Shown here piece after piece: positions 1 through 64,000 of a stretch of 64,000 bases of DNA (position 1 is its first letter; each line of letters opens with the position of its first letter). The position numbers were made by a program, and so were the translations under genes. The DNA comes from an uncultured Dehalococcoidia bacterium (GTDB taxonomy: Bacteria; Chloroflexota; Dehalococcoidia; Lucifugimonadales; CATQGZ01). The stretch is taken from the NCBI GenBank assembly GCA_958295685.2, contig OY282365.1, forward strand, positions 702,975 to 766,974. Reading direction: 5' to 3'. Under the pieces are notes generated by a model. The model made no database searches and was not told the origin of the DNA. It saw only the letters and a list, made by a program, of their open reading frames with translations.

Positions 1-522
1 TCGCATCGCTCGAGTCGGCGATGGACTGGAGCAGAAGATCGTTGGCAATGGGCGCCAAGAAAAGGACGGCGCCAACGACGATAAGGGTCCTGGACGAAAG
101 CCTCCTCATGGCAACGAGGAAAAGTGAGGAGACGGCATAGACCATCAACACGTCCCCCTCCCTTATCATGTAGTGCAGACTGCCGATGATCAGCAGAAGG
201 GCATTGCGCCACAGATTCAACAGCACCGCGCGCCCGCCGCCCTCTCGATGAACAGCATCACCCCTGCGCCGAACAGCAGCGAGAAAAGCCCCATGAACTT
301 CTGGTCGATGAAAATCTCGCCGAAGACCCCGACCGTCCAGTCCAGCCACGTCTCCGATCCGCCCGCGCTGATGTTCAGATACGGGACAAACCCGAACTTG
401 ATGCTGACCGCGTTCATCAACAGGATGCCCAGCACCGCCACGCCGCGAATCAGGTCGAGGCTGGTTATCCTAGTAGACTCCGCTACCGGACCAGGCTTGG
501 ATTCTCTTTCTTGGGTGGACAT
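1..522 (-). pseudogene. DUF418/YeiB-like membrane protein, apparently frameshifted (runs off the window edge)
   Basis: The ORF at 217..522 (…DLIRGVAVLGILLMNAVS…GLFSLLFGAGVMLFIERAAG) looks like the N-terminus of YeiB/DUF418 proteins. After the TGA at 217-219, the family-like sequence (VLLNLWRNALLLIIGSLHYMIREGDVLMVYAVSSLFLVAMRRLS…) continues in a different frame to position 1. This implies a 1-nt indel in the G/C run near 225-240, or an assembly error. Confidence 0.45.
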
Positions 523-667
523 GGCCCCTCCAAGTCGTCAGGTCTACGGAGAGAGAGCGCCGATCGTCAATGCCGACCGCCACTCTCCCAGACAGGAAGA
601 ATATACGGAGACGACAGCCTGCCCATACTACTCCCCTGAACATCCGTCATCCTACCCCTCCATCCTC

Positions 668-1224
668 CCAATCCTGCCCAATCCTGAGAATCCTGATTCA
701 GACAATCAGACTCTCCGAGACCCGAAAGGACGAGTCCAGAACGGTTCTCCCCCTCTGGCTGACCACTGACCACTGACCACTGTCCTTGACGACGCCGAAC
801 CGCTGTGCTAGAGTATACCCATGACACAGCCAGCCAATCTCCACGACCAGCCCGCGCGACTCCCTGAAGCGCCTGTCGGACAAGTGTCGGATAAGTGTCG
901 CAAAGTGTCGTATTAGTGTCGTATTAGTGTCGGAAAACTGTCGGGTAAGTGTCGGATTCTGTCGGCCAAAATCGGCCCTCTCAGCTACGAAATGCCCGCA
1001 AATACGACACTTTCGCCGAAAATCACCCGGAGCCGCGGCCTTGGGCCGCCGGACGCAAGGCCCGGCCCGTTGCGGACCCCTGTCCCACAACTGCCCCGAA
1101 ATTGTTCCGGTTCTGTTCCACGTCTGTTCCACAAATGCCCCACATCTGTCCACAAATTCAAACCCTCAGCTACGAGACGGAACAAAATGGAACAGTTTGG
1201 GACAGTTTTCGGGAAAATCCACCC
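668..1224 (+). repeat. R1: promoter-bearing intergenic repeat element with two TGTC-array modules
   Basis: The element contains AATCCTG boxes (668-708), CTGACCA x3 (759-782) and a promoter (786-814). Array 1a has 9 units with a GTGTCG core (872-967), then CCCTCTCAGCTACGA (977-990), an inverted unit at 1001-1013 and TTTCGCCGAAAATC. Array 1b has TGTCCC/TGTTCC units (1078-1160), then CCCTCAGCTACGA (1163-1175), inverted units at 1179-1205 and TTTTCGGGAAAATC. Homologous elements lie at 10738, 16691, 29322 and 45577. Confidence 0.8.
786..814 (+). promoter_or_regulatory. sigma70-type promoter TTGACG-17 nt-TAGAGT inside R1
   Basis: TTGACG lies at 786-791, followed by a 17-nt spacer and TAGAGT at 809-814. 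An ATG sits 6 nt downstream at 821. Nearly the same promoter and spacer recur in R3, R4 and R5. Confidence 0.6.
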
Positions 1225-1338
1225 AGCGCGAGACCTGCAGCAACCGGCGCCCTGTGATAATCTACGAGCGCTTTGGAACGAGCGGGCACGACAGGCCCAC
1301 ACCCGGCCCGCCGATATTCCAACGTCCCCGGAGGTGTG

Positions 1339-2445
1339 ATGGAAAGGCCGATCTTCAAACCCATAGGCTCCCCCATTGAGGAACTCGACACCCCCGCCCT
1401 GATCGTCGACCTCGACAGGCTGGAACGCAACGTCCAGACGGTCCACTCCTTCTTCGAAGGCAGGGCCGCCGGCATCCGGCCTCGCGTGAGCGTGCACGGG
1501 TGCCCGGCGGTCGCGCATATGCAGCTGGCCGCGCCCGGCGCCGTCGGAGGAGTATCGGTCGCCACGCTCGGACAGGCCGAGGCCTTCAACGGCTCCGGCA
1601 TAGCTGACTTCTCGATCACCGCAAACGTCGTGACCGGCCAGAAGATCGCCAGGCTCTGCGCCCTAGCCCGCCGCGCCGCAGTCTCCGTGGCGGTGGACGA
1701 CGCCGCAAACGTCGCCGACCTCTCCGCGGCCGCGGCCGCCTCGGACGTCGAACTCAAGGTGCTCGTATCCATCGCCGTCAGGCCGGACCGCATGGGCGTT
1801 GACCCAGGACAGCCCGCCGTGGACCTCGCCAGGGCCATTACGGACTCCCCAGGACTCACCTTCGACGGCTTCAAGACCCACGAGGGCACGCTCGAAGTCC
1901 GGAGCGTGGCGCAGCTCGCCGAGGAGTCCCGCGCCTGGATCCGGCGCGTCCTGCAAGCGCGCGAGGCCGCCGAGGCCGCCGGAATCACCGTCAACACCGT
2001 CAGCGCCGGAGGAACATACAACTACGAGATCGCCGGAGCCGCCGACGGCGTGACCGAAGTCCCCGCAGGCTCATACGCCCTCATGGACGGCAGATACGCC
2101 GGCCAGCGGGAGGGCCTCGAACCCGCCGCCAGGGTGCTGACCACCGTCACCAGCTTCCCGGAAGACATCAAGATCATCACCGACGGCGGCAACAAGGCCA
2201 TCGGAATGGACCGCGGGAACCCGGTCGCAGACGAATTCCCAGAGGCCGCGATCGCGCTCAGCGCCGAGCACGGAAACATCGCCCTCGAAACACCCACCCG
2301 CCGCCAGGTCAACCTCGGCGACAAGCTCTGGTTCACACCCTGGGACATGGGAGTCACCGCCAACCTGTACGACTACCTGAACGCCGCGCGGAACGGCAGG
2401 CTCGAAGCGGTCTGGGACCTGCCCGCGCGCGGCCGATACCGTTGA
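1339..2445 (+). CDS. D-threonine aldolase / D-serine dehydratase-like PLP-fold protein (alanine racemase N-terminal fold), lacking the PLP lysine
   Basis: A GGAGG RBS lies just upstream of the ATG at 1339; the longest ORF starts at 1273. The N-terminus DTPALIVDLDRLERNV is typical of the D-TA/DSD1 family. The PLP-lysine motif position reads RPRVSVHG, with Ser in place of Lys. Confidence 0.7.
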   Translation: MERPIFKPIGSPIEELDTPALIVDLDRLERNVQTVHSFFEGRAAGIRPRVSVHGCPAVAHMQLAAPGAVGGVSVATLGQAEAFNGSGIADFSITANVVTGQKIARLCALARRAAVSVAVDDAANVADLSAAAAASDVELKVLVSIAVRPDRMGVDPGQPAVDLARAITDSPGLTFDGFKTHEGTLEVRSVAQLAEESRAWIRRVLQAREAAEAAGITVNTVSAGGTYNYEIAGAADGVTEVPAGSYALMDGRYAGQREGLEPAARVLTTVTSFPEDIKIITDGGNKAIGMDRGNPVADEFPEAAIALSAEHGNIALETPTRRQVNLGDKLWFTPWDMGVTANLYDYLNAARNGRLEAVWDLPARGRYR

Positions 2446-2486
2446 CCCAGACCGAAAGCCGCTGAGAACCAACGTGGAGAAAGCGA

Positions 2487-3587
2487 ATGGATAACTACCG
2501 CCCCGCCGTCGGAACCCCGATCTCGGACCTCGACACCCCCTGCCTGCTCGTCGACTTGGACGCCCTGGAAAACAACATGGCCGTGGTCGCCGAAACATAC
2601 CGCGGCACCGCCTGCAAGATGAGGCAGCACACGAAGAACATCAAGAGCCCCCGCATCGCCAACATGCAGATCCAAGCGGGCGGCACCCTCAACGGCGTGT
2701 GCACCGCCAAGCTGTCCGAAGCCGAGGTGATGGTCGAGGGCGGCATCACGGACGTCCTGATACCCAATCAGATCGTCACCAGAGAGAAGCTCGCCAGGCT
2801 GGCCGCCCTCGCCAGACAGGGCGACGTCAAAGTCACGGTCGACAACGCCGAAAACGTCGAGACGATCTCAGAAGTCGCAGCCGAGAACGGCGTCGAGATC
2901 GGCGTCCTGATCGAGGTCGATACCCAGATGCGCAGAGGCGGCGTGCGCAGCCCCGAGCACGGAGTCGTCCTCGCAAAGCTCGCCAGGGAACTGCCCGGCG
3001 TCAGGTTCAGGGGCGTCATGAGCCACCAGTCCGCAGGAGGACGGCCCGACGCCGACGAGAGGCTCAGAATCGCCGAGGAGCACATCGGAATCTGTCTGGA
3101 GGTCAAGGACGCCATAGAAGCCGAGGGCATCCCGGTGGAAATGGTGTCGAGCGGCGAGACCTTCTCATACGCCGCCGCCACGCTGATACCGGGCGTCACA
3201 GAGGTGGAGGGCGGAAGCTACGCCCTCATGGGCAACACCTACGGCTACCTCGACGAGTTCCAGATCGCCAACAAGGTGCTCTCCACCATCGTAAGCGTCC
3301 CACGCCCCGACGTCGGCATCGGCGACGTCGGAATGAAGGCCCTCTCGACGGCCGCCGTCACCAACGCCACGATCGAGGGCATACCGGGCGTGACCATCGA
3401 AGAGGTCCAGGACGAGCACATTGTCCTGCGCTCCGACGGAAGCGCGCCCCTGAAGGTCGGCCGGCAGTTCATGCTGCTGCCCGGCTACCAGGACCACCTC
3501 ATAAACCGCTTCGACCAGTACATCGCCGTTCGCGGCGGCGCCGTCGAACAGGTCTGGGACATACCCGGCCGGGGCTGCCACCACTGA
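2487..3587 (+). CDS. D-threonine aldolase / D-serine dehydratase-like PLP enzyme
   Basis: DTPCLLVDLDALENNM is followed by RQHTKNIKSP, which retains the Lys of the RPHxKTHK motif. It is a tandem paralogue of 1339..2445. Confidence 0.75.
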   Translation: MDNYRPAVGTPISDLDTPCLLVDLDALENNMAVVAETYRGTACKMRQHTKNIKSPRIANMQIQAGGTLNGVCTAKLSEAEVMVEGGITDVLIPNQIVTREKLARLAALARQGDVKVTVDNAENVETISEVAAENGVEIGVLIEVDTQMRRGGVRSPEHGVVLAKLARELPGVRFRGVMSHQSAGGRPDADERLRIAEEHIGICLEVKDAIEAEGIPVEMVSSGETFSYAAATLIPGVTEVEGGSYALMGNTYGYLDEFQIANKVLSTIVSVPRPDVGIGDVGMKALSTAAVTNATIEGIPGVTIEEVQDEHIVLRSDGSAPLKVGRQFMLLPGYQDHLINRFDQYIAVRGGAVEQVWDIPGRGCHH

Positions 3588-3733
3588 GACTGTGATAAAG
3601 AGCTCGCGCGGCTTCACTTCCAGCGCGCCTTCCGTCTCGCGTTGAAGGACGTTGAGAAGACCGGCAAGGCCGCCCCGCCCGTTCCGGCGCGCCCGCCCTC
3701 CGAACCGCTGCCGGAGAGAACGAGCCGCCCGGT

Positions 3734-4579
3734 CTAGGCGCTCCCCTGCTCGACTGCCAGCCTGAGCGGGTTGTCCTTTACCAGCAGGGTAAGCTCCGCG
3801 GCGCTCAGGCCCGCCTGGAGAAGGGAGGCCACGGCCATTCTCATCCCCTCGGCGGGAGGCGGATTCTCCGGCTGACCCAAACCCGTGGTCAGGACGCAGC
3901 GGTCAGCCCCCACCTCACGGATGGCGGCAGCCAGATCCGCAACCCCCATGGTCGTTCGGGACGGCATACAGGCCAGGAAGGCGTACTCGACGTACGCGCC
4001 CAGGGAAGCCACGCTCCTGAGCTGATCGAGCGTAGCGACTCCCGCAGGGGCAGTCGCCATCATGCGGGACACCCCCCGCTCGACCGCTCGGCTGAAGAGC
4101 TCGATCGTCTCCTCCGGAGACACCCAACCGGAAGCGAGCGTCATCCCCCTCTCGGCCACGATATCCACTATCTCCAGAACCTCGCGCCTGAGACCACCCT
4201 GCCGGCCCCAGAGACTGATGCCCGCCACCTGCCCCAGGCGGCTGCGGTAGAAGTCCGCCGAGAACGTGGGCATCCAGACGACCCTGGCGTCCAGGCCGGC
4301 GGCAACACGCACCGCGCTCGGATTCAGCCCGCCCACGCCCTCGTCCAGCACGACAGCGCCCCCGACCTCCAGACCGGGGTACATCCGGCTGAGAGCGTAG
4401 GCCAGAGGAGCCGTTGGATAGTCGTGAGACTTCAGGACGAAGCCCCTCATGCCCGCCTCGTAGGCAGCCCGGGCGGCGTCCATAGCGTCCATGCGCCGCT
4501 CCCGGAACGGATCGGGAGCGGCGTGGACGTGGAGATCGAAGGAGCCTCTGAGGACCTCCTCCACCTCGGAGTTTCTCAA
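3734..4579 (-). CDS. amidohydrolase-fold metal-dependent hydrolase-like protein (start uncertain)
   Basis: SFDLHVHAAPD…GFVLKSHDYPTA resembles an amidohydrolase/TIM-barrel metal site. The longest ORF reaches 4699. An in-frame TTG at 4579 with GGAG upstream leaves room for divergent promoters with the gene at 4724. Confidence 0.55.
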   Translation of the reverse strand: MRNSEVEEVLRGSFDLHVHAAPDPFRERRMDAMDAARAAYEAGMRGFVLKSHDYPTAPLAYALSRMYPGLEVGGAVVLDEGVGGLNPSAVRVAAGLDARVVWMPTFSADFYRSRLGQVAGISLWGRQGGLRREVLEIVDIVAERGMTLASGWVSPEETIELFSRAVERGVSRMMATAPAGVATLDQLRSVASLGAYVEYAFLACMPSRTTMGVADLAAAIREVGADRCVLTTGLGQPENPPPAEGMRMAVASLLQAGLSAAELTLLVKDNPLRLAVEQGSA

Positions 4580-4723
4580 GCTAGCAAGCTCCAGCGTTGC
4601 TGATACGCAGCAAGAGGCTAGCACACGGTCTGGGAAAGGAGCAATCGCACCTGCGCCCTCAACCGTGTACAATCCATGAGACGGACAGGCGCGGACCACA
4701 AGAGGTCAGCGGGGGAGAAATCC

Positions 4724-5338
4724 ATGTTGAAGAAGCTGGGTAAGATAAAGCAGATCAGGCAGGAAACTAAACAGGAGGCGCCGCCGGGCCAGTACGTAAC
4801 GGAGAAGTTCCCCGTCCTGACCTTCGGGCCGACACCGAAGATCGACCTGAAGACGTGGCGGTTCAGAGTGTTTGGCCTCGTGGAGGAGGAGGTCACCTAT
4901 AGCTGGGAGGAGTTTACCGGTCTCGGCAAGGTGACCCTGAACTCCGAGTTTCACTGTGTGACGCAGTGGAGCCGACTCGAAAACGCCTGGGAGGGCGTGC
5001 CGTTCGCAGACGTGATCGCGGCCGTCCGCCCAAAGCCGGAGGCCAGGTACGCCATGGTCCACTGCTACGGAGGCTACACGACCAACGTGGCCCTCGACGT
5101 CCTGCAGGATGATGACGTCCTGTTCGCCTACCGCCACGACGGAGCCCCGCTGCCGCCCGACCACGGCGGCCCGCTGCGCCTGGTAGTCCCGAAGCGCTAT
5201 GGCTGGAAGAGCGCGAAGTGGGCCAACGGCCTGGAATTCATGGCCGAGGACGCTCCCGGATTCTGGGAAGAGCGCGGCTATCACATGGAAGGCGACCCGT
5301 GGAAAGAGGAGAGGTTCCGGCCGGGCCTCGGTTGGTAG
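4724..5338 (+). CDS. sulfite oxidase-like / molybdopterin-dependent oxidoreductase
   Basis: A GGGGGAG RBS precedes the ATG at 4724. FPVLTFGPTPKIDLKTWRFRVFGLVEEE…EFHCVTQWSRL…GGPLRLVVPKRYGWKSAKW is typical of the small sulfite-oxidase-like family. Confidence 0.8.
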   Translation: MLKKLGKIKQIRQETKQEAPPGQYVTEKFPVLTFGPTPKIDLKTWRFRVFGLVEEEVTYSWEEFTGLGKVTLNSEFHCVTQWSRLENAWEGVPFADVIAAVRPKPEARYAMVHCYGGYTTNVALDVLQDDDVLFAYRHDGAPLPPDHGGPLRLVVPKRYGWKSAKWANGLEFMAEDAPGFWEERGYHMEGDPWKEERFRPGLGW

Positions 5339-5343
5339 CCCCT

Positions 5344-6636
5344 CTACCACAACCTCATCGAATCGGCGAAGAGCCGCCTGAGCTCCGGTTCGCCCACCGG
5401 ACGCGGGGACAGCTTCAACACCCGGTGCTGCGGCAGAGCGCCGGCCACCAGTCCGTCTAGGTCGTCATTCGAGTATCCGACCCCCTCGAGCCCGTTCGGC
5501 ATATCCAGCTGGCGCATCAGCGCGATGATCGCGTCGGCCAGCAGGTCGCCCGCGTCCTCCGGACCGGCGCCGGACACGTCCGCGCCCATCAGCCGCGCAG
5601 CGAGCAGGTGGCGCGCCGGATTCGTCGGCGCGGTGAACCGGAAGACGGCAGGGGCGTTGAGCACTACGGACATCCCGTGAGGGCACATCGACACCCCTGT
5701 GGGGTAGCCCTCCACAGTGAAGTCCAGCCCGTGCGCCATTCCCGAGACGGGATACGACATGCCGTGAGGCAGGTGACAGCCCGCGTTGCCGAAGCCGATT
5801 CCGGCGAAGGTTGCCGCTAGGAGCATCTCGCTCCGTGCCTCGGCATCTTCAGTATCGTTGGAGGCCCGCGTCAGATTCCCGGACACCATCTCGACGGCCC
5901 TCGTCGCCCAGACGTCGCTGATCGGGTTCGATCCCTGGTAGGCAGGCCGGAGCAGCGGGGTCTCCGGCGCTTCCCGGTCGCGGAACGGAAGGGCGGTGAA
6001 CGACTCGAGGGCATGACTCAGCACGTCGAACCCGCTGCTGGCCGCCACCATCCGAGGGAGCGTGCGCGTGTTGTCCGGGTCGACGACCCCGACATTCGGA
6101 CGCAGCATCCTGTGCGCGATCCCCGTCTTGGTCTTCATCTCCGTATAGTCGAAGATGGCCACGCCGGTGGTCTCGCTGCCGGTTCCTGCCGTCGTCGGAA
6201 CGGCTATCAGAGGCTTCAGAGGCCCCGGGACCGGCAGCCCGCGCCCTACAGGGGCGTTGACGTAGTCGAGGAAGTCGGCCGGGTGGGTGGCGTAGAGGTC
6301 GGCAGCCTTGGCCGTGTCCATGCTGGAGCCGCCCCCAACGGCGACGTACCCGTCGAACCCTCCGGCAATCGCGAAGGCTATCGCTTCCTTGAACGAGGCG
6401 TCCGTGGGCTCGACGCGCGCCTGGTCGAAGAGGACTGCGTCGATACCCTCGCCGCGCAGAGAGCCGATAGCGGTCGATACTGGCTCGCTGTCGGAGAGGT
6501 CCGGGTCGGTGACAACCATCACGCGGCTTGCGCCGAGTCGGCGAGCCTCGAAGCCCACTTCACGGGTCACGCCCGACCCGAACTTGATGCTCGACGTGTC
6601 GATAGAGAATGCGGTCTCGAGCCTGCGCTCGGTCAT
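5344..6636 (-). CDS. iron-containing alcohol dehydrogenase family (hydroxyacid-oxoacid transhydrogenase-like)
   Basis: GGGSSMDTAKA and the length (430 aa) fit the Fe-ADH family. Confidence 0.8.
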   Translation of the reverse strand: MTERRLETAFSIDTSSIKFGSGVTREVGFEARRLGASRVMVVTDPDLSDSEPVSTAIGSLRGEGIDAVLFDQARVEPTDASFKEAIAFAIAGGFDGYVAVGGGSSMDTAKAADLYATHPADFLDYVNAPVGRGLPVPGPLKPLIAVPTTAGTGSETTGVAIFDYTEMKTKTGIAHRMLRPNVGVVDPDNTRTLPRMVAASSGFDVLSHALESFTALPFRDREAPETPLLRPAYQGSNPISDVWATRAVEMVSGNLTRASNDTEDAEARSEMLLAATFAGIGFGNAGCHLPHGMSYPVSGMAHGLDFTVEGYPTGVSMCPHGMSVVLNAPAVFRFTAPTNPARHLLAARLMGADVSGAGPEDAGDLLADAIIALMRQLDMPNGLEGVGYSNDDLDGLVAGALPQHRVLKLSPRPVGEPELRRLFADSMRLW

Positions 6637-6643
6637 CGCCTCG

Positions 6644-7474
6644 CTATCTCGCCGCTGCCGCTGCCAGGGAGTCCCTGGCTTTCTGCGCTACTGCGGAATA
6701 CTCCTCCAGCACGGCGCTGCTGTTCAGCACCGTCGGCCTGGACGTGTCACGGTAGTCGCCGCGCAACTCGATGCGGCCCAGGAACTTCAGGCCCATCTCG
6801 CCGGCCAGGTCCTCGCCGGCCCCGGAGCCGAATACGCCGCCCGACAGGTTCTCGACGACGCCCAAAACGCTGAGATTCAGCTTGCGGATCATGTTGATAG
6901 AGCGCTTAGCGTCCACCTTGGCCAGCTCCTGGGGCGTGGTCACCACCACGAAGCCGTCGAGCTCCAGGCTCTGCATCACAGTCAGGGGTGAATCCGAAGT
7001 GCCCGGGGGCAGGTCTACGATAAGGTAGTCCAGCTCGCCCCAGTCGGTCGACTGGAGGAGCTGATTGATCGCGTTGTGAACCATTGGGCCGCGCCAGATG
7101 ATGGCCTCATCCTCATTCTCCTGGAAGAAGCCCATGGACATGACTTTCACTCCGAACTGCTCGGACGGGATTATCTTGCGGTCGTCCGTAGCAGTCGGGC
7201 GCCGGGCGACTTTCATGGCACGGACGACGTTGGGGCAGTCTATGTCCACGTCGAGTATCCCGACGCGCTCGCCCTCCTGCGCCAGCGTGACGGCGAGGTT
7301 CACCGCGACGGTGGTCTTGCCGACACCGCCCTTGCCGCTGTAGACGCCTATCTTATGGGTTATCCTGGACAGGGCTTCGGCAATGTTGCGCTTCTGCTCG
7401 AACTGGCGCTTCATCGCCTCGATCTTGGCGCGCGCCTGGGCGGCCTGCGGATTGCCGGGCTGCGGATGAGTCAT
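6644..7474 (-). CDS. apbC: Mrp/NBP35 (ApbC) family Fe-S cluster carrier ATPase
   Basis: The deviant Walker A motif GKGGVGKTTVAVNLA and the motif DLPPGTSD are present. Confidence 0.85.
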   Translation of the reverse strand: MTHPQPGNPQAAQARAKIEAMKRQFEQKRNIAEALSRITHKIGVYSGKGGVGKTTVAVNLAVTLAQEGERVGILDVDIDCPNVVRAMKVARRPTATDDRKIIPSEQFGVKVMSMGFFQENEDEAIIWRGPMVHNAINQLLQSTDWGELDYLIVDLPPGTSDSPLTVMQSLELDGFVVVTTPQELAKVDAKRSINMIRKLNLSVLGVVENLSGGVFGSGAGEDLAGEMGLKFLGRIELRGDYRDTSRPTVLNSSAVLEEYSAVAQKARDSLAAAAAR

Positions 7475-7544
7475 CTAAGCTCCTCGCCGGAGCCTTCCGG
7501 GGCTCTCAGGTCGTCAATCGCGGAGGGAGCGGCGGATACCCACC

Positions 7545-7862
7545 TCACGCCCCGTCCCGTGTCTCAGCCATCCTAATAGCTGCACAGCCACAAATCAACT
7601 TGGTTCCGGAGCCGAGCATCGGGTCGAGAACGACGCCGTCCGGGTCAGACAGTTGCCGGATCAGGAAGCTCGGCAGCTGTGGTGGAAACTTTGCCGGGAA
7701 GGGATGCCAAGCGTGAGGGCCGTAGCTGCCGTCCGTGCCGTGGAAGTCCAGATCGGCACGCAAAGCTGCCCGCAACGCATCGAGGCGGCTATTGCTGTTC
7801 ACGGGATTCTGCGGCCATCCGGTTCGATCCGCCTGATGTTCGATACCGACGGACGCCCGCAC
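7545..7862 (-). pseudogene. N-terminal remnant of a DNA methyltransferase
   Basis: HAWHPFPAKFPPQLPSFLIRQLSDPDGVVLDPMLGSGT matches the SAM-binding N-terminus (FxGxG motif I) of N6/N4 DNA methylases. The ORF then ends after about 20 more residues. Only about 70 nt remain before the next gene. Confidence 0.6.
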
Positions 7863-7869
7863 GAGATGC

Positions 7870-8184
7870 CTAGTCCAAGCCGAGCATCTTCTTGCCGTCC
7901 TCGGATATCAGGTCCGGCGTCCACGGAGGGTCGTAGACCATCTCGACGTTCACGTCATCCACCCCGTCCAACTCCGCGACCCGCCACTCCGCCTGCTGTG
8001 CAATGTAAGGCCCCATGCCACAGCCTGCAAAGGTTAGGGTCATCTTGATGTCCACGTCCCCGTCGTCGACCTGCAGGTCGTACACGAGGCCGAGGTCGAC
8101 GACGTTCACAGGTATCTCCGGGTCGTAGACGTCCTTCAGCGCCTCGACGACCTCTTCGCGTGTTAGGGTCGCAGTCTCAGTCAT
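7870..8184 (-). CDS. DUF59 / SufT-like Fe-S assembly protein
   Basis: VYDPEIPVNVVDLGLVY…MTLTFAGCGMG is the DUF59 (PaaD/SufT) signature. Confidence 0.8.
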   Translation of the reverse strand: MTETATLTREEVVEALKDVYDPEIPVNVVDLGLVYDLQVDDGDVDIKMTLTFAGCGMGPYIAQQAEWRVAELDGVDDVNVEMVYDPPWTPDLISEDGKKMLGLD

Positions 8185-8443
8185 GTGCGAAAGCCTCCGT
8201 TCTCAATCATCAGCGTCAAGTCTGTGCTTATCATTCTAGGGATGGACCGTCGGCGGGTCAATTCAGGTTGGAATCCTGCCAGCACACGATCAATGGCGTG
8301 TGAGCCGGCCTTCGGCTGGACCCGGCCGCGCTGGCGGTCAAGGCTGGGCTGTTACCTCCCGGGTAAACGATGAGATTGAGGCCGCCAGGGAGGTAGGCAG
8401 TTACGCGTACCCTGTTTCCTCAGCCCCCTGCCCTGCCCTCACC

Positions 8444-8546
8444 CTAGCTTGCGGCGACCTTGCGCAGATCGACGTATACGACATGTTGGGCTGGGTAGCA
8501 AGCCCACGCCTCGCTCTAGCTTGCGGCGACCTTGCGGAGGTCTACG
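8444..8546. repeat. direct duplication of the uvrB 3' end (72-nt period)
   Basis: The sequence ctagcttgcggcgaccttgcg occurs at 8444-8464 and again at 8516-8536. About 7 of the next 10 nt also match. The second copy includes the uvrB stop codon and its last codons. Confidence 0.7.
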
Positions 8547-10510
8547 ATCTGGTCTCGCAGGAGCGCGGCTTTCTCGAACTCCAGGCTGCGCGATGCCTCC
8601 TTCATCTGGGACTCCAGCTCCTTGATCAGGCGCGTGATCTCCTCTCTGGGAAGGTCGCCGCGTGTCAGGTATTCGGTGCGCGTTTCCGCGACGGTCTTGA
8701 CTCGTTCGGTGATGTCGTGCACGGTCTTGCGGATGCTCTGAGGCGTGATCCCATTTTCTTCGTTGTATGCGCTCTGGAGCGTCCGGCGGCGCTCAGTCTC
8801 GTCGATCGCCTGCCTCATCGACTCGGTGACGGTGTCCGCATACATGACCACTCGGCCGTCGACGTGCCTGGCCGCCCGTCCTATCGTCTGAATCAGCGAA
8901 GTCCGCGAGCGGAGATACCCTTCCTTGTCCGCGTCCAGGATGGCGACGAGGCTCACCTCGGGCAGGTCCAGCCCCTCTCTGAGGAGATTGATGCCGACCA
9001 CCACGTCGTAGACGCCGAGTCTCAGGTCCCGCAGTATCTCGCTGCGTTCCAGTGTGTCCACCTCCGCGTGGAGATGCTGAGTCTTCACGCCCATCTCCCG
9101 CAGATAGTCGGCGAGCTCCTCGGCCATGCGCTTCGTCAGCGTCGTCACCAGGCATCGCTCGCCACGTCCCACCCGCTCGGAGATCCGGTACAGCAGGTCG
9201 TCGATCTGGCCCTGCGTGGGCCTGACCTCCACGACTGGGTCCACCAGGCCGGTGGGCCTGATCACCTGCTCGACGACCTGGGCGCTGTGCCGGCTCTCGT
9301 AAGGGCCCGGCGTGGCCGAGACGTAGACGGCCTGGCCCACGCGCTCCTCGAACTCCTCGAAGTCGAGAGGGCGGTTGTCCAGCGCCGATGGAAGGCGGAA
9401 CCCGTAGTCCACGAGCACCTCCTTCCGGGACCTGTCGCTGAAGTACATCCCCTTGATTTGCGGCAGGGTCATGTGCGACTCGTCCACGAACAGCAGGTAG
9501 TCTTCAGGGAAGTAGTCGAGCAGCGTGTTTGGCGAGCTGCCCGCGGCACGGCCGCTAAGGTGGCGGGAGTAGTTCTCGACCCCGGCGCAGGCTCCCGCCT
9601 CACGCAGCATCTCCACGTCGTAGTTGGTGCGCGACTCGAGACGCTGGGCCTCCAGCAGCTTGCCCTCCCCATTCAGCAGCGCGAGCCGCTCGGCGAGCTC
9701 GGCCTGGATGGTCTCTATGGCGGCCAAGAGCTTGTCTTCGGACGTGACGAAGTGCTTGGCAGGGTATATCTCGACGTCGTCGCGGTCGCCCAGAACCTCC
9801 CCCGTCAGCGTATCCAGCAGCACGATCCGCTCGACCTCGTCGCCCCAGTACTCGATTCGCACGCCGATCTCCTCGTAGGCCGGCAGGATCTCCAGTGTGT
9901 CGCCGCGCACCCGGAACCTGCCGCGCGCCAGGTCGAAGTCGTTGCGCTCGTACTGCATGCTCACCAGCTCCCTCACGAGGCGGCTTCTGCTCCGGGTCTC
10001 TCCTTTGCGCACGTAGGACACGAAGCTCTGGTACTCCTCCGGGGAGCCGAGGCCAAAGATGCACGAGACCGACGCAACAATGAGAACGTCCCTGCGGGTG
10101 AGCAGCGACCTCGTCGCGGAGTGGCGGAGCTTGTCCAGCTCCTCGTTCACGTCGGCGTCCTTCTCTATGTACGTGTCCGACCGCGGCACGTAGGCTTCGG
10201 GCTGGTAGTAGTCGTAGTAGCTGACGAAGTACTCGACGGCGTTGTTCGGCAGGAACTCCTTGAACTCTGTGGCGAGCTGCGCGGCCAGAGTCTTGTTGTG
10301 GGCGATGACCAGCGTGGGGCGCTGTACCCGCTCCACGGCGCAGGCCATAGTGAAGGTCTTGCCGCTCCCCGTCACGCCCATCAGTGTCTGATGGCGCATG
10401 CCCCGCTCCAGGCCCTCTACAATCCTGTCGACCGCCTGCGGCTGGTCGCCGGTCGGCCGGAAGTCCGAGGTTATCTTGAATTTCCCGGGGAGCTGTGCCG
10501 CAACAACCAT
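8516..10510 (-). CDS. uvrB: excinuclease ABC subunit B
   Basis: The 664-aa product carries [10 protein letters not shown] and a C-terminal UVR domain ([12 protein letters not shown]). Confidence 0.95.
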
Positions 10511-10516
10511 GACGCG

Positions 10517-10522
10517 ATTCTA
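10517..10522 (-). promoter_or_regulatory. candidate -10 box (TAGAAT) 6 nt upstream of the uvrB ATG (leaderless arrangement)
   Basis: The minus strand reads TAGAAT-cgcgtc-ATG. There is no RBS. The -35 region is weak (TAGTCC at 17 nt). Confidence 0.4.
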
Positions 10523-10737
10523 TCCGTTATCCCGGTCCAGGACTAGACGCGATTCACGCGTGAGCCTGTACCAGTTTGGCAGGCGCCCACTCGTAGGAGC
10601 GACTCGTGAATTGTCCGCATCGCTCAGTCCTGCCAACCACCGAATCCTGGAACTCCCAATGAGGCTCGCCGCTCGGCAGTACCGACTCGAGGCGGGGGCG
10701 GCGGCGAGGTTTGGGCAGGGCCTCGCGCTGCCTGTGG

Positions 10738-11139
10738 GAGAGAATTTTTCGCGGGATCTGTAACGCCTGAAGGTCATTTGGGGGTCGTTTCGTAGCTGTG
10801 GAGGGCGGATTGGGGCGATTTTTGGGTTACAATTAGTGACACGTATGTGACAGTTTTGTGACAGATATGTGACACTTTTGTGACACTATGTGACAGATAT
10901 GTGACACTTTGTGACAGGTGTCCGGGAGGCCGAGCGGCGGGTGCGAGCCGGGCGTGGCTGCGTCGAGACAGCCGGGGCATTGGGGGCTGGCCTGGAGAGG
11001 GTCATCGTGTCTTCTCCTTGTGTCGAGGTGGAGTTGGCGGCCGGTCATGGCCATATCGACGAACATGATTATACAGGCGCAGAACAGGGGTGTCAAGGGT
11101 GGCGGGGGGACTGTCTGAATCAGGATTCTCAGGATTGGG
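10738..11139 (-). repeat. R2: promoter-bearing intergenic repeat element (TGTCAC array)
   Basis: In minus-strand orientation the element has AATCCTG boxes (11114-11139), a promoter (11068-11096) and 8 units of 10-11 nt with a TGTCAC core (10836-10918). These are followed by CACAGCTACGA (10789-10799) and GCGAAAAATTCTC (10738-10750). Confidence 0.75.
11068..11096 (-). promoter_or_regulatory. perfect consensus promoter TTGACA-17 nt-TATAAT inside R2
   Basis: In reverse complement, 11091-11096 reads TTGACA and 11068-11073 reads TATAAT, with a 17-nt spacer. It points toward uvrB. Confidence 0.6.
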
Positions 11140-11434
11140 CTACGGCGGGGATGGATTCCTGTCCTGTATCGGGTACGCGGCAGGCTTTCGCGGGAATCAG
11201 GAGGGAGCGAGGTGGAGGATTTGGGTGTCATGCGGCCCCTTTACAACCCCGGCACGTCTTGAAAATGCCGCCAATGGTCCGGGTGAGCATAACGAGTACA
11301 TCAAAGTTGACAAGTCGTTCAGGAATGTATTACGGTCTCCGGGCGCAGCCTGTGCAGGGTTGCGCCCGAGATAACCACGGGCCATACTCCGCGGAGTTGG
11401 TCAGGGGCGAAAGGGAACAGGAAGGAGGTTCGGA

Positions 11435-13090
11435 ATGTCTATACGGAACATGGTGTTGGTGGGCATGGCGGCCTTTGCGGCCGTAGCGGTGGCCTGCGGA
11501 GGCGGCACCACCGGAGAGGTGGTCGTGGAGAGAGAGGTGATCAGAGAGGTCGAGGTGCCGGTGGTGGTGGAGAAGGAGGTCGTGAGGGAGGTCACCAAGG
11601 AGGTGCCGGTCGAGAGGACCGTGGTTCAGACCGTGGTCAGAGAGGTCGCGCCTTCGCCTCTGGCGGACAACCAAGACATCAGGATAGCCCAGACCAACAA
11701 CCCGGTCGGCCTGCACGCCTCGGAGACGACGCTGCAGAGTGAGTCCGTCATGCAGCTCCTGTATGACCCTTACTTCGTATTCGACGACGAGAGCAACGAC
11801 TTCGTCGGCAAGCTGGCTACCGAGTGGTCATTCATCGACCCGCTCACGTTCGAGATGAAGATCACCGACCAGGCGTCCTTTCACAACGGCAAGCCCTTCA
11901 CCATCCCGTCGGCCATTGAGGACGTCGAGTGGATGAGGAACGAGAGCGGCGAGGATTCCCTGAAGAACAGGACGTTCGCCGGGTTCGAGACGTGGGCCGC
12001 CGTGGACGACTATACGATCCGGCTGGGACGCTCCGCGCCCAACAGCAACCCGCTGAGCGGCTTCACCAGGGGCCGGCACAAGTCCCACGAACCGGAGCAT
12101 CTGGCCAAGACCGGCTATGGCGGCTACAGCGACGACCCAGTCGGCACGGGGCCGATGCAGTACGTCGACTGGGAGCGGGAGAACTTCGTAAGAATGGAGA
12201 GGTTCCCCGACTACTGGGACTACGACACCACTATCGAGACGGTCAGCTTCCACCAGGTGCCCGAGACGGCGGTCCGCGTTGCGGGGCTCCAGACCGGCGA
12301 CTTCAACGTGGTCTACAGCCTTCCCGTCGACCTGATTCCCAGCCTGCTCAGGGACAACTTCAACATCTTCACGGGGAAGGTGCAGCAGACCGAGGTCATG
12401 TACCTCAACCCGCGCGCGACCGAGCCGCAGATGGACGACAAGAGGGTGCGCCAGGCCATGCAGTACGCGCTCGACCTGGAGGCCATCCACGGCACCATCC
12501 TGGGCGGGTACGCGCTGCCGGTCCCGGCCGGTCAGATGACCCCCGAGGGCGCCTTCGGATTCAATTCGGACGTCTCGGCGTACCCATACGATCCGGACAA
12601 GGCCATGAGTCTGCTGGAAGAAGCGGGCTACCCCGACGGCATCAGCGTGAGCGGCGTGTCCAGCATCGGACGCTACTTCCGCAACCAGGAGGTGCTCACC
12701 GCGATGATCGCGCAGTGGAAGGCGGTCGGGATCGACGTCGACATCGACTTCCGAACCTCGTCCCAGTGGCTCGCCGCGCTCCGAGCCGGAGAGTTGGGCG
12801 CGATCAGCGACATCGGGATGAACTGGTACGGCATATTCCCAATCACCATCTCCAGAGTCACCCACCCGGATTGGCAGGACCGCATGGCGCAGATCAGAAC
12901 CGAGACGGACAGGGCCCAGCTGGATGGGCTCTTGAAAGAGGCCGCGGAGTACATGCACGACCAGGCGTGGAGCATCTTCGCCTACCGCATCCCGCTGGTC
13001 TTCGGGCTGCACCCGGACATAGAGGACCTGACTTGGGGCCCGTCGTGGGAGCCCAGGCTGGAGGACGCGAGGGTGCTCGCAAGCCGGTAA
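11435..13090 (+). CDS. ABC transporter substrate-binding protein (peptide/nickel family 5)
   Basis: The 551-aa product has an N-terminal signal/lipobox-like sequence (AAVAVACGGG) and family-5 SBP-like sequence. A GGAAGGAGG RBS is present. Confidence 0.8.
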   Translation: MSIRNMVLVGMAAFAAVAVACGGGTTGEVVVEREVIREVEVPVVVEKEVVREVTKEVPVERTVVQTVVREVAPSPLADNQDIRIAQTNNPVGLHASETTLQSESVMQLLYDPYFVFDDESNDFVGKLATEWSFIDPLTFEMKITDQASFHNGKPFTIPSAIEDVEWMRNESGEDSLKNRTFAGFETWAAVDDYTIRLGRSAPNSNPLSGFTRGRHKSHEPEHLAKTGYGGYSDDPVGTGPMQYVDWERENFVRMERFPDYWDYDTTIETVSFHQVPETAVRVAGLQTGDFNVVYSLPVDLIPSLLRDNFNIFTGKVQQTEVMYLNPRATEPQMDDKRVRQAMQYALDLEAIHGTILGGYALPVPAGQMTPEGAFGFNSDVSAYPYDPDKAMSLLEEAGYPDGISVSGVSSIGRYFRNQEVLTAMIAQWKAVGIDVDIDFRTSSQWLAALRAGELGAISDIGMNWYGIFPITISRVTHPDWQDRMAQIRTETDRAQLDGLLKEAAEYMHDQAWSIFAYRIPLVFGLHPDIEDLTWGPSWEPRLEDARVLASR

Positions 13091-13138
13091 CCCGCACGCC
13101 CTAAGAGCCGACTCAGGGGCCAGTCGTCATACGAATGC

Positions 13139-13177
13139 AAAAGGGGGAGGCGCGCAGCCGAGTGTGCCTCCCCCTTT
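13139..13177 (+). terminator. intercistronic stem-loop between the SBP and permease genes
   Basis: AAAGGGGGAGGC, a 14-nt loop and GCCTCCCCCTTT form a stem of about 12 bp. It lies 50 nt after the SBP stop and 33 nt before the permease start. There is no clear U-tract. Confidence 0.35.
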
Positions 13178-13209
13178 GCTATGCCAGACCCGCCGCCTAG
13201 GGGAGCGAC

Positions 13210-14142
13210 TTGACCCGGTATATCGTACGCAGAAGCCTCCAGGCAGTCGTAGTCATCTACCTGGTAGTCACCCTGGTCTTCTTCCTCATGAGACTGGGGG
13301 AGGGTGATCCGGCCCAGCACCTGGTGGACTGGGAGCAGGACTACGAGGCCGCGCTGGAGCAGTACCGCGACCTGTACGTGGCGATGGGCCTCGCCAGACC
13401 CGTCGTCGTACAGTACGGCATCCACCTGTACCGGACCTTCACCGGCCAGTTCGGCGACTCCACCATCTTCAACGTCCCGGCATGGCAGTTGCTGGGCGAG
13501 CGGATAGTGAAGACGTCTCAGATGGGAGGGGCCGCGCTCCTGCTCTCCGTCGGTATCGGCATACCGCTGGGGATCATATCCGCTCTCAGGCGCGGCTCCG
13601 TGGTCGACACGGGGGCCACGACCTTCTCGGTCTTGGGGCTGACCATACCGAACTTCTGGCAGGCTCTGCTGATGATACTGATCTTCGGCGTCTGGCTCCG
13701 GTGGCTGCCCATCTATGGGGCCGACACCTGGAAGCACATGATCATGCCGTCCATCGTGGCGTCATCCGCGCTGATGGCCACGATGTCCCGGTTCACCCGG
13801 TCCGGGATGCTGGAGGTGCTGAGGCAGGACTACATCAGGACGGCGGCGTCCAAGGGCCTGGGGCCGTCGGTCATCGTGGTCAGACACGCCATGCGGAACG
13901 GGCTGATCTCCGTAATCACCCTGCTGGGCGCGGCTGTCCCGCTGTTCTGGTCCGGCGTCTTCTTCGTCGAGTACGTGTTCGCCTGGCCGGGGGTCGGGCT
14001 GCTGTTCCTCAACTCGATAAACCAGCAGGATCTGCCCGTCGTGTTCATGCTCCTGCTGCTGATATCCGTGGCCACCGTGTTCGGCTACCTGCTGGTGGAC
14101 ATCATCTACGCGCTGGTCGATCCGAGGATACGGTTCAGATGA
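13210..14142 (+). CDS. ABC transporter permease (DppB/OppB-like)
   Basis: The 310-aa polytopic protein starts at a TTG with a GGGGAG RBS. Confidence 0.85.
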   Translation: MTRYIVRRSLQAVVVIYLVVTLVFFLMRLGEGDPAQHLVDWEQDYEAALEQYRDLYVAMGLARPVVVQYGIHLYRTFTGQFGDSTIFNVPAWQLLGERIVKTSQMGGAALLLSVGIGIPLGIISALRRGSVVDTGATTFSVLGLTIPNFWQALLMILIFGVWLRWLPIYGADTWKHMIMPSIVASSALMATMSRFTRSGMLEVLRQDYIRTAASKGLGPSVIVVRHAMRNGLISVITLLGAAVPLFWSGVFFVEYVFAWPGVGLLFLNSINQQDLPVVFMLLLLISVATVFGYLLVDIIYALVDPRIRFR

Positions 14143-15143
14143 ACACGCCGCCGAGCGGACAGGCCGGCGCCGTCAGGCTCTCTCAGATGGCTTCCCTGCC
14201 GCGCTGGATGCGCTGGGTCAGCCCGCGCAGGCTGTGGGTCAACCGGCTGGGCATAGTCGGGGGCGGCATCTTCCTGCTGTTCATCTTCTGCGGCATCTTC
14301 GCGCCGTGGGTGGCAGGGGCCGACCCGAATGAGGTTAGCCTGCAGGACCGCTTCAAGTATCCGACCTTCTGCAACGCGCTGCCCTGGGTGTCCACCTATG
14401 AGCCTGGGGAGGGTGAGATAGTGGGGGCGGTCTTCTGTCATCCGGACCCGGAGAATAGGAAGGGGCCTCTGGGAACCGACAAGCTCGGCAGGGACGTGCT
14501 GAGCCGGCTCATCCACGGGGCGCGCATAGCGATGATAGTCGCCCTGTCGGCGTCCGCCCTCAGCGGGGTGATCGGTATATCGATAGGCATAGCGACCGCC
14601 TACTACGGCGGCTTCATCGACGACGTGATAATGCGCATAGCCGACACCTGGGACGCGGTGCCTCCCCTCGTCATCATCCTGGCGCTGCTGGCGTTCATTC
14701 CCGGAGGCGTGGTTACGCTGATCCTGCTGATCGGCATCGTGGGGGGGGGGTGGATCGGCACGGTGCGCATCGTCCGCGGCGAGTCGCTCAGCCTGCGTGG
14801 GCGGGACTACGTGCTGGCGGCGCAGGCCATGGGGGCGAGCGACAGGCGAATAATGTTCCGCCACATCCTGCCGAATACGATGGCGCCCATCATCGTCGGG
14901 AAGACGATGGGCATCGGGGGGGTCATTCTGGCAGAGTCGGGTTTGAGCTTCCTGGGGCTGGGGGTTCCGCCAGACGTGCCGTCGTGGGGGCGCATGTTGA
15001 CGGAGGCCCAGGAGTTCATCCTGGTGGCCTGGTGGCCGTCGATATTCCCCGGGCTGGTCATAACCCTGGTCGTGCTGTCGACGGTCTTCATGGGAGACTG
15101 GCTGCGGGACACCCTGGATCCGCGGCTGAGGGGCTCCAGGTAG
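14139..15143 (+). CDS. ABC transporter permease (DppC/OppC-like)
   Basis: The ATG at 14139 overlaps the upstream stop (ATGA). The sequence reads MNTPPSGQ…GTDKLGRDVLSRLIHG. The longer ORF starting at 13482 is an out-of-frame overlap with the previous gene. Confidence 0.85.
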   Translation: MNTPPSGQAGAVRLSQMASLPRWMRWVSPRRLWVNRLGIVGGGIFLLFIFCGIFAPWVAGADPNEVSLQDRFKYPTFCNALPWVSTYEPGEGEIVGAVFCHPDPENRKGPLGTDKLGRDVLSRLIHGARIAMIVALSASALSGVIGISIGIATAYYGGFIDDVIMRIADTWDAVPPLVIILALLAFIPGGVVTLILLIGIVGGGWIGTVRIVRGESLSLRGRDYVLAAQAMGASDRRIMFRHILPNTMAPIIVGKTMGIGGVILAESGLSFLGLGVPPDVPSWGRMLTEAQEFILVAWWPSIFPGLVITLVVLSTVFMGDWLRDTLDPRLRGSR

Positions 15144-15199
15144 CCGGGCTACAGAACGGCACGACGTATTGAAGCGCCGGTTCCCTGATGTTGGGAACT

Positions 15200-15276
15200 T
15201 GGCGACCCCGACCGGATTCGAACCGGCGATCTCTGCCTTGACAGGGCAGTATGTTAAACCGCTACACCACGGGGCC
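15200..15276 (-). tRNA. tRNA-Asp (GTC)
   Basis: The reverse complement is GGCCCCGTGGTGTAGCGGTTTAACATACTGCCCTGTCAAGGCAGAGATCGCCGGTTCGAATCCGGTCGGGGTCGCCA. It folds as a cloverleaf with anticodon loop CTGTCAA, a TTCGAAT T-loop and an encoded CCA. Confidence 0.9.
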
Positions 15277-15352
15277 GCGAGGGGGAGAACTTTGTGTCCA
15301 GGGTTCCAGCCGGAGGGCGCGCCGCCGTCACGCCGAGCGGCGCGGTCGGCGC

Positions 15353-15589
15353 CTAGATGGACTGAAGAGCGGCATCCAGTTTCGGCGGGCTGTAGCCCAC
15401 GATCCGCTCATTCCCGATCACCGTAACCGGCGTCGTGCGGTAGCCCATGCCGACCAGGCGCTTGACCGCCTCCGGGTCCATAGACACGTTGTACTCGGTG
15501 AAGGAGACACCCTTTCGTGAAAGATACACTTTCACCATGTGGCAGGGGCCTCAGCCAGTGGACGTATAGACTTGTATCTCGTTTTCCAT
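15353..15589 (-). CDS. glutaredoxin/NrdH (YruB)-like selenoprotein, active site U-G-P-C
   Basis: The ATG at 15589 has a GGAG RBS 7 nt upstream. The product reads MENEIQVYTSTG-[TGA 15551-15553]-GPCHMVKVYLSRKGVSFTEYNV…TTPVTVIGNERIVGYSPPKLDAAL. The in-frame TGA falls exactly at the first Cys of the CxxC motif of small glutaredoxin-like proteins (…VYT.xWCPPCxxxKxxL…). A hairpin lies 15 nt downstream. Confidence 0.75.
15517..15535 (-). promoter_or_regulatory. candidate SECIS-like hairpin downstream of the Grx-like UGA
   Basis: GUGAAAG-UGUAU-CUUUCAC is a perfect 7-bp stem starting 15 nt 3' of the UGA. Confidence 0.35.
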
Positions 15590-15678
15590 AACACACTCCA
15601 TGTCTCATTATAGACGGCGGGGGCTTCCGGGCGATAGGGCCGGGGCCGCCCCGCCGGGTCGTCTTGATCAGGCCGGGC

Positions 15679-16113
15679 TCACGCGCCGCCTCCGGCCTCC
15701 CTTCGCTTTTTGAGGTTGTGTTCCTTCTTGCCGCCTGTGTCTTCGAACAGCTCTCGTCCGACAGGCACCGCCTTGTCGATGGTCTGAACCGCCTCCCCTT
15801 CCTCCTGGTACTTGCGAAGAAACTCTTCGCTCACGAAGAACATTCATATACAGAACCCGTCGCGCTCGATGTCCTCGTGGTGCCTCTCGCAGGGGCATAT
15901 CTTCTTGCGGTCCTCGACGGGATCGCCGCTGAGCGGCATTCAGGGACAGTATCTATAGCCATGTATCCTCTCGTTGTCGCCCAAGCCCTCCTGGACGACG
16001 CGGACCACGTCCTGCTCGGGGAAGAACTCGTACGGCCCCCTGTCCACGTAGCGTTCCGAGAACTTCACGGCTCTGTCGAATGCTTCCTCGGGTGTCAGCT
16101 TGCGTTTGTTCAT
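15679..16113 (-). CDS. ferredoxin:thioredoxin reductase catalytic-subunit-like selenoprotein with two in-frame UGA codons
   Basis: The ATG at 16113 has a GAGGTG RBS; a GTG at 16122 is also possible. The translation reads …VVQEGLGDNERIHGYRYCP-[TGA 15940-15942]-MPLSGDPVEDRKKICPCERHHEDIERDGFCI-[TGA 15844-15846]-MFFVSEEF…, ending at the TGA at 15679-15681. This reproduces the FTRc CPC…CPC…CHC(MLF) pattern as CPU…CPC…CIU(MFF). Confidence 0.75.
15925..15937 (-). promoter_or_regulatory. small hairpin immediately 3' of the first FTR-like UGA (SECIS candidate)
   Basis: GCCGC-UCA-GCGGC starts 2 nt after the UGA. A comparable hairpin, UCUUCG-UGAG-CGAAGA, lies at 15824-15839 after the second UGA. Confidence 0.3.
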
Positions 16114-16118
16114 GCCGC

Positions 16119-16364
16119 TCACCTCGGCGCCGCCCGTCCCATTCTGAATTGCCGATGGGCATCGCAGGACATCCTGGAGAACGAGTCGGCCTGAGTTTCG
16201 ATTCGCTGCGCCAGAGTGGGCAGGACTGCCTCGATCTCCCCGAGGGTCTTATCGCCGCCCACTTCTACGCTGAGGAGGGCGGAGGTTCCACACTCGCAGC
16301 CTGCCTTGAAGAAGACTTTGCGGAATCCGGGGTTGGCGGACAGGTCCAGCTTGAAGCCGGGCAT
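16119..16364 (-). CDS. hypothetical small protein upstream of the FTR-like gene (start uncertain)
   Basis: The ORF reads MPGFKLDLSANPGFRKVFFKAGCECGTSALLSVEV…SCDAHRQFRMG. Its stop lies 5 nt before the FTR-like ATG. The frame stays open up to the tRNA-Val gene, and GTG/TTG starts are possible up to about 16507. I recognise no family. Confidence 0.4.
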   Translation of the reverse strand: MPGFKLDLSANPGFRKVFFKAGCECGTSALLSVEVGGDKTLGEIEAVLPTLAQRIETQADSFSRMSCDAHRQFRMGRAAPR

Positions 16365-16514
16365 TGCAACTAGGTCTGTCCTGTGCAGGACGGCGCCTGC
16401 TATGAGCGCGTGGAGCTCGTCGTCTCCGGGCACCTCGCCACTCACAGCCACCGCCTGGTTCGGCGCGAAGTCATCTCGAGGCAATGGGGCTCCCCCTGCG
16501 ACCGTCGTCACTCG

Positions 16515-16591
16515 TGGTGGGCGGTACTGGATTTGAACCAATGACCTCTGCGATGTCAACGCAGCGCTCTGAACCACTGAGCTAACCGCCC
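16515..16591 (-). tRNA. tRNA-Val (GAC)
   Basis: The reverse complement is GGGCGGTTAGCTCAGTGGTTCAGAGCGCTGCGTTGACATCGCAGAGGTCATTGGTTCAAATCCAGTACCGCCCACCA. The anticodon loop is TTGACAT and the CCA is encoded. Confidence 0.92.
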
Positions 16592-16609
16592 TTGCCGGAC
16601 TCATGGTCA

Positions 16610-16639
16610 AGTTTAGCAAGCCACTTCCCAACGGGTCAA
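16610..16639 (-). promoter_or_regulatory. candidate tRNA-Val promoter TTGACC-18 nt-TAAACT
   Basis: In reverse complement, 16634-16639 reads TTGACC and 16610-16615 reads TAAACT. The -10 box ends 18 nt before the tRNA 5' end. Confidence 0.45.
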
Positions 16640-16690
16640 GCTGGCACGCGGGCGAACCTGTCCCTCCTAGTCGACTGGGGCTCGGCGGCA

Positions 16691-16987
16691 GGTGATTTTT
16701 GCTGAAAGTGTCGGATTTGCGGGCATTTCGTAGCTGGGAGGTGCGATTTTGGCCGACACTATGCGACACTCATGCGACACTCATGCGACACTTATGCGAC
16801 ACTTATGCGACACTTATGCGACACTTTGCGACACTTATGCGACACTTTGCGACAGGCGATGCAGGAGTCCTGCGGGCTGGTTTGTGGAGAGAGGCGGCTG
16901 TGTCATGGGCATACTCTAGCACAGTGGTTCGGTGGTGTCAATTGTCTGAATCAGGATTCTCAGGATTGGAGGATTAGCAGGATTGGG
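16691..16987 (-). repeat. R3: promoter-bearing intergenic repeat element (GTGTCGCAT array, 10 units)
   Basis: In minus-strand orientation the element has AATCCT boxes (16946-16987), a promoter (16913-16941) and ATGACACAGCC. Ten units of 10-11 nt with a TGTCG core follow (16751-16856), then CCCAGCTACGA, an inverted unit (16705-16717) and CAGCAAAAATCACC (16691-16704). Confidence 0.8.
16913..16941 (-). promoter_or_regulatory. promoter TTGACA-17 nt-TAGAGT inside R3
   Basis: In reverse complement, 16936-16941 reads TTGACA and 16913-16918 reads TAGAGT. The spacer ccaccgaaccactgtgc is nearly identical to those of R1 and R5. Confidence 0.6.
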
Positions 16988-17147
16988 AGGCGCGGGCGGC
17001 AGCCAGAGGGGGTTGAGCGAGCGGTAGAGCCTCTCATGGCCCACAGAGACGGCAAGCCACCTCGGCGCCGGGCAGCGATGGCTGGGCGCTCGGCCGAATT
17101 AGGCGGGGTGAACCGGACGGCCGGTGATTGGGACTGGTCGGCGGGGT

Positions 17148-18824
17148 TTAGCAGGGCTTTGCGGAGGCGGCTATGGCGTCGAGGTCGGCGCGGGTGTATG
17201 AGCCGAGGCTGCGGAAGTCGAGTTCGGTGTAGCTCCTGATCCAGTGGAGGGTGATGACGGCTGCCTTCTTGTAGCGTTCGATCATGGGGGGGCCGGCGCC
17301 GGCCTCGTCTCTGAGGCGGAGGATGTCGTCCAGTTCCTGAGTGACGAGCCGCTCTACGAGTCCGAAGTCGTGTGTTTCGCCGGAATCGGAGTCGGCGGCG
17401 GCGTGCAGGATTCTCTGGGCGGTCTGAGCGACCGATATGCGGGCGGTGGCCAGGTCTTCCATGAGCCTGGGATGGACTCCGGGGCGGCCCTCCAGGCTGT
17501 CTATGCCCTTTGCTCCACGTCCCGCCAGCCAGCCCTCCAGGTATTCGATGATGGTTCGGACGTTGCGCCGTGTGCCCTCGACGGTTATGGGGCCGTCCGG
17601 GGTTTCGATGGCGACCGGGAAGTGGCTGGGGTCGGCCATTTCGGTGGACGGCTTCCATCCGCTTGCGCGCAGTTCCTGGAATGGGGCCGCGGCCGCGGTC
17701 ATGTGGAAGATGTGCGCGACCCATCCCCTGATGAATCCCTGCCGCGCCTCCCACTCCTTGTCGGCTCTGATGGCCGCTCCCGCGGCCTCGTTGACCTCGG
17801 GGTTCCTGTCGGGCAGCGCGGTTGCCATGCCTCCGATGGGCGCGGCGCCGCGCTTGAGGCACACGGCGACCAGCCTTCGGAAGATGTTGGATATGAAGTC
17901 GGTCGTCTTGACGTCGACGCCGAATCTGTCCGGCCAGACCGCTCCGGGGTCGGTTATCACGTATTCGAGTATGCTCGCCTTGAGGTCCCATCGGGCGGCG
18001 TTGAGGCCCGCCGCGTATGGGCCGAGGGCGTGAAGCATGGCCTCCATGTGGTAGGCGGCTGGCAGGGACTCGACCAGCATGATCGCCCTGATCACCGCGT
18101 CCGGTCGTATTCCGACGTGGTCGACGCTGAAGTCGAGGAGGTCGCGATAGAGCCGGGCCTCGGCGACCGACTCCAGCTTGGGGAGATACCAGTAGAGGCC
18201 CTGCCCTCGGTCGATCTGGGCGCGGCCTGCGTGGAACAGTGTCAGGGCGGTTCCCAAGAGAGCGGCTGGCACAGGGCTTCCGTCGATGGTGACGTCGGGT
18301 TCATCGAGGTGAATACCGCGCTCGCGGTGCATGAAGAACGGGATCGGCCCCTCTTTGATCTCGTACTTGCGCCCTCTGCTGGGGTCTTCGAAGCGGAGGG
18401 TGCCTTCGACGGCGCGCCTGCGGTTCACGGCGGCCGTGACGGTGTCGATGAGGCGGTGACCGGCCGAGTCTTCGTCGTCGTCCAGGTCTCCGAGGGCGCG
18501 CCGTCCATCGGGGCCCGGGTTGAGGGCATTGATGAACATGCTGGTCAGGGAGGCAGGGCCGGATATCTCGATGCCCGGCAGGAGCAGTTCTTCGGGAACA
18601 GGGGGAACCTTCCAGTGATCCGCGTCGGCCTCGCCTGCCGACGCGGCCGACGGCAGGCCGCCCTTCATGGCTCTGGCGAGAACGTCCGCGCGGGCCTCTC
18701 TGAGGTCATGTATCCTGGGGGTGAATTGGTCGTGCGCCGCCGCCAGGTACCGCACGAATTCGTCGGTGAAGACCTCGGCGGCTCCACTCACCGCGGCGTA
18801 TCTGACCCTGCTGACTGCGGACAT
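17148..18824 (-). CDS. malate synthase family protein (MSA-like)
   Basis: The 558-aa product reads GLYWYLPKLESVAEARLYRDLL…IMLVESLPAAYHMEAML…GLNAARWDL. This parallels malate synthase A (GPYFYLPKMES…LNCGRWDY). Confidence 0.75.
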   Translation of the reverse strand: MSAVSRVRYAAVSGAAEVFTDEFVRYLAAAHDQFTPRIHDLREARADVLARAMKGGLPSAASAGEADADHWKVPPVPEELLLPGIEISGPASLTSMFINALNPGPDGRRALGDLDDDEDSAGHRLIDTVTAAVNRRRAVEGTLRFEDPSRGRKYEIKEGPIPFFMHRERGIHLDEPDVTIDGSPVPAALLGTALTLFHAGRAQIDRGQGLYWYLPKLESVAEARLYRDLLDFSVDHVGIRPDAVIRAIMLVESLPAAYHMEAMLHALGPYAAGLNAARWDLKASILEYVITDPGAVWPDRFGVDVKTTDFISNIFRRLVAVCLKRGAAPIGGMATALPDRNPEVNEAAGAAIRADKEWEARQGFIRGWVAHIFHMTAAAAPFQELRASGWKPSTEMADPSHFPVAIETPDGPITVEGTRRNVRTIIEYLEGWLAGRGAKGIDSLEGRPGVHPRLMEDLATARISVAQTAQRILHAAADSDSGETHDFGLVERLVTQELDDILRLRDEAGAGPPMIERYKKAAVITLHWIRSYTELDFRSLGSYTRADLDAIAASAKPC

Positions 18825-18854
18825 CCGGCCTCCTTCGTCCTCGGCGGCTGAAAC

Positions 18855-19577
18855 CTAGCTGATGTTTTCCATCAAGACGGTTGCGCCCATGTCGATGTAC
18901 CTGTTTCTGAGCGCCGGGTCGTAGCTTCTGTATGCCAGCCTGACGCCGGTGCCTTCGAGCTGGTCGACGACGTAACGAACGCAGTCGTCGTCGGTCTTGA
19001 AGGGGTGATGCGGGTTGGAGTCGCGGCTGAAGGCGAGGTCAGCGGGGCCCCACGAGACACAGTCCACACCCTGCTTGGCCAGCTTCTTGGTGTTGGTGAT
19101 TGCGTTGATCGACTCGATCTGCATCCAGAGTACCCCGTAGCCGTTCCACCATTCGGCGTATTCAGGACGGCTGGCGCCGCGCTCCTTGAGGCCTTTGGAA
19201 GCGCCTCCGATCCAGCTCCTTCGGGCCACCGGCGGGAAGTAGAAGTGCTCGATTGCTTCGTCCACGGTCGCCTCGTCTTCGACCTGGGGGACCTCGATCA
19301 CGGTCGGCCCCAGGTCGAGCATGTTGCCGACCAGGTATGCGTGTCTCGTGTGCTTGATGCGGAAGTGAACGTCGATTCCGATCTCGTCGGCCATGTTGCA
19401 GTACTCGACGAGCCGATGCTCGGAGAATGGGGAGTGCTGGCTGTCGAGAGAGAGGAAGTCGTATGGGTACTTCTCAATGATGGACTCGATCCGGGCCCGG
19501 TCGGCGTCCCACCCTACCGAGGCCCCTATCACGACGTCGCCGTCATTGATTCGCTGCTTCAGAGTCTTGTCCGACAT
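18855..19577 (-). CDS. HpcH/HpaI aldolase / citrate-lyase-beta-like family protein
   Basis: Its 240 aa, the motif FLSLDSQHSPF…IEVPQVED…MQIES…GPADLAFS and the context next to the malate-synthase-like gene support the call. Confidence 0.7.
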   Translation of the reverse strand: MSDKTLKQRINDGDVVIGASVGWDADRARIESIIEKYPYDFLSLDSQHSPFSEHRLVEYCNMADEIGIDVHFRIKHTRHAYLVGNMLDLGPTVIEVPQVEDEATVDEAIEHFYFPPVARRSWIGGASKGLKERGASRPEYAEWWNGYGVLWMQIESINAITNTKKLAKQGVDCVSWGPADLAFSRDSNPHHPFKTDDDCVRYVVDQLEGTGVRLAYRSYDPALRNRYIDMGATVLMENIS

Positions 19578-19619
19578 TTGTCACATGCTCCTTGAGATTT
19601 CAATAGCGCTCAGGCACGG

Positions 19620-22226
19620 TCAGTTCGAACGATTTCGGAACCACTCGGCGAGGCTGGCGCGATTCCGGTCCAGCCAGGCGGCGTTGAGGCGTATACGCTC
19701 CAGGGACTGCCGTATGGCGCGCTCCGCGGACGGTGCGTGATGGTCCCTGAAGAACTTCTCCACGTCCTCTCGTCTTTCCGGTGTGGTGAAGCCGGACGTT
19801 ATGGAGACCAGCCGCATGAGGCCGAATCCGCCCTCGCCGTAGCGTCGGTCGAATTCGGCCCAGTTGTCCTTCAGGAACTCCCAGGCGAGGCCGCGCCCAT
19901 GCCGATTTCCGGCGACAGCGGCCACCATCGTGACGGTGTTGTGAGTCCTGACGGCCGGTGACAGGGATCTCTCCAGCGTCTGGGCCAACAGGCCGGGCTG
20001 CCGGAACCTGCCCAGGGATATGAGGAAGCGCACCTTCTCTTCTTCGAGGTCCGTCTCCTGCTGCAGCCGCCACATAGTGTCGTAGGTCTCGGCGCCGCCC
20101 GCCCTGGCAGCCAGGTTGAAGACCACACCTCGGATGTCCGGGTGCGTCCCTGTGGAGTCTGCCGCATACAGAGAGAAACGCCTAGAGGCCTCCTTCAGGG
20201 TGGCGGGGTCGCCATAGCCGCCGGCCTGAGCCAGCGCTGCGCTGCGGAGAAGCGCGTCACGGAGTCCTTCATGCGGCAGGGCGTCCCACCCTGCCCTCTC
20301 GGCAATCGGGAGGAAGATTCCCCGGGCGAAGAGTTCGAAGTCTTCGTAGAACGGCTCCTCCCACAGGAGCGATCCCAGGCCGCCGAGGTTCAAGGCGAGG
20401 TCTTCGGCGACGGATGCGTCGGTTTCGCCGGAGTAGGCGCCCGCTATGGACATGAACTCGGTGGCCGGAACGTGCCCGGAGCGCATGAGGGCGAAGGCGT
20501 CGTTCTGGATACCGAGACGATCGGCCGCCGGGAGGACCAGGTTTTCGATCGGAGCCCTGAGCCTCTCAAGCTCTTCGGGCGGGTAGTTCACGCGGTAGAA
20601 GCCGGTCTGCATGGGATTGACCTTGATCCACTCGTCCGGTGAGCCGTACGGGGCCGGCTCGACGGTGACGGAGGACGCCGCGTCGAACATCAGCGCGGTT
20701 CTGGGCTGGGCGTCGCTTGCCGTCCTCACGCTCACCGGAACGTGCCACGTGGCTTCATAGACGGCGTCCGGTTCGAGGATGTGCTCGTAGACGAACCTTT
20801 TCTGGGAGAGCGCGACGTCGATGGCCGCGTCCTTGCGGACGACCTCGACGTCGAGTACGGGGTATCCCGTCTGGTTCACCCAGGTGTCCATCATTTCAGC
20901 GACGGGTCTGCCCGAGGCCTCTCCGAGCGCGTCCCAGAGGTCGGTCGTCCTGGCGTTGCCGTACTCGTACCGCTTCACGTAGAGGTTCAGACCGGCGCGG
21001 AACGGCTCCTCGCCCAGGTACTGCTCCAGCATCCTGAGCACCGCGCCGCCCTTGCTGTAGCTGACGGCGTCGAAGAGTTGGCCGATCTCGGCCGGGTTGT
21101 TCACCTCCTGCTCGACGGGGTGAGAGCTCTTGAGGCCGTCCAGGCTGAGGCCGCGGTTGGTGTCAAAGGTGACGAACTGGGTCCACATGTCCCACTCAGG
21201 GTAGAGGTGGTCCACCGCCTTGTTACCCATCCAGGACGCGAAGCTCTCGTTCAGCCACAGGTCGTTCCACCATGACATGGTGACGAGGTCGCCGAACCAC
21301 ATGTGGGCCATTTCGTGGGCGACCACGGACGCGACCCGCTCGCGAGTTCCCGCCGAGCTGTTTTCTGGATCGACGAGCAGAGCCGTCTCGCGGTAGGTGA
21401 TGGCGCCCCAGTTCTCCATGGCTCCCGCGGCGAAGTCCGGTATGGCGAGGTGGTCGAGCTTGGGGAGCGGGTAAGGTATGCCGAAGTAGTCGTTCAGGTA
21501 GTCGAGGAGTCGGATGGACACGTCCAGCGCGAACCGGCCCTGCTCCGCCTTGCCGCGAGTGGTCCAGACCCTGTGGAGGATGCCGCCTGCGTCCTGCCGC
21601 TCGATGAACTCCAGGTCTCCCACAATGAACGCGAGCAGGTACGTGGACATGACGGGGGTCTTCTCGAACCGGACAGCCCTGAAGCCGGGGCGCGCCTCCT
21701 CGTCCGAGGCGACGGGCATGTTGGAGACCGCGGTGAGCTCCGACGGGATCACGAGGGTTACGTCGAAGACGGCCTTGAGTCCGGGCTCGTCCCAGCATGG
21801 GAAGGCGCGCCGGGCGTCGGTGGCCTCCATCTGGGTCGTCGCCAGGTGCCGCTCTTCGCCGTCCTCGCCGGCGTACCCGCTCCGGTAGAAGCCGCGCAGT
21901 TTGTCATTCAGCTCACCGGTGAATTCGAGGCTCAGCTCGGCGGGGCCGGGTTCGATCTGAGACTCGAAGGTGAAGGTCACCGTCTCCTCTGCCGGGTCGT
22001 ATTCCGTGCTCACGGGAGCGAGGCTGGCGCCGCGGTGAGTGAGGCGGCAGGACAGCACCTCTATCTCAATGCAGTTGAGCGTTATGCTCGACGTGGGCGA
22101 GAGCGTCCGGACGGCCACCGTCTCCCGGCCCCTGAACGTGAAGTCGGAGAGGTCGGGCTCCAGTACCAGGCGGTACTCCACCGGGCGGACGGACTCTGGG
22201 AGTTTCACGGCGCCTGGCGTCGTCAC
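19620..22226 (-). CDS. pepN: M1 family aminopeptidase (aminopeptidase N)
   Basis: GAMENWG and HEMAHMWFGDLVTMSWWNDLWLNESFA form the HExxH-18-E zinc motif. Confidence 0.9.
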   Translation of the reverse strand: MTTPGAVKLPESVRPVEYRLVLEPDLSDFTFRGRETVAVRTLSPTSSITLNCIEIEVLSCRLTHRGASLAPVSTEYDPAEETVTFTFESQIEPGPAELSLEFTGELNDKLRGFYRSGYAGEDGEERHLATTQMEATDARRAFPCWDEPGLKAVFDVTLVIPSELTAVSNMPVASDEEARPGFRAVRFEKTPVMSTYLLAFIVGDLEFIERQDAGGILHRVWTTRGKAEQGRFALDVSIRLLDYLNDYFGIPYPLPKLDHLAIPDFAAGAMENWGAITYRETALLVDPENSSAGTRERVASVVAHEMAHMWFGDLVTMSWWNDLWLNESFASWMGNKAVDHLYPEWDMWTQFVTFDTNRGLSLDGLKSSHPVEQEVNNPAEIGQLFDAVSYSKGGAVLRMLEQYLGEEPFRAGLNLYVKRYEYGNARTTDLWDALGEASGRPVAEMMDTWVNQTGYPVLDVEVVRKDAAIDVALSQKRFVYEHILEPDAVYEATWHVPVSVRTASDAQPRTALMFDAASSVTVEPAPYGSPDEWIKVNPMQTGFYRVNYPPEELERLRAPIENLVLPAADRLGIQNDAFALMRSGHVPATEFMSIAGAYSGETDASVAEDLALNLGGLGSLLWEEPFYEDFELFARGIFLPIAERAGWDALPHEGLRDALLRSAALAQAGGYGDPATLKEASRRFSLYAADSTGTHPDIRGVVFNLAARAGGAETYDTMWRLQQETDLEEEKVRFLISLGRFRQPGLLAQTLERSLSPAVRTHNTVTMVAAVAGNRHGRGLAWEFLKDNWAEFDRRYGEGGFGLMRLVSITSGFTTPERREDVEKFFRDHHAPSAERAIRQSLERIRLNAAWLDRNRASLAEWFRNRSN

Positions 22227-22293
22227 GCGCGGTGGGTCCTGGCGGGATTGCGCGGCCCGTTCGGGCGCGAGGTTTCGTTTGTCGGAGAGCGGG

Positions 22294-23112
22294 TCATGCG
22301 CCCGTCCAGTTGGGCTTCCGCTTCTCCGCGAAAGCCCGCGCGCCTTCCAGCTGGTCGGCTGCGTTCACGGCCTTCTCGAACTCCGGGTAGCCGCGGCTGA
22401 GCGCGAGGTCGAGTGGCAGGTCGAGGCCGGTCAGGGCCATCTGCTTGCTGGCCCTAACCGACAGGGGGGCGCAGAGGAGGATGTCGTCGGCCCATTTCTG
22501 GGCGGCGGACATCAGGTCGGCGGCTGGGACGACTTCGTTGACTAGGCCGAGCCTGAGCGCCTCTCGCGCGGAGATGCGCCTTCCGGTGAGTATCAAGCCC
22601 ATAGCCAGCTTGAGGGGTATCTGGCGGGGCAGGCGGTGGACTCCGGTGCTTGCGACTTGGCCGACGCGGCCTTCCGGCAGTCCGAGTTCGGCGTGGTCGG
22701 CAGCGATTATTATGTCGCAGGCGAGCGCGAGTTCGAGGCCGCCGCCGAGGGCGAAGCCGTTGACCGCGGCGATGATGGGCTTCCAGCAGTCGAAGTATCT
22801 GGTGATGTCGCCCAGTTCGACCTGGCCGGGGGTTCTCTCCGTCTCCTCTTCGCCTTCTTCCCGTACGCCGGCGACCCACTTCAGGTCGGCGCCCGCGCTG
22901 AATGCCCGGTCGCCTGCTCCGGTCAGGATAGCCACCCACAGTTCCGGGTCGTCGCGGAAGTCTGCGAATGCCCTTCGCATCTCAGCCCCGAGCATGGGGT
23001 GGAGCGCGTTCAGCCTGTGAGGGCGGTTGAGAGTGACGTATGCGACACGCCCTCTCTTTTCGTAGACGAGGTATTTGTATGCCATGGAGGACTCCGGTGA
23101 GTTGCCGGCCAC
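22294..23112 (-). CDS. enoyl-CoA hydratase/isomerase (crotonase) family protein
   Basis: The motifs are ITLNRPHRLNAL…FSAGADLK…IAAVNGFALGGGLELALACD. Confidence 0.85.
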   Translation of the reverse strand: MAGNSPESSMAYKYLVYEKRGRVAYVTLNRPHRLNALHPMLGAEMRRAFADFRDDPELWVAILTGAGDRAFSAGADLKWVAGVREEGEEETERTPGQVELGDITRYFDCWKPIIAAVNGFALGGGLELALACDIIIAADHAELGLPEGRVGQVASTGVHRLPRQIPLKLAMGLILTGRRISAREALRLGLVNEVVPAADLMSAAQKWADDILLCAPLSVRASKQMALTGLDLPLDLALSRGYPEFEKAVNAADQLEGARAFAEKRKPNWTGA

Positions 23113-23203
23113 GAGTATATCAGCAAGTCCCGCGCCGTTCTACGGCCTCGGAGCGGCGGGACGCATCGCGGCGGCGGGTTCTCGTCCGTCCCAAGCCTCG
23201 AGG

Positions 23204-25594
23204 CTATTCGGCAAGCGTGTAGTTCGCCTCCCAGATGCGGCCCTGGCTCGTGAACTGGCCGGTCTTGACGCGCTCGACGCGGTACGACGGCAGTTCGCGC
23301 ACAACTACGCAGGTATCGTCAAACCGGAATCCGGAGCCTTCAAAATTGAAGTCCAGGTTGTCAAAGCCGTAAGGCCAACGGTGGAAGATCAGGTCGATCC
23401 GGGATCGGGGAAAAAGGTGCAGCAGGAACCTCGCGGCTGTGTCTGCCTGATCGCACCGGTCCTTCTTGTACACGAGGCTGCGGTCACTGAGATACAGATC
23501 CCAGTCGGAGCGGGCTATCGGCTGTCTGTCTCCTATGAGTCGATCCACGTAGACACGCCCGGAAATTATCTCGATCCGCGCCGTCTGCGCCGCGTGCCTG
23601 GGCAGCTCGAACGCATTCACGCAGTAGCCGAGATGATTCTTCCGTATGTTACGCCATGGATAGTAAGTGTCGACATCGGTCCCGCTCCATGAGAACACGA
23701 ACACCGTTCCCTGATGTCGTTCGGGTACGCAGTTACGGATAAGGACCTGCGCCAGCCTGCCGTCGATCAGCACGCCAATCTCATTCTGCCGGTAGTCGAA
23801 GCGAGTCTCCAGTTTGGTCCATACCTCGTCGGCGTGGTCAACCCGCGCCGCCTCCTGCGGCTCGGCTGCCCAGAGCTTGAATTCGTACGTGTCTCGTATT
23901 GGAACGCCCTCGAACAGCGTGTTGGTGAACGTGTCGTGAACGTGTCTTATGTTTGCGAAGTGGGTGAGCCCGTATGCGCTGAAGAACCGTTCCTCGTTGT
24001 CGTTCTCAACCGCGTCCAGGTAGTCGTAGCTGTTCACGAGGCCGTCGAGGTTGACCACGGGGAAGCTGGAAAAGTACCCGATCCTTCCCGAATCCCACGA
24101 ACCGACGACCGCGTCTTCAGGGAGAACGTGGTTCATCACTTGTGTGACGCCGAGGTATCTAGACATATCCCAAACGGAGCTGCCCTGCTTGTAATCGGTC
24201 TTCCAATCCACGTATTCGAAGCTGGCGACGATACTGTCATAAGGGATCAGCGCGAGAACAGCCACTGCGACCACTGCCGGCTTCAGCACTCTGGCCGCGG
24301 TCTCCCATCTGGGTTCGACGAACCTCCTGATCATATAGATGGCGACGTAGCACCTGATCGGCACTATCAGCGCCATCATCAGGTAGGCCGGGACGAAGTA
24401 CCAGCCGGCTCGTCCCCAGTTAGTATGCACAGTGAGAACGGACTGTGAGAACTTTGCCAGGTGTCCTGCGGCAAGGCTCGCCACACCTACGAGGAAGATC
24501 AGAAACAGCCAGTCGGACTTGTCGTCAGAGCGGCGGGAAAACCACCAGACAAGCAGGGCATACGCGCAGATCTCCAATGCTGCCAGCAGTGTGTCGGTCA
24601 GTGGCAGCACGAAGTCGGTGGATATGCGAACCTGGAGGAAGTTCTGGAGGTTCTGCATCACGCTGATCCCCTCGAGGCAGTTAGACCAGTACAGGGTCTG
24701 CGTGAGTGCGGGCAGGCGTTCGACTTCTCCCTCGAAACAGAATTGCGACCACGCCGCTTTTACCGCGCCGCTCACCGGCACGAACCCGCCGAAGACGAGT
24801 CTGTTATAGGCGAAGTAGATCAGGCCTCCGAGACACGCGCCTATAAATGGAACTAACGTACGGGGGAGGGGGACAGACTGAGGGGGCAACTTCATGGACA
24901 TGCCATGCCGCATCCGCAGCCATCCAATCAGGGCGACGGCGGCGGTCGCGGTCAGCGATACGGCGAGGAGCTCGAGACGCACCCATGGCTGTATGAAGGC
25001 GATGGCGGCCAGCAGCAGCGACCAACGAGCGGGGTTCCCCGCGAACAGGCTAAGGGCCAGCAAGAAGGCGCCGAGCGCGAACAAGACGGCCGCAGCCTCC
25101 AGCCCCAGGTACAGATGGTTATGCGTGTACAGCATGGGCAGGGCGGCGAACAGGAGTATCCACATCAGCCTTGACAGCCTCGCCGCCAGAGCGATCAGCG
25201 CGACACCGCCGGCCACCAGCATGATTTCGAAAGCCTTGATGCCTGCCAGCGCGGACTCGCTGTCGAACACCCAGTAGAAAGGCGTGAGCAGCAACGCCCA
25301 AACCGGGTGATAGCCGTTGGTGCGCGTTATGCCGCCGTCGAAGGTCGAGAACTGTCCGGCAGCCAGGTTCTTTGCGATCTGAAAGTAGTAGAAGGCGTCG
25401 TCGTTGTTGAATCCTGCGACGAAGTTGACTATGTCGGAACGTGAGAGCAGGTAGTACGCGAAGAACCCGCCATAGGACAGTATGGCAGCCAGGAAGAGCC
25501 CGAATGACAGGTTTCGGAAGTGAGCAGGGCGCCGCTGATACGCCCTGAGCAAGGGCGCCGCCGGTTTCCCGACGGCTCTGTAGATGGGACGCAT
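23204..25594 (-). CDS. large polytopic membrane protein, GT-C/ArnT-like N-terminal region with a ~400-aa C-terminal soluble domain
   Basis: The ATG at 25594 is 9 nt after the gmk stop. The longer ORF to 25984 overlaps gmk out of frame. The N-terminus (DDAFYYFQIAKNLAAGQFSTFDG…TNGYHPVW) and more than 10 predicted TM segments resemble GT-C glycosyltransferases. I do not recognise the C-terminal half. Confidence 0.6.
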   Translation of the reverse strand: MRPIYRAVGKPAAPLLRAYQRRPAHFRNLSFGLFLAAILSYGGFFAYYLLSRSDIVNFVAGFNNDDAFYYFQIAKNLAAGQFSTFDGGITRTNGYHPVWALLLTPFYWVFDSESALAGIKAFEIMLVAGGVALIALAARLSRLMWILLFAALPMLYTHNHLYLGLEAAAVLFALGAFLLALSLFAGNPARWSLLLAAIAFIQPWVRLELLAVSLTATAAVALIGWLRMRHGMSMKLPPQSVPLPRTLVPFIGACLGGLIYFAYNRLVFGGFVPVSGAVKAAWSQFCFEGEVERLPALTQTLYWSNCLEGISVMQNLQNFLQVRISTDFVLPLTDTLLAALEICAYALLVWWFSRRSDDKSDWLFLIFLVGVASLAAGHLAKFSQSVLTVHTNWGRAGWYFVPAYLMMALIVPIRCYVAIYMIRRFVEPRWETAARVLKPAVVAVAVLALIPYDSIVASFEYVDWKTDYKQGSSVWDMSRYLGVTQVMNHVLPEDAVVGSWDSGRIGYFSSFPVVNLDGLVNSYDYLDAVENDNEERFFSAYGLTHFANIRHVHDTFTNTLFEGVPIRDTYEFKLWAAEPQEAARVDHADEVWTKLETRFDYRQNEIGVLIDGRLAQVLIRNCVPERHQGTVFVFSWSGTDVDTYYPWRNIRKNHLGYCVNAFELPRHAAQTARIEIISGRVYVDRLIGDRQPIARSDWDLYLSDRSLVYKKDRCDQADTAARFLLHLFPRSRIDLIFHRWPYGFDNLDFNFEGSGFRFDDTCVVVRELPSYRVERVKTGQFTSQGRIWEANYTLAE

Positions 25595-25602
25595 TGAGGC
25601 GT

Positions 25603-26214
25603 TCAGAGTTCTACCCTGCGCTGGGGGGTGCGGCGCTTTTCGCGCTCGATGATGGCCGCTATCTCGCGGACGGTCTCGTCGAGCCGCCCGTCGGCGTTTA
25701 CGACCACGTGGTCGAACTCCCCGGCGCGCTCGATCTCTCTCTGGGCGGTCTTCAGTCTGAGGTGGAGGGAGTCTCCGGTCTCGCTCATGCGCGCTTCGAG
25801 ACGGCGGGCGAGGTCGTCGACGCTGGGCGGCCGCAGGAAGATGAGGACGGCGTCTTTGGCGATTCGGCGGATGGCGGCGGCGCCCTGGACGTCGATCTTC
25901 ATGATGACGTCCAGGCCCTGCGTCATCGCGTCCCTGACCTGGGCGCGCGGCACGCCGTAGAGGTGGCCGTAGACCTCGGCCCACTCGACGAGTTCGTCCC
26001 GCTCGATCATCCGGCGGAAGGTCTGCTCGGAGTGGAAGACGTAGTCCACGCCGTCCCGTTCCGCTGGGCGCCTGGGGCGGGTCGTGGCCGTGATGGCGAA
26101 GTGGCGGCCCCTGCCCTGTTCCTTCATTCGGGAGAGCGCGGCGTCCTTGCCCACGCCCGACGGTCCCGAGATGACGATCAACAGGGGGCAGGGTTCAGCG
26201 GCGTCCGCCGTCAT
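25603..26214 (-). CDS. gmk: guanylate kinase
   Basis: GPSGVGKDA and a length of 203 aa support the call. Confidence 0.9.
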   Translation of the reverse strand: MTADAAEPCPLLIVISGPSGVGKDAALSRMKEQGRGRHFAITATTRPRRPAERDGVDYVFHSEQTFRRMIERDELVEWAEVYGHLYGVPRAQVRDAMTQGLDVIMKIDVQGAAAIRRIAKDAVLIFLRPPSVDDLARRLEARMSETGDSLHLRLKTAQREIERAGEFDHVVVNADGRLDETVREIAAIIEREKRRTPQRRVEL

Positions 26215-27528
26215 CTACGGTCTCTGATGGGAGAGTTCGTTCAGGGTGGTCCAGAATCCCGGATACGATACGGCTGCGGCCTCGGCGTCGGTGACGACCG
26301 TCGCGCCTCCGGCGAGCAGCCCGGCGATTCCCATGGTCATGGCGATCCGGTGGTCGCCGAAGCTGCGGCACTCCGCGCCGGTCAGGGGTGTTCCGCCCTG
26401 TATCGAGATGCCGTCGGGCCGCTCCTCTACGCGGGCGCCCATCCTGGAGAGGCCGTCGACGGTGGCCGAGATACGGTCGGACTCCTTCACTCTGAGTTCC
26501 TGCGCGTCTCTGATGACGGTTCGGCCACGGGCGAAGCATGCGGCGAGGGCGAGCACCGGGAGTTCGTCGATTATTCTGGGGATGACTCCGCCCGACACCT
26601 CGACGGCGGACAGGTCGCTCGACTCGGCGACGAGGTCGGCGACCGGCTCTCCCGCGTTTTCGCGGGGGTTCTCGATGCGGATTCGCGCTCCCATGGCTTT
26701 GAGTATGTCCAGCAGGCCTGTGCGAGTCGGGTTGATTCCGACGCCTTCGAGGGTCACGCGGGCGTTGGGATGGCAGCTTGCGGCCACGAGCCAGAAGGCC
26801 GCCCCGCTCGTGTCGCCCGGCACCCGGACGTCTATCGACTTCAGCTCGGAGCGTCTCACGGTGACCTCGGCGCCGTTCGCGTCGACGTCCGCTCCCATCG
26901 CCTTCATCATGCGCTCGGTATGGTCTCGGGACTCCGACGGCTGGCTGACGGTCGTGGCTCCGATTGCGTGAAGGCCCGCGATCAGGACGCACGACTTGAC
27001 CTGCGCGCTCGATTCGGCGGGCTCGTGAACGATGCCTCGGAGGCTGCCGCCGTGGACGGCGAGCGGCGCGAGGGAGTTTCCCCGCCGCCCGGTCACCGCA
27101 GCGCCCATCTGGGTGAGTGGGGCTACGATCCGGGCCATCGGCCTGGACCTGAGGGCGCTGTCGCCTGTGATGACGCTGAAGAAGGGCTGCGCGGCGAGCA
27201 GTCCGGCGGTCAGTCGGAGTGTGGTGGCGCTGTTGCCTGCGTCGAGGACGGTCGAGGGTTCGTCAAAGCCGTCGGAGCCGCGGCCGTGGACTCTGAAGCA
27301 CTCATCCGCTGCGGTAACGCCGCAGTCGGAGTGTTTCACGATTCGGGTTCCGAGTCCCCGGAGGCATCGCAGCATCGAGGCTCTGTCGTCTCCGTGGCAC
27401 AGGTTGGAGACGTGCGCGGCGCCGGACGCCAGGGCGTTGAGTAGGAGGGCGCGGTGCGATATGGACTTGTCTCCGGGGAGCGCCACGGCGCCTTCGAGCC
27501 GCGCGGGCCGGCCGACGGTCTGTATCAT
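26215..27528 (-). CDS. aroA: 3-phosphoshikimate 1-carboxyvinyltransferase (EPSP synthase)
   Basis: LPGDKSISHRALLL and a length of 437 aa support the call. Confidence 0.9.
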   Translation of the reverse strand: MIQTVGRPARLEGAVALPGDKSISHRALLLNALASGAAHVSNLCHGDDRASMLRCLRGLGTRIVKHSDCGVTAADECFRVHGRGSDGFDEPSTVLDAGNSATTLRLTAGLLAAQPFFSVITGDSALRSRPMARIVAPLTQMGAAVTGRRGNSLAPLAVHGGSLRGIVHEPAESSAQVKSCVLIAGLHAIGATTVSQPSESRDHTERMMKAMGADVDANGAEVTVRRSELKSIDVRVPGDTSGAAFWLVAASCHPNARVTLEGVGINPTRTGLLDILKAMGARIRIENPRENAGEPVADLVAESSDLSAVEVSGGVIPRIIDELPVLALAACFARGRTVIRDAQELRVKESDRISATVDGLSRMGARVEERPDGISIQGGTPLTGAECRSFGDHRIAMTMGIAGLLAGGATVVTDAEAAAVSYPGFWTTLNELSHQRP

Positions 27529-27537
27529 AGCGGCGCC

Positions 27538-28539
27538 TCAGCGCTTCCGCTTGTATTTCCCGGGTTCGGTCTTCGACTCGTTGGAGGTCATCTGGCGATA
27601 GCGGGTCGCTAGCCGCTCTCCGAGCAGTGTGGCTGCCAGGGTCTGCCCCGATGACGGCATCTCCGGTCCGTCGTTCTCCACGAGGGTTCCGGCCTCCCAG
27701 CGGGCGCGTATCTCCCAGGCCCGTATCAGACGGTCGAGCAGCGCGGTGCTGTCCGCGCCGATCTCGTCGCGGTATGCCCGCAGTTCGTCGATCAGCCTAT
27801 CGACCCAGTAGACAATGCCTTCCGGGTTGGATCGGACAGCCGTTTCGGTGTCCACCGGGTCCTCCGACGCGAGTCTGGAGAGTATGGAGAACTCGGACGA
27901 GGCCGCTCTGTGCATCTCGCGCCAGCCGTCGCTGTCGGACATGGCGGTGACGAAGGCAGACGACAGGACGGCCGGGAGGTGCGTCATGGCGGCGGCGTAG
28001 CTGTCGTGCTCGTGCGGGTCGAGGTACAGGGGCCTGGCTCCGATGGCTTCGACCATGCTGGTGACTACGCCGACTGCCGCCGAGGGCGCGGAGGGCGCGG
28101 GCATGAGGCAGTAGTCGACGCCGTCGAATATCTTGGCGTCCGGCGCGGCCATTTCGTCGGGGGTGTGTTTGAGCAGGGGTCTGCCGGCGACGAAGCCGAT
28201 GCCCTTCGGGAGCAGTTCTTCCGCCCAGCTCAGGGCCTGCACCTTCATGTTGCCCGTCTCCGTGACGACGGCGGCGGGTGCGAGGTTGGGGCCGATCGCC
28301 CTGAGTATGTCTCTCATCTCCGACGGATGCTCGGTGATTACGACCAGCCGCGCTCCGTCGACCGCCGACCGGACGCTTCGGGTGGTGTCGTTGACCACTT
28401 TGGCTTTGGATGCGGCCGAGAGCCTGTCGCGGCTCCCGTCGGTCCCGATTATTTCGGTGTCGGTCAGCTTCGACTGCATGAGGGCTTGGGCGAGTGACGC
28501 TCCCACCGGGCGAAGCCCGATTATGGCTATCCGGTCCAA
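27538..28539 (-). CDS. tyrA: prephenate dehydrogenase
   Basis: An N-terminal Rossmann motif (IAIIGLRPVGASLAQAL) and the aro-gene context support the call. Confidence 0.75.
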   Translation of the reverse strand: MDRIAIIGLRPVGASLAQALMQSKLTDTEIIGTDGSRDRLSAASKAKVVNDTTRSVRSAVDGARLVVITEHPSEMRDILRAIGPNLAPAAVVTETGNMKVQALSWAEELLPKGIGFVAGRPLLKHTPDEMAAPDAKIFDGVDYCLMPAPSAPSAAVGVVTSMVEAIGARPLYLDPHEHDSYAAAMTHLPAVLSSAFVTAMSDSDGWREMHRAASSEFSILSRLASEDPVDTETAVRSNPEGIVYWVDRLIDELRAYRDEIGADSTALLDRLIRAWEIRARWEAGTLVENDGPEMPSSGQTLAATLLGERLATRYRQMTSNESKTEPGKYKRKR

Positions 28540-28648
28540 GGCTCACCTCCTGACATGCTGCGCTTCGCCGCCCGGCGGGGTGGGCGCCCTCACCGGTGAG
28601 GGATGCGGCCGCCGCGCATGGAGCGGGGACAGCGCGCGGGAACGGAGA

Positions 28649-28669
28649 GGGACGAGCCGGGCTCGTCCC
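28649..28669 (-). terminator. GC-rich hairpin after the HesB-like gene
   Basis: GGGACGAGC-CCG-GCTCGTCCC forms a 9-bp stem about 20 nt after the stop. There is no strong U-tract. Confidence 0.35.
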
Positions 28670-28690
28670 TTCAGATGGTCGTCGTGTGGG

Positions 28691-29107
28691 CTAGTGGCCG
28701 CCGCAGGCGCATCCGCCGCCGCCACCACTGCCGCAGCCGCCTCCTCCGCCACCGCCACCGCAGCCTCCGCCTCCTCCACCGCCGCAGCCGCACCCGCCGC
28801 CCGCGGGCTGGTTGGGGTTGCTGATGGTGAAGCCGCTGCGCATCAGTCCGTCGACGTAGTCGATCTGGGCTCCCTCGACCATGGGAGCGCTCTCCGGGTC
28901 GACCAGCACGCGGATGTTCTCGGCTTCGATCACGATGTCGTCTTCCTGAGCCTTCGCTTCGACTCCCATCGAGTACTGAAGCGCCCCATGGGGTCCGGGC
29001 ATGACCATGACCCGGAGCATCGAGCCTGCGCCGCCCTGCTCTTCGAGTATGGCCTCGAGCCTCTCAGCGGCTTGTGGAGTGACGTCTACGATTTGGGTCG
29101 TCGTCAA
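28691..29107 (-). CDS. HesB/IscA-like Fe-S assembly accessory protein with a Gly/Cys-rich C-terminal tail
   Basis: The TTG start at 29107 has a GGAGGTG RBS. MTTTQIVDVTPQAAERL…IDYVDGLMRSGFTISNP is IscA/HesB-like. The C-terminus reads GGGCGCGGGGGGGCGGGGGGGGCGSGGGGGCACGGH. Confidence 0.75.
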   Translation of the reverse strand: MTTTQIVDVTPQAAERLEAILEEQGGAGSMLRVMVMPGPHGALQYSMGVEAKAQEDDIVIEAENIRVLVDPESAPMVEGAQIDYVDGLMRSGFTISNPNQPAGGGCGCGGGGGGGCGGGGGGGGCGSGGGGGCACGGH

Positions 29108-29156
29108 GTCTCACCTCCGAAGGGGTGTTCGCGGTTCGGTATCTAAGCTATGCATC

Positions 29157-29186
29157 ATCCTAGCATCGGCTCAGAGGGAGCGTCAA
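29157..29186 (-). promoter_or_regulatory. candidate promoter TTGACG-18 nt-TAGGAT for the HesB-like gene
   Basis: In reverse complement, 29181-29186 reads TTGACG and 29157-29162 reads TAGGAT. Confidence 0.45.
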
Positions 29187-29321
29187 GCGAGACCGCCTGG
29201 CGGAGCCTGTGGGAAGGCGGGCGGGCACGAGCATCCCAGACCCCGTTGCCAGGCTCGTGGTCCCTGGTGGAGCCTGTGTGGGAAGGCAGGCGGGCCCGAG
29301 GCCTGCCACTGCCGCGATCCG

Positions 29322-29565
29322 CGGTTTTCGCCGAAAACTGTCCCAAACTGTTCCATTTTGTTCCATCTCGTAGCTGAGGGTTCGATTTCGCGGAACAAAT
29401 GTGGGGCATTTGTGGAACAGTTCTGGGACAGGTCTGGGACAGGTCTGGGACAGATGTGGGACAGGGGTTGGCTGCTGCTGGGTTGACTGCTTCCATGGGG
29501 GAAGTGTAGTACAGCAGTTCGGCGTTGTCAAGGGGTGGATTGGCGGGATTGGGGGCGATTCGCGG
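29322..29565 (-). repeat. R4: promoter-bearing intergenic repeat element (TGTCCCA/TGTTCCA array)
   Basis: In minus-strand orientation the element has CCAATCC boxes (29533-29565), a promoter (29503-29531) and an array of CTGTCCCAGAC-type units (29392-29466). CCCTCAGCTACGA (29368-29380), inverted units (29338-29364) and a perfect 7-1-7 palindrome GTTTTCG-N-CGAAAAC (29324-29338) follow. The 3' module matches 1120-1224 of R1 at most positions when aligned by eye. Confidence 0.8.
29503..29531 (-). promoter_or_regulatory. promoter TTGACA-17 nt-TACACT inside R4
   Basis: In reverse complement, 29526-29531 reads TTGACA and 29503-29508 reads TACACT. The spacer acgccgaactgctgtac resembles that of R1. 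An ATG lies 6 nt downstream. Confidence 0.55.
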
Positions 29566-29689
29566 GGCGCCCGCACACGTTGGAGTGGTTGGGGGGAGTG
29601 GGGGTGGGCTTCTATTCGGCGCCCGTCAGCCTCGCAAGGCTGTTGGTGGACGTGTCGGCGATGGGGAATTGCATGGGTATCAGAGGGGA

Positions 29690-30193
29690 CTACGGATCAG
29701 CTCCTATTTGTGTGCACAGCCTCTCATTAAGGGCGCCAGGGTCAACACGGCCTTGTCTTACAGCATCTTGGATGAGACTCTTGACACCCCCCTGAGTAAA
29801 TCGGCGGCATCGCTTGGATTCTATGGCCGCAGCTATCCTACGAGCTACTCCGCCGAGGCGCGCGTAGTCCAGCCGTGACACATCAACGTGCATAGCCGCC
29901 ATGTCTGTGACAGGGGTGCGTCCCTTAGTATTCTTCAGAGCCTGACCGTCGTCCAGCAGATCTTTGTCGGCCAGCCAAACAATATCGAGTCTATCAACGC
30001 GTTCACCTGCCGCGGCTATTGCCAGCGCAGTCTTTTCGACATCGCTATCCGATTCAGACGGGCACTGCCAGAAGGACAGTGAGTTCTCTTGCGTCCTCAG
30101 GTCAGCGGTCACCGCATCGGCCGGAATCTCATCAGCCGATAACCCCTGTTTGGGTGTCCACTTTGCGCGCGTGATCTTGCGAGCGAGGAACAT
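29690..30193 (-). CDS. hypothetical protein (last gene of the RM island)
   Basis: The 167-aa product reads MFLARKITRAKWTPKQGLSADEIPADAVTADLRTQENSLSFWQC…. I recognise no family. It starts 3 nt after the upstream gene's stop. Confidence 0.6.
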   Translation of the reverse strand: MFLARKITRAKWTPKQGLSADEIPADAVTADLRTQENSLSFWQCPSESDSDVEKTALAIAAAGERVDRLDIVWLADKDLLDDGQALKNTKGRTPVTDMAAMHVDVSRLDYARLGGVARRIAAAIESKRCRRFTQGGVKSLIQDAVRQGRVDPGALNERLCTQIGADP

Positions 30194-30196
30194 CGT

Positions 30197-30637
30197 CTAC
30201 CCGGCCAGGTCATTGATAACGTCGGAAATGTACTGCCGCAGCCACGGCTCCGGCTCAGAATGCGGTCTCAGGACGTCAAGCAAGTCGGAGTCACCCCACG
30301 ATTCCGCCGCCTGCACAGCGGCGTCTCTGATCTCTATATCGTCAGCAGCCAGGCCGCCGCGCACCAGCCCTACACGCCATGAGACTGTTCCCGCGCTGTC
30401 ATGGCGCCCCAGGCACCTCAGAACCGACGCGGCGAAGCTGGGCTGCGAAGCGTCGGTACAGAAAGCCCTCAGCCAATCAAGAACCTGTTGGTCCTTCGCG
30501 GATTGCAATGCTTCGGCGATGATCTCCTCGGTCGGGTGATCCATTCCGTCTTCAATAGGACGGTCTTCGAGGGCCGCCCACAGCTTATCGGCGAGACGCT
30601 CTGGTGAGTTCTTATAGCGGCGCCGCTGCTGCTGCAT
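30197..30637 (-). CDS. hypothetical protein (helical, HEAT-like by eye)
   Basis: This 146-aa product lies downstream of mod and is tightly linked to 29690..30193. I recognise no family. Confidence 0.55.
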   Translation of the reverse strand: MQQQRRRYKNSPERLADKLWAALEDRPIEDGMDHPTEEIIAEALQSAKDQQVLDWLRAFCTDASQPSFAASVLRCLGRHDSAGTVSWRVGLVRGGLAADDIEIRDAAVQAAESWGDSDLLDVLRPHSEPEPWLRQYISDVINDLAG

Positions 30638-30709
30638 GGGTTCCCCTCTCCAGACTATTCTTGCAGACTTGGGATGCCGGGGTCTATCGGTGAGATTCGC
30701 CTTCGGTCC

Positions 30710-33700
30710 TCACTCGACGCGGAAGACTTTGAGCACCTCGTCGCCGAGGTGGTTGATGACTTTGACAGCGATGCGGCCTGAGGCGGGTTTGTGGAATGGG
30801 CGGGAGACGGCGCTGTGGAGGGTTGCCCAGGCGTCGGCGTCGATCTCGGCTTTGAGGGTGGTCCTCAGCGACTTGTACGGATCGCTGGCTCCCAGGAAGT
30901 AGGCGTGTCGTACGAAGAAGGCCTCTTCGTTGTAGTCGGTATCGATGAACCAGCAGGCGATGCCCTCCGGCCCGTCGCTGCGCACCTCGCCAGTGTTTGG
31001 GTGGAAGACGTCTACGCCGTGGACGGTTACCTGTGACCAGTGGTCAGTGGAGAGTGGAGAGTGGAGAGTGACTTCATCAGCCCGTTCAGCATCCTGTTTA
31101 TCTCGGCGCAGCTGAGCAACAAGCTCTCGGAAGCCTCTCTCGATGCCAGTTCCAGCCTTTCGCACAAGGTCAGAAACGTTTCGAGTTCCGCCAGCGAGCC
31201 CCGCGCAACGCCAAGCGAGTTGAGAAACTCCCCCGTCGTCCTCCTTGCCTGCCCTTCCGCTATGTTCGCGGGTATCGAGGACGCCGCGCGCCGCATCTGC
31301 GAGGTAATCCCAAATCTCTCTTCGGCAGGAAAGCTCCGAGTAAGCGTGTATATCCTCACTGTCAAGTCGATTGATTTCTGCCAGACTATCAAGTCCCGAT
31401 ACGAGCTTAAAGATCTCATAGGGTGCAACTCGCCTGTCTGAATTGTCCACCAACCACTCTTCACTGGCCACTGTGATGTCCGGCTCTCCGAATATGACGA
31501 ACAGGTTGCCTTTGCCGGTGTTCTTGAGGTCGTCGGCCATGTGGAGGTCGGCGTTCATGCGCGCCTTGAGCACTGGGACGCGGCCCAGGCTTTCGAATTC
31601 GGTGGTGTGGGCCTCGTAGTTGAAGGCGCAGGCGATCAGGAGGTCGAACCCGCCGTCGGCGGCCTCGCGGGCGGCCTGCACGAGGTCCGGGCGGGAGACC
31701 GTGCCGAACTCGGGGCCGATGAAGACCGCGGCGCGGCGCCGGACGCCGTCTTCCTCGCCGCCCTCCGGGTACCAGCCCTCGGCGCACACCAGCCGGCCAG
31801 GCCAGTGGGAGAGCGAGGTGAATTCGATCCGGTCTTCCCTGTGGGCCTGCTGGACGCCCGCGCGCTTCAGGTTGTCGAGGATGACCTGCGTGAAGTCGTA
31901 CTCGCTGCCGTAGCCGTTGGCCTGCTCCGCGATGACGTCGCCGTTCTCGTCGACTCCCAGGACGCGGTGGGGCGAGACGCTCTCGACGGTGAAGGGGCCT
32001 GCGACGCGGACCTTGCCCCTGTCCTCGTAGGGCTTGTCGTAGAGGTATTCGTGGTCGGCGCGGGCGGCTATGGATGCGTCTATGCGCTTTTGGCGGGCGA
32101 TGCGGGCCTTCCACCACTGGGCGTGGGCGTCCCTGGCGTCCTGGGGCCAGCCCTCGTCGGCTTCGCGTGGGACTTCCCACTCCTCCCAGCCTGCGCCGAG
32201 GGCCGAGTTCAGCCGCTCGCGCAGCGGCTCCAGCTTCTGCTGGAACGACTCCCATATGACGTCGATCTCCGCGTTGTTGGCGATGGCGCGCAGGGTGACG
32301 TGGGGGACGCGCTCGTAGACGAAGCCCTGCCTGACGTCACCGTAAGCGGCGGCCTGAGAGGGCGACCTGTGGGCGACTTCCGCCTCCTTGCGCTGCCCCT
32401 CGGGGCTGTCGGCCAGCAGGTAGTACGGGTACCGCGCGCCCATGACGCGGGCGCGGGCCAGGGCGAGGGCGACGCGGGAGGTGTCGATGGTTATCCAGCG
32501 GCGGCCCCACTGCTCGGCGACGTATGCGGTGGTGCCGCTGCCGCAGGTGGGGTCCAGCACGAGGTCGCCGGGGTCGGTGGTCATGAGGATGCAGCGTTGG
32601 ATGACCTTGGTTGAAGTTTGGACAACGTACCTTTTATCGCTAGCAAATCCTGCTATAACTGTGTCAGCCCATAGATTCGACAACTTCTTTGCCGCAAAAT
32701 CATCAACTTTCCGAACGTAATACAACTTCCTAGAAGTCTTGGCAATGCGATTGGCCTTCTTGAGATTTTCCATCCCCTCCTCATTAGTTTTCCAGCTCCC
32801 TCTGTCGATAGGAAAAGTCTGGCCACAAAACTCGACATCAAAGCGACCAGTTACGCCTCCACTTTGGCTTACCAGGTTATCATAGCGATACACGCTAGAG
32901 CTTTTGGGAATCTCAACAGTCCCTTCCCTTTCTTCCTTGGTCAACGGTCTATGTTGAAGGTCATCGGTGACGAGCATCCGGTAAGCATTGTCACCTCCAT
33001 CGTAATTACTCTTTTCAACTAGCGGCTCACGATATTTGATGGAATCGTGGTTCTTGGCGAACCAAATTATGTAGTCGCTGGCTTTATCAAGTAGTTCGTT
33101 TCCAAGGCCTGATGTTGTGACATAGCTGATCAGGCTTACAAAATTCTTATCCCCGAACACCTCGTCCATCAGTGCACGGACGCGGTGGACGTTCTCGTCT
33201 CCGATCTGCACGAAGATGGAGCCGGAGTCGGCGAGCAGGTCACGCGCCACGGTCAGGCGGTCGCGCAGGTAGGTCAGGTAGGAGTGGATGTTGTCGCGCC
33301 AGGTGTCTCGGAAGGCCCTCACCTGCTCCGGCTCGCGGGTTATGTGGTCGCGGTTGCCGTCGCGCACGTCGCGGCTGGTGGTGGACCACTGGAAGTTGGA
33401 GTTGAACTTGATGCCGTAGGGCGGGTCCAGGTAGACGCACTGGACTTTGCCACGCAGCCCTTCGCGCTCGGCGAGGGATGCCATGACCTGGAGGCTGTCG
33501 CCGAGGATCATGCGGTTGGACCAGTTGGCGTCGTGCTGGTAGAACTCGGTCTTGGCGTTCTCGGACGGGAGGCCGTTGAAGTCGGCGAACAGGTCTGCGA
33601 ACCCCTGCTGCGGGTTTTCACTCTCCGGCCCGCGCTGTTCCGCGGTGCGGCGCATCAGGTCGTCGACGAGGACTTTCGGGTGCAGCCGCTCCTGTACGTA

Positions 33701-33931
33701 GAGAGGCGGGGCGTCGACCACGAGGTCGGATGAGTCCAGTTCGTCCTTGCCGCGCCAGACGAGCTGGGGGTCGAGGTCGCGGCTGCGGCGCTGGTAGGCG
33801 AGCCTTATGGGGCTGCGCTCGTCCTCCCGCATGAGCGGCTGGTGCTCGGCGGAGGGGAGGTTCCTGCGCCGGGCCTCCTCGTGTGTGAGGGTCTCGACGG
33901 ACTTTGGCTGTTTGGCTCGCTCTCTTGGCAT
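30710..33931 (-). CDS. mod: Type III-like DNA methyltransferase (Mod; beta-class N6A/N4C) carrying an internal ~145-codon insertion
   Basis: A GGAGG RBS precedes the ATG at 33931; the longest ORF starts at 33973. Motif IV (VYLDPPYGIKFNS) comes before motif I (LDPTCGSGTTAYVAEQWGRRWITID). A G+C-poor central TRD spans about 32600-33160. The conserved C-terminal region GNLFVIFGEPDITV//VTVHGVDVFHPNTGE is interrupted at 31038-31473. Confidence 0.85.
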   Translation of the reverse strand: MPRERAKQPKSVETLTHEEARRRNLPSAEHQPLMREDERSPIRLAYQRRSRDLDPQLVWRGKDELDSSDLVVDAPPLYVQERLHPKVLVDDLMRRTAEQRGPESENPQQGFADLFADFNGLPSENAKTEFYQHDANWSNRMILGDSLQVMASLAEREGLRGKVQCVYLDPPYGIKFNSNFQWSTTSRDVRDGNRDHITREPEQVRAFRDTWRDNIHSYLTYLRDRLTVARDLLADSGSIFVQIGDENVHRVRALMDEVFGDKNFVSLISYVTTSGLGNELLDKASDYIIWFAKNHDSIKYREPLVEKSNYDGGDNAYRMLVTDDLQHRPLTKEEREGTVEIPKSSSVYRYDNLVSQSGGVTGRFDVEFCGQTFPIDRGSWKTNEEGMENLKKANRIAKTSRKLYYVRKVDDFAAKKLSNLWADTVIAGFASDKRYVVQTSTKVIQRCILMTTDPGDLVLDPTCGSGTTAYVAEQWGRRWITIDTSRVALALARARVMGARYPYYLLADSPEGQRKEAEVAHRSPSQAAAYGDVRQGFVYERVPHVTLRAIANNAEIDVIWESFQQKLEPLRERLNSALGAGWEEWEVPREADEGWPQDARDAHAQWWKARIARQKRIDASIAARADHEYLYDKPYEDRGKVRVAGPFTVESVSPHRVLGVDENGDVIAEQANGYGSEYDFTQVILDNLKRAGVQQAHREDRIEFTSLSHWPGRLVCAEGWYPEGGEEDGVRRRAAVFIGPEFGTVSRPDLVQAAREAADGGFDLLIACAFNYEAHTTEFESLGRVPVLKARMNADLHMADDLKNTGKGNLFVIFGEPDITVASEEWLVDNSDRRVAPYEIFKLVSGLDSLAEINRLDSEDIHAYSELSCRREIWDYLADAARGVLDTREHSGRAGKEDDGGVSQLAWRCAGLAGGTRNVSDLVRKAGTGIERGFRELVAQLRRDKQDAERADEVTLHSPLSTDHWSQVTVHGVDVFHPNTGEVRSDGPEGIACWFIDTDYNEEAFFVRHAYFLGASDPYKSLRTTLKAEIDADAWATLHSAVSRPFHKPASGRIAVKVINHLGDEVLKVFRVE
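31027..31419 (-). CDS. four-helix-bundle protein (23S rRNA intervening-sequence protein family) nested in the mod ORF in another frame
   Basis: MRSLSSYRDLIVWQKSIDLTVRIYTLTRSFPAEERFGITSQMRRAASSIPANIAEGQARRTTGEFLNSLGVARGSLAELETFL is the characteristic signature of the four-helix-bundle family. It is on the same strand as mod with a frame offset of 1. The longest ORF starts at 31464. Confidence 0.8.
   Translation of the reverse strand: MRSLSSYRDLIVWQKSIDLTVRIYTLTRSFPAEERFGITSQMRRAASSIPANIAEGQARRTTGEFLNSLGVARGSLAELETFLTLCERLELASREASESLLLSCAEINRMLNGLMKSLSTLHSPLTTGHR
31038..31473 (-). mobile_element. inserted cassette carrying the four-helix-bundle gene, bounded by 12-nt inverted repeats
   Basis: The plus strand reads cagtggtcagtg at 31038-31049 and cactggccactg at 31462-31473. 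These are inverted repeats matching at 11 of 12 positions. A GTGGAGA x3 tract lies at 31049-31069. G+C content is lower than in the flanks. The 13-mer CCACTGACCACTG also occurs in R1 (763-775). Confidence 0.45.
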
Positions 33932-33936
33932 GGGGG

Positions 33937-34377
33937 TCAGGCCTCCGTTGCGGGGTGAATGTTCCTGACGCATCTGGCGATCACGTCGCCCATGAGCTGC
34001 GCCTCCGGCGCGCTGCCCGGAGGCAGCCCCAGGATTTCACTGTGTGACGGATCGGCTTCGAATTCGGCATCCGCGTCCAAGGGGCTGTGAACGAAGCGAA
34101 TGCCATCGAGGCCGCCGCCGATGCGTTCCCGCGTCTCCCCTACGTTCAACTCGGCAAACCGGTGAGAGTGTCTCAGAGTCAGTCGAATCAGGCGTCTGAC
34201 CTCATTCAGTTGCTGGGACTTCGACTGGCCCCTGAAGCAATCGAGCCAGTTGACGGAGAGGCCCTGTTCCCCGTCCTTGAGCAGGAAAGCGGAGCCGTCC
34301 AATCTTCCGTCACGGATCTGGGTCTGTTTGGCATGGCGAACTACGCTGTCTTCGTTGGGCAGGTCGCGCCCGGTCAC
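33937..34377 (-). CDS. hypothetical protein (146 aa) immediately upstream of mod
   Basis: The GTG start at 34377 overlaps the upstream stop (GTGA). The product reads VTGRDLPNEDSVVRHAKQTQIRDGRLDGSAFLLKDGEQGLSVNWLDCFRG…. The stop lies 5 nt before the mod ATG. The longer ORF to 34554 overlaps the upstream gene. Confidence 0.6.
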   Translation of the reverse strand: MTGRDLPNEDSVVRHAKQTQIRDGRLDGSAFLLKDGEQGLSVNWLDCFRGQSKSQQLNEVRRLIRLTLRHSHRFAELNVGETRERIGGGLDGIRFVHSPLDADAEFEADPSHSEILGLPPGSAPEAQLMGDVIARCVRNIHPATEA

Positions 34378-34940
34378 CGGTTCACCAGAGGCGTGAGGTC
34401 GAACTTGTGGATCCGTTCCTTCATCCCATCCAGAGTGTCCGTTCCCGCAAGGCGTTGGACTTGTCTGCCGGCCTGCTGCTTGAAGATCACGAACGTTATC
34501 GACCCGCCGCCGAGGAAGTGGAGGCCGAGATGATCCTCCCCGTCGCCGTCCCACACGGCACGGAGGTCTCCGTTATCCATCGCCACCAGCCCCGCGCGGC
34601 GGGTAAAGCCGGCCGACTTCATGAACTTCCAGAAGTCCGCTTCAGAGGCCTGGCTGATGGTGAATCCTTCCTCTGCGGCGTATGTTCGAAGCTCGTCGAT
34701 ACGGAGCTCGTAGGCGAGCCGGATGCTTGCACGTTCGGCAGACTCTGCTAAGAAACTGAGTGTGTCAGATAAAATCTTCGGCGTAGTATTCAGGATGACT
34801 CTATACGTGTGTCTGCTTGAAATATCCGTGTGCAATGGCACGTCTGAGTCATCACTAACCGGATTATAGATAGGAGGCGATTCACGCTCGCGTGGCCGGA
34901 GGCGGGGCTCTGTGAGAGCCGTGGATGCCGTCATGGTCAT
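34374..34940 (-). CDS. hypothetical protein (188 aa)
   Basis: The ATG overlaps the stop of the TIGR04255-like gene (ATGA). The region encoding the N-terminus is G+C-poor. I recognise no family. Confidence 0.6.
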   Translation of the reverse strand: MTMTASTALTEPRLRPRERESPPIYNPVSDDSDVPLHTDISSRHTYRVILNTTPKILSDTLSFLAESAERASIRLAYELRIDELRTYAAEEGFTISQASEADFWKFMKSAGFTRRAGLVAMDNGDLRAVWDGDGEDHLGLHFLGGGSITFVIFKQQAGRQVQRLAGTDTLDGMKERIHKFDLTPLVNR

Positions 34941-35734
34941 TGTGGTTCCTCTGTCAGCTTCCAGTGTTCACGCTGAATGTTCGAGTCCGTTATGCGCACA
35001 AAGGAATCAATGATGTGGTCGTGTGCGCGCTCAAACCACTTGTCTGCCACGGACTTCGCAGCCAATTCGAGTGGTCCACCCACTTTGATCTCGAAAACCA
35101 GCATCGGGTTGTCCGGCTTCTCTGTGGCCGGTCCGCTTCGGATCGCTATACCCACCCCAAGGTCGGCTTCAATCCTGTATCCGTATTGGCAATTGAACTC
35201 CGAAGGCATAGCGACGTCGGCATCACGTAACGGAGTCGAGAACGCTGGGATTATCCTGGCGGTGTCATCCGGCCCATCCCAGAACTGGCATCTCTCTATG
35301 GTGTTGACATAGGTGAGTTCGCACATGCCGATGGAGGGCCTGGGCAGATTGACTTCGGTTCGGACGAATTCGTCGAAGAGACCGTAGTACCTGTCGAAGG
35401 TAGGTTTGATGTCTCTATGGAACCGGGGGTACTTCTGTGACTTTCGGCGGCGCCAATTGAGTATGAAGGCACTCTTCTCAACTTGAATGACGTATGTGTC
35501 ATCTTCAGAGACGAACCAGTATCTGGGCATTGGGAACATCTCGTTAGAGACCGCATCCGTTGCAGGCGCCAGTGGAGGGACCAGTGGTGGTTGTTGCCGC
35601 ACGACGGGGAATTCGCGTTTTATCTTCTCCCAGAACAGGCCAACGTGCTCGCTGCGGAAGTCGTTCAGGTGTGGATTGAAGTATGCGGCTATAGCTACTT
35701 CGTTTATCGGCGGATTCTCGAAGGCTATGGGCAT
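34937..35734 (-). CDS. TIGR04255-like uncharacterised protein (265 aa)
   Basis: The N-terminus (MPIAFENPPINEVAIAAYF) and the length resemble the TIGR04255 conserved-hypothetical family as I remember it. The gene is G+C-poor. Confidence 0.55.
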   Translation of the reverse strand: MPIAFENPPINEVAIAAYFNPHLNDFRSEHVGLFWEKIKREFPVVRQQPPLVPPLAPATDAVSNEMFPMPRYWFVSEDDTYVIQVEKSAFILNWRRRKSQKYPRFHRDIKPTFDRYYGLFDEFVRTEVNLPRPSIGMCELTYVNTIERCQFWDGPDDTARIIPAFSTPLRDADVAMPSEFNCQYGYRIEADLGVGIAIRSGPATEKPDNPMLVFEIKVGGPLELAAKSVADKWFERAHDHIIDSFVRITDSNIQREHWKLTEEPQ

Positions 35735-35781
35735 CTTGCCGTCTCAGCGTTCCCTTCTTTGCTCAGCGTGCGCCATGCGCC

Positions 35782-36054
35782 TTAGTCATAGACTGGCCTG
35801 TACTGTACTGAAGCAGGCAGGTTTATCGGCGGCGCCCCTACCCGCCTTATCAGGTACGGGCCGCGCCCGAATCGGTGGACAGCGTCCTGGGCGGCCTCCT
35901 CAAACGATTCGTACGCGCCCACCAGCTTCCCACCGTGAAAGACTACCCACGTGCCGAAGTGGTCGGTCTCCAGGACATCGCGCATCTCTTCATACGCCGC
36001 TATCTGACTGCTGAGTGTGGCCACGGCGTCATTCTCCATGTTCACCTCACGCAT
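35782..36054 (-). CDS. small DUF5678-like protein (start uncertain)
   Basis: The sequence reads …HFGTWVVFHGGKLVGAYESFEEAAQDAVHRFGRGPYLIRRVG…. Possible starts are a GTG at 36066, an ATG at 36054 (after GGGAGG) and an ATG at 36039 (after GAGGTG). Confidence 0.55.
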   Translation of the reverse strand: MREVNMENDAVATLSSQIAAYEEMRDVLETDHFGTWVVFHGGKLVGAYESFEEAAQDAVHRFGRGPYLIRRVGAPPINLPASVQYRPVYD

Positions 36055-36124
36055 CGAGCCTCCCACATATGGGTATTAAGTATAGACAACCAGCCATCGG
36101 GGTCAAGCTCTTGGAGGGCAACCA

Positions 36125-39100
36125 TCACTTGATGCCGCGCGTAGGCTCTCGCGGTCCAGCCAGCGCCTCTGTGATCAGGTTGTCGAACCCGGTCTCGATG
36201 CCGTAGACGTCCGTGAACTCGGCGAAGGCCCAGCGGCCGTGCTGTCGAAGGTTGTTCACGCCTGGGATCCAGTGGGTCTCGATGGCGAGCTTCTTCATCT
36301 TGGCATCCTGTCTGCGGTAGCCCTTTATCTCCACGACGAGATTGAGCGGGTCGTCTTGGCCGTGTCCGTCGTCGACCTGGACGATGAAGTCGGGGACGTA
36401 GGCGCGGGTGTCGGAGCCGGAGCGGTATGGGACCTCGAGCCCCAGGTTGTGGTTCTTCACGTATGCCCTCACCCTGGGGTGAGCCTCGGCCACGCGGCAG
36501 AATTCGGCCTCCCAGTCGCTGTCGAGGACGATCCAGTTCACGTGGCACTTGCGGGAGTCCGTCTGCCATCGGCCGGTCTTGGACGTGCCGAAGTTCACGT
36601 GCGCGGTGGAGCCGGTCGGGTTGAACGAATCGAGCAGGGCCTTGACGGGATAGCTGCTGGCGCTGCTGCTGCTGACGATGGCGGCGGTGATGATCTCGCA
36701 GGCCGTGTTCGCCAGGCGATGGTACCTGAGTTGGGCCGGATGGGTTCCGCCCGTGCAGACGAGGTAGCCATCGAGCCACTGGCTGACGATTCCCTTCAGC
36801 CTGCCGAAGAGGTGGAGCTTGGGGTCTTCGTTGGAATCGCGCCACTTGGTTTCGAGAAGGTGCTTGGTCAGATGGAATGCCACTGCGGCGCGCCTCGTGC
36901 CGTCAAGGTGGTCCACGTTCAGATCGGCTCCCTCGCCGATGATGCCCTCGACCCTGGTCTTCGTGGGGCCGACCAGTTCCGGCGTCAGTTCCAGGTATGA
37001 GTCGTCGGTGAACTTCGCCGCGAGCTCCTCCCTGGGCGGGTCGACGCGGTAGCCGGATACCCTGGGGAACCGTATTTCGAGGCGGTCTCTGTCGGGCCTG
37101 ACGGCCCTGACCTGAACGGTTTGGCGGGGGGGCTGAGGCTTTACGACGACCGGCCTCGCGGTGAAGTCGAAGGGCACGCCGAGCACGTCGGCGTACTCGA
37201 CGTCGAACAGGTCGTCGTCGTTGAGGTCGTAGGACTGGCGGCGCAGGGCGCGTCCGACGACCTGTTCGCACAGGAGCTGGGTGCCGAAGGCTCGCACGCC
37301 GAGAACGTGGGTGACGGTGTTGGCGTCCCAGCCCTCGGTGAGCATGGAGACCGACACGACGCAACGGATGGACTGCCCGAGGCGTCCCGCCTTGCCCACG
37401 GTGTTCATCACCTCTCTGAGAAGGTCCTGGTCGGAGATGGCTTTGGCCTCGCGGGCGTCGCCTGTGCGCTCCACCCTCTCCCTGCGGAAGCGGTCGATTT
37501 CGTCGGCGGACATCTTGCGGAAGTTCTTGTCCAGGGCGTTGCCGGACTCGAGCTGCTCGCTGTCTATCAGCACGGTGCGGGGCACCGGGAGCGGGCTGCC
37601 GTGGTCGTCGAAGTTTCGGAACAGGGCGAGGCGCCCCTGCTCCAGAGTTCTGGAGCCGTCGTCGTTCTCACGGTGGAAGCCGGAGACGTAGTCGTAGACC
37701 AGCTTGGAGGTGGAGGTGTTGTTGCATACCACTATGAAGCAGGGCGGGACGGTGATCCCGGCGTTGTGCCAAGTCTCGTGGGTCTTCTCGTAGTGTCCAT
37801 AGAGGGCGTCCAGGGCGGTCTGAAGCTGCGGCGGCAGGCTGAGCGGGTCGAGGTCTCCTTTGGTCTTGCCTCGTCCACTCTTCGGCATGTCCTTGCGGAT
37901 GTTTTCCCAGAGGGCGCGGTACTTGGGCATGTCGCCGCCTGGGATGTTGTCGGCCACCGGGACGCGCGGGAGCTTGACGATGCCGCACTCGATGGCGTCC
38001 ATGAGCGAGAAGTCGCTCACGGTCCAGGGGAACAGGGTGCCCTCGGCGTAGCCGGAGCCTCTCAGGAAGAAGGGGGTGGCCGAGAGGTCGACGACCTGCC
38101 TCAGGCCGATCCTGCGCTTGACGATTTCGAGGCCCGATATCCAGACGCGGGCAGCCTCGTTGTTCCTGTCGGCCTCTTTCCTGTCGTCGCCCCTCAGGAC
38201 GGCCTCGTCGTCGGCCTCGCCCGGCTTACGGCGGTAGCAGTGGTGTCCTTCGTCGTTCAGCACCCATACGTCTTTCATGCCCATGAGGTCGGGCATGACG
38301 CGCTGGATCATCTGGCCCTCGGTCTCCATCGTCTTCAGCTCGGGACCCCTGCCCTGAAGAAGAGCGCGGTTGCCGCCGGAAAGCTCCATGCGGTCACGCA
38401 GCCTGAGCGCGTGGTAGTTGGTGATGACGATCCTGGCGCGGTCGAGGTCGCCGAGCATGTCCCTGGGCACGAGTTCTCTGCTGGCGTAGTAGCTGTCGGG
38501 GTCGTTGGGTTGAAGCACGCGCAGCCGGTCTTTGATGGTGATGCCCGGAGCGACTATCAGGAAGCCCCTCGTGAATCGGCTGCTGGCGGGGCGCCGGACG
38601 GCGTTGACGGTCTGCCACGCGATGATCATGGCCATGACGGTGGTCTTGCCGGCGCCGGTGGCCAGCTTCAGGGCCAGGCGCGACAGCTCTGGGTTGGCGT
38701 CGTTGTTGGCGTTGGCGAGGCGTTCGAGGAGACGCCTTCCGACCTGCCCCGACTTGGGCGCAACCTCGGTGAGCCATATGGCCGTCTCGACCGCCTCCAC
38801 CTGACAGAAGAAGGGTCGGATGCCGCTGAAGTCATGATGCCGCCAGTGCCGGAGCAGGCGCGCGGTTTCGGGCGTGACGCGCCAGTCGTTGGGATTGCTC
38901 AGGCCTCTCCACCGGTCGACGTGACGGCGAATCTCGTTCACCATTGCGGTCACGTCGTACTGCTGCTCCTGGGTCGACAGCCCCTTGCCCTCGTCGATGA
39001 CGAACTGCTGCTGATCCCTTGCAGCCTTGCTCTTCCTGGGCTTCGGTATGGGAGTGATGAACTCCGCGCCGCGCCGGTTGTCGATGATCCGCTGGGTCGG

Positions 39101-39199
39101 CTGACCCTGGTCATCGAGCTCCCAGTGCCTCATCGGGTACTCGTAGGGAGGGTTGAGTATGGGTTGTTCGAAGAAGCGATTTTCCACGAGAGACCTCAT
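36125..39199 (-). CDS. res: Type III-like restriction enzyme Res subunit (SF2 helicase with a C-terminal PD-(D/E)xK nuclease)
   Basis: The N-terminus MRSLVENRFFEQPILNPPYEYP is typical of this res family; the longest ORF starts at 39268. Helicase motifs present are I (LATGAGKTTVMA), II (VLNDEGHHCY) and VI (TEGWDANTVTHVLGVRAFGTQLLCEQVVGRALRR). The C-terminus reads VPDFIVQV…LVVEIKGY. Confidence 0.85.
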   Translation of the reverse strand: MRSLVENRFFEQPILNPPYEYPMRHWELDDQGQPTQRIIDNRRGAEFITPIPKPRKSKAARDQQQFVIDEGKGLSTQEQQYDVTAMVNEIRRHVDRWRGLSNPNDWRVTPETARLLRHWRHHDFSGIRPFFCQVEAVETAIWLTEVAPKSGQVGRRLLERLANANNDANPELSRLALKLATGAGKTTVMAMIIAWQTVNAVRRPASSRFTRGFLIVAPGITIKDRLRVLQPNDPDSYYASRELVPRDMLGDLDRARIVITNYHALRLRDRMELSGGNRALLQGRGPELKTMETEGQMIQRVMPDLMGMKDVWVLNDEGHHCYRRKPGEADDEAVLRGDDRKEADRNNEAARVWISGLEIVKRRIGLRQVVDLSATPFFLRGSGYAEGTLFPWTVSDFSLMDAIECGIVKLPRVPVADNIPGGDMPKYRALWENIRKDMPKSGRGKTKGDLDPLSLPPQLQTALDALYGHYEKTHETWHNAGITVPPCFIVVCNNTSTSKLVYDYVSGFHRENDDGSRTLEQGRLALFRNFDDHGSPLPVPRTVLIDSEQLESGNALDKNFRKMSADEIDRFRRERVERTGDAREAKAISDQDLLREVMNTVGKAGRLGQSIRCVVSVSMLTEGWDANTVTHVLGVRAFGTQLLCEQVVGRALRRQSYDLNDDDLFDVEYADVLGVPFDFTARPVVVKPQPPRQTVQVRAVRPDRDRLEIRFPRVSGYRVDPPREELAAKFTDDSYLELTPELVGPTKTRVEGIIGEGADLNVDHLDGTRRAAVAFHLTKHLLETKWRDSNEDPKLHLFGRLKGIVSQWLDGYLVCTGGTHPAQLRYHRLANTACEIITAAIVSSSSASSYPVKALLDSFNPTGSTAHVNFGTSKTGRWQTDSRKCHVNWIVLDSDWEAEFCRVAEAHPRVRAYVKNHNLGLEVPYRSGSDTRAYVPDFIVQVDDGHGQDDPLNLVVEIKGYRRQDAKMKKLAIETHWIPGVNNLRQHGRWAFAEFTDVYGIETGFDNLITEALAGPREPTRGIK

Positions 39200-39393
39200 A
39201 GATTTCCAGCCGGCGTCAAGACGGCTGCAGGGTGACGGCACCATATTGTAGCCCGTCTCCCATGGCATGTGACAAGCCTGACGCTCACCATCAGGTGCCG
39301 GAGCTTGTGCCGCCTCCGTCCCTGGTCGGACGGCCTCTGCCCTGCTGTGGGCGCAATCCGTTATAGTGAGTAGTCAGACTGGGGTAAGGAGGG

Positions 39394-40227
39394 TTGCCGT
39401 TGGAAGTTTCGGCGTGCGTGGACCGCGTATCGGTGGGCGAGGAGGGCGGCGCCGGCCCGCCGAATATCTATCTGGTGACCGGCGGCGGCGGGGCGGCGTT
39501 CATAGACACGGGCTACGGCACAGACGCAGAGATGGAGGAGTGCCTCCGGCTGTGGAGGCTGAGGGGCCGGCCTGCGGTGTCGGCCATCGTTCTGACTCAC
39601 CGGCATCCGGATCACGTGGGCGGAGCCGCGCGGCTGCGGGCCGCGGCGGGGGGCAGGGTCGTGTGCTCGGCGGAAGAGCGGGGGCCTATCGAGGAGGCGG
39701 GCGTGTCCGTAGACGTCAGCGCGGCGCAGGACGAGACGCTGGACCTGGGCGGGCTGACGCTGGAGATCGTCGAGACGCCGGGCCACACGATGGGCAGTCT
39801 GTGCGTGCTGCTGAGGGAGGAGGGGCTGCTGTTCACGGGCGATACGGTTCTGGGCAGGGGCAGCGTCGCCGTCAGCCCCGACCACGGCGACGTGGGGTTG
39901 TACGTCGAGTCGCTGGAGCGTCTCGCGCGGTATCCGCTTCGGCGAATAGCGCCGGGCCACGGCCCGATGGTGGACGACCCTGTGGGGAGGCTGAGGTGGC
40001 TCATCGACCACCGCGCGAGGCGCGAGAAGCAGATACTGTCTCTTCTGCGGGACGGCGCTTCGAGCATGGACGACCTGTTCGAGGCGATCTACCCAAACCT
40101 CAGGGGCGACCTGTGCTGGGCGGCCCGGGGGCAGATCAGGGCCCACCTGCTCAAGCTGGAGCGGGACGGCCTGCTGGCCTCGGCGAGTCCGGAGGACGGG
40201 CGCTACACTCTCAGGAGCGATACATGA
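39394..40227 (+). CDS. MBL-fold metallo-hydrolase
   Basis: The motif THRHPDHVGG is present. The TTG start follows an AAGGAGGG RBS. Confidence 0.85.
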   Translation: MPLEVSACVDRVSVGEEGGAGPPNIYLVTGGGGAAFIDTGYGTDAEMEECLRLWRLRGRPAVSAIVLTHRHPDHVGGAARLRAAAGGRVVCSAEERGPIEEAGVSVDVSAAQDETLDLGGLTLEIVETPGHTMGSLCVLLREEGLLFTGDTVLGRGSVAVSPDHGDVGLYVESLERLARYPLRRIAPGHGPMVDDPVGRLRWLIDHRARREKQILSLLRDGASSMDDLFEAIYPNLRGDLCWAARGQIRAHLLKLERDGLLASASPEDGRYTLRSDT

Positions 40228-41570
40228 CTTTCAGCAACGCGGAGCTCTTTCCGATCACGGCCGGCGTCACGGCCGGCGGTCATCTGTCGATAGGCGGCAT
40301 CGACGCGGTGGAACTGGCGTCCGAGTTCGGGACGCCTCTGTACGTCTACGACGAGGCGACCCTGCGCGGCATGTGCCGGGAGTTCGTCGGCGAGTTCACG
40401 TCGCGCTATCCGAAGACGACCGTGGCCTATGCGTCCAAGGCGTTCATCAATCCTGCGCTCGCGGCCCTGGCCGAGGAGGAGGGTCTGGGCTTGGACGTGG
40501 TGTCGGGCGGGGAGCTCGCGGTGGCGCGGGCGGGCGGCTTTCCGATGGAGCGGGTCTACTTCCACGGGAACAACAAGACCTCGGACGAGCTGCGGATGGC
40601 CCTGGAGGCCGGGATCGGGCGCATCGTGGTGGACGGCCTCCACGAGTTGGACCTGCTGAACCGGCTCGCGGGAAGCCTGGGGCTGAGGCAGAAGATCATG
40701 CTGAGGCTGTCTCCGGGGGTCGATCCCCACACCCACGCCAAGACCACGACCGGGATTCTGGACAGCAAGTTCGGGATATCGATCGACACGGGGGACGCAG
40801 AGAGGGCCGTCAGGGAGGCGCTGGTGTCCGAGAACCTGGATCTGGTGGGTCTCCACTGCCACCTGGGCTCTCCGATATTCGAGTTGGAGCCGTACTCCAT
40901 CGCCATCGACGCGATGCTGACCTTTGCAGCCGGTCTCGCGCCGGCGGGCCTGGAGCTGCGCGAGTTCAGTCCCGGGGGCGGCTTCGCCATAGGGTACGTC
41001 ACGTCGCAGCTTCCGCCGCCTATAGCCGCCTACGCCGAGGTGATCACGAGCGCGCTCAAGGCACGCTCAGGGGATCTGGGACTCGGGGAGCCTCGTCTGG
41101 TCGTCGAGCCGGGGCGCGCGGTGGTGGGCCGCGCCGGCGTGGCTCTCTACACGGTCGGGGCGATCAAGGACATCCCGACGGTCAGGAAGTACGTCTCTCT
41201 GGATGGCGGCATGGGTGACAACATCCGACCCGCGATGTACGAAGCGGTGTACGAGGCGGTGGCCGCCAACCGGATGAGGGAGCCTGCCGTCGAGACGGTG
41301 ACGCTGGTCGGGAAGTTCTGCGAGTCCGGGGACTATCTGGTGCGTGACATAGCTCTCCCGGTTCTGGAGCAGGGCGACGTGGTGGCGGTGCCGTCGTCGG
41401 GAGCGTACGCGCCCTCGATGGCGTCGAACTACAACCTGAACCCCCGTCCGCCGATCGTGATGGTCGGCAACGGGTCGGCGCGTCTGATCCGCCGACGGGA
41501 GACCCACGAGGACATGATGCGGGCCGACGTCTGGCAGCGCGAGGCCGGGAAGGATCCAGCCGGTGACTGA
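40224..41570 (+). CDS. lysA: diaminopimelate decarboxylase
   Basis: The ATG overlaps the MBL gene stop (ATGA). FGTPLYVYDEATLR…YASKAF…EPGRAVVG fits LysA. The longer ORF from 39366 is a shadow frame. Confidence 0.9.
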   Translation: MTFSNAELFPITAGVTAGGHLSIGGIDAVELASEFGTPLYVYDEATLRGMCREFVGEFTSRYPKTTVAYASKAFINPALAALAEEEGLGLDVVSGGELAVARAGGFPMERVYFHGNNKTSDELRMALEAGIGRIVVDGLHELDLLNRLAGSLGLRQKIMLRLSPGVDPHTHAKTTTGILDSKFGISIDTGDAERAVREALVSENLDLVGLHCHLGSPIFELEPYSIAIDAMLTFAAGLAPAGLELREFSPGGGFAIGYVTSQLPPPIAAYAEVITSALKARSGDLGLGEPRLVVEPGRAVVGRAGVALYTVGAIKDIPTVRKYVSLDGGMGDNIRPAMYEAVYEAVAANRMREPAVETVTLVGKFCESGDYLVRDIALPVLEQGDVVAVPSSGAYAPSMASNYNLNPRPPIVMVGNGSARLIRRRETHEDMMRADVWQREAGKDPAGD

Positions 41571-42585
41571 GGGCTACGACGCCGAGACCGGGTTCCGCCC
41601 CCGCCTGTCGATACGGGGCAGGCCGGTGGTGACGGAAGCCCTGCTGGCGGTGAACATCCTGCTGTGGGTGGCGCTGGAGCTCAGGGGCGGGTCGACGAAC
41701 GCCGAGGCGCTGCTCGACTTCGGGGCGATATCGGCCCCGCTCATCGCGGACGGCGAGTACTGGCGGCTGTTCACGGGAATGTTCCTTCACGCCGGGGTCG
41801 TACACATACTGGCGAACGGCCTGTCACTCTTCATATTCGGGCGAATAGTGGAGGGCATCTACGGCCATGCTCGGTTCGCTCTGGTCTACCTGCTGGCGGG
41901 CCTGTTCGGCAGCGTCGCCAGCTTTTCTCTCAACTCGACCGGCGTCGGTGTCGGGGCGAGCGGGGCGGTCTTCGGCCTAGTCGGCGCTCTGGCGGCCTAC
42001 TTCGTGGCGAACCGCCGAGTCATGGGGAAGATGGGCCGCCAGAACCTGACCGGGCTGGTGGTCCTGATGGGCATCAACCTCGCGTTCGGGCTGACGTTCC
42101 CGGGTATCGACAACTGGGCTCACCTGGGCGGTCTGGCGTCCGGGTTCCTGCTGGGCTTGGCGCTGGCTCCAAGCTACCGCCACGTGATTCCGGTCGGCCT
42201 GCTCCAGGTATACAGGCAACCGCCTGTGGACAGAAACTCACTCGCCAGGCGGTGGTACGTGGCGCCGGCGGCGGTGGCCGTCCTGCTCGCCGCCCTCTGG
42301 GCGGGGCTGGCCGTGCAGCCGGAGACGACAGCGCAGCATCTGCAGGACGCGGAGCGGCTGATCGAGCAGCAGGAATATGACGCGGCGCTCTCCAAGATCG
42401 CGGACGCGCTGACCATAGACCCCATGGATGGGGAGGCATATCTGCTTGCGGGCAGGATCTACGTGGAGACGGGGAACTACGGCCCGGCGCGGGACGTGCT
42501 CGGCAGGGCTCTGAGAGCCGGACTGAGCAGCGAATCCCGCGATGAGGCGCTCGACATGCTGGTGAGTCTGAGCGGCCTGCCCTGA
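41563..42585 (+). CDS. rhomboid family intramembrane serine protease with C-terminal TPR-like region
   Basis: The sequence reads YWRLFTGMFLHAGVVHILANG…GVGASGAVFGL…NWAHLGG. Confidence 0.85.
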   Translation: MTEGYDAETGFRPRLSIRGRPVVTEALLAVNILLWVALELRGGSTNAEALLDFGAISAPLIADGEYWRLFTGMFLHAGVVHILANGLSLFIFGRIVEGIYGHARFALVYLLAGLFGSVASFSLNSTGVGVGASGAVFGLVGALAAYFVANRRVMGKMGRQNLTGLVVLMGINLAFGLTFPGIDNWAHLGGLASGFLLGLALAPSYRHVIPVGLLQVYRQPPVDRNSLARRWYVAPAAVAVLLAALWAGLAVQPETTAQHLQDAERLIEQQEYDAALSKIADALTIDPMDGEAYLLAGRIYVETGNYGPARDVLGRALRAGLSSESRDEALDMLVSLSGLP

Positions 42586-42700
42586 GCGGCCCAATACAAC
42601 CGGGCGGCGAAATGCCGCCCGCCCCCGCCCTGCCCTTCTCACGTGAGAGGGCAGCCTCAGAGTCGGAGTGAGTGAACCGAGTATCTGGTAAACTTGCCCG

Positions 42701-43969
42701 GTGACGACGCCCAAGTCCAGCCGGGTACCCGTGATCGACGACGTCCGCGGCGTCTTCCGTGGCTGGAAGCTCGTCGGGCTGGCCGCCTTTCTCCTCACCA
42801 TCATGTCCCTGACCGTCTTTCAGGGTCTGGGAACCTTCGTCGTGGCTCTGCAGGAGAAGTTCGGCTGGAGCCGCACCACGATATCAGGGGCCTTTGCGCT
42901 GGCGCGCGCGCAGGGGTCGGTCATAGGCCCGTTCGAGGGGTTCCTGGTCGACCGGGTGGGCATCAGGCGGATGGTGCTCATCGGCTACTCCACGATGGGG
43001 GTCGGCTTCGTCCTGCTGTCCCGGATCGACCACGTGTGGCAGTTCTACGCGGCGTTCACGGTCATAACGGTGGGCTCCGGTCTGGGCGGATGGCTGGCCA
43101 TGATAACGCTGGTCAACAACTGGTTCATCCGCAAGCGGTCCATTGCGATGGCGGCGGCGATGAGCGGGGTCCACCTTGGCGGCGTGCTGGTGCCTGTCCT
43201 CGCCTTCGGGCTCGACTCACAGGGCTTCCGAACTACGACCCTGTTCATCGGGATTCTGATCCTCGTGGTCGTCGTGCCGGCCACGCAGCTGGTCCGCAAC
43301 AAGCCCGAGGACGTGGGTCTGCTTCCCGACGGGGCGCCCAGGCCGCGGCCCGCCGGCGGAAGCTCCCCCGCCGTCGCTCAGGCCGAGCCCGACTTCACGG
43401 TGCGGGAGGCTCTCAGGACGCCCGCCTTCTGGCTGCTGATACTGGTGCAGATCTCGTCGAGCTCCTCCACCGTCTCGCTCTCAACCCATCTGGTGCCCAG
43501 ACTCACCGACTCCGGCATGTCGCTGAGCAGCGCCGGATTGGTCGTGATGACCGCTACCGTGGTGGCCCTGCCCTCCCAGTTCCTGTTCGGCTTCCTGGCC
43601 GACCGCTTCTCCAAGCCGCCCATCATATTCGGGCTGCTGATCGTTCAGGCCAGCTCCATCGTCGTGATAGCGCTGGCCGACGGCGTCGCGGCGGCCTACG
43701 TCTTCGCGGTGATGTACGGAGTGGCGTTCGGCGGCCGGATGCCGTTGACCACGTCCATAAGGGGCGATTACTTCGGCCGCAGGGCCTTTGCGACCATCAC
43801 GGGCCTATCCTACGTGCCCAACAACATCTTCACCATAGTCGCGCCCCTCTTTGCCGGCTACATGTTCGACCAGACGGGATCTTACGTGCTGCCGTTCACC
43901 GTCTTCGCGGCCATGAGCTACACCGGGGCGGTCCTCGTGCTGTTCGTGCGCAGGCCGAAGCAGAAGTGA
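42701..43969 (+). CDS. MFS transporter
   Basis: The 422-aa product has about 12 TM segments. It includes GFLVDRVGIRRMV. Confidence 0.8.
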   Translation: MTTPKSSRVPVIDDVRGVFRGWKLVGLAAFLLTIMSLTVFQGLGTFVVALQEKFGWSRTTISGAFALARAQGSVIGPFEGFLVDRVGIRRMVLIGYSTMGVGFVLLSRIDHVWQFYAAFTVITVGSGLGGWLAMITLVNNWFIRKRSIAMAAAMSGVHLGGVLVPVLAFGLDSQGFRTTTLFIGILILVVVVPATQLVRNKPEDVGLLPDGAPRPRPAGGSSPAVAQAEPDFTVREALRTPAFWLLILVQISSSSSTVSLSTHLVPRLTDSGMSLSSAGLVVMTATVVALPSQFLFGFLADRFSKPPIIFGLLIVQASSIVVIALADGVAAAYVFAVMYGVAFGGRMPLTTSIRGDYFGRRAFATITGLSYVPNNIFTIVAPLFAGYMFDQTGSYVLPFTVFAAMSYTGAVLVLFVRRPKQK

Positions 43970-43982
43970 GTCCTCCGCGCAG

Positions 43983-45503
43983 TCAGTCCCGGCGGTAGTA
44001 CTCCATGCCCAGGTGGGTCAGCTGATCGGCGCCCATCAGCCATCGGAGGGTGTTCTTGAGCTTCGTCTGCTGTATGAACAGGTCGTGCTCCGGGTAGACG
44101 CTCCGGTCGTGCTGCGGACTCTTGAAGTAGAAGGACAGCCACTCCTGTATGCCGCCCAGCCCAGCGCGCTGGGCTAGGTCGAGGAAGAGGGCCAGGTCGA
44201 GCGCGAGTGGGGCGGCGAGGATCGAGTCTGAGCAGAGGAAGTCGATCTTGATCTGCATCCGCTTTCCCAGCCACCCGAATATGTCGATGTTGTCCCACCC
44301 CTCCTTGTTGTCGCCGCGGGGCGGGTAGTAGTTGATCCTTATCTTGTGGTAGGCGTCGGAGTAGAGTTCGGGATAGAGGTCGGGCTGGAGGATGTATTCG
44401 AGCACGCCGAGCTTCGACTCCTCCTTCGTCTTGAAGTTTTCCGGCTCGTCGAGCACCTCGCCGTCACGGTTGCCTAGGATGTTGGTCGAGAACCAACCGT
44501 CCATGCCCAGCATCCTGGCCTTGAGCATCGGGGCGACCACCGTCTTCACGAGCGTCTGGCCCGTCTTGAAGTCCTTGCCGCATATCGGAACGCCCCGGTC
44601 CCTTGCGAGCTTCTCCATTGCAGGCACGTCCACCGTCAGGTTGGGCGCGCCGTTGGCGAAGGGGACGCCTTCCATCAGGGCGGCATAGGCGTAGATCATC
44701 GACGGAGGAATGTTCTCGTCGTTGTCCGTCAGACCGCCGATCAGCCCTTCGAGGTCCTGGTGGACTTCGGACTCGGTAATGAATTTCTCGGTGGACGCGC
44801 ACCAGATCATGACCAGGCGGTCACAGCCGTTGTCGGACTTGAACCGGCGTATGTCCTCGCGCACCGACTCGGCGAGGTCGAGCTTCGTCGGAGCCGTTCT
44901 CGTGTTGACGCCGTCGATCCTCTTCACGTATCCGGCGTCGAAGACGGCCGGCATGGGCCGGATCGACTTGAGGAAGTCGGCTATCGGCTCGACGTAGTCA
45001 TGCCGGTCCAGCACGCCGCACTTCAGCGCGGCTTCATAGGCATTGTCGGGGATCGGGTCCCATGCCCCAAACACCATCTGATCGAGGCCGGCCAGCGGAA
45101 CGAAGTCCTTGATCAGAGGCGTCGCGCCATCGGAGCGCTTGCCCAGTCGGATCGTCGCCATCTGGGTGATCGAGCCCACCGGCTCGCCTGTGCCGCGGCG
45201 CACGTGCTCTACCCCAGCCACGAACGTGGAGGACACCGCGCCCAGGCCGACCAGCAGCACGCCGAGCCTGCCGCCGGCGGGCTCGATGGAAGTCGACCTC
45301 TGGACCACGAAGTCTTCAGGAGACAGCGCGATCCCCTTCTCGGCCGCCAGCTTCATCAGGGGCTCGTGCCACTTGGACGGCACCCTGCCCGTCTTCGCCC
45401 AGTATTGGATCGAGCTCTGCCGTTTGCCAAGCAGCTTCGCCAGCGCGGACTGGCCGCCAAATCGCCGTATGATTCGCTCTGCGGAGGACATGTTGTCATT
45501 CAT
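43983..45503 (-). CDS. ino1: inositol-3-phosphate synthase with an N-terminal Cro/YdaS-like HTH extension
   Basis: Residues from about 80 onward (LGVLLVGLGAVSSTFVAGV…) are MIPS-like. Residues 1-65 (AERIIRRFGGQSALAKLLGKRQSSIQYWAKTGRVPSKWHEPLMKLAAEKGI) resemble YdaS/Cro HTH proteins. Confidence 0.75.
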   Translation of the reverse strand: MNDNMSSAERIIRRFGGQSALAKLLGKRQSSIQYWAKTGRVPSKWHEPLMKLAAEKGIALSPEDFVVQRSTSIEPAGGRLGVLLVGLGAVSSTFVAGVEHVRRGTGEPVGSITQMATIRLGKRSDGATPLIKDFVPLAGLDQMVFGAWDPIPDNAYEAALKCGVLDRHDYVEPIADFLKSIRPMPAVFDAGYVKRIDGVNTRTAPTKLDLAESVREDIRRFKSDNGCDRLVMIWCASTEKFITESEVHQDLEGLIGGLTDNDENIPPSMIYAYAALMEGVPFANGAPNLTVDVPAMEKLARDRGVPICGKDFKTGQTLVKTVVAPMLKARMLGMDGWFSTNILGNRDGEVLDEPENFKTKEESKLGVLEYILQPDLYPELYSDAYHKIRINYYPPRGDNKEGWDNIDIFGWLGKRMQIKIDFLCSDSILAAPLALDLALFLDLAQRAGLGGIQEWLSFYFKSPQHDRSVYPEHDLFIQQTKLKNTLRWLMGADQLTHLGMEYYRRD

Positions 45504-45512
45504 GATGATTCA

Positions 45513-45541
45513 ATCATAACGATATTTTTGTTATGTGTCAA
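45513..45541 (-). promoter_or_regulatory. consensus promoter TTGACA-17 nt-TATGAT, 9 nt upstream of the ino1 ATG (near-leaderless)
   Basis: In reverse complement, 45536-45541 reads TTGACA and 45513-45518 reads TATGAT. No RBS lies between the -10 box and the ATG at 45503. Confidence 0.6.
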
Positions 45542-45576
45542 TGGGTTACGCAGAAATCGGAACCAGACTCCGCCTC

Positions 45577-45830
45577 CAATCCTGATTCAGACAACCCTTG
45601 ACGACCCCGAACCGCTGTGCTAGAGTATCCCCATGACACAGCCGACTCTCTCCACAAACCGCCCGCAGGACTCCCGAACGCCTGCGGTGACCTGTCAGAT
45701 AGTGTCAGATAAGTGTCAGATAAGTGTCAGACGAGTGTCAGAAAGTGTCGGATGAAAAGCAGCCCTCTCAGCTACGACTCAGCTACGGAGAAGCCCCGCA
45801 AAATCTGACACTTTCGCAAAAAATCTCCCC
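45577..45830 (+). repeat. R5: promoter-bearing intergenic repeat element (GTGTCAGA array)
   Basis: The element has CCAATCCTGATTCAGACA (45577-45594), a promoter (45598-45626) and ATGACACAGCC (45633). Six units of 10-11 nt with a TGTCAGA core follow (45691-45754), then a duplicated CTCAGCTACG (45767-45787), an inverted unit TCTGACACTTT (45804-45814) and CGCAAAAAATCTCC. Confidence 0.8.
45598..45626 (+). promoter_or_regulatory. promoter TTGACG-17 nt-TAGAGT inside R5
   Basis: TTGACG lies at 45598-45603 and TAGAGT at 45621-45626. The spacer accccgaaccgctgtgc differs from the R1 spacer at 1 nt. Confidence 0.6.
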
Positions 45831-46059
45831 GAGCGGCCTGAGCGAACACGACGCCGAGGCACCCGGCACGGCGTCCCAGTCAACCAGAAGGGGATTGATC
45901 CCACGTGAGCCTGTCCCAGATTAGTTGGGCGCAGACCAAGCTGACGTAGACGACTGGGGTCCCCCACCCGCCCGCCCATTTGGAAACTGGGGGCAGAAAC
46001 CCCCAGACCCCCTGCCAGAGGGGAGAACGCTGAAATCGGCCGGGCGTTCTGCGAACCCC

Positions 46060-46088
46060 TTGACAAGAACTTGGGTACGTTCTATTAT
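46060..46088 (+). promoter_or_regulatory. consensus promoter TTGACA-17 nt-TATTAT upstream of the small ORF and ftsZ
   Basis: TTGACA lies at 46060-46065 and TATTAT at 46083-46088. It is preceded by the hairpin AGAACGC…GCGTTCT (46024-46050). Confidence 0.6.
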
Positions 46089-46133
46089 TGTTCTATCGGA
46101 CGAGCTCACCCGACGACGAGGGAGGAGGCCGTG

Positions 46134-46403
46134 ATGAACAGCAACACCGGATCAGCCGAAGTAGCCCAGCTGCCGATGCCAGGCATCCCCGACGTGGACG
46201 CGGGAAGCGCGGTAGCGAGTTGCTGCACCGTGGAACCCGGCACAGAGGTGCTGTACATAGGACAGATCGGAGGCGGGCCGCGTTACGGCTCTAGGGGTGT
46301 CGTCAAGACGACACTCCACCGCAAGGCGGTCGTCGACATGGGCCGCATGGGCACTTGGCACGTGCCCTACTACCTCCTGGGCATATCATCGGAAGCCGCA
46401 TAA
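46134..46403 (+). CDS. hypothetical small protein upstream of ftsZ
   Basis: A GGGAGGAGG RBS lies 7 nt before the ATG at 46134. The 89-aa product matches no family I recognise. The longer ORF from 46071 would start upstream of the predicted TSS. Confidence 0.5.
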   Translation: MNSNTGSAEVAQLPMPGIPDVDAGSAVASCCTVEPGTEVLYIGQIGGGPRYGSRGVVKTTLHRKAVVDMGRMGTWHVPYYLLGISSEAA

Positions 46404-46415
46404 AGGAGTGAATGG

Positions 46416-47489
46416 ATGTCAACCACAGAGAGACCACAGGTCAGGATCAAGGTTGTCGGCGTGGGCGGAGCCGGCGGAAACGCCATCGCCCGGATGGTCG
46501 ACGTCAAGCTCAAGGGGGTCGAGTACCTCGCCCTGAACACCGACGCCCAGGCCATACGCCGCGCCCGCAAGGTTCCCGCGATTGTCATAGGCCCGGGCGT
46601 CACCCATGGGATGGGCTCAGGCGGCCACCCGGAGATTGGCCGGAAGGCGGCGCGGGAGAGCCATGACAGCATCTCCGACGCCCTCTCCGGCTCCGACATG
46701 GTGTTCGTCACCGCCGGAATGGGAGGCGGCACCGGCACCGGAGCCGCCTCGACCGTCGCAGACGCGGCCCGGCGCTCCGGCGCCCTCACCGTTGGAATCG
46801 TCACGATGCCCTTCTCGTTCGAGGGCCCGACCAGAAGAACGGTCGCCGAAGAGGGTCTCCGCATGATCGGCAACAAGGTCGACACCCTGATCGTCGTGGA
46901 GAACGACCGGCTCCTGCCCGCCCTGAAAGGCAGGATGAGGCTGGAGAAGGCGTTCCGACTCGCGGACGAGGTGCTCAGGCAGGGAGTCCAGGGCGTCTCC
47001 GACATCATCACGACGCCGGGGCTGATCAACGTCGACTTCGCCGACGTCAAGTCGGTCATGAGCAACGGCGGCCACTCGTTCATGGGAATGGGCGAGGCGA
47101 AAGGACCCAGGGCGGCCCTGGAGGCGGCCCAGTCCGCCCTGTCCAACCCGCTGTTCGACGTCCCAACAGAGGGCGCATCCGGCATACTGCTCAACGTCAG
47201 GGGCGGCAGAGACCTCACCCTGGGCCAGGTGCACGAGGCCGCGAACGTCATCCGCAAGTCAGGGAATCCGAGGGCGAACGTGATGTTCGGCGTCGTTCAG
47301 GAGCGCTGGACTCGCCGCCGCGTCCGCGTCACCCTGGTGGCGACCGGCCTGAGTCGGAATACGGCCCGGGACCACGCCGAGCCTCCCCTTCAGTGGCCCG
47401 ACGCGCTCGAAGACGGAGCCGTCCCTGCAACCCCGGTCAACGGCCGCGCCGCGGGAGCCGCCGCCGGCCTGAGAATGCTCCGAACATGA
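46416..47489 (+). CDS. ftsZ: cell division protein FtsZ
   Basis: The motifs VVGVGGAGGNAI and TAGMGGGTGTGAA are present. Confidence 0.95.
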   Translation: MSTTERPQVRIKVVGVGGAGGNAIARMVDVKLKGVEYLALNTDAQAIRRARKVPAIVIGPGVTHGMGSGGHPEIGRKAARESHDSISDALSGSDMVFVTAGMGGGTGTGAASTVADAARRSGALTVGIVTMPFSFEGPTRRTVAEEGLRMIGNKVDTLIVVENDRLLPALKGRMRLEKAFRLADEVLRQGVQGVSDIITTPGLINVDFADVKSVMSNGGHSFMGMGEAKGPRAALEAAQSALSNPLFDVPTEGASGILLNVRGGRDLTLGQVHEAANVIRKSGNPRANVMFGVVQERWTRRRVRVTLVATGLSRNTARDHAEPPLQWPDALEDGAVPATPVNGRAAGAAAGLRMLRT

Positions 47490-47507
47490 GACCCGCCCGC
47501 CGGGCCG

Positions 47508-48395
47508 TCAGCCGAAGAAGCCGCTCTCGACTCGCCGTCGGATGACCCCGGCCACCAGTTCCGGCCTCTGAACGGGCACGTCGTGAATGCTGTCCTCGAG
47601 CCAGACGGTCTCGCTGATCGGCAGGAGAGCCTCTGCGAGCGATATGGCCTCCGCTTTGTCCAGGCGCAGGGCCGACGCCACCGGCCCATCGCCGTCGGGG
47701 TGGCGCGCGGGCATCAGCAGCACGGGACAGGCCACCCCGGGATAGACCTCCCGTGGCCGGTGACTCCAGAACGCCTCGATTATCCGCATGTGGTTCCGCC
47801 TGCTCAGCCTGGCCCGGACAGCGCCGTCCTCCAGCGCCTCGAAGCAGGCCAGAACTATCGCCTCGATCTCATCGGTCATCTCGGCGCCGAAGGGACGAGA
47901 GCGCACCATTTCGATCAACTCGTCCATCGTCGTGCCCGTGAAGTCCGGAGGAGCCATCACCCGCTTCGCCCGTTCGAGAGTCAGCCCCGGCGAGCCGGAT
48001 ATGTCGAGTGTGCCTCCGTCGACAAGGGCGAGACCGCACACCGTGTCGGGGTGGGCCGCGGCGTACTCCAGGGCTACGTCCGCTCCCCACGAGTGTCCCA
48101 CGAGAATCGGATTTTCGATTCCCATGGCGCGAATGAACCCCCGAAGGTCGCCGCAGACCGTCTCGAAGTCGTAGCCGTCGTCCGGCTTGCCGCTCTCCCC
48201 GTGCCCTCTCTGGTCGAGGGCCAACACGGCGAGGCTCTCGCTGAGCAGCGGCGCCGCCAGGTCCCAGATACGGCAGGTCGACGCGAGCCCGTGCAGCAGC
48301 ACGACGGGCCGACCCGTTCCACCCCAGTCGCGGTATCGCAGGCGGAGCCCATCCACGACAACGTAATCGTCTCTCGGACCGCTGAGGTCGACCAT
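47508..48395 (-). CDS. alpha/beta hydrolase
   Basis: The motifs VVLLHGLASTCRIWD and the nucleophile elbow GHSWGA are present. Confidence 0.85.
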   Translation of the reverse strand: MVDLSGPRDDYVVVDGLRLRYRDWGGTGRPVVLLHGLASTCRIWDLAAPLLSESLAVLALDQRGHGESGKPDDGYDFETVCGDLRGFIRAMGIENPILVGHSWGADVALEYAAAHPDTVCGLALVDGGTLDISGSPGLTLERAKRVMAPPDFTGTTMDELIEMVRSRPFGAEMTDEIEAIVLACFEALEDGAVRARLSRRNHMRIIEAFWSHRPREVYPGVACPVLLMPARHPDGDGPVASALRLDKAEAISLAEALLPISETVWLEDSIHDVPVQRPELVAGVIRRRVESGFFG

Positions 48396-48414
48396 GGTTA
48401 AACCGGCCAGGGAG

Positions 48415-49314
48415 CTATGCCCCGCCGTACGAAGACCCGCCCTGCCCCTTCAGGTACTTCTCGATCTCCTGCACCATGTCTTCCGGCATTGGGATGTCCC
48501 CGGCCGGCGCGTCTTCGGCATCATACCTCTGCTCCAGCTGCCACACGTATGCCATGATCTCGGGCTCCTCTGCAATAGCCTGCGTCAGTTTGGACGTGGC
48601 CTCCTCTCCCGCAGCTCGCAGCCTTTCGAGATCGACGTCGACGTCGATCAGGCTGCGCAGCCGCGTGAGCAGCGAGTGGCTCACGGCCGGATTGGGAGAG
48701 TTGCTGACGTAGTGGGGAGAGTGCCCCCAGATACTGACGTGGTCAAGGCCCTGGCTCTTGCAGGCCGCCATGAAAGCGGTGTGTATGCCGGTCGGCCCCT
48801 CGTATCGGGATTCCCTGACTCCGAGCCACTCCGCCCTGTCCCTCAGCTCGCGGGTGCTGGCCCTGCCCGTGATCCTCGGCTCCCGCGTATGAGGCACCTC
48901 ATCGAGAAGCGCGCCCAGCGAGATCACAGTCCTGACTCCGTGTGCGCGGGCCACGGTGATGAGTGTGCGCGAGAAGGTCTTCCACCGCAGGCTCGGCTCG
49001 GTGCCGCTGTAGATGATCAGCCGCCGCGCCTCGTCCTCAGGGGCATAGTAGTAGAAGTCGTTCGAAGGCCAGATGACGACACGCTCGCCGTCGCTGCCCA
49101 GGCGGGTGTAGGGACGCACCTCGGTGAAGTCGTAGAACTCCTCCGGATCGATCTCCGCGAACTTCGCAGCGGGCAGGTTCTCCACGAGGTATCGGATGGC
49201 GCCCGTGGCGGCCTCGGCCGCGTCAGGCCAGCCGGCAAACGTTACGAGCATCGTCGGAAAGGCCGCGTCGAGCTCTTCGTGAACGACGAGTCCTTCTATA
49301 GGGTCTGATTTCAC
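48415..49314 (-). CDS. PAC2 (proteasome assembly chaperone 2-like) family protein
   Basis: PTMLVTFAGWPDAAEAATGAIRYL and a length of 299 aa support the call. Confidence 0.65.
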   Translation of the reverse strand: MKSDPIEGLVVHEELDAAFPTMLVTFAGWPDAAEAATGAIRYLVENLPAAKFAEIDPEEFYDFTEVRPYTRLGSDGERVVIWPSNDFYYYAPEDEARRLIIYSGTEPSLRWKTFSRTLITVARAHGVRTVISLGALLDEVPHTREPRITGRASTRELRDRAEWLGVRESRYEGPTGIHTAFMAACKSQGLDHVSIWGHSPHYVSNSPNPAVSHSLLTRLRSLIDVDVDLERLRAAGEEATSKLTQAIAEEPEIMAYVWQLEQRYDAEDAPAGDIPMPEDMVQEIEKYLKGQGGSSYGGA

Positions 49315-49385
49315 CGCTGCGCCTCAGCCTCCTTCATGCAGTGAACAGCCTATGGCGGGTATAATGATTCACCCGCGGCCGCAGC

Positions 49386-50531
49386 ATGACTATACGTGAA
49401 AGCACCGTTCTCACAGGACTTGATTATACATCGGTTGCCGTCAATCGGCGCACCGAATGGACGTTCGTCGAAGTGCGCGACGAACAGGGGATCACGGCCG
49501 TGGTCGAGACCACGTGCGGCAGGGACGTTACCGGCGCCCTCTCACGTCTCATGGCGGCCGTGGAGCGCAGGCCGATCGAGGACGAATCCAACCTCGCCGG
49601 CATGGCGGGGGTCGAGCCTGAACAGGCCCGGCAGAGCATGGCGCTCGCCACAGCCGTCAGCGCGCTGCGCAGCGCGCTCGTGGACATCCGGGCGCAACGG
49701 GACGGCGTGTCTCTGACCGAGGCCATGGGCGGTAGGCGCGTGGGCGCCGTTCAGCTATACGCCAACGTCAACAGGCGGCTCCTGGGATTCGACAGGCGTC
49801 CCCGCGCCTTCGCCGCGACGGCCGAGCGCGCCGCCCGCGACGGTTTCGGAACAGTGAAGTGCGCCCCGTTCGACGAGGTTGTCCGAGGCGCAGGCGCAGG
49901 CGCCGACCTCACGGACCTGTCCCGGCCCGGTCTGGAGCGTGTGGCGGCGGTGCGGAAGGCCGTCGGGAACGACGTCGGTCTGTTGGTCGACTGCCACGGC
50001 AGATTCGACCTGCGCTCCGCGCCCTCCGTGGCTGACGAGTTGGCAAAACTCGGGGTCGCATGGTTCGAGGAACCGGTCGAGCCCACGGACGACCCCTCGA
50101 CTCTGGCCGAGATTGCTTCGCGCGTCGGCATTCCCATAGCCGGCGGGGAGAGCGGTTATGGGGCTGATTTCTTCGAGGGTCTGGTCGAGATGGGCGCGGT
50201 CGAGGTCGCAATGCCCGACGTCAAGTGGTGCGGCGGAGTCGCCGAGGCGGTGAGGGCCGCCGCTGGGGTGGCCCGCCTCGGGGGACGCACGTCGCTTCAC
50301 GGCCCGTCGGGACCGGTCGGGGTCCTGTCGGGAGCGCACGTCACGGCCGCCATGCCCTCGGCGATGCCTCTCGAATTCGGGGTCTACGAGGTCCCGTGGA
50401 GGGCGGAGCTCGTCGAGCCCGCGGAGCGTGTCGAGGGCGGTCGTCTATGGCTCCCCGCCGGCCCGGGCCTGGGAGCGCGTCTCAATCCGAAGGTGGTGGA
50501 GCGGTACGGGCACAGGTGGAATGGGCGCTAA
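49386..50531 (+). CDS. enolase superfamily enzyme (mandelate racemase/muconate lactonising enzyme family)
   Basis: The sequence reads KCAPFDEV…LLVDCHGRFD…WFEEP…IAGGES. Confidence 0.8.
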   Translation: MTIRESTVLTGLDYTSVAVNRRTEWTFVEVRDEQGITAVVETTCGRDVTGALSRLMAAVERRPIEDESNLAGMAGVEPEQARQSMALATAVSALRSALVDIRAQRDGVSLTEAMGGRRVGAVQLYANVNRRLLGFDRRPRAFAATAERAARDGFGTVKCAPFDEVVRGAGAGADLTDLSRPGLERVAAVRKAVGNDVGLLVDCHGRFDLRSAPSVADELAKLGVAWFEEPVEPTDDPSTLAEIASRVGIPIAGGESGYGADFFEGLVEMGAVEVAMPDVKWCGGVAEAVRAAAGVARLGGRTSLHGPSGPVGVLSGAHVTAAMPSAMPLEFGVYEVPWRAELVEPAERVEGGRLWLPAGPGLGARLNPKVVERYGHRWNGR

Positions 50532-51079
50532 CCTGCCGCCTGCGCGGCCAACTGCGCCCGGGCCATCGAAAGCGCGGCTATCGTCTTGCAGTCTTCGATC
50601 TCGCCGCTCTCTATCAACCTGCCCGCGTCATCCAGCGGAACCCTTTCGACGCTGATCTCCTCATCATCGTCAGGGTCCATTCTGCTCGGGAAGAGGCTCT
50701 GGGCAAGGAAGGCGTGCATGTACTGGGTGCAGAATCCAGGACTCACCCAGAAGCCTCCCAGGGGGCGGAGGTCTCCGGCGGCATAACCGACCTCCTCCTG
50801 AAGCTCACGCTGGGCGCACTCGAACGGAGACTCGCCGGGCTCCACCAGTCCGGCCGGCGCCTCCAAGAGGCTCTTGCCCACCGCGTACCGGTACTGCCTC
50901 ACGAGGAGGAGGCTGCCGTCCTGGTCGATCGGCACGACGACCACCGAATCACGATGCTCGACGACCTCTCGAACAACCTCCATTCCTCCACGCAGGCCGA
51001 CGGTGTCGACCCGGACACGTATGAGTCCTCCCTCGTAGATCGTGGCCGTGCCGCGCCGCTCCTGGGGGGCCTGGGTCAC
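50528..51079 (-). CDS. NUDIX hydrolase (ADP-ribose pyrophosphatase-like)
   Basis: The Nudix box GLVEPGESPFECAQRELQEEVGY is present. Confidence 0.85.
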   Translation of the reverse strand: MTQAPQERRGTATIYEGGLIRVRVDTVGLRGGMEVVREVVEHRDSVVVVPIDQDGSLLLVRQYRYAVGKSLLEAPAGLVEPGESPFECAQRELQEEVGYAAGDLRPLGGFWVSPGFCTQYMHAFLAQSLFPSRMDPDDDEEISVERVPLDDAGRLIESGEIEDCKTIAALSMARAQLAAQAAG

Positions 51080-51924
51080 GAGTCCACCGAACGCAGTCCC
51101 AGGCGGCGAGTCACTGTCCCATAGAACGCGCTGGCCGGGCTCGCGCGCAGGAACCGCGCAACGTGCGGGCTGCGCTCGACCGTCACCGTCGAGCCTGGGC
51201 CGAGTACCTGCTCGCAGGAACTGTCGACACTGAGGATGCTGGGGCCGTCTCCCGTGCTCAACTCGACTTTGGAGTCGCCGGGCAGGACGACTCCCTGGCG
51301 GAGGCCCGTGTGGGGCGCGACCGGCTGCACGGCGATGAGGCGAGCCTCTGGATACAGGATCGCCCCCCCCGCCGAGAGCGCGTATCCCGTGCTTCCCGTA
51401 GGCGTCGCTGCGATCACCGCGTCGGCGCGGTAGGTCGCGAGCGGAACGCCGTCGACGGCCGTCCCGATGTCCATCAGACGAACGGTGTTCCCTCTGGCGA
51501 CCACCACGTCGTTCAGCGCGTGCAGAGCGCGCCCCTCTCCATCCGGCCCCGGCGCCCGGACCCTGGCCGCCAACATCATGCGCTCCTCGATCCGCTGGTC
51601 CCCATTCAGATAGGAAGGCAGCTTCTCCGCGGCCTCCTCGACGCTCAGCTCCGACATGAATCCGACTCGGCCCATGTTGATCCCAACGATGGGCAGGCCG
51701 AACGCGGCCACCTCTCTGACGGTGTGGAGAATGGTCCCGTCGCCCCCCGCCACAACGATGAGAGATGTATCTTCAAACCTGTCCACACACTCGGGGAGGT
51801 CTTCCGGTGTGCTGATCCAGCAGCTGCCCCGGAGGCCCAGAGAGGGCGCCAGCGATTCGAACAGCAGCTTCGAGTCGCGCAGCCTGGGGTTATAGACGAG
51901 TCCGACCAGTATGGACGAGGGCAT
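51076..51924 (-). CDS. nadK: NAD kinase
   Basis: The sequence reads VVAGGDGTILH…NMGRVGFM…STGYALSAGG. Confidence 0.9.
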   Translation of the reverse strand: MPSSILVGLVYNPRLRDSKLLFESLAPSLGLRGSCWISTPEDLPECVDRFEDTSLIVVAGGDGTILHTVREVAAFGLPIVGINMGRVGFMSELSVEEAAEKLPSYLNGDQRIEERMMLAARVRAPGPDGEGRALHALNDVVVARGNTVRLMDIGTAVDGVPLATYRADAVIAATPTGSTGYALSAGGAILYPEARLIAVQPVAPHTGLRQGVVLPGDSKVELSTGDGPSILSVDSSCEQVLGPGSTVTVERSPHVARFLRASPASAFYGTVTRRLGLRSVDS

Positions 51925-51937
51925 GGAGTTCGCCGGC

Positions 51938-53425
51938 TCACGCAGTCAGAACGTCGGCGGCGGCGGCGGCAAGCCTGAGAAGCGGAGCGGGGTAGACGCC
52001 AAAGAAGGCAGTCCCCGCGAAGGCCGCGAAGACGGCCAGGCGCAGCGGCATCCCCGGCCCGATCGGCTCACGCGAGGCCGGCGGCGACAGATACATGACC
52101 TTGACGACCCGCAGGTAGTAGTAGGCGGAGACGACGCTATTCATGACGCCGACGATGGCCAGCCACTCCAGGTTCGTCTCCACCGCCGAGCCGAAGATGT
52201 AGACCTTGGTGACGAACCCCACCGCGGGGGGGAGGCCTATGAGAGACACCATGGCGAAGGCGAGGACACCCGCGAGGTAGGGCGACCTCACAGCCATGCC
52301 CGCGAAGTCGTCTATGGCGTCGCTGCCGATCCGCTCCGATACCGCGATGACCACCGTGAACGCGGCCAGATTGGTGGCCGCGTAGCCGCCTATGTAGAAG
52401 AGGACGCCCGACGGTCCGGAGCTGCCCCCGTCGGCCGCGCGCGCTATCGCGGCGACGCCGACCATCAGGTACCCGGCGTGGGCTATGGTGCTGTAGGCCA
52501 GAAGCCTCTTTATGTTGTCCTGGCGTATGGCGATCAGGTTGCCTATCGACATGGAGAGCGCCGCCAGGACCGCGAATACCATGCCCCACTCGCTCAGCGT
52601 GTCGAAGGCCGTGTAGAAGACCCGCAGAACGACCGCGAAACCGGCGGCCTTGCTCGCGACGGATAGAAACGCGGTGACCGGCGTCGGTGAACCCTCGTAG
52701 ACGTCGGGAGCCCACATCTGGAACGGGAAACTGGTTATCTTGAAGCCGAACCCGGCGATGATCAGGACCACCCCGAACATCAGGGCATGACTCCCAAACG
52801 GGGCGTCGAGGCTCAGGTCGATCTCGTGGAGCCTCGCCGACACGTCGGCAAGGCTGGTGCTGCCGGTGAGTCCGTAGACCATCACCATGCCGTAGAGCAG
52901 GACCGCCGAGCTGACTGCGCTCAGTATCAGGAACTTCATGCCCGACTCGGTGGATCTGGCGTCACGGTTGAAAGCGGCCAGGGCAGCGATTGGAAGAGCA
53001 GTTAGCTCCAGCGCTACGTATATGGTTATCAACTCGACGGCGGAGGCCAGCAGCATCATCCCCGCAGCCGAGAAAAGCATCAGTGAATAGTACTCAGCCC
53101 GGAACCGCTCGAAGTTCCGGGCGTAGCCGGTGGAAGCCAGCACGACGACCGACGTGGCCGCTATGATCAGGAACTTGAAGAACAGCGCGAACTTGTCGAC
53201 TTCGAGTGTGGATGCAAGCACGCTGTTATCGAGGACGATCCCGGCAGAACTGTCTAGGTCGAACCAGAGGGATATGGCGAAGCCCAGAGGAACCGCCATG
53301 CCGATGACTGCCACGAGCGGCAGCGCCCACTTCCGCCGGACAACGAGGTCCAGCAGCACCAAGAACAGGGCCAGACCCGTCATTCCAAGCTCGGGAGAGA
53401 GTGCGTATAGGTCCTGGATCGTCAT
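51938..53425 (-). CDS. nuoN: NADH-quinone oxidoreductase subunit N
   Basis: This 495-aa antiporter-like subunit is the last gene of the nuo operon. Confidence 0.85.
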   Translation of the reverse strand: MTIQDLYALSPELGMTGLALFLVLLDLVVRRKWALPLVAVIGMAVPLGFAISLWFDLDSSAGIVLDNSVLASTLEVDKFALFFKFLIIAATSVVVLASTGYARNFERFRAEYYSLMLFSAAGMMLLASAVELITIYVALELTALPIAALAAFNRDARSTESGMKFLILSAVSSAVLLYGMVMVYGLTGSTSLADVSARLHEIDLSLDAPFGSHALMFGVVLIIAGFGFKITSFPFQMWAPDVYEGSPTPVTAFLSVASKAAGFAVVLRVFYTAFDTLSEWGMVFAVLAALSMSIGNLIAIRQDNIKRLLAYSTIAHAGYLMVGVAAIARAADGGSSGPSGVLFYIGGYAATNLAAFTVVIAVSERIGSDAIDDFAGMAVRSPYLAGVLAFAMVSLIGLPPAVGFVTKVYIFGSAVETNLEWLAIVGVMNSVVSAYYYLRVVKVMYLSPPASREPIGPGMPLRLAVFAAFAGTAFFGVYPAPLLRLAAAAADVLTA

Positions 53426-53471
53426 TTCAGCCAGGCCAACCTGCGTAAGTTCCGAAGACGATTCGCGCGGT

Positions 53472-54989
53472 TCATCGTCCGGCCATCTCCTGTATGAACG
53501 CCGCGATAGGCTCCACGCCTGCCGTGAAGGTGTCCGATATGACCGACGGGTAGATGCCCACGGCCAGGACCGCGGCGGCTAGGACGCCCACGGGAACGGC
53601 CTCCAGGACGGTCGCGTCTCTGACGTCCGCGAACCGTTCTCTCTGAGGGCCGAACAGGGCCCGCTGCAGCAGCCAGAGGATGTATCCGGCAGCCAGCACG
53701 ACCCCGAACGCTGCCAGAGCCGTTGGCCAGCTCCAGACCTCGAAGCTGCCCAGGAATACGGTTATCTCCGACACGAACCCGCCGGTGCCCGGCAGTCCCA
53801 GCGACGCCAGTCCGGCGAGGACCAGCGCCGACGCCAGGACGGGCATACGCGTAGCCAGCCCTCCCAGGTCCACTATGTAGCGTGTGTGCGCCTTCTCGTA
53901 CACGTACCCGACCAGCAGAAACAGGAGGCCGGTGATGATCCCATGGGTGAACATCTGGAGGGACGCGCCCGCCAGACCGACCGGAGAGACCACGCCGCCG
54001 ACGCCGACCACGGACGCTATCCCAACGAGAACGAACCCCATGTGGCTGATGCTGCTGAAGGCGATGAGCCGCTTCAGGTCGGTCTGGCGCAGGGTGACGA
54101 GCGCGCCGTACAGCACGTTTATCACCCCGGCGGTCACTATGAGCCATCCGAAGTCGGATATGACCTCGGGGAACATTCCCGCCGATACCCGGATCATCCC
54201 GTAGCCGCCCATCTTCAACAGCACTCCCGCCAACATCACGCTGGCGGCGGTCGGCGCGTCGGTGTGGGCGTCGGGCAGCCACGTATGCAGCGGCCACACG
54301 GGCAGCTTCACCGCAAAGGCCACGAAGAACAGCGCGAATATGACACCGGCCGGCATGACCAGGCCCGACGCGGCCCGCAACGCCTCCGGCATGACGGTCA
54401 TGTCGAATTCGCCTGTGGAGAAGTACAGCGCCACTATCCCCACCAGCATGAAGGCGCCGCCGAGGATCGTGAATATGAGGAACTTCATGGCCGAGTACTC
54501 TTTACGCCCGCTCCCCCAGACCGATATGAGGAAGAACATGGGCACGAGCTCGAGCTCCCAGAACAGGAAGAACAGGAAGAAGTCGAGCGACGTGAACACC
54601 CCCATCACGGCCGTTTGGAGCACCAGCAGCCAGACGAAGTACTCGCGGACGCGGTCCCGGACGCTCCAAGAGGCGAAGACGGCGACCATGCCGAGCAGGC
54701 CGGTGAGCAGCACCATCGGAGCGCTGAGGCCGTCGACGCCCAGGAAGTACTCGACGGGGAACCGCTCCATCGCCGCCCAGCCGTCGAACCGATCCACCAG
54801 CTGGTATCGCGGCGCGCCTGCCGAGGCATCATACTGCGCGAATACGACGACGGAGAGCGCGAGCTCGGCCAGCGCAACGGCGCCGGCGATCACGCGAACG
54901 CTCACGGCGCCTCTCGCAAGAAAGACTATGAGCGCCGCCCCCGCCAGGGGCAGGAACACGACCGCGGTCAGCAGCCCTGTGAAGTCCAA
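53472..54989 (-). CDS. nuoM: NADH-quinone oxidoreductase subunit M
   Basis: This 505-aa antiporter-like subunit carries WLPDAHTDAPTAASV. Confidence 0.85.
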   Translation of the reverse strand: MDFTGLLTAVVFLPLAGAALIVFLARGAVSVRVIAGAVALAELALSVVVFAQYDASAGAPRYQLVDRFDGWAAMERFPVEYFLGVDGLSAPMVLLTGLLGMVAVFASWSVRDRVREYFVWLLVLQTAVMGVFTSLDFFLFFLFWELELVPMFFLISVWGSGRKEYSAMKFLIFTILGGAFMLVGIVALYFSTGEFDMTVMPEALRAASGLVMPAGVIFALFFVAFAVKLPVWPLHTWLPDAHTDAPTAASVMLAGVLLKMGGYGMIRVSAGMFPEVISDFGWLIVTAGVINVLYGALVTLRQTDLKRLIAFSSISHMGFVLVGIASVVGVGGVVSPVGLAGASLQMFTHGIITGLLFLLVGYVYEKAHTRYIVDLGGLATRMPVLASALVLAGLASLGLPGTGGFVSEITVFLGSFEVWSWPTALAAFGVVLAAGYILWLLQRALFGPQRERFADVRDATVLEAVPVGVLAAAVLAVGIYPSVISDTFTAGVEPIAAFIQEMAGR

Positions 54990-54998
54990 CCCATCCCC

Positions 54999-56951
54999 CT
55001 AAGAGAAGAAGAGATACAGCCCCAGTATCGTCAGGATGCCCAACGAGACGGCCATCCCGTATACCTGGAGCTGTCCGGTCTGCGCCTGCCGGAGCGCCCC
55101 GCCGACGTTCGCTCCGAGCCACCCGATGCCGTTTGCCGTCCGGTCGACGATCGACTTGTCCGTCCAGTCCAGCGCGTAGGCCAACCCGCCGTACAGTCCG
55201 CGCCGCACCCCGTAAAGCTCGTAAGCCTCGTCCACGTAGTACTTGCGGTATAGAAGCCTGTGCGCCGGCGCGAGCCGCCGTGACAGCCGCTCCGGAGAGA
55301 TACGCTTTGCGGAGTACATGAGATACGCCAGCCCGATTCCCGCCAGCGCCGCCAGGGTCGAGAACGCCGCCAGGCCCAGATTGATCGTCGAGTGCTTCTC
55401 TCCGAGGAATTCGGTCAGCCAGAAGCTCGGGATCAGACCCAGGTCGACGGTCGGATTGGCCGCGAATCCGGCCAGGACGGCGCCGATCGAGAGCACGGCC
55501 AGCGGCACGACCATGACCGCAGGCGATTCGGCAAGATGCGCGCCTCCGCCGTGCGGGTCGGCGTCCGGATCGGCATCCGCGCCGCCCCGGAACTCGCCCC
55601 CGAAGACCATGAACAGCACGCGGAAGATGTAGAACGCCGTCATGAAGACGGCGGCCAAGGCCAGCCAGAAAACGACCTGGCTTACCAACTCACCGTGTCT
55701 CCATGCCTCCGCCAGGATCTCATCCTTGCTCCAGAAGCCGGCCAGGGGGAATATCCCCGCAAGGCTGAGACTGCCCAGCAGAAAGGTGCCGTAGGTCCAC
55801 GGCATCACCTTTCGGAGACCTCCCATGTACCGCATGTCGAAGGTGCCGGTCGCGTGGTTCACGCTGCCGGATCCGAGAAACAGCAGGGCCTTGAAGAATG
55901 CGTGAGTGAACAGATGGAAGATGGCCGGGGCCAGGGCGCCGACTCCCAGGGCCAGCATCATGAAACCGAGCTGGCTTATCGTCGAATAGGCCAATACCCG
56001 CTTGACGTCGTTCATCACCAGTCCCATGGACGCGGCGAACAGGGCCGTGACTCCTCCGACTATGGCCACGGTGTCGAGGGCCGCCGGGGACACCTCGAAG
56101 ACAGGGTAGAACCGGGCCACCAGGAACACCCCTGCGGCGACCATGGTAGCGGCGTGGATGAGGGCGCTGACGGGAGTGGGCCCCTCCATCGCATCGGGCA
56201 GCCAGGTATGCAGGGGGAGCTGAGCCGACTTGCCCACCGCGCCCGCGAAGATACCCAGCGCGATCCACGTAGCCGCGCCGCCGCCGATGAGGCCCAGGGT
56301 TGCGGCAGCGTGGATATCGGTGATTTCGAGCACGTTGAGGTTCGCGCCGAAAGCCTCCCTGTTGAAGAAGAGGTACATGATGCCAAGCAGGAAGCCCAAG
56401 TCGCCTATCCGGGTGACGATGAACGCCTTCTTCGCCGCGGCCGCGGCCGCAGGCTTCTGGTACCAGAAGCCTATCAGCAGATAGGAACACAGGCCGACCA
56501 GTTCCCAGAACACGAAGAGTTGCACGATGTTGCTGGCCAGCACCAGGCCTATCATCGAGGCGGTGAACAGCGACATGTAGGCGTAGTAGCGTGCATAGCC
56601 GGGGTCTCCCCTCATGTAACCCGTCGAGTAGACCTGCACCATGAGGCTGACCGCCGTTGCCACGACGAGCATGATCGCCGTCAGCGGGTCGAGCATGACG
56701 CCCACGTTGAGGTCGAGAGGCCCGATCTCCATCCAATCGTGGGTCCAGAGCAGCGCGGTAGATTCGCCCCGCGCCTGGACGCTCCCGAGGGCCCAGACCG
56801 ACAGAGCGAGCGAAGCCCCAACCGCCGCGATGGTCAGATGGCCCGCGGCAGCGGCGTACCTGTTCAGGAATGGCCTTATGAACAGCGCTATGACCACAAA
56901 TGAGGCCAGCGGGAGGAAGAATATGAGCCAGACTAAAAGTTCGTCGATCAT
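54999..56951 (-). CDS. nuoL: NADH-quinone oxidoreductase subunit L
   Basis: The 650-aa product carries WLPDAMEGPTPVSALIHAATMV and a long C-terminal helix region. Confidence 0.9.
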   Translation of the reverse strand: MIDELLVWLIFFLPLASFVVIALFIRPFLNRYAAAAGHLTIAAVGASLALSVWALGSVQARGESTALLWTHDWMEIGPLDLNVGVMLDPLTAIMLVVATAVSLMVQVYSTGYMRGDPGYARYYAYMSLFTASMIGLVLASNIVQLFVFWELVGLCSYLLIGFWYQKPAAAAAAKKAFIVTRIGDLGFLLGIMYLFFNREAFGANLNVLEITDIHAAATLGLIGGGAATWIALGIFAGAVGKSAQLPLHTWLPDAMEGPTPVSALIHAATMVAAGVFLVARFYPVFEVSPAALDTVAIVGGVTALFAASMGLVMNDVKRVLAYSTISQLGFMMLALGVGALAPAIFHLFTHAFFKALLFLGSGSVNHATGTFDMRYMGGLRKVMPWTYGTFLLGSLSLAGIFPLAGFWSKDEILAEAWRHGELVSQVVFWLALAAVFMTAFYIFRVLFMVFGGEFRGGADADPDADPHGGGAHLAESPAVMVVPLAVLSIGAVLAGFAANPTVDLGLIPSFWLTEFLGEKHSTINLGLAAFSTLAALAGIGLAYLMYSAKRISPERLSRRLAPAHRLLYRKYYVDEAYELYGVRRGLYGGLAYALDWTDKSIVDRTANGIGWLGANVGGALRQAQTGQLQVYGMAVSLGILTILGLYLFFS

Positions 56952-57001
56952 GGGTTATCGTTACGGATGCCTGTACTTCATGGAGCGCCCGATGAAGCTC
57001 A

Positions 57002-57196
57002 CTACAGTTTTCGCAATATCTCGTCGGCGACGTGCTCGCGTCCCTTGGGCACCAGCACTCGAAACGCCACGCGCTCGCCCCAGGTGAGGATATCGCCTTC
57101 CGGCACAATCTTCGTGGTCAGCCCCTCAGACTCAAGCGTGTTCTTCCACATTTCCGCGGTCATCAGATTCGGCGCCCTCTTGTAATCGACCCACAC
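57002..57196 (-). CDS. small DUF2007-like protein inserted between nuoK and nuoL
   Basis: The 64-aa product reads …AEMWKNTLESEGLTTKIV…FRVLVPKGREHVADEIL. By eye it resembles the putative signal-transducing DUF2007 domain. Confidence 0.5.
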   Translation of the reverse strand: MWVDYKRAPNLMTAEMWKNTLESEGLTTKIVPEGDILTWGERVAFRVLVPKGREHVADEILRKL

Positions 57197-57205
57197 GTTT
57201 AATAC

Positions 57206-57547
57206 CTAATTCCTCAACTGGTTGGCGTCTGTGACTAAGACAGTCTGGCGGCTCCTGTAAACCGCTATCACTATGGCGAGACCGAGAGCTACCTCAGCCG
57301 CCGCGACCGTGATTATGAAGACCGCGAAGACCTGTCCGGTGAGAACTGCCCCCGCCGCGCCCTCCACGCCCCCGATGACCGCGCTCGGCGCCACGTATCG
57401 GGAGAAGGCCACCGCGGTAATAGTGACGGCGTTGAACATGAGCTCGACGCACATCAGCACCGTGATGGCGTTGCGCTTGGTAAGAGCGCCGTAGAGGCCG
57501 ATGGAGAATATGACGGCGCCAACGATCAGGAAGCTCTCCAGACTCAT
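57206..57547 (-). CDS. nuoK: NADH-quinone oxidoreductase subunit K
   Basis: The product from the ATG at 57547 reads MSLESFLIVGAVIFSIGLYGALTKRNAITVLMCVELMFNAV. Confidence 0.9.
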   Translation of the reverse strand: MSLESFLIVGAVIFSIGLYGALTKRNAITVLMCVELMFNAVTITAVAFSRYVAPSAVIGGVEGAAGAVLTGQVFAVFIITVAAAEVALGLAIVIAVYRSRQTVLVTDANQLRN

Positions 57548-57551
57548 CCGA

Positions 57552-58115
57552 TCACCTTTCGCGCACGAGCGCGAGCGCTCCAATGATAGCCGTCAGCAGC
57601 AGCACCGACGCGGCCTCGAACGGGAGCACGAAGTCTCTGATCAGCAGTCTGGCTACCACCGGGATAGCGTTGGAGAACACACCCCCCACTTCGCCGGCCA
57701 TCCCGGCCGCGGCGCCGCCGGGCGACAGCGCGGGCTCCAGCATGTTCCATTCGGTGTGCAGGGCTACGAATATGGCGACCGCGCCGAACAGCGCGGCGAT
57801 AATCCCCACGGGCACCACGACCCTGGAGTTGGACGGGCTGCCCGTCTCGACGTCACGATTCATCAGAATGACGAACAGTATCAGAACCGACACGGCCCCC
57901 ACGTAGATGAGCACCTGCACGGCCGCAAGGAACTCCGCCCGCAGCAGAATGAACAGCCCCGCCACGCCTATGAAGGAGACGATGAGGAACAGCGCGGACC
58001 TGAACAGGTTCTTCGACTGGACCACAGCTATCGCCGCGACGATGAGCGAGACCGCTATCGTCCAGAAGACCACGTCGACCAGCAGCGAGCCTTCCGTGCC
58101 CTGACCCAGTGTCAT
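57552..58115 (-). CDS. nuoJ: NADH-quinone oxidoreductase subunit J
   Basis: The ATG at 58115 overlaps the nuoI stop (ATGA). The sequence includes NLFRSALFLIVSFIGVAGLFILLRAEFLAAVQVLIYVGAVSVL. The longer ORF to 58742 is out of frame with nuoI. Confidence 0.85.
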   Translation of the reverse strand: MTLGQGTEGSLLVDVVFWTIAVSLIVAAIAVVQSKNLFRSALFLIVSFIGVAGLFILLRAEFLAAVQVLIYVGAVSVLILFVILMNRDVETGSPSNSRVVVPVGIIAALFGAVAIFVALHTEWNMLEPALSPGGAAAGMAGEVGGVFSNAIPVVARLLIRDFVLPFEAASVLLLTAIIGALALVRER

Positions 58116-58783
58116 CGCCTGGCCCACCTCTCTTCGAGCTCGGCGGCGTCGGGCGTAGCGTGCCGGCCGACGTCCCTCCAGGAGATCTCCTCGCCGTCCA
58201 GAGGCCGATATCCCTTTGCCTCCAGCTGCGGACGAAACCAGGCGCTGGGACGTTTTGGGGCTCTCCGCAGGCGGTCCACGTCGATCACGAGCTCGCGCCG
58301 CTCGTATCTGCCCTCTTCGAAGCCGCTCCCCATGTGGATGGCGTCGTATGGACACGCCTCTACGCAGAGCCCGCAGAACATGCACCGGCCGATGTCGATG
58401 TCGAAGACGTCGATGGCATACTTCTCGCCCTCCTGCATCGCCTCGCCGCTGGGATGGGTGACTATCTTGATGATGCCGAGCGGGCAGTATTTGGCGCAGC
58501 TCGCGCACCCCGTACAGCGCTCCTCGTACCAGGCAAACTCCTCTCCACGGAAGCGAGGGTGCTGGGGCATCCGGTCCTCCAGGGTCGCCAGCCCGACCAG
58601 AGACTTGACGGCCATCCCGGGCCGCCTGAACAGATAGGCGAAGACGTTGGTGTTCGCGTGCTTGGCGAGTCCGAACAGCCCCACACGCCGGTCCGGGTAC
58701 TGGTGGAGAGTGAACTGGCGTCCGGGGGATACCATGTTCCACATAGTGACCGTGAGCCCCTTCAGAAGTCCCAATCCATACAT
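58112..58783 (-). CDS. nuoI: NADH-quinone oxidoreductase subunit I
   Basis: Two 4Fe-4S motifs are present: CTGCASCAKYCP and CMFCGLCVEACP. Confidence 0.9.
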   Translation of the reverse strand: MYGLGLLKGLTVTMWNMVSPGRQFTLHQYPDRRVGLFGLAKHANTNVFAYLFRRPGMAVKSLVGLATLEDRMPQHPRFRGEEFAWYEERCTGCASCAKYCPLGIIKIVTHPSGEAMQEGEKYAIDVFDIDIGRCMFCGLCVEACPYDAIHMGSGFEEGRYERRELVIDVDRLRRAPKRPSAWFRPQLEAKGYRPLDGEEISWRDVGRHATPDAAELEERWARR

Positions 58784-58784
58784 G

Positions 58785-60038
58785 TCAGTCAGCCTCCGCG
58801 TACATGTCGGCCAGAGGAGAAGGAGTGGGCTCGGGCCGTCTCGAATGCCTACCCCGGGCCAGCAGGGACAGCACGCCTATCGACACCAGGGTAACAGGCC
58901 AGTTTATGGCGGCCATGATCCACAATGTGTCTACCGAAAGCTCTCCCCCGACACCCCTGAAAACCTCAATCTCAACGGCCACCAGAAACAGGTTGAATAT
59001 GGAGAGCGCAAAGAGGCCCTTCCAGGCAAAGCCCATGATCTGGTCGATTCTGAGCCTCGGCCACGTTGCCCTCACCCACAGCAGCAGGAAGACGACGGCG
59101 AAGACCTTGAGCGCGAACCATGCCTGGCCGGGCACAGGGTCGAAGCCCCGGGTGCCGCCCAGGAACAGGGTTGTGATGATGACCGCCGTAACGATTGGCG
59201 CCATGAACTCGGCGAGCTGGAAGACGGCGAACTTGGCACCGCTGTACTCCGTGTGGTAGCCGGACCCCAGCTCCGACTCCGCCTCGATCTGGTCGAACGG
59301 GGTGCGGCTCATCTCCGCGGTGGCAGCCGCGGCGAACACCAGGAACGCCAGCGGCGTGACCAGCAAGAAAGGCAGCACCTGAGATTCGACGATCTTGGAC
59401 AACGCGAGCGAACTGACGTCCGCGAATCCTTCCGAACCGGCGGGAAGAGACGGCCCAACCAGCAGCAGCACACCCGCAATGGCCAGGGCCATCGGCACCT
59501 CGTAGCTTATCAGCATCGCCACGCCGCGCATGGAACCCAGCATGGCGTACCTATTCCCGGATGCCCAGCCGCCAACGAATATCGCTATCGTGCTGACGGA
59601 GGTCACGCCAACGATGAACAGGACACCGATGTTCAGCCTTCCGAGGAACGAGTCCTTGCCCAGCGGAATGACCGCCACTACCAGAAGCATCGGCACCATG
59701 AGCAGAACGGGGGCAATGGTAAACGCCGGCCTGTCGGCCTCGTCCGGTATCGTGTCCTCTTTGGTAATCAGCTTTATGGCGTCGGCAATAGGCTGGAGAA
59801 TGCCGAACGGGCCCCAGCGGTTCGGGCCCAGACGCACCTGGAACCGTCCGAGCGTCCGGCGCTCGAACCACGTGTACAGGGCGGTCGAAATCATAAGCGC
59901 GTTGATGACCAGTAACGCTAGGACGAAACTGGTCAGCCCAAACGCCAGCCACCCGGGGATATCCCAGCCGAAGACCGGGCCGGCAGCGAAGAACTCGTAG
60001 ATGCTGTGGAAGTCCAGGCTAACGATCCACCTCCCCAA
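58785..60038 (-). CDS. nuoH: NADH-quinone oxidoreductase subunit H
   Basis: The sequence reads WFERRTLGRFQVRLGPNRWGPFGILQPIADAIKL. Confidence 0.9.
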   Translation of the reverse strand: MGRWIVSLDFHSIYEFFAAGPVFGWDIPGWLAFGLTSFVLALLVINALMISTALYTWFERRTLGRFQVRLGPNRWGPFGILQPIADAIKLITKEDTIPDEADRPAFTIAPVLLMVPMLLVVAVIPLGKDSFLGRLNIGVLFIVGVTSVSTIAIFVGGWASGNRYAMLGSMRGVAMLISYEVPMALAIAGVLLLVGPSLPAGSEGFADVSSLALSKIVESQVLPFLLVTPLAFLVFAAAATAEMSRTPFDQIEAESELGSGYHTEYSGAKFAVFQLAEFMAPIVTAVIITTLFLGGTRGFDPVPGQAWFALKVFAVVFLLLWVRATWPRLRIDQIMGFAWKGLFALSIFNLFLVAVEIEVFRGVGGELSVDTLWIMAAINWPVTLVSIGVLSLLARGRHSRRPEPTPSPLADMYAEAD

Positions 60039-61122
60039 GCACCACGTCGATCGAGCCGAATATGACGATCAGATCGCTCATCTTCCAGCCCACGACCATC
60101 TTCTTCAGCGGGGTCAGGTTGATGAACGACGGCGCTCGAATCTTGCACCGGTAGGGAGCGATGCTGCGGTCGCTCACGAGGTAGAAGCCCAGCTCGCCCT
60201 TTGGTCCCTCCACGGCTGCATAGGCGTCACCCTCCGGCGGCCTCAGATTGTATGGGAGGTCCGGCCTGACCGGCCCCTCCGGGATACGCTCGACGCACTG
60301 CCGTATGATGCGCAGGCTCTCCCGCATCTCCTGTATCCGCACCAGATACCGATCGAAGGTGTCCCCTGAGGCTCCTATCGGAACGTCGAAGTCGAGACGG
60401 TCGTAGACCTCGTACGGATCGGCCTTGCGGATATCCCACTTGACACCGGCCGCGCGCAGCATGGGCCCGGTCACAGAGTCGGCCACCGCCTGCTCGTCGG
60501 AGAGCACCCCGACTCCTCTCGTCCTCGCAAGGACGACCTCGTTGCCGGTTATCAGGCTCTCGAGCTCGCCGATGTAGCCCGGCTCATCGGCGAGAAAGGT
60601 GTCGAGCGCTGCCCAGAAATCATCGGGGGCATCCTGGAAAACGCCGCCCGGCCGCATATAACTCAACGTAATCCGCGCCCCGCAGAGCATCTCGAACATG
60701 TCGAGTATCCTCTCACGCTCCCGGAAACAGTACATCAACGGCGTCGCAAAGGCCCCCATGTCGTTCAGGAGAAACCCCGTGGCCATCATGTGGCTCGCTA
60801 TCCGCTGGAGCTCGGCCGCGATCACTCGCAGGTACATCGCGCGCTCCGGCACCTCGATACCGGCCAGCTTCTCCACCGCCCTGACGTAGGCGAGGTTGTT
60901 GGACATGCTGGCCACGTAGTCGAGACGGTCGGTGAGAGTTACGACCTGCACGTAAGACCTGGATTCGGCCAGCTTCTCGGTGCCGCGGTGCAGGTACCCG
61001 AACACAGGCTCCACGTCCAGGATCTCCTCGCCGTCGAACGTCACCCGCAGCCTGAACACCCCATGGGTGGAGGGATGCTGCGGCCCGAGGTTTATGGTTA
61101 TCGGCTCGGTCTTGATCGCCAA
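60019..61122 (-). CDS. nuoD: NADH-quinone oxidoreductase subunit D
   Basis: The sequence reads NLGPQHPSTHGVFRL…YLHRGTEKL…DVVLGEVDR. Confidence 0.9.
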   Translation of the reverse strand: MAIKTEPITINLGPQHPSTHGVFRLRVTFDGEEILDVEPVFGYLHRGTEKLAESRSYVQVVTLTDRLDYVASMSNNLAYVRAVEKLAGIEVPERAMYLRVIAAELQRIASHMMATGFLLNDMGAFATPLMYCFRERERILDMFEMLCGARITLSYMRPGGVFQDAPDDFWAALDTFLADEPGYIGELESLITGNEVVLARTRGVGVLSDEQAVADSVTGPMLRAAGVKWDIRKADPYEVYDRLDFDVPIGASGDTFDRYLVRIQEMRESLRIIRQCVERIPEGPVRPDLPYNLRPPEGDAYAAVEGPKGELGFYLVSDRSIAPYRCKIRAPSFINLTPLKKMVVGWKMSDLIVIFGSIDVVLGEVDR

Positions 61123-61123
61123 G

Positions 61124-61567
61124 CTAGCCTAGGTAGTCCTTTCTGAGCGGATGCCCCGGATAACCCTCCCAGAGCAGTATACGCTTCAGGTTCGGGTGAC
61201 TCTCGAACCTGATCCCCATCAGGTCCCATATCTCACGCTCCTGGAGATCGGCGCCGGGCCACCACTCGACCAGCGACGGCGCCGCCGGCTCGTCCCGACC
61301 GAATAGCCGAGTCTTCACAACGACGCTGTGGTTTCGACGCATCGACAGCAGATGATAGACGAGCTCGAAGTGCTCGACGTAGTCGACCGCCGTCACAGAG
61401 GTCAGGGTGGCGAAGTCGAGACCCGGCGTGTCCCTCAGGAAGCCGGCCACGTCGGTGAGCGAGCCTATCTCGACCCATACGTCAGTGTCATTGGACGCAA
61501 CGGCAGCCCCGGCGTGGGCCTCGTTGATGCGGCGTGCAACATCCCTGCCGTCCAGCGCCCTCGTCAC
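61124..61567 (-). CDS. nuoC: NADH-quinone oxidoreductase subunit C
   Basis: The sequence reads …[30 protein letters not shown]. Confidence 0.85.
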
Positions 61568-62196
61568 TGTCCGTCCGAAGGTCTCCGGCGCTTCAAGGAG
61601 TAGCGCCTGATCTTCTCGTGCAGCTGCATGATCCCGTAGAGGAGCGCGTCAGGTCTCGGAGGACACCCCGGAACATAGACGTCGACGGGGATGATGTGGT
61701 TGACACCCGGAACCACGCTGTAAGAGCCGTAATAGGGGCCTCCGCTGGTCGCGCACACACCCATGGAAATGACCCACTTGGGCTCGGCCATCTGCTCGTA
61801 GACGCGCTCGATCGCCGGCGCCATCTTCCACGTCACCGTGCCGGCTATGATTATCAGATCGGCCTGGCGCGGCGACGGTCTGAACACCTCCATGCCAAAA
61901 CGGGCAATGTCGAACCTGGACATGGCGCTGGCCATCATCTCGAAGGCGCAGCAGGCCAGACCGAAGGAGAGCGGCCAGACCGCTGACTTCCTCCCCCAGT
62001 TGATCAGCGTGTCCACGGAGGTTATCGCAAGGTTGCGGTCGAGGTCGTCCGGCACCTCGATGATCGGAGACGAGAGCGCCTCGGTGTGAGTCTCCTTGAG
62101 ATGAGCGACGTACTCGCCCTCGGTCCTGTCGATCTCCCAGGTCGCAGCATGAAGCGGCGCCCGAACGTCACCCTCGCCAACCATTTCTAACCCCAT
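61564..62196 (-). CDS. nuoB: NADH-quinone oxidoreductase subunit B
   Basis: The sequence reads [17 protein letters not shown]…GVCATSGG…VPGCPPRP. The start is at 62196 or 62184. The longer ORF to 62427 overlaps nuoA. Confidence 0.85.
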
Positions 62197-62594
62197 TCCA
62201 GCGACCCCTTGCGCCAGGCGTACAGCCAGCCCACGACCAGGATACCTATGAAGGCGGCCATCTCCAGCAAGACGAAAACTCCAAACTCGGCGGACATCGC
62301 CCCGAAGCTCGCGGCCCACGGGAACAGGAACACCACCTCGACGTCGAAGATCACGAACAGCAGCGCCAAGCCGTAATAGCGGAAGTTGAACCGAGTCCAC
62401 CGGCCCCCGATGGTCTCGAAGCCGCACTCGTAAATGCTCCGCTTGACGGCCGTAGGCACGCTGGGTCGGACGTTCACCAGAGACAGCAGCCAGGACACCA
62501 GGAGCATCCCAGTCGGGAGGCCGACGGCCAGGGCCGCAAAGACTGCGATCAGCCCGTAGCGCCGGAAGTAGTCGTCAAGTAGGACTTCTGGCAT
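62187..62594 (-). CDS. nuoA: NADH-quinone oxidoreductase subunit A
   Basis: The 135-aa product includes YECGFETIG…[17 protein letters not shown]. Confidence 0.9.
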
Positions 62595-62766
62595 CGATTC
62601 TGGCTGCGAACCCGCGTCCCCCGGGAGCTAAACCTCCTCGGACCGTAGGGCTGCCGACCGGCAGCCCGGCTGGAATATAGCACAGCGGGACGACCCTTTC
62701 AAGTGAAAAATCCCACAAGCGGCCTGCGGGCAGTCGCCGACCGCGTGAATCGGAGCCGCTCCCGCG

Positions 62767-63006
62767 TCAACCGCCGTCACTGTGGACGGGCCGGTATGGA
62801 GTGTCGAGTATCCAGAGCACCTCGTCCATCGGCCCCACCAGGTCTGAATGCACCAACTGATCCGGTCCGAACACCACACTCCCGACGGCCGTGCTGTTCC
62901 CGGTCGCCACCTCCACCACGTCGCCGGACGACAGGTTCAGGTCGCCCGCGTCGACGTAGTGGACGCGCCCGGACGGCTCGAACCTCACCCCTGCGACGTT
63001 TGCCAT
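62767..63006 (-). CDS. truncated RicT/YaaT (PSP1)-like N-terminal fragment
   Basis: VAGVRFEPSGRVHYVDAGDLNLSSGDVVEVATGNSTAVGSVV parallels the N-terminus of YaaT/RicT. That gene is conserved downstream of holB. The ORF stops after 79 aa and the PSP1 domain is absent. Confidence 0.5.
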   Translation of the reverse strand: MANVAGVRFEPSGRVHYVDAGDLNLSSGDVVEVATGNSTAVGSVVFGPDQLVHSDLVGPMDEVLWILDTPYRPVHSDGG

Positions 63007-63022
63007 CGGACTCCTCCGTTCT

Positions 63023-64000
63023 CTACGGCCTGGGCAGACGGAGCATGAGCTGCTCCAGCGCCAGCCTCGGATTGACGTTCAGCCTCAGCATGTCCAGCGC
63101 CTCTCCCACGGCGTGGAGCGCACCCACTATCCGACCCGAGGACAGCGTGGAAGCGGTCGAGCGAAGCGCGTCCATCATCGAGAGGCTGACCGCCAGGTCC
63201 TCCCTGCCCTCCTTGACCAGCAGGACGTCCCTGAGCCATGACCGCCACAGCTCCAACTCCTGAGCCACCGAGTCCTGGTCATTCGGAAACCGCGCGGCAA
63301 GCCCGCCGGCATATGCGAACCGCTTCTCCAGCGTGCCCGACATAACCTCGCGGACCCCCTCGACGCGCTCCGACCGGCCGTCGACCATGTCCGGCTCCTC
63401 TAGGGCTCGCAGAGCCCAGCCCAGCCTACCCCCGGACAGCCTGGCAGTCTCCTCCACGCGCGAGGGATCGGCTCCACCGCGGGAGCGCAGCGCCTCCGCT
63501 ACCTGCTCCGGCGGCAGCGGCCGCAGCTCGATCTGCCTGCAGCGCGACACCACGGTCAGAGGAAGGACGGACGGCTCCGAGGCGAGCAGAATCAGCGCCA
63601 CCTGCTCAGGCGGCTCCTCCAGCGTCTTGAGGAGCGCATTGGCGGCCTCGGGGGTGAGCCGCTCGGCGGCCTCGATGATGAACACGCGCGAGCGTCCCTC
63701 GAAAGGCTTGAGATTGGCCTCCCTCTCCAGGGCGCGCACGTCGTCGATGCCAATGCTGGGCCTGCTCCGGGCAGCCTCATCCCCCCCGTATCCGGGACCC
63801 ACGACGCGCACGTCGGCGTGAAGCCCCTGGGATATGCGGCCGCACTGACGGCACTCGGCACAGGGAGGGTCGGCAGAGGCGCAGTTGACCATTCGCGCTA
63901 GGTCCCTGGCCAGCGTCATCTTGCCCACGTGGGCCGGCCCGGCAATCAGATAGGCGTGGGAAGGGCGTCCCTCTTTCAGGCCGCGCTTCAAGGCGTTGAC
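63023..64000 (-). CDS. holB: DNA polymerase III delta' subunit (5' end beyond the window)
   Basis: The sequence reads GRPSHAYLIAGPAHVGKMTLARDLA…CAECRQC…VFIIEAAERLTPEAANALLKTLEEPP. The frame is still open at 64000. Confidence 0.85.
   Translation of the reverse strand, partial: VNALKRGLKEGRPSHAYLIAGPAHVGKMTLARDLARMVNCASADPPCAECRQCGRISQGLHADVRVVGPGYGGDEAARSRPSIGIDDVRALEREANLKPFEGRSRVFIIEAAERLTPEAANALLKTLEEPPEQVALILLASEPSVLPLTVVSRCRQIELRPLPPEQVAEALRSRGGADPSRVEETARLSGGRLGWALRALEEPDMVDGRSERVEGVREVMSGTLEKRFAYAGGLAARFPNDQDSVAQELELWRSWLRDVLLVKEGREDLAVSLSMMDALRSTASTLSSGRIVGALHAVGEALDMLRLNVNPRLALEQLMLRLPRP

Follow-up and report, generated by a model that had tools for sequence, protein, structure and literature searches.

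A selfish cassette of the 23S rRNA intervening-sequence type probably resides in, and is read through within, a Type III mod gene

In an uncultured Dehalococcoidia bacterium, the Type III restriction-modification methyltransferase gene mod contains a segment that encodes, in another frame of the same strand, a four-helix-bundle (4HB) protein. We think it likely that this segment is a selfish cassette of the 23S rRNA intervening sequence (IVS) type, which resides in mod and is read through in an open host frame. Both open reading frames are conserved, the two arms that bound the segment are complementary and covary, and we found empty, filled and swapped alleles of mod, cassettes in other host genes and a relative in rRNA. 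The features are collected in Table 1, with positions counted in the window, by which we mean the whole 64,000-nt stretch of DNA that was analysed.

Table 1. Features of the mod locus in the window, and loci at which cassettes were found in host genes
Feature	Position or locus	Strand	Description and basis
Type III restriction-modification methyltransferase gene mod	30710..33973	(-)	1087 codons without a stop; ORF listing
Candidate res subunit of the system of mod	36125..39268	(-)	1047 aa; PF04851 ResIII and PF19778 RE_endonuc
Cassette	31034..31471	(-)	~438 nt; filled versus empty alleles, at protein and DNA level
5' arm	31445..31471	(-)	Heptamer-periodic, GTGGCCA GTGAAGA GTGGTTG GTGGAC; sequence, pairs with 3' arm
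Shine-Dalgarno-like site	31429..31435	(-)	AGGCGAG, weak; 9 nt 5' of the 4HB ATG; alignment of 5' ends
4HB gene (PF05635/TIGR02436)	31027..31419	(-)	130 aa from conserved ATG (MRSLSSYRDL...); +1 frame relative to mod
3' arm	31034..31070	(-)	CACTCTC CACTCTC CACTCTC CACTGAC CACTGGTCA; heptamer-periodic, complementary to 5' arm; TRF, pattern search, pairing
Host-frame codons 836-981 of Mod	31031..31468	(-)	ASEEWLVD...HWSQ; stop-free, weakly conserved
Mod C-terminal 106 codons, 3' of the cassette	30710..31030	(-)	Strong purifying selection in insert-bearing alleles
Cassette host: classical Type III Mod	L088, L089
Cassette host: MmeI-type	L092
Cassette host: DISARM DrmMI/Type IIG-like	L087, L110, L169
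Cassette host: BREX PglX	L103, L128, L155
Cassette host: leucyl-tRNA synthetase (LeuRS, leuS)	L151

The host gene was assigned as a Type III Mod subunit from its methyltransferase domain and motifs and from the presence of a partner Res in the locus. The protein matches PF01555 (E=3.3e-34), the only Pfam family in its 1087 residues, scores 1366 bits against the PADLOC MTase_III model PDLC03632, and has the Type III Mods 6K0W and 4ZCF (EcoP15I Mod) as its PDB relatives. Its translation shows VYLDPPYG and then DPTCGSGTT, which places DPPY before FxGxG as in a beta-class N6/N4 methyltransferase. Three unassigned small ORFs sit between res and mod in the window, and the gene order at related loci is res-PIN-mod. 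As the initial annotation had claimed, the mod ORF runs uninterrupted through the segment (33973..30710, minus strand).

The same annotation had proposed a nested 4HB gene in another frame of this strand, and its product was readily identified by matches to PF05635 (E=2.4e-38, model positions 1-106 of 106), TIGR02436 (E=9.8e-38, 128.7 bits against a cut-off of 24) and PDB entry 2GSC (E=2.9e-23). A mechanical reading of this +1 frame opens upstream of the ATG in Table 1, at GTG 31464 (31464..31027, minus strand, 145 aa). The start position is conserved among cassettes, and where this copy has its Shine-Dalgarno (SD)-like site, others carry GGAG or GGAAGG. The TAA stop of the 4HB gene overlaps mod codons Q981-V982.

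From 5' to 3', the cassette is made up of the 5' heptamer arm, a leader with the SD-like site, the 4HB gene and the 3' heptamer arm, within boundaries that are accurate to a few nucleotides. In the mod frame the insert comprises aa 836-981 (146 codons, 438 nt) and splits a conserved block, as had been claimed, by dividing GEPDITV from VTVHGVDVF. It stands in place of ~27-31 nt that correspond to a β-hairpin turn (LDADDGQ in empty alleles). The inverted 12-mers noticed at its ends (31038-31049 and 31462-31473, 11/12 match) are part of the longer arms, and the tandem repeat reported there is present as AGTGGAG with a period of 7 and 3.6 copies (31046-31070, TRF); a heptamer pattern search gave 7 matches where 0.17 were expected. 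The lower G+C of the segment was likewise borne out (0.50-0.62 versus 0.64-0.75 in flanking mod).

Alignment of mod homologues, which the initial annotation had advised as a way of defining the empty site, revealed such alleles. Among the 120 best Mod homologues, ~85 carry an insert at the same codon (68 of variant A and ~16 of variant B), and 35 lack it and read GEPDIDI-LDADDGQ-IQVKVNGVDVF, with a 7-residue β-hairpin turn. Empty and filled alleles are 92% identical outside the insert, and the length of the turn varies among the empty ones. Two alleles from one metagenome, L174 (variant A) and L175 (variant B), are 94-98% identical in their flanks (900 nt on the upstream side, 315 nt on the downstream side); this identity extends into the first and last heptamers, and the cassette interiors are 64.5% identical. 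As judged from these sequences, the insert is a cassette and not a native Mod domain. A single ancient insertion, with the filled alleles as one clade, was considered and rejected on the basis of the homologue comparison, the close similarity of empty to filled alleles and the L174/L175 pair. We found no filled mod allele in the plasmid and phage collections searched; the Mod encoded on a Gemmobacter plasmid carries, at the cassette position, a 60-aa insert of unrelated sequence. Together with the variable turn length, this points to a permissive loop. In an AF2 model of full Mod that is poor overall (pLDDT 58, pTM 0.33), too much so to put the insert on a dependable structure, strands 832-842 and 975-985 flank the insert and the host-frame peptide is helical with fair confidence (pLDDT 60-87). 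This peptide could be more than a passive linker, or the modelled helix could be an artefact of 4HB covariation leaking across frames.

Substitutions track the 4HB frame within the cassette and the mod frame on either side of it. Variability by codon position was 0.14/0.16/0.38 for the 4HB codons within the cassette and 0.117/0.072/0.439 for the mod codons 3' of the insert, and this pattern in the flanks indicates continued selection on the Mod sequence 3' of the insert. The initial annotation had held that a similar segment in the mod frame of homologues would speak against dual coding. Such a segment does occur in many homologues, but it does not refute the nested gene, because these homologues share the 4HB ORF in +1, vary in the 4HB frame and show an identity of 0.75 in that frame versus 0.57 in the host frame. 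In variant-A alleles the cassette and flanks are similarly diverged (~77% nucleotide identity), so most copies are old residents. Neither a transposition mechanism nor an enzyme was identified for the cassette.

The initial annotation had argued that the open mod frame is not accidental, and the comparison of nested with other copies supports this. The host frame is stop-free in 23/23 independent nested cassettes at the DNA level, which were identified partly through that open frame, versus 0/65 sampled relatives outside ORFs; the latter have 1-14 host-frame stops (mean 4.3), and the third frame of the nested copies has 5-19. The 80 sampled 4HB relatives include 15 whose host frame is open over the gene, 9 of them inside long ORFs, and none with an open third frame. 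When the 4HB codons of this copy were resampled synonymously with their own usage, the mod frame was open in 5% of trials, and over cassettes the probability of an open frame was 0.00-0.2 per cassette. All of the mod loci with DNA (10/10) keep the frame. Insert-bearing genome loci, which by their contig titles come from Lentisphaerales, Chloroflexota, Dehalococcoidia, Balneolales, Gammaproteobacteria and Arenicellales, have an open mod frame, an intact 4HB ORF in the +1 frame and many stops in the third.

Internal deletions in L013 and P0119 have destroyed the 4HB gene and kept the mod frame. No gene-splitting cassette with a closed host frame was found among the 80 loci, and what looked like examples were intergenic copies after which the next gene begins. 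Together, the empty alleles, the open host frames of nested copies, the in-frame deletions and the purifying selection downstream agree with the earlier proposal that mod is kept translatable across a mobile cassette. The host-frame peptides of nested copies are rich in G, S, R and D; a word-indexed protein search with the host-frame peptide gave 7 matches and missed the query itself, and an exhaustive representative search was used instead.

The MFE structure joins the two arms (31445-31471 and 31034-31070), and their duplex free energy is -42 kcal/mol here and -26 to -51 kcal/mol in ten copies. As RNAduplex energies with long flanks do not discriminate in G+C-rich DNA, where a reversed-arm control was nearly equal, we judged the stem by register and covariation counts and by lag-7 periodicity. 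The arms pair in every copy, at 73% of positions in register and ~30% out of register, and compensatory changes occur in eight pair columns. The heptamer varies by cassette family (AGTGGNC, GGGGACT, GGCAGTA, GCGAATA, GCGAGCA, GTATGCA), and the 3' array is the reverse complement of the 5' array in every family. Only the terminal stem of the element is informative, the RNA fold of the whole giving a z-score of -0.88, which is not significant. The IVS-like terminal inverted repeats proposed by the initial annotation are supported, as the arms pair, covary within and between families, and have their like in an rRNA relative. In a translated mRNA, a long stem of this kind would be expected to attract RNase III and to impede ribosomes, which counts against read-through.

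Nested cassettes in the other hosts of Table 1 always have the 4HB gene in the +1 frame, and array-only derivatives occur at L094 and L151. The rRNA relative, L107, lies within a bacterial LSU (23S) rRNA gene recognised by Rfam at 1513 bits. It shares 51% identity in the 4HB gene, and its 58-nt arms of (GGGGCGA)n are 86% complementary. Locations inside ORFs account for 9/80 of the sampled relatives, versus 1/80 for rRNA. A search of the window itself for other copies found a single 4HB gene and no second one (tblastn).

In the explanation that we favour, a ~120-130-aa PF05635 gene with its own SD and ATG is enclosed by inverted heptamer arrays that can form a 25-35-bp stem, and the whole sits in a β-hairpin turn of the Mod C-terminal region. 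As the cassette lies in an mRNA and not in rRNA, harmless removal of the kind known for IVSs is impossible. Instead, the frame that is -1 relative to the 4HB gene is kept stop-free and the cassette length is a multiple of three. Ribosomes translating mod would read straight through, ~146 mostly hydrophilic residues would loop out of the hairpin, and translation would go on into the conserved C-terminus of an enlarged Mod that presumably stays active. Internal initiation in the +1 frame of the mod transcript would yield the 4HB protein. Read-through and internal initiation would make the cassette cheap for its host and let it travel with a frequently transferred defence gene. In this explanation alleles of mod swap cassettes by recombination, with break points in the outermost heptamers; related cassettes in other defence methyltransferase genes and in leuS follow the same +1/0 frame arrangement.

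A broader reading, which we favour by a narrow balance, is that these elements form one mobile family with two harmless modes, being excised at the stem in rRNA and 'translationally transparent' in ORFs. Its preferred homes would be defence methyltransferase genes (Type III, Type IIG R-M, BREX PglX and DISARM DrmMI), it would be moved by recombination between heptamer arrays, and its Avd-like 4HB protein may drive movement or modulate the defence system.

Paired arms could also act as an RNase III site, at which cleavage would free a stable 4HB mRNA and sever the mod mRNA, so that the element would switch or attenuate the expression of Mod (and Res). This is a tentative alternative that we hold in some doubt; cleavage would compete kinetically with stem-melting ribosomes and would be compatible with read-through. 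It fits the long covarying stem, the homologous cassette with the same arms in a true 23S rRNA gene, and the RNase III cleavage described for such IVSs in Coxiella, Leptospira and Salmonella (PMC4990558). It also fits the pairing of the SD region with the 3' arm in variant B, which suggests that 4HB translation depends on opening of the stem, and the lack of a sigma-70-like promoter in a scan of 30600-31800, which found no terminator either. However, cleavage alone leaves the stop-free host frame, the in-frame deletions and the selected Mod C-terminus unexplained, and complementary arms could serve equally well at the DNA level. The open host frame also weighs on any scheme in which the cassette is kept out of the final Mod, whether the RNA is spliced, ribosomes bypass the stretch between the 5' and 3' arms, or the protein is spliced: such removal needs no open frame, yet every nested copy has one. 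We regard removal as highly improbable, even though the stem juxtaposes both junctions, these (...ACA/GUGG...UCACAG/GU) loosely resemble intron boundaries, and Mod is in frame after exact removal of the cassette. Mod has no intein motifs and no intein Pfam family, the insert beginning A-S-E-E and ending W-S-Q with V as the next residue; no Rfam family, group I and II introns included, matches 30800-31700 at E<=1; and a precise excision would leave Mod without the hairpin turn seen in every empty allele.

The perfect (AGTGGAG)x3.6 array within mod suggests a contingency locus, in which gain or loss of one 7-nt unit would switch the mod frame and thereby turn R-M off or on. Array length does vary between cassettes, with a greatly expanded array in P0125, and the database proteins P0123-P0127 change between the two frames inside the cassette. 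We nevertheless consider such switching very unlikely, as every mod locus at the DNA level is in frame, a tract of three or four imperfect units is short for slippage to be efficient, the frame-switching proteins were predicted from assembled metagenomes and may reflect sequencing errors, and arrays also bound copies in intergenic DNA and rRNA, for which frame does not matter. Least credible of all, and already contradicted by the results, is the notion that the segment is a native Mod domain with an incidental or decaying 4HB overprint, or that mod is a pseudogene open by chance. A single open frame does have a chance probability of ~0.05, AF2 gives the segment a moderately confident fold, and the occurrence of a similar segment in homologues would suit a native domain. 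Against this stand the full-length PF05635 match, variation that tracks the 4HB frame and not the mod frame, the closely similar empty alleles and the presence of the same cassette type in unrelated host genes, intergenic DNA and 23S rRNA; strong purifying selection on the mod flanks speaks against a pseudogene.

The cassette in mod has a close likeness in the 23S rRNA IVSs of Leptospira, Coxiella burnetii and Brucella, with their 'S23p' ORF. Common to both are the protein family PF05635/TIGR02436, complementary ends that form a long stem around an ORF in place of a short host loop, and size, as 438 nt falls within the ~0.4-0.75 kb of IVSs (428-444 nt in Coxiella; PMC4990558). IVSs lie in rRNA helix 9, 25 or 45, whereas the cassette lies in the protein-coding mod ORF, where it differs further in having one frame open in phase with its host and is thus dual-coding. 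Excision without ligation is harmless for an IVS but would sever the message of mod. For IVSs, neither heptamer-array arms nor cassette exchange from allele to allele is described in the literature searched, and a search that covered few subscription journals found no published account of an IVS or a 4HB cassette within an ORF.

Rickettsia palindromic elements (RPEs) are selfish palindromic DNA that lies in frame in protein-coding genes and is tolerated through read-through and a position on the protein surface. The cassette resembles them in its in-frame insertion and inverted ends and, probably, in being read through. RPEs, which Ogata et al. in 2000 reportedly found to be translated inside host proteins, are ~100-150 bp long and have no coding of their own, whereas the cassette has a conserved second-frame gene under purifying selection. 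Unlike for RPEs, most cassette hosts found are defence methyltransferases; the array-only derivatives would fit an RPE-like, non-coding definition. With inteins and homing-endonuclease group I introns the cassette shares an apparently selfish nature, conserved sites, filled and empty alleles, spread between alleles and preserved host function. Unlike these, it has no splicing motifs, ribozyme or recognisable endonuclease, and the insert most likely stays in the Mod protein. The Avd protein of diversity-generating retroelements has a homologous 4HB fold, but our 4HB protein scores far below the Avd cut-offs (NF033474, 27.9 bits against 80; PF22296 bAvd, 29 against 40), and a Pfam scan of eight neighbouring window ORFs found no reverse transcriptase.

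Tandem heptamer arrays like those of the cassette arms occur as the STRR heptamers of cyanobacteria and as the GGGAATC/GGGGAYT repeats of Xanthomonas and Nostoc, and the heptamer of the leuS cassette, GGGGACT/AGTCCCC, resembles GGGGAYT. Many of the Xanthomonas repeats are convergent inverted pairs, and the Xanthomonas and Nostoc repeats have been treated as G-quadruplex-forming and mostly intergenic (PMC4692102), in a study that does not connect them with 4HB genes or with in-frame positions inside ORFs. A tandem repeat whose unit is not a multiple of three is also found in the ORF of phase-variable Type III mod genes. In the cassette, unlike in those genes, the repeats are the arms of an insert, and there are no frame-shifted alleles at the DNA level.

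PF05635 'S23p' proteins and IVS elements were recognised in the 1990s, and to our knowledge no role or mechanism of movement has gained acceptance for them. Cassettes in defence methyltransferase genes offer a tractable setting for them, with filled, empty and swapped alleles and with methylation and restriction as a read-out. They also appear to be a clean natural case of same-strand dual coding over ~120-145 codons, kept in many lineages, in which selection preserves the protein of one frame and, in the other, essentially just the absence of stops. This is relevant to overlapping genes in general and to gene callers, whose output mostly contains just one of the two ORFs. Type III, BREX and DISARM methyltransferases that are ~150 aa overlong or have a domain of unknown function may hold a passenger gene, and inverted heptamer arrays may be cassette ends, which would explain some puzzling bacterial heptamer repeats.

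In the window itself, no partner was found for a heptamer array at 759-782. The 13-mer CCACTGACCACTG, which the initial annotation had reported to recur at a distance from the cassette, does so at 763-775, within a (CTGACCA)x3.4 array.

At the position where the initial annotation placed a four-helix-bundle (4HB) gene out of frame within mod, we found a same-strand open reading frame, +1 relative to mod, that is a full-length member of PF05635 (E=2.4e-38) and TIGR02436 (E=9.8e-38) and that is similar to XCC0516, a pentameric protein with a four-helix-bundle fold (PDB 2GSC, E=2.9e-23). The host protein, Mod, was recognized by a Pfam profile search (PF01555, E=3.3e-34) and by PADLOC (MTase_III, 1366 bits), and its relatives in the PDB are 6K0W and EcoP15I Mod. 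Read in the mod frame, the cassette that carries the 4HB gene corresponds to Mod residues 836-981 (ASEEWLVD...HWSQ). The other features described for this segment are also in the sequence: inverted 12-mers at its ends, a heptamer repeat (AGTGGAG x3.6), a lower G+C content, and a 13-mer that recurs at 763-775.

Features of the window, with strand and basis or content
Feature	Position	Strand	Basis or content
mod, Type III Mod methyltransferase, 1087 codons	33973..30710	-	ORF listing and family matches
candidate Res	39268..36125	-	ResIII and RE_endonuc domains
4HB gene ORF	31464..31027	-	inside mod, same strand, offset +1
5' arm of cassette			tandem heptamers, GTGGCCA GTGAAGA GTGGTTG GTGGAC
3' arm of cassette			tandem heptamers, inverted vs 5' arm, CACTCTC x3, then CACTGAC CACTGGTCA
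low-G+C block of mod (~aa 275-455)	32600-33150		G+C 0.44-0.49 vs 0.65-0.75
res-mod gap	33937-36066	-	three or four short ORFs that match nothing in Pfam or PADLOC
perfect heptamer array, (CTGACCA)x3.4	759-782	+	apparently intergenic
ORF, 138 aa	28691-29107	-	long Gly/Cys-rich C-terminal tail
GCC-type trinucleotide tract	28697-28801		source of the Gly/Cys-rich tail
tandem 11-mer arrays	873-957, 10836-10917, 16754-16854, 45693-45753		
tandem 11-mer array	29413-29465		unit TGGGACAGGTC

The block of sharply lower G+C within mod matches the poorly conserved middle of the protein and is probably the target-recognition domain, gained by recombination. In three closely related systems (L174-L176), a single PIN-domain gene lies between res and mod.

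Alignment of the best 120 Mod homologues defined the empty site. Thirty-five of them (921-983 aa) have a short hairpin at the insertion point (GEPDIDI-LDADDGQ-IQVKVNGVDVF), and in ~85 (1007-1139 aa) this very position holds an insert of 146-155 residues. By sequence the inserts fall into two types, variant A (ASEEWLVD...) and variant B (ASGQWLV...). A large number of the filled alleles were assembled from long reads. At the DNA level, we compared eight insert-bearing genome loci, assigned by their contig titles to Lentisphaerales, Chloroflexota, Dehalococcoidia, Balneolales, Gammaproteobacteria and Arenicellales. Without exception, they keep the mod frame open and have an intact +1-frame 4HB ORF that starts at a conserved ATG, preceded in seven by a GGAG-like site, and in each the third frame contains many stops (5-13 in the 4HB gene itself). 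In two other alleles (L013 and P0119), internal deletions kill the 4HB gene and the mod frame is retained.

Irregular alleles were also seen. In five database proteins (P0123-P0127) the gene calls cross between the mod and 4HB frames inside the cassette, and in P0125 an LHSPLST array is greatly expanded; these represent genuine alleles that have frameshifted or slipped, or else assembly errors. The closest 4HB relative (85% identity; L081-L085) lies in a mod that a DDE transposase has also interrupted, shortly before the cassette; even so, the host frame of this cassette is open.

The initial annotation had proposed that selection keeps mod translatable over the cassette. As a control, we sampled metagenomes for genes related to the 4HB gene (43-69% identity), ignoring context in the choice. 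Of the 80 relatives in this sample, nine lie in ORFs, one in an rRNA, and the others are intergenic. In 15 of the 80, no stop interrupts the mod-equivalent frame anywhere along the 4HB gene; for the other alternative frame, this is true of none. Nine of the 15 open-frame relatives lie within long ORFs, and the remaining six are within chance expectation. The 65 copies outside ORFs have 1-14 host-frame stops (mean 4.3), and none has zero. We also used a conservative null model in which the synonymous codons of each nested 4HB gene were resampled from its own codon usage. Under this model, 5% of trials for the window copy, and 0-20% across 23 nested copies, gave a host frame free of stops; the observed host frame is open in 23 of 23. 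We also looked among the 80 loci for a gene split by a cassette whose host frame is closed, and found none. These sequence comparisons indicate that the open host frame is under selection, as proposed.

To compare the frames, we measured the mean pairwise difference at codon positions 1 / 2 / 3. In the 4HB frame, the cassette interior gave 0.14 / 0.16 / 0.38 for variant A and 0.22 / 0.16 / 0.48 for variant B; in the mod frame, the values were 0.179 / 0.164 / 0.472 upstream of the insert and 0.117 / 0.072 / 0.439 over the 95 codons downstream of it in insert-bearing alleles. Where nucleotide identity is 77%, protein identity is 75% in the 4HB frame and 57% for the host-frame peptide; such peptides are rich in G/S/R/D and have few hydrophobic residues. 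The codon-position variability, taken with the identities in the two frames, indicates that the 4HB gene is functional, that the host frame of the cassette is essentially just kept open, and that the Mod C-terminus past the cassette is probably still made and used. Selection that is specific to the frame in this way is the strongest available argument for ribosome read-through.

The proposal that the inverted ends could form a stem is also supported, as the 5' and 3' arms pair in the minimum free energy fold, with arm duplex free energies of -26 to -51 kcal/mol across ten Mod cassettes. Standard pairs occupy 73% of positions in register and ~30% out of register; shifts of ±7 nt give 70-75%, as expected for a period of seven. 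Changes on both sides were found in eight pair columns. The heptamer unit itself differs between cassette families, being AGTGGNC in Mod cassettes, GGGGACT in L151, GGCAGTA in L117, GCGAATA in L139 and L162, GCGAGCA in L169, and GTATGCA in L128 and L155, and in every family compared the two arrays are reverse complements of each other. This between-family comparison is stronger evidence than the in-register counts; since the heptamer varies while the arms stay reverse complements, it indicates that the arms are selected for pairing, as RNA or single-stranded DNA, and not as a fixed protein-binding sequence. Lag-7 identity of at least 0.7 in both flanks was found in 36 of 74 sampled relatives (background, 3% of windows). 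In variant B, the stem also takes in the 4HB gene's SD region. The solitary heptamer array at 759-782 shares its unit with the cassette 3' arm, lacks an inverted partner within 600 nt, and may be what is left of the end of another cassette.

With the host-frame peptide as query against 1.84 billion representative proteins, and by inspection of nested metagenome loci, we found the same arrangement in further hosts, the 4HB gene being +1 relative to the host in every case. These hosts include distant subfamilies of the window-type Mod with the cassette at the same site (31-37% identity; P0258, L094, L095), classical Type III Mods (P0283/L088, P0291/L089), an MmeI-type enzyme (P0289/L092), DrmMI/Type IIG-like methyltransferases with the site between the (S/A)YYTP motif and DPACGSGH (P0262/L087, L110, L169), BREX PglX (L103, L128, L155), and a leucyl-tRNA synthetase with the site after the editing domain (L151). 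Short in-frame inserts that consist solely of the two inverted heptamer arrays occur in the upstream part of the Mod ORF in L094 (SGQWPVDSGGKKLTTHHSSLTT) and upstream of the main leuS cassette in L151 (GLGTGDWGLG); from their sequence they look like cassette versions without cargo, analogous to the ORF-less intervening sequences (IVSs) of 23S rRNA. Separately, distant Mod homologues that also have the 4HB cassette hold a DUF559 / MTES_1575 endonuclease-like domain (L095 ~2570-2890, Mod ORF aa 287-393; P0260 aa 6-104), which is a second passenger of the same gene.

A link to rRNA is provided by L107, whose 4HB gene, 51% identical to the window copy, sits within a gene for bacterial LSU rRNA (Rfam RF02541, 1513 bits) and is bracketed by 58-nt (GGGGCGA)n arms that are 86% complementary. 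The Coxiella IVS is 428-444 nt long with a 28-bp terminal stem, codes for a protein of the same PF05635 family, replaces a small tetraloop at helix 45 of 23S rRNA, and is cut by RNase III (PMC4990558). The window element resembles the Coxiella IVS in its size, in the gene it carries and in the structure of its arms, but differs in its host molecule and in its open host frame. A full-text literature search, with most subscription-journal papers outside its reach, turned up publications on IVSs and one on heptamer repeats, and no description of 4HB/IVS cassettes inside protein-coding genes.

Filled and empty Mod alleles do not form separate clades. Across 485 conserved columns that exclude the insert, P0002, an A-type allele, shows 91.8% identity to P0092, which is empty, and 94.4% to P0016, which is B-type, whereas A-type alleles among themselves have a median identity of only 76.9%. 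Two loci from the same metagenome (ERZ21829562), L174 (variant A) and L175 (variant B), have flanks that are 94-98% identical over 900 nt upstream and 315 nt downstream; identity extends through ATTTCAGTGGCCAGTG on the left and restarts at ACTTGACACAGGTTATTGTCCAC on the right, and the cassette interiors are only 64.5% identical. Near-identical flanks around divergent interiors show that the cassette was exchanged between such alleles, with break points in the outermost heptamers. Among variant-A alleles, divergence of the cassette is about equal to that of the flanks, so most copies are long-term residents. The hairpin turn replaced by the cassette varies in length among empty alleles, and in the Mod of Gemmobacter fulvus plasmid NZ_CP076367.1 (L173) this turn is occupied by an unrelated insert of 60 aa; this loop is therefore a general insertion hotspot. 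In an AF2 model of Mod that is poor overall (pLDDT 58), strands 832-842 and 975-985 flank the insert, a prediction that fits a hairpin stalk. The model renders host-frame peptide 836-981 as moderately confident helices (pLDDT up to 87), above most of the conserved methyltransferase core; these helices may arise artificially, if covariation that belongs to the overlapping 4HB frame has leaked into the alignment for the host frame, and they were given no weight here.

The best-supported account of these sequence data has four parts. The cassette would be retained in the mRNA, with mod-frame translation passing through it to yield a Mod of about 122 kDa in which it forms a surface loop. The same transcript would also be translated in the +1 frame, from the start of the 4HB gene itself, to give the 14.6-kDa 4HB protein; a scan of 30600-31800 revealed nothing like an internal promoter. 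The stem would be an ancestral feature of the element, possibly an RNase III target or a DNA-level aid to exchange. Finally, the element would persist because the useful, frequently transferred gene that holds it is left unbroken.

The tandem 11-mer arrays of the window, most of which are built from the related units TGTCGGATAAG, its complement CGACACTTATG, and GTGACACTAT, are a separate dispersed repeat family of this genome.
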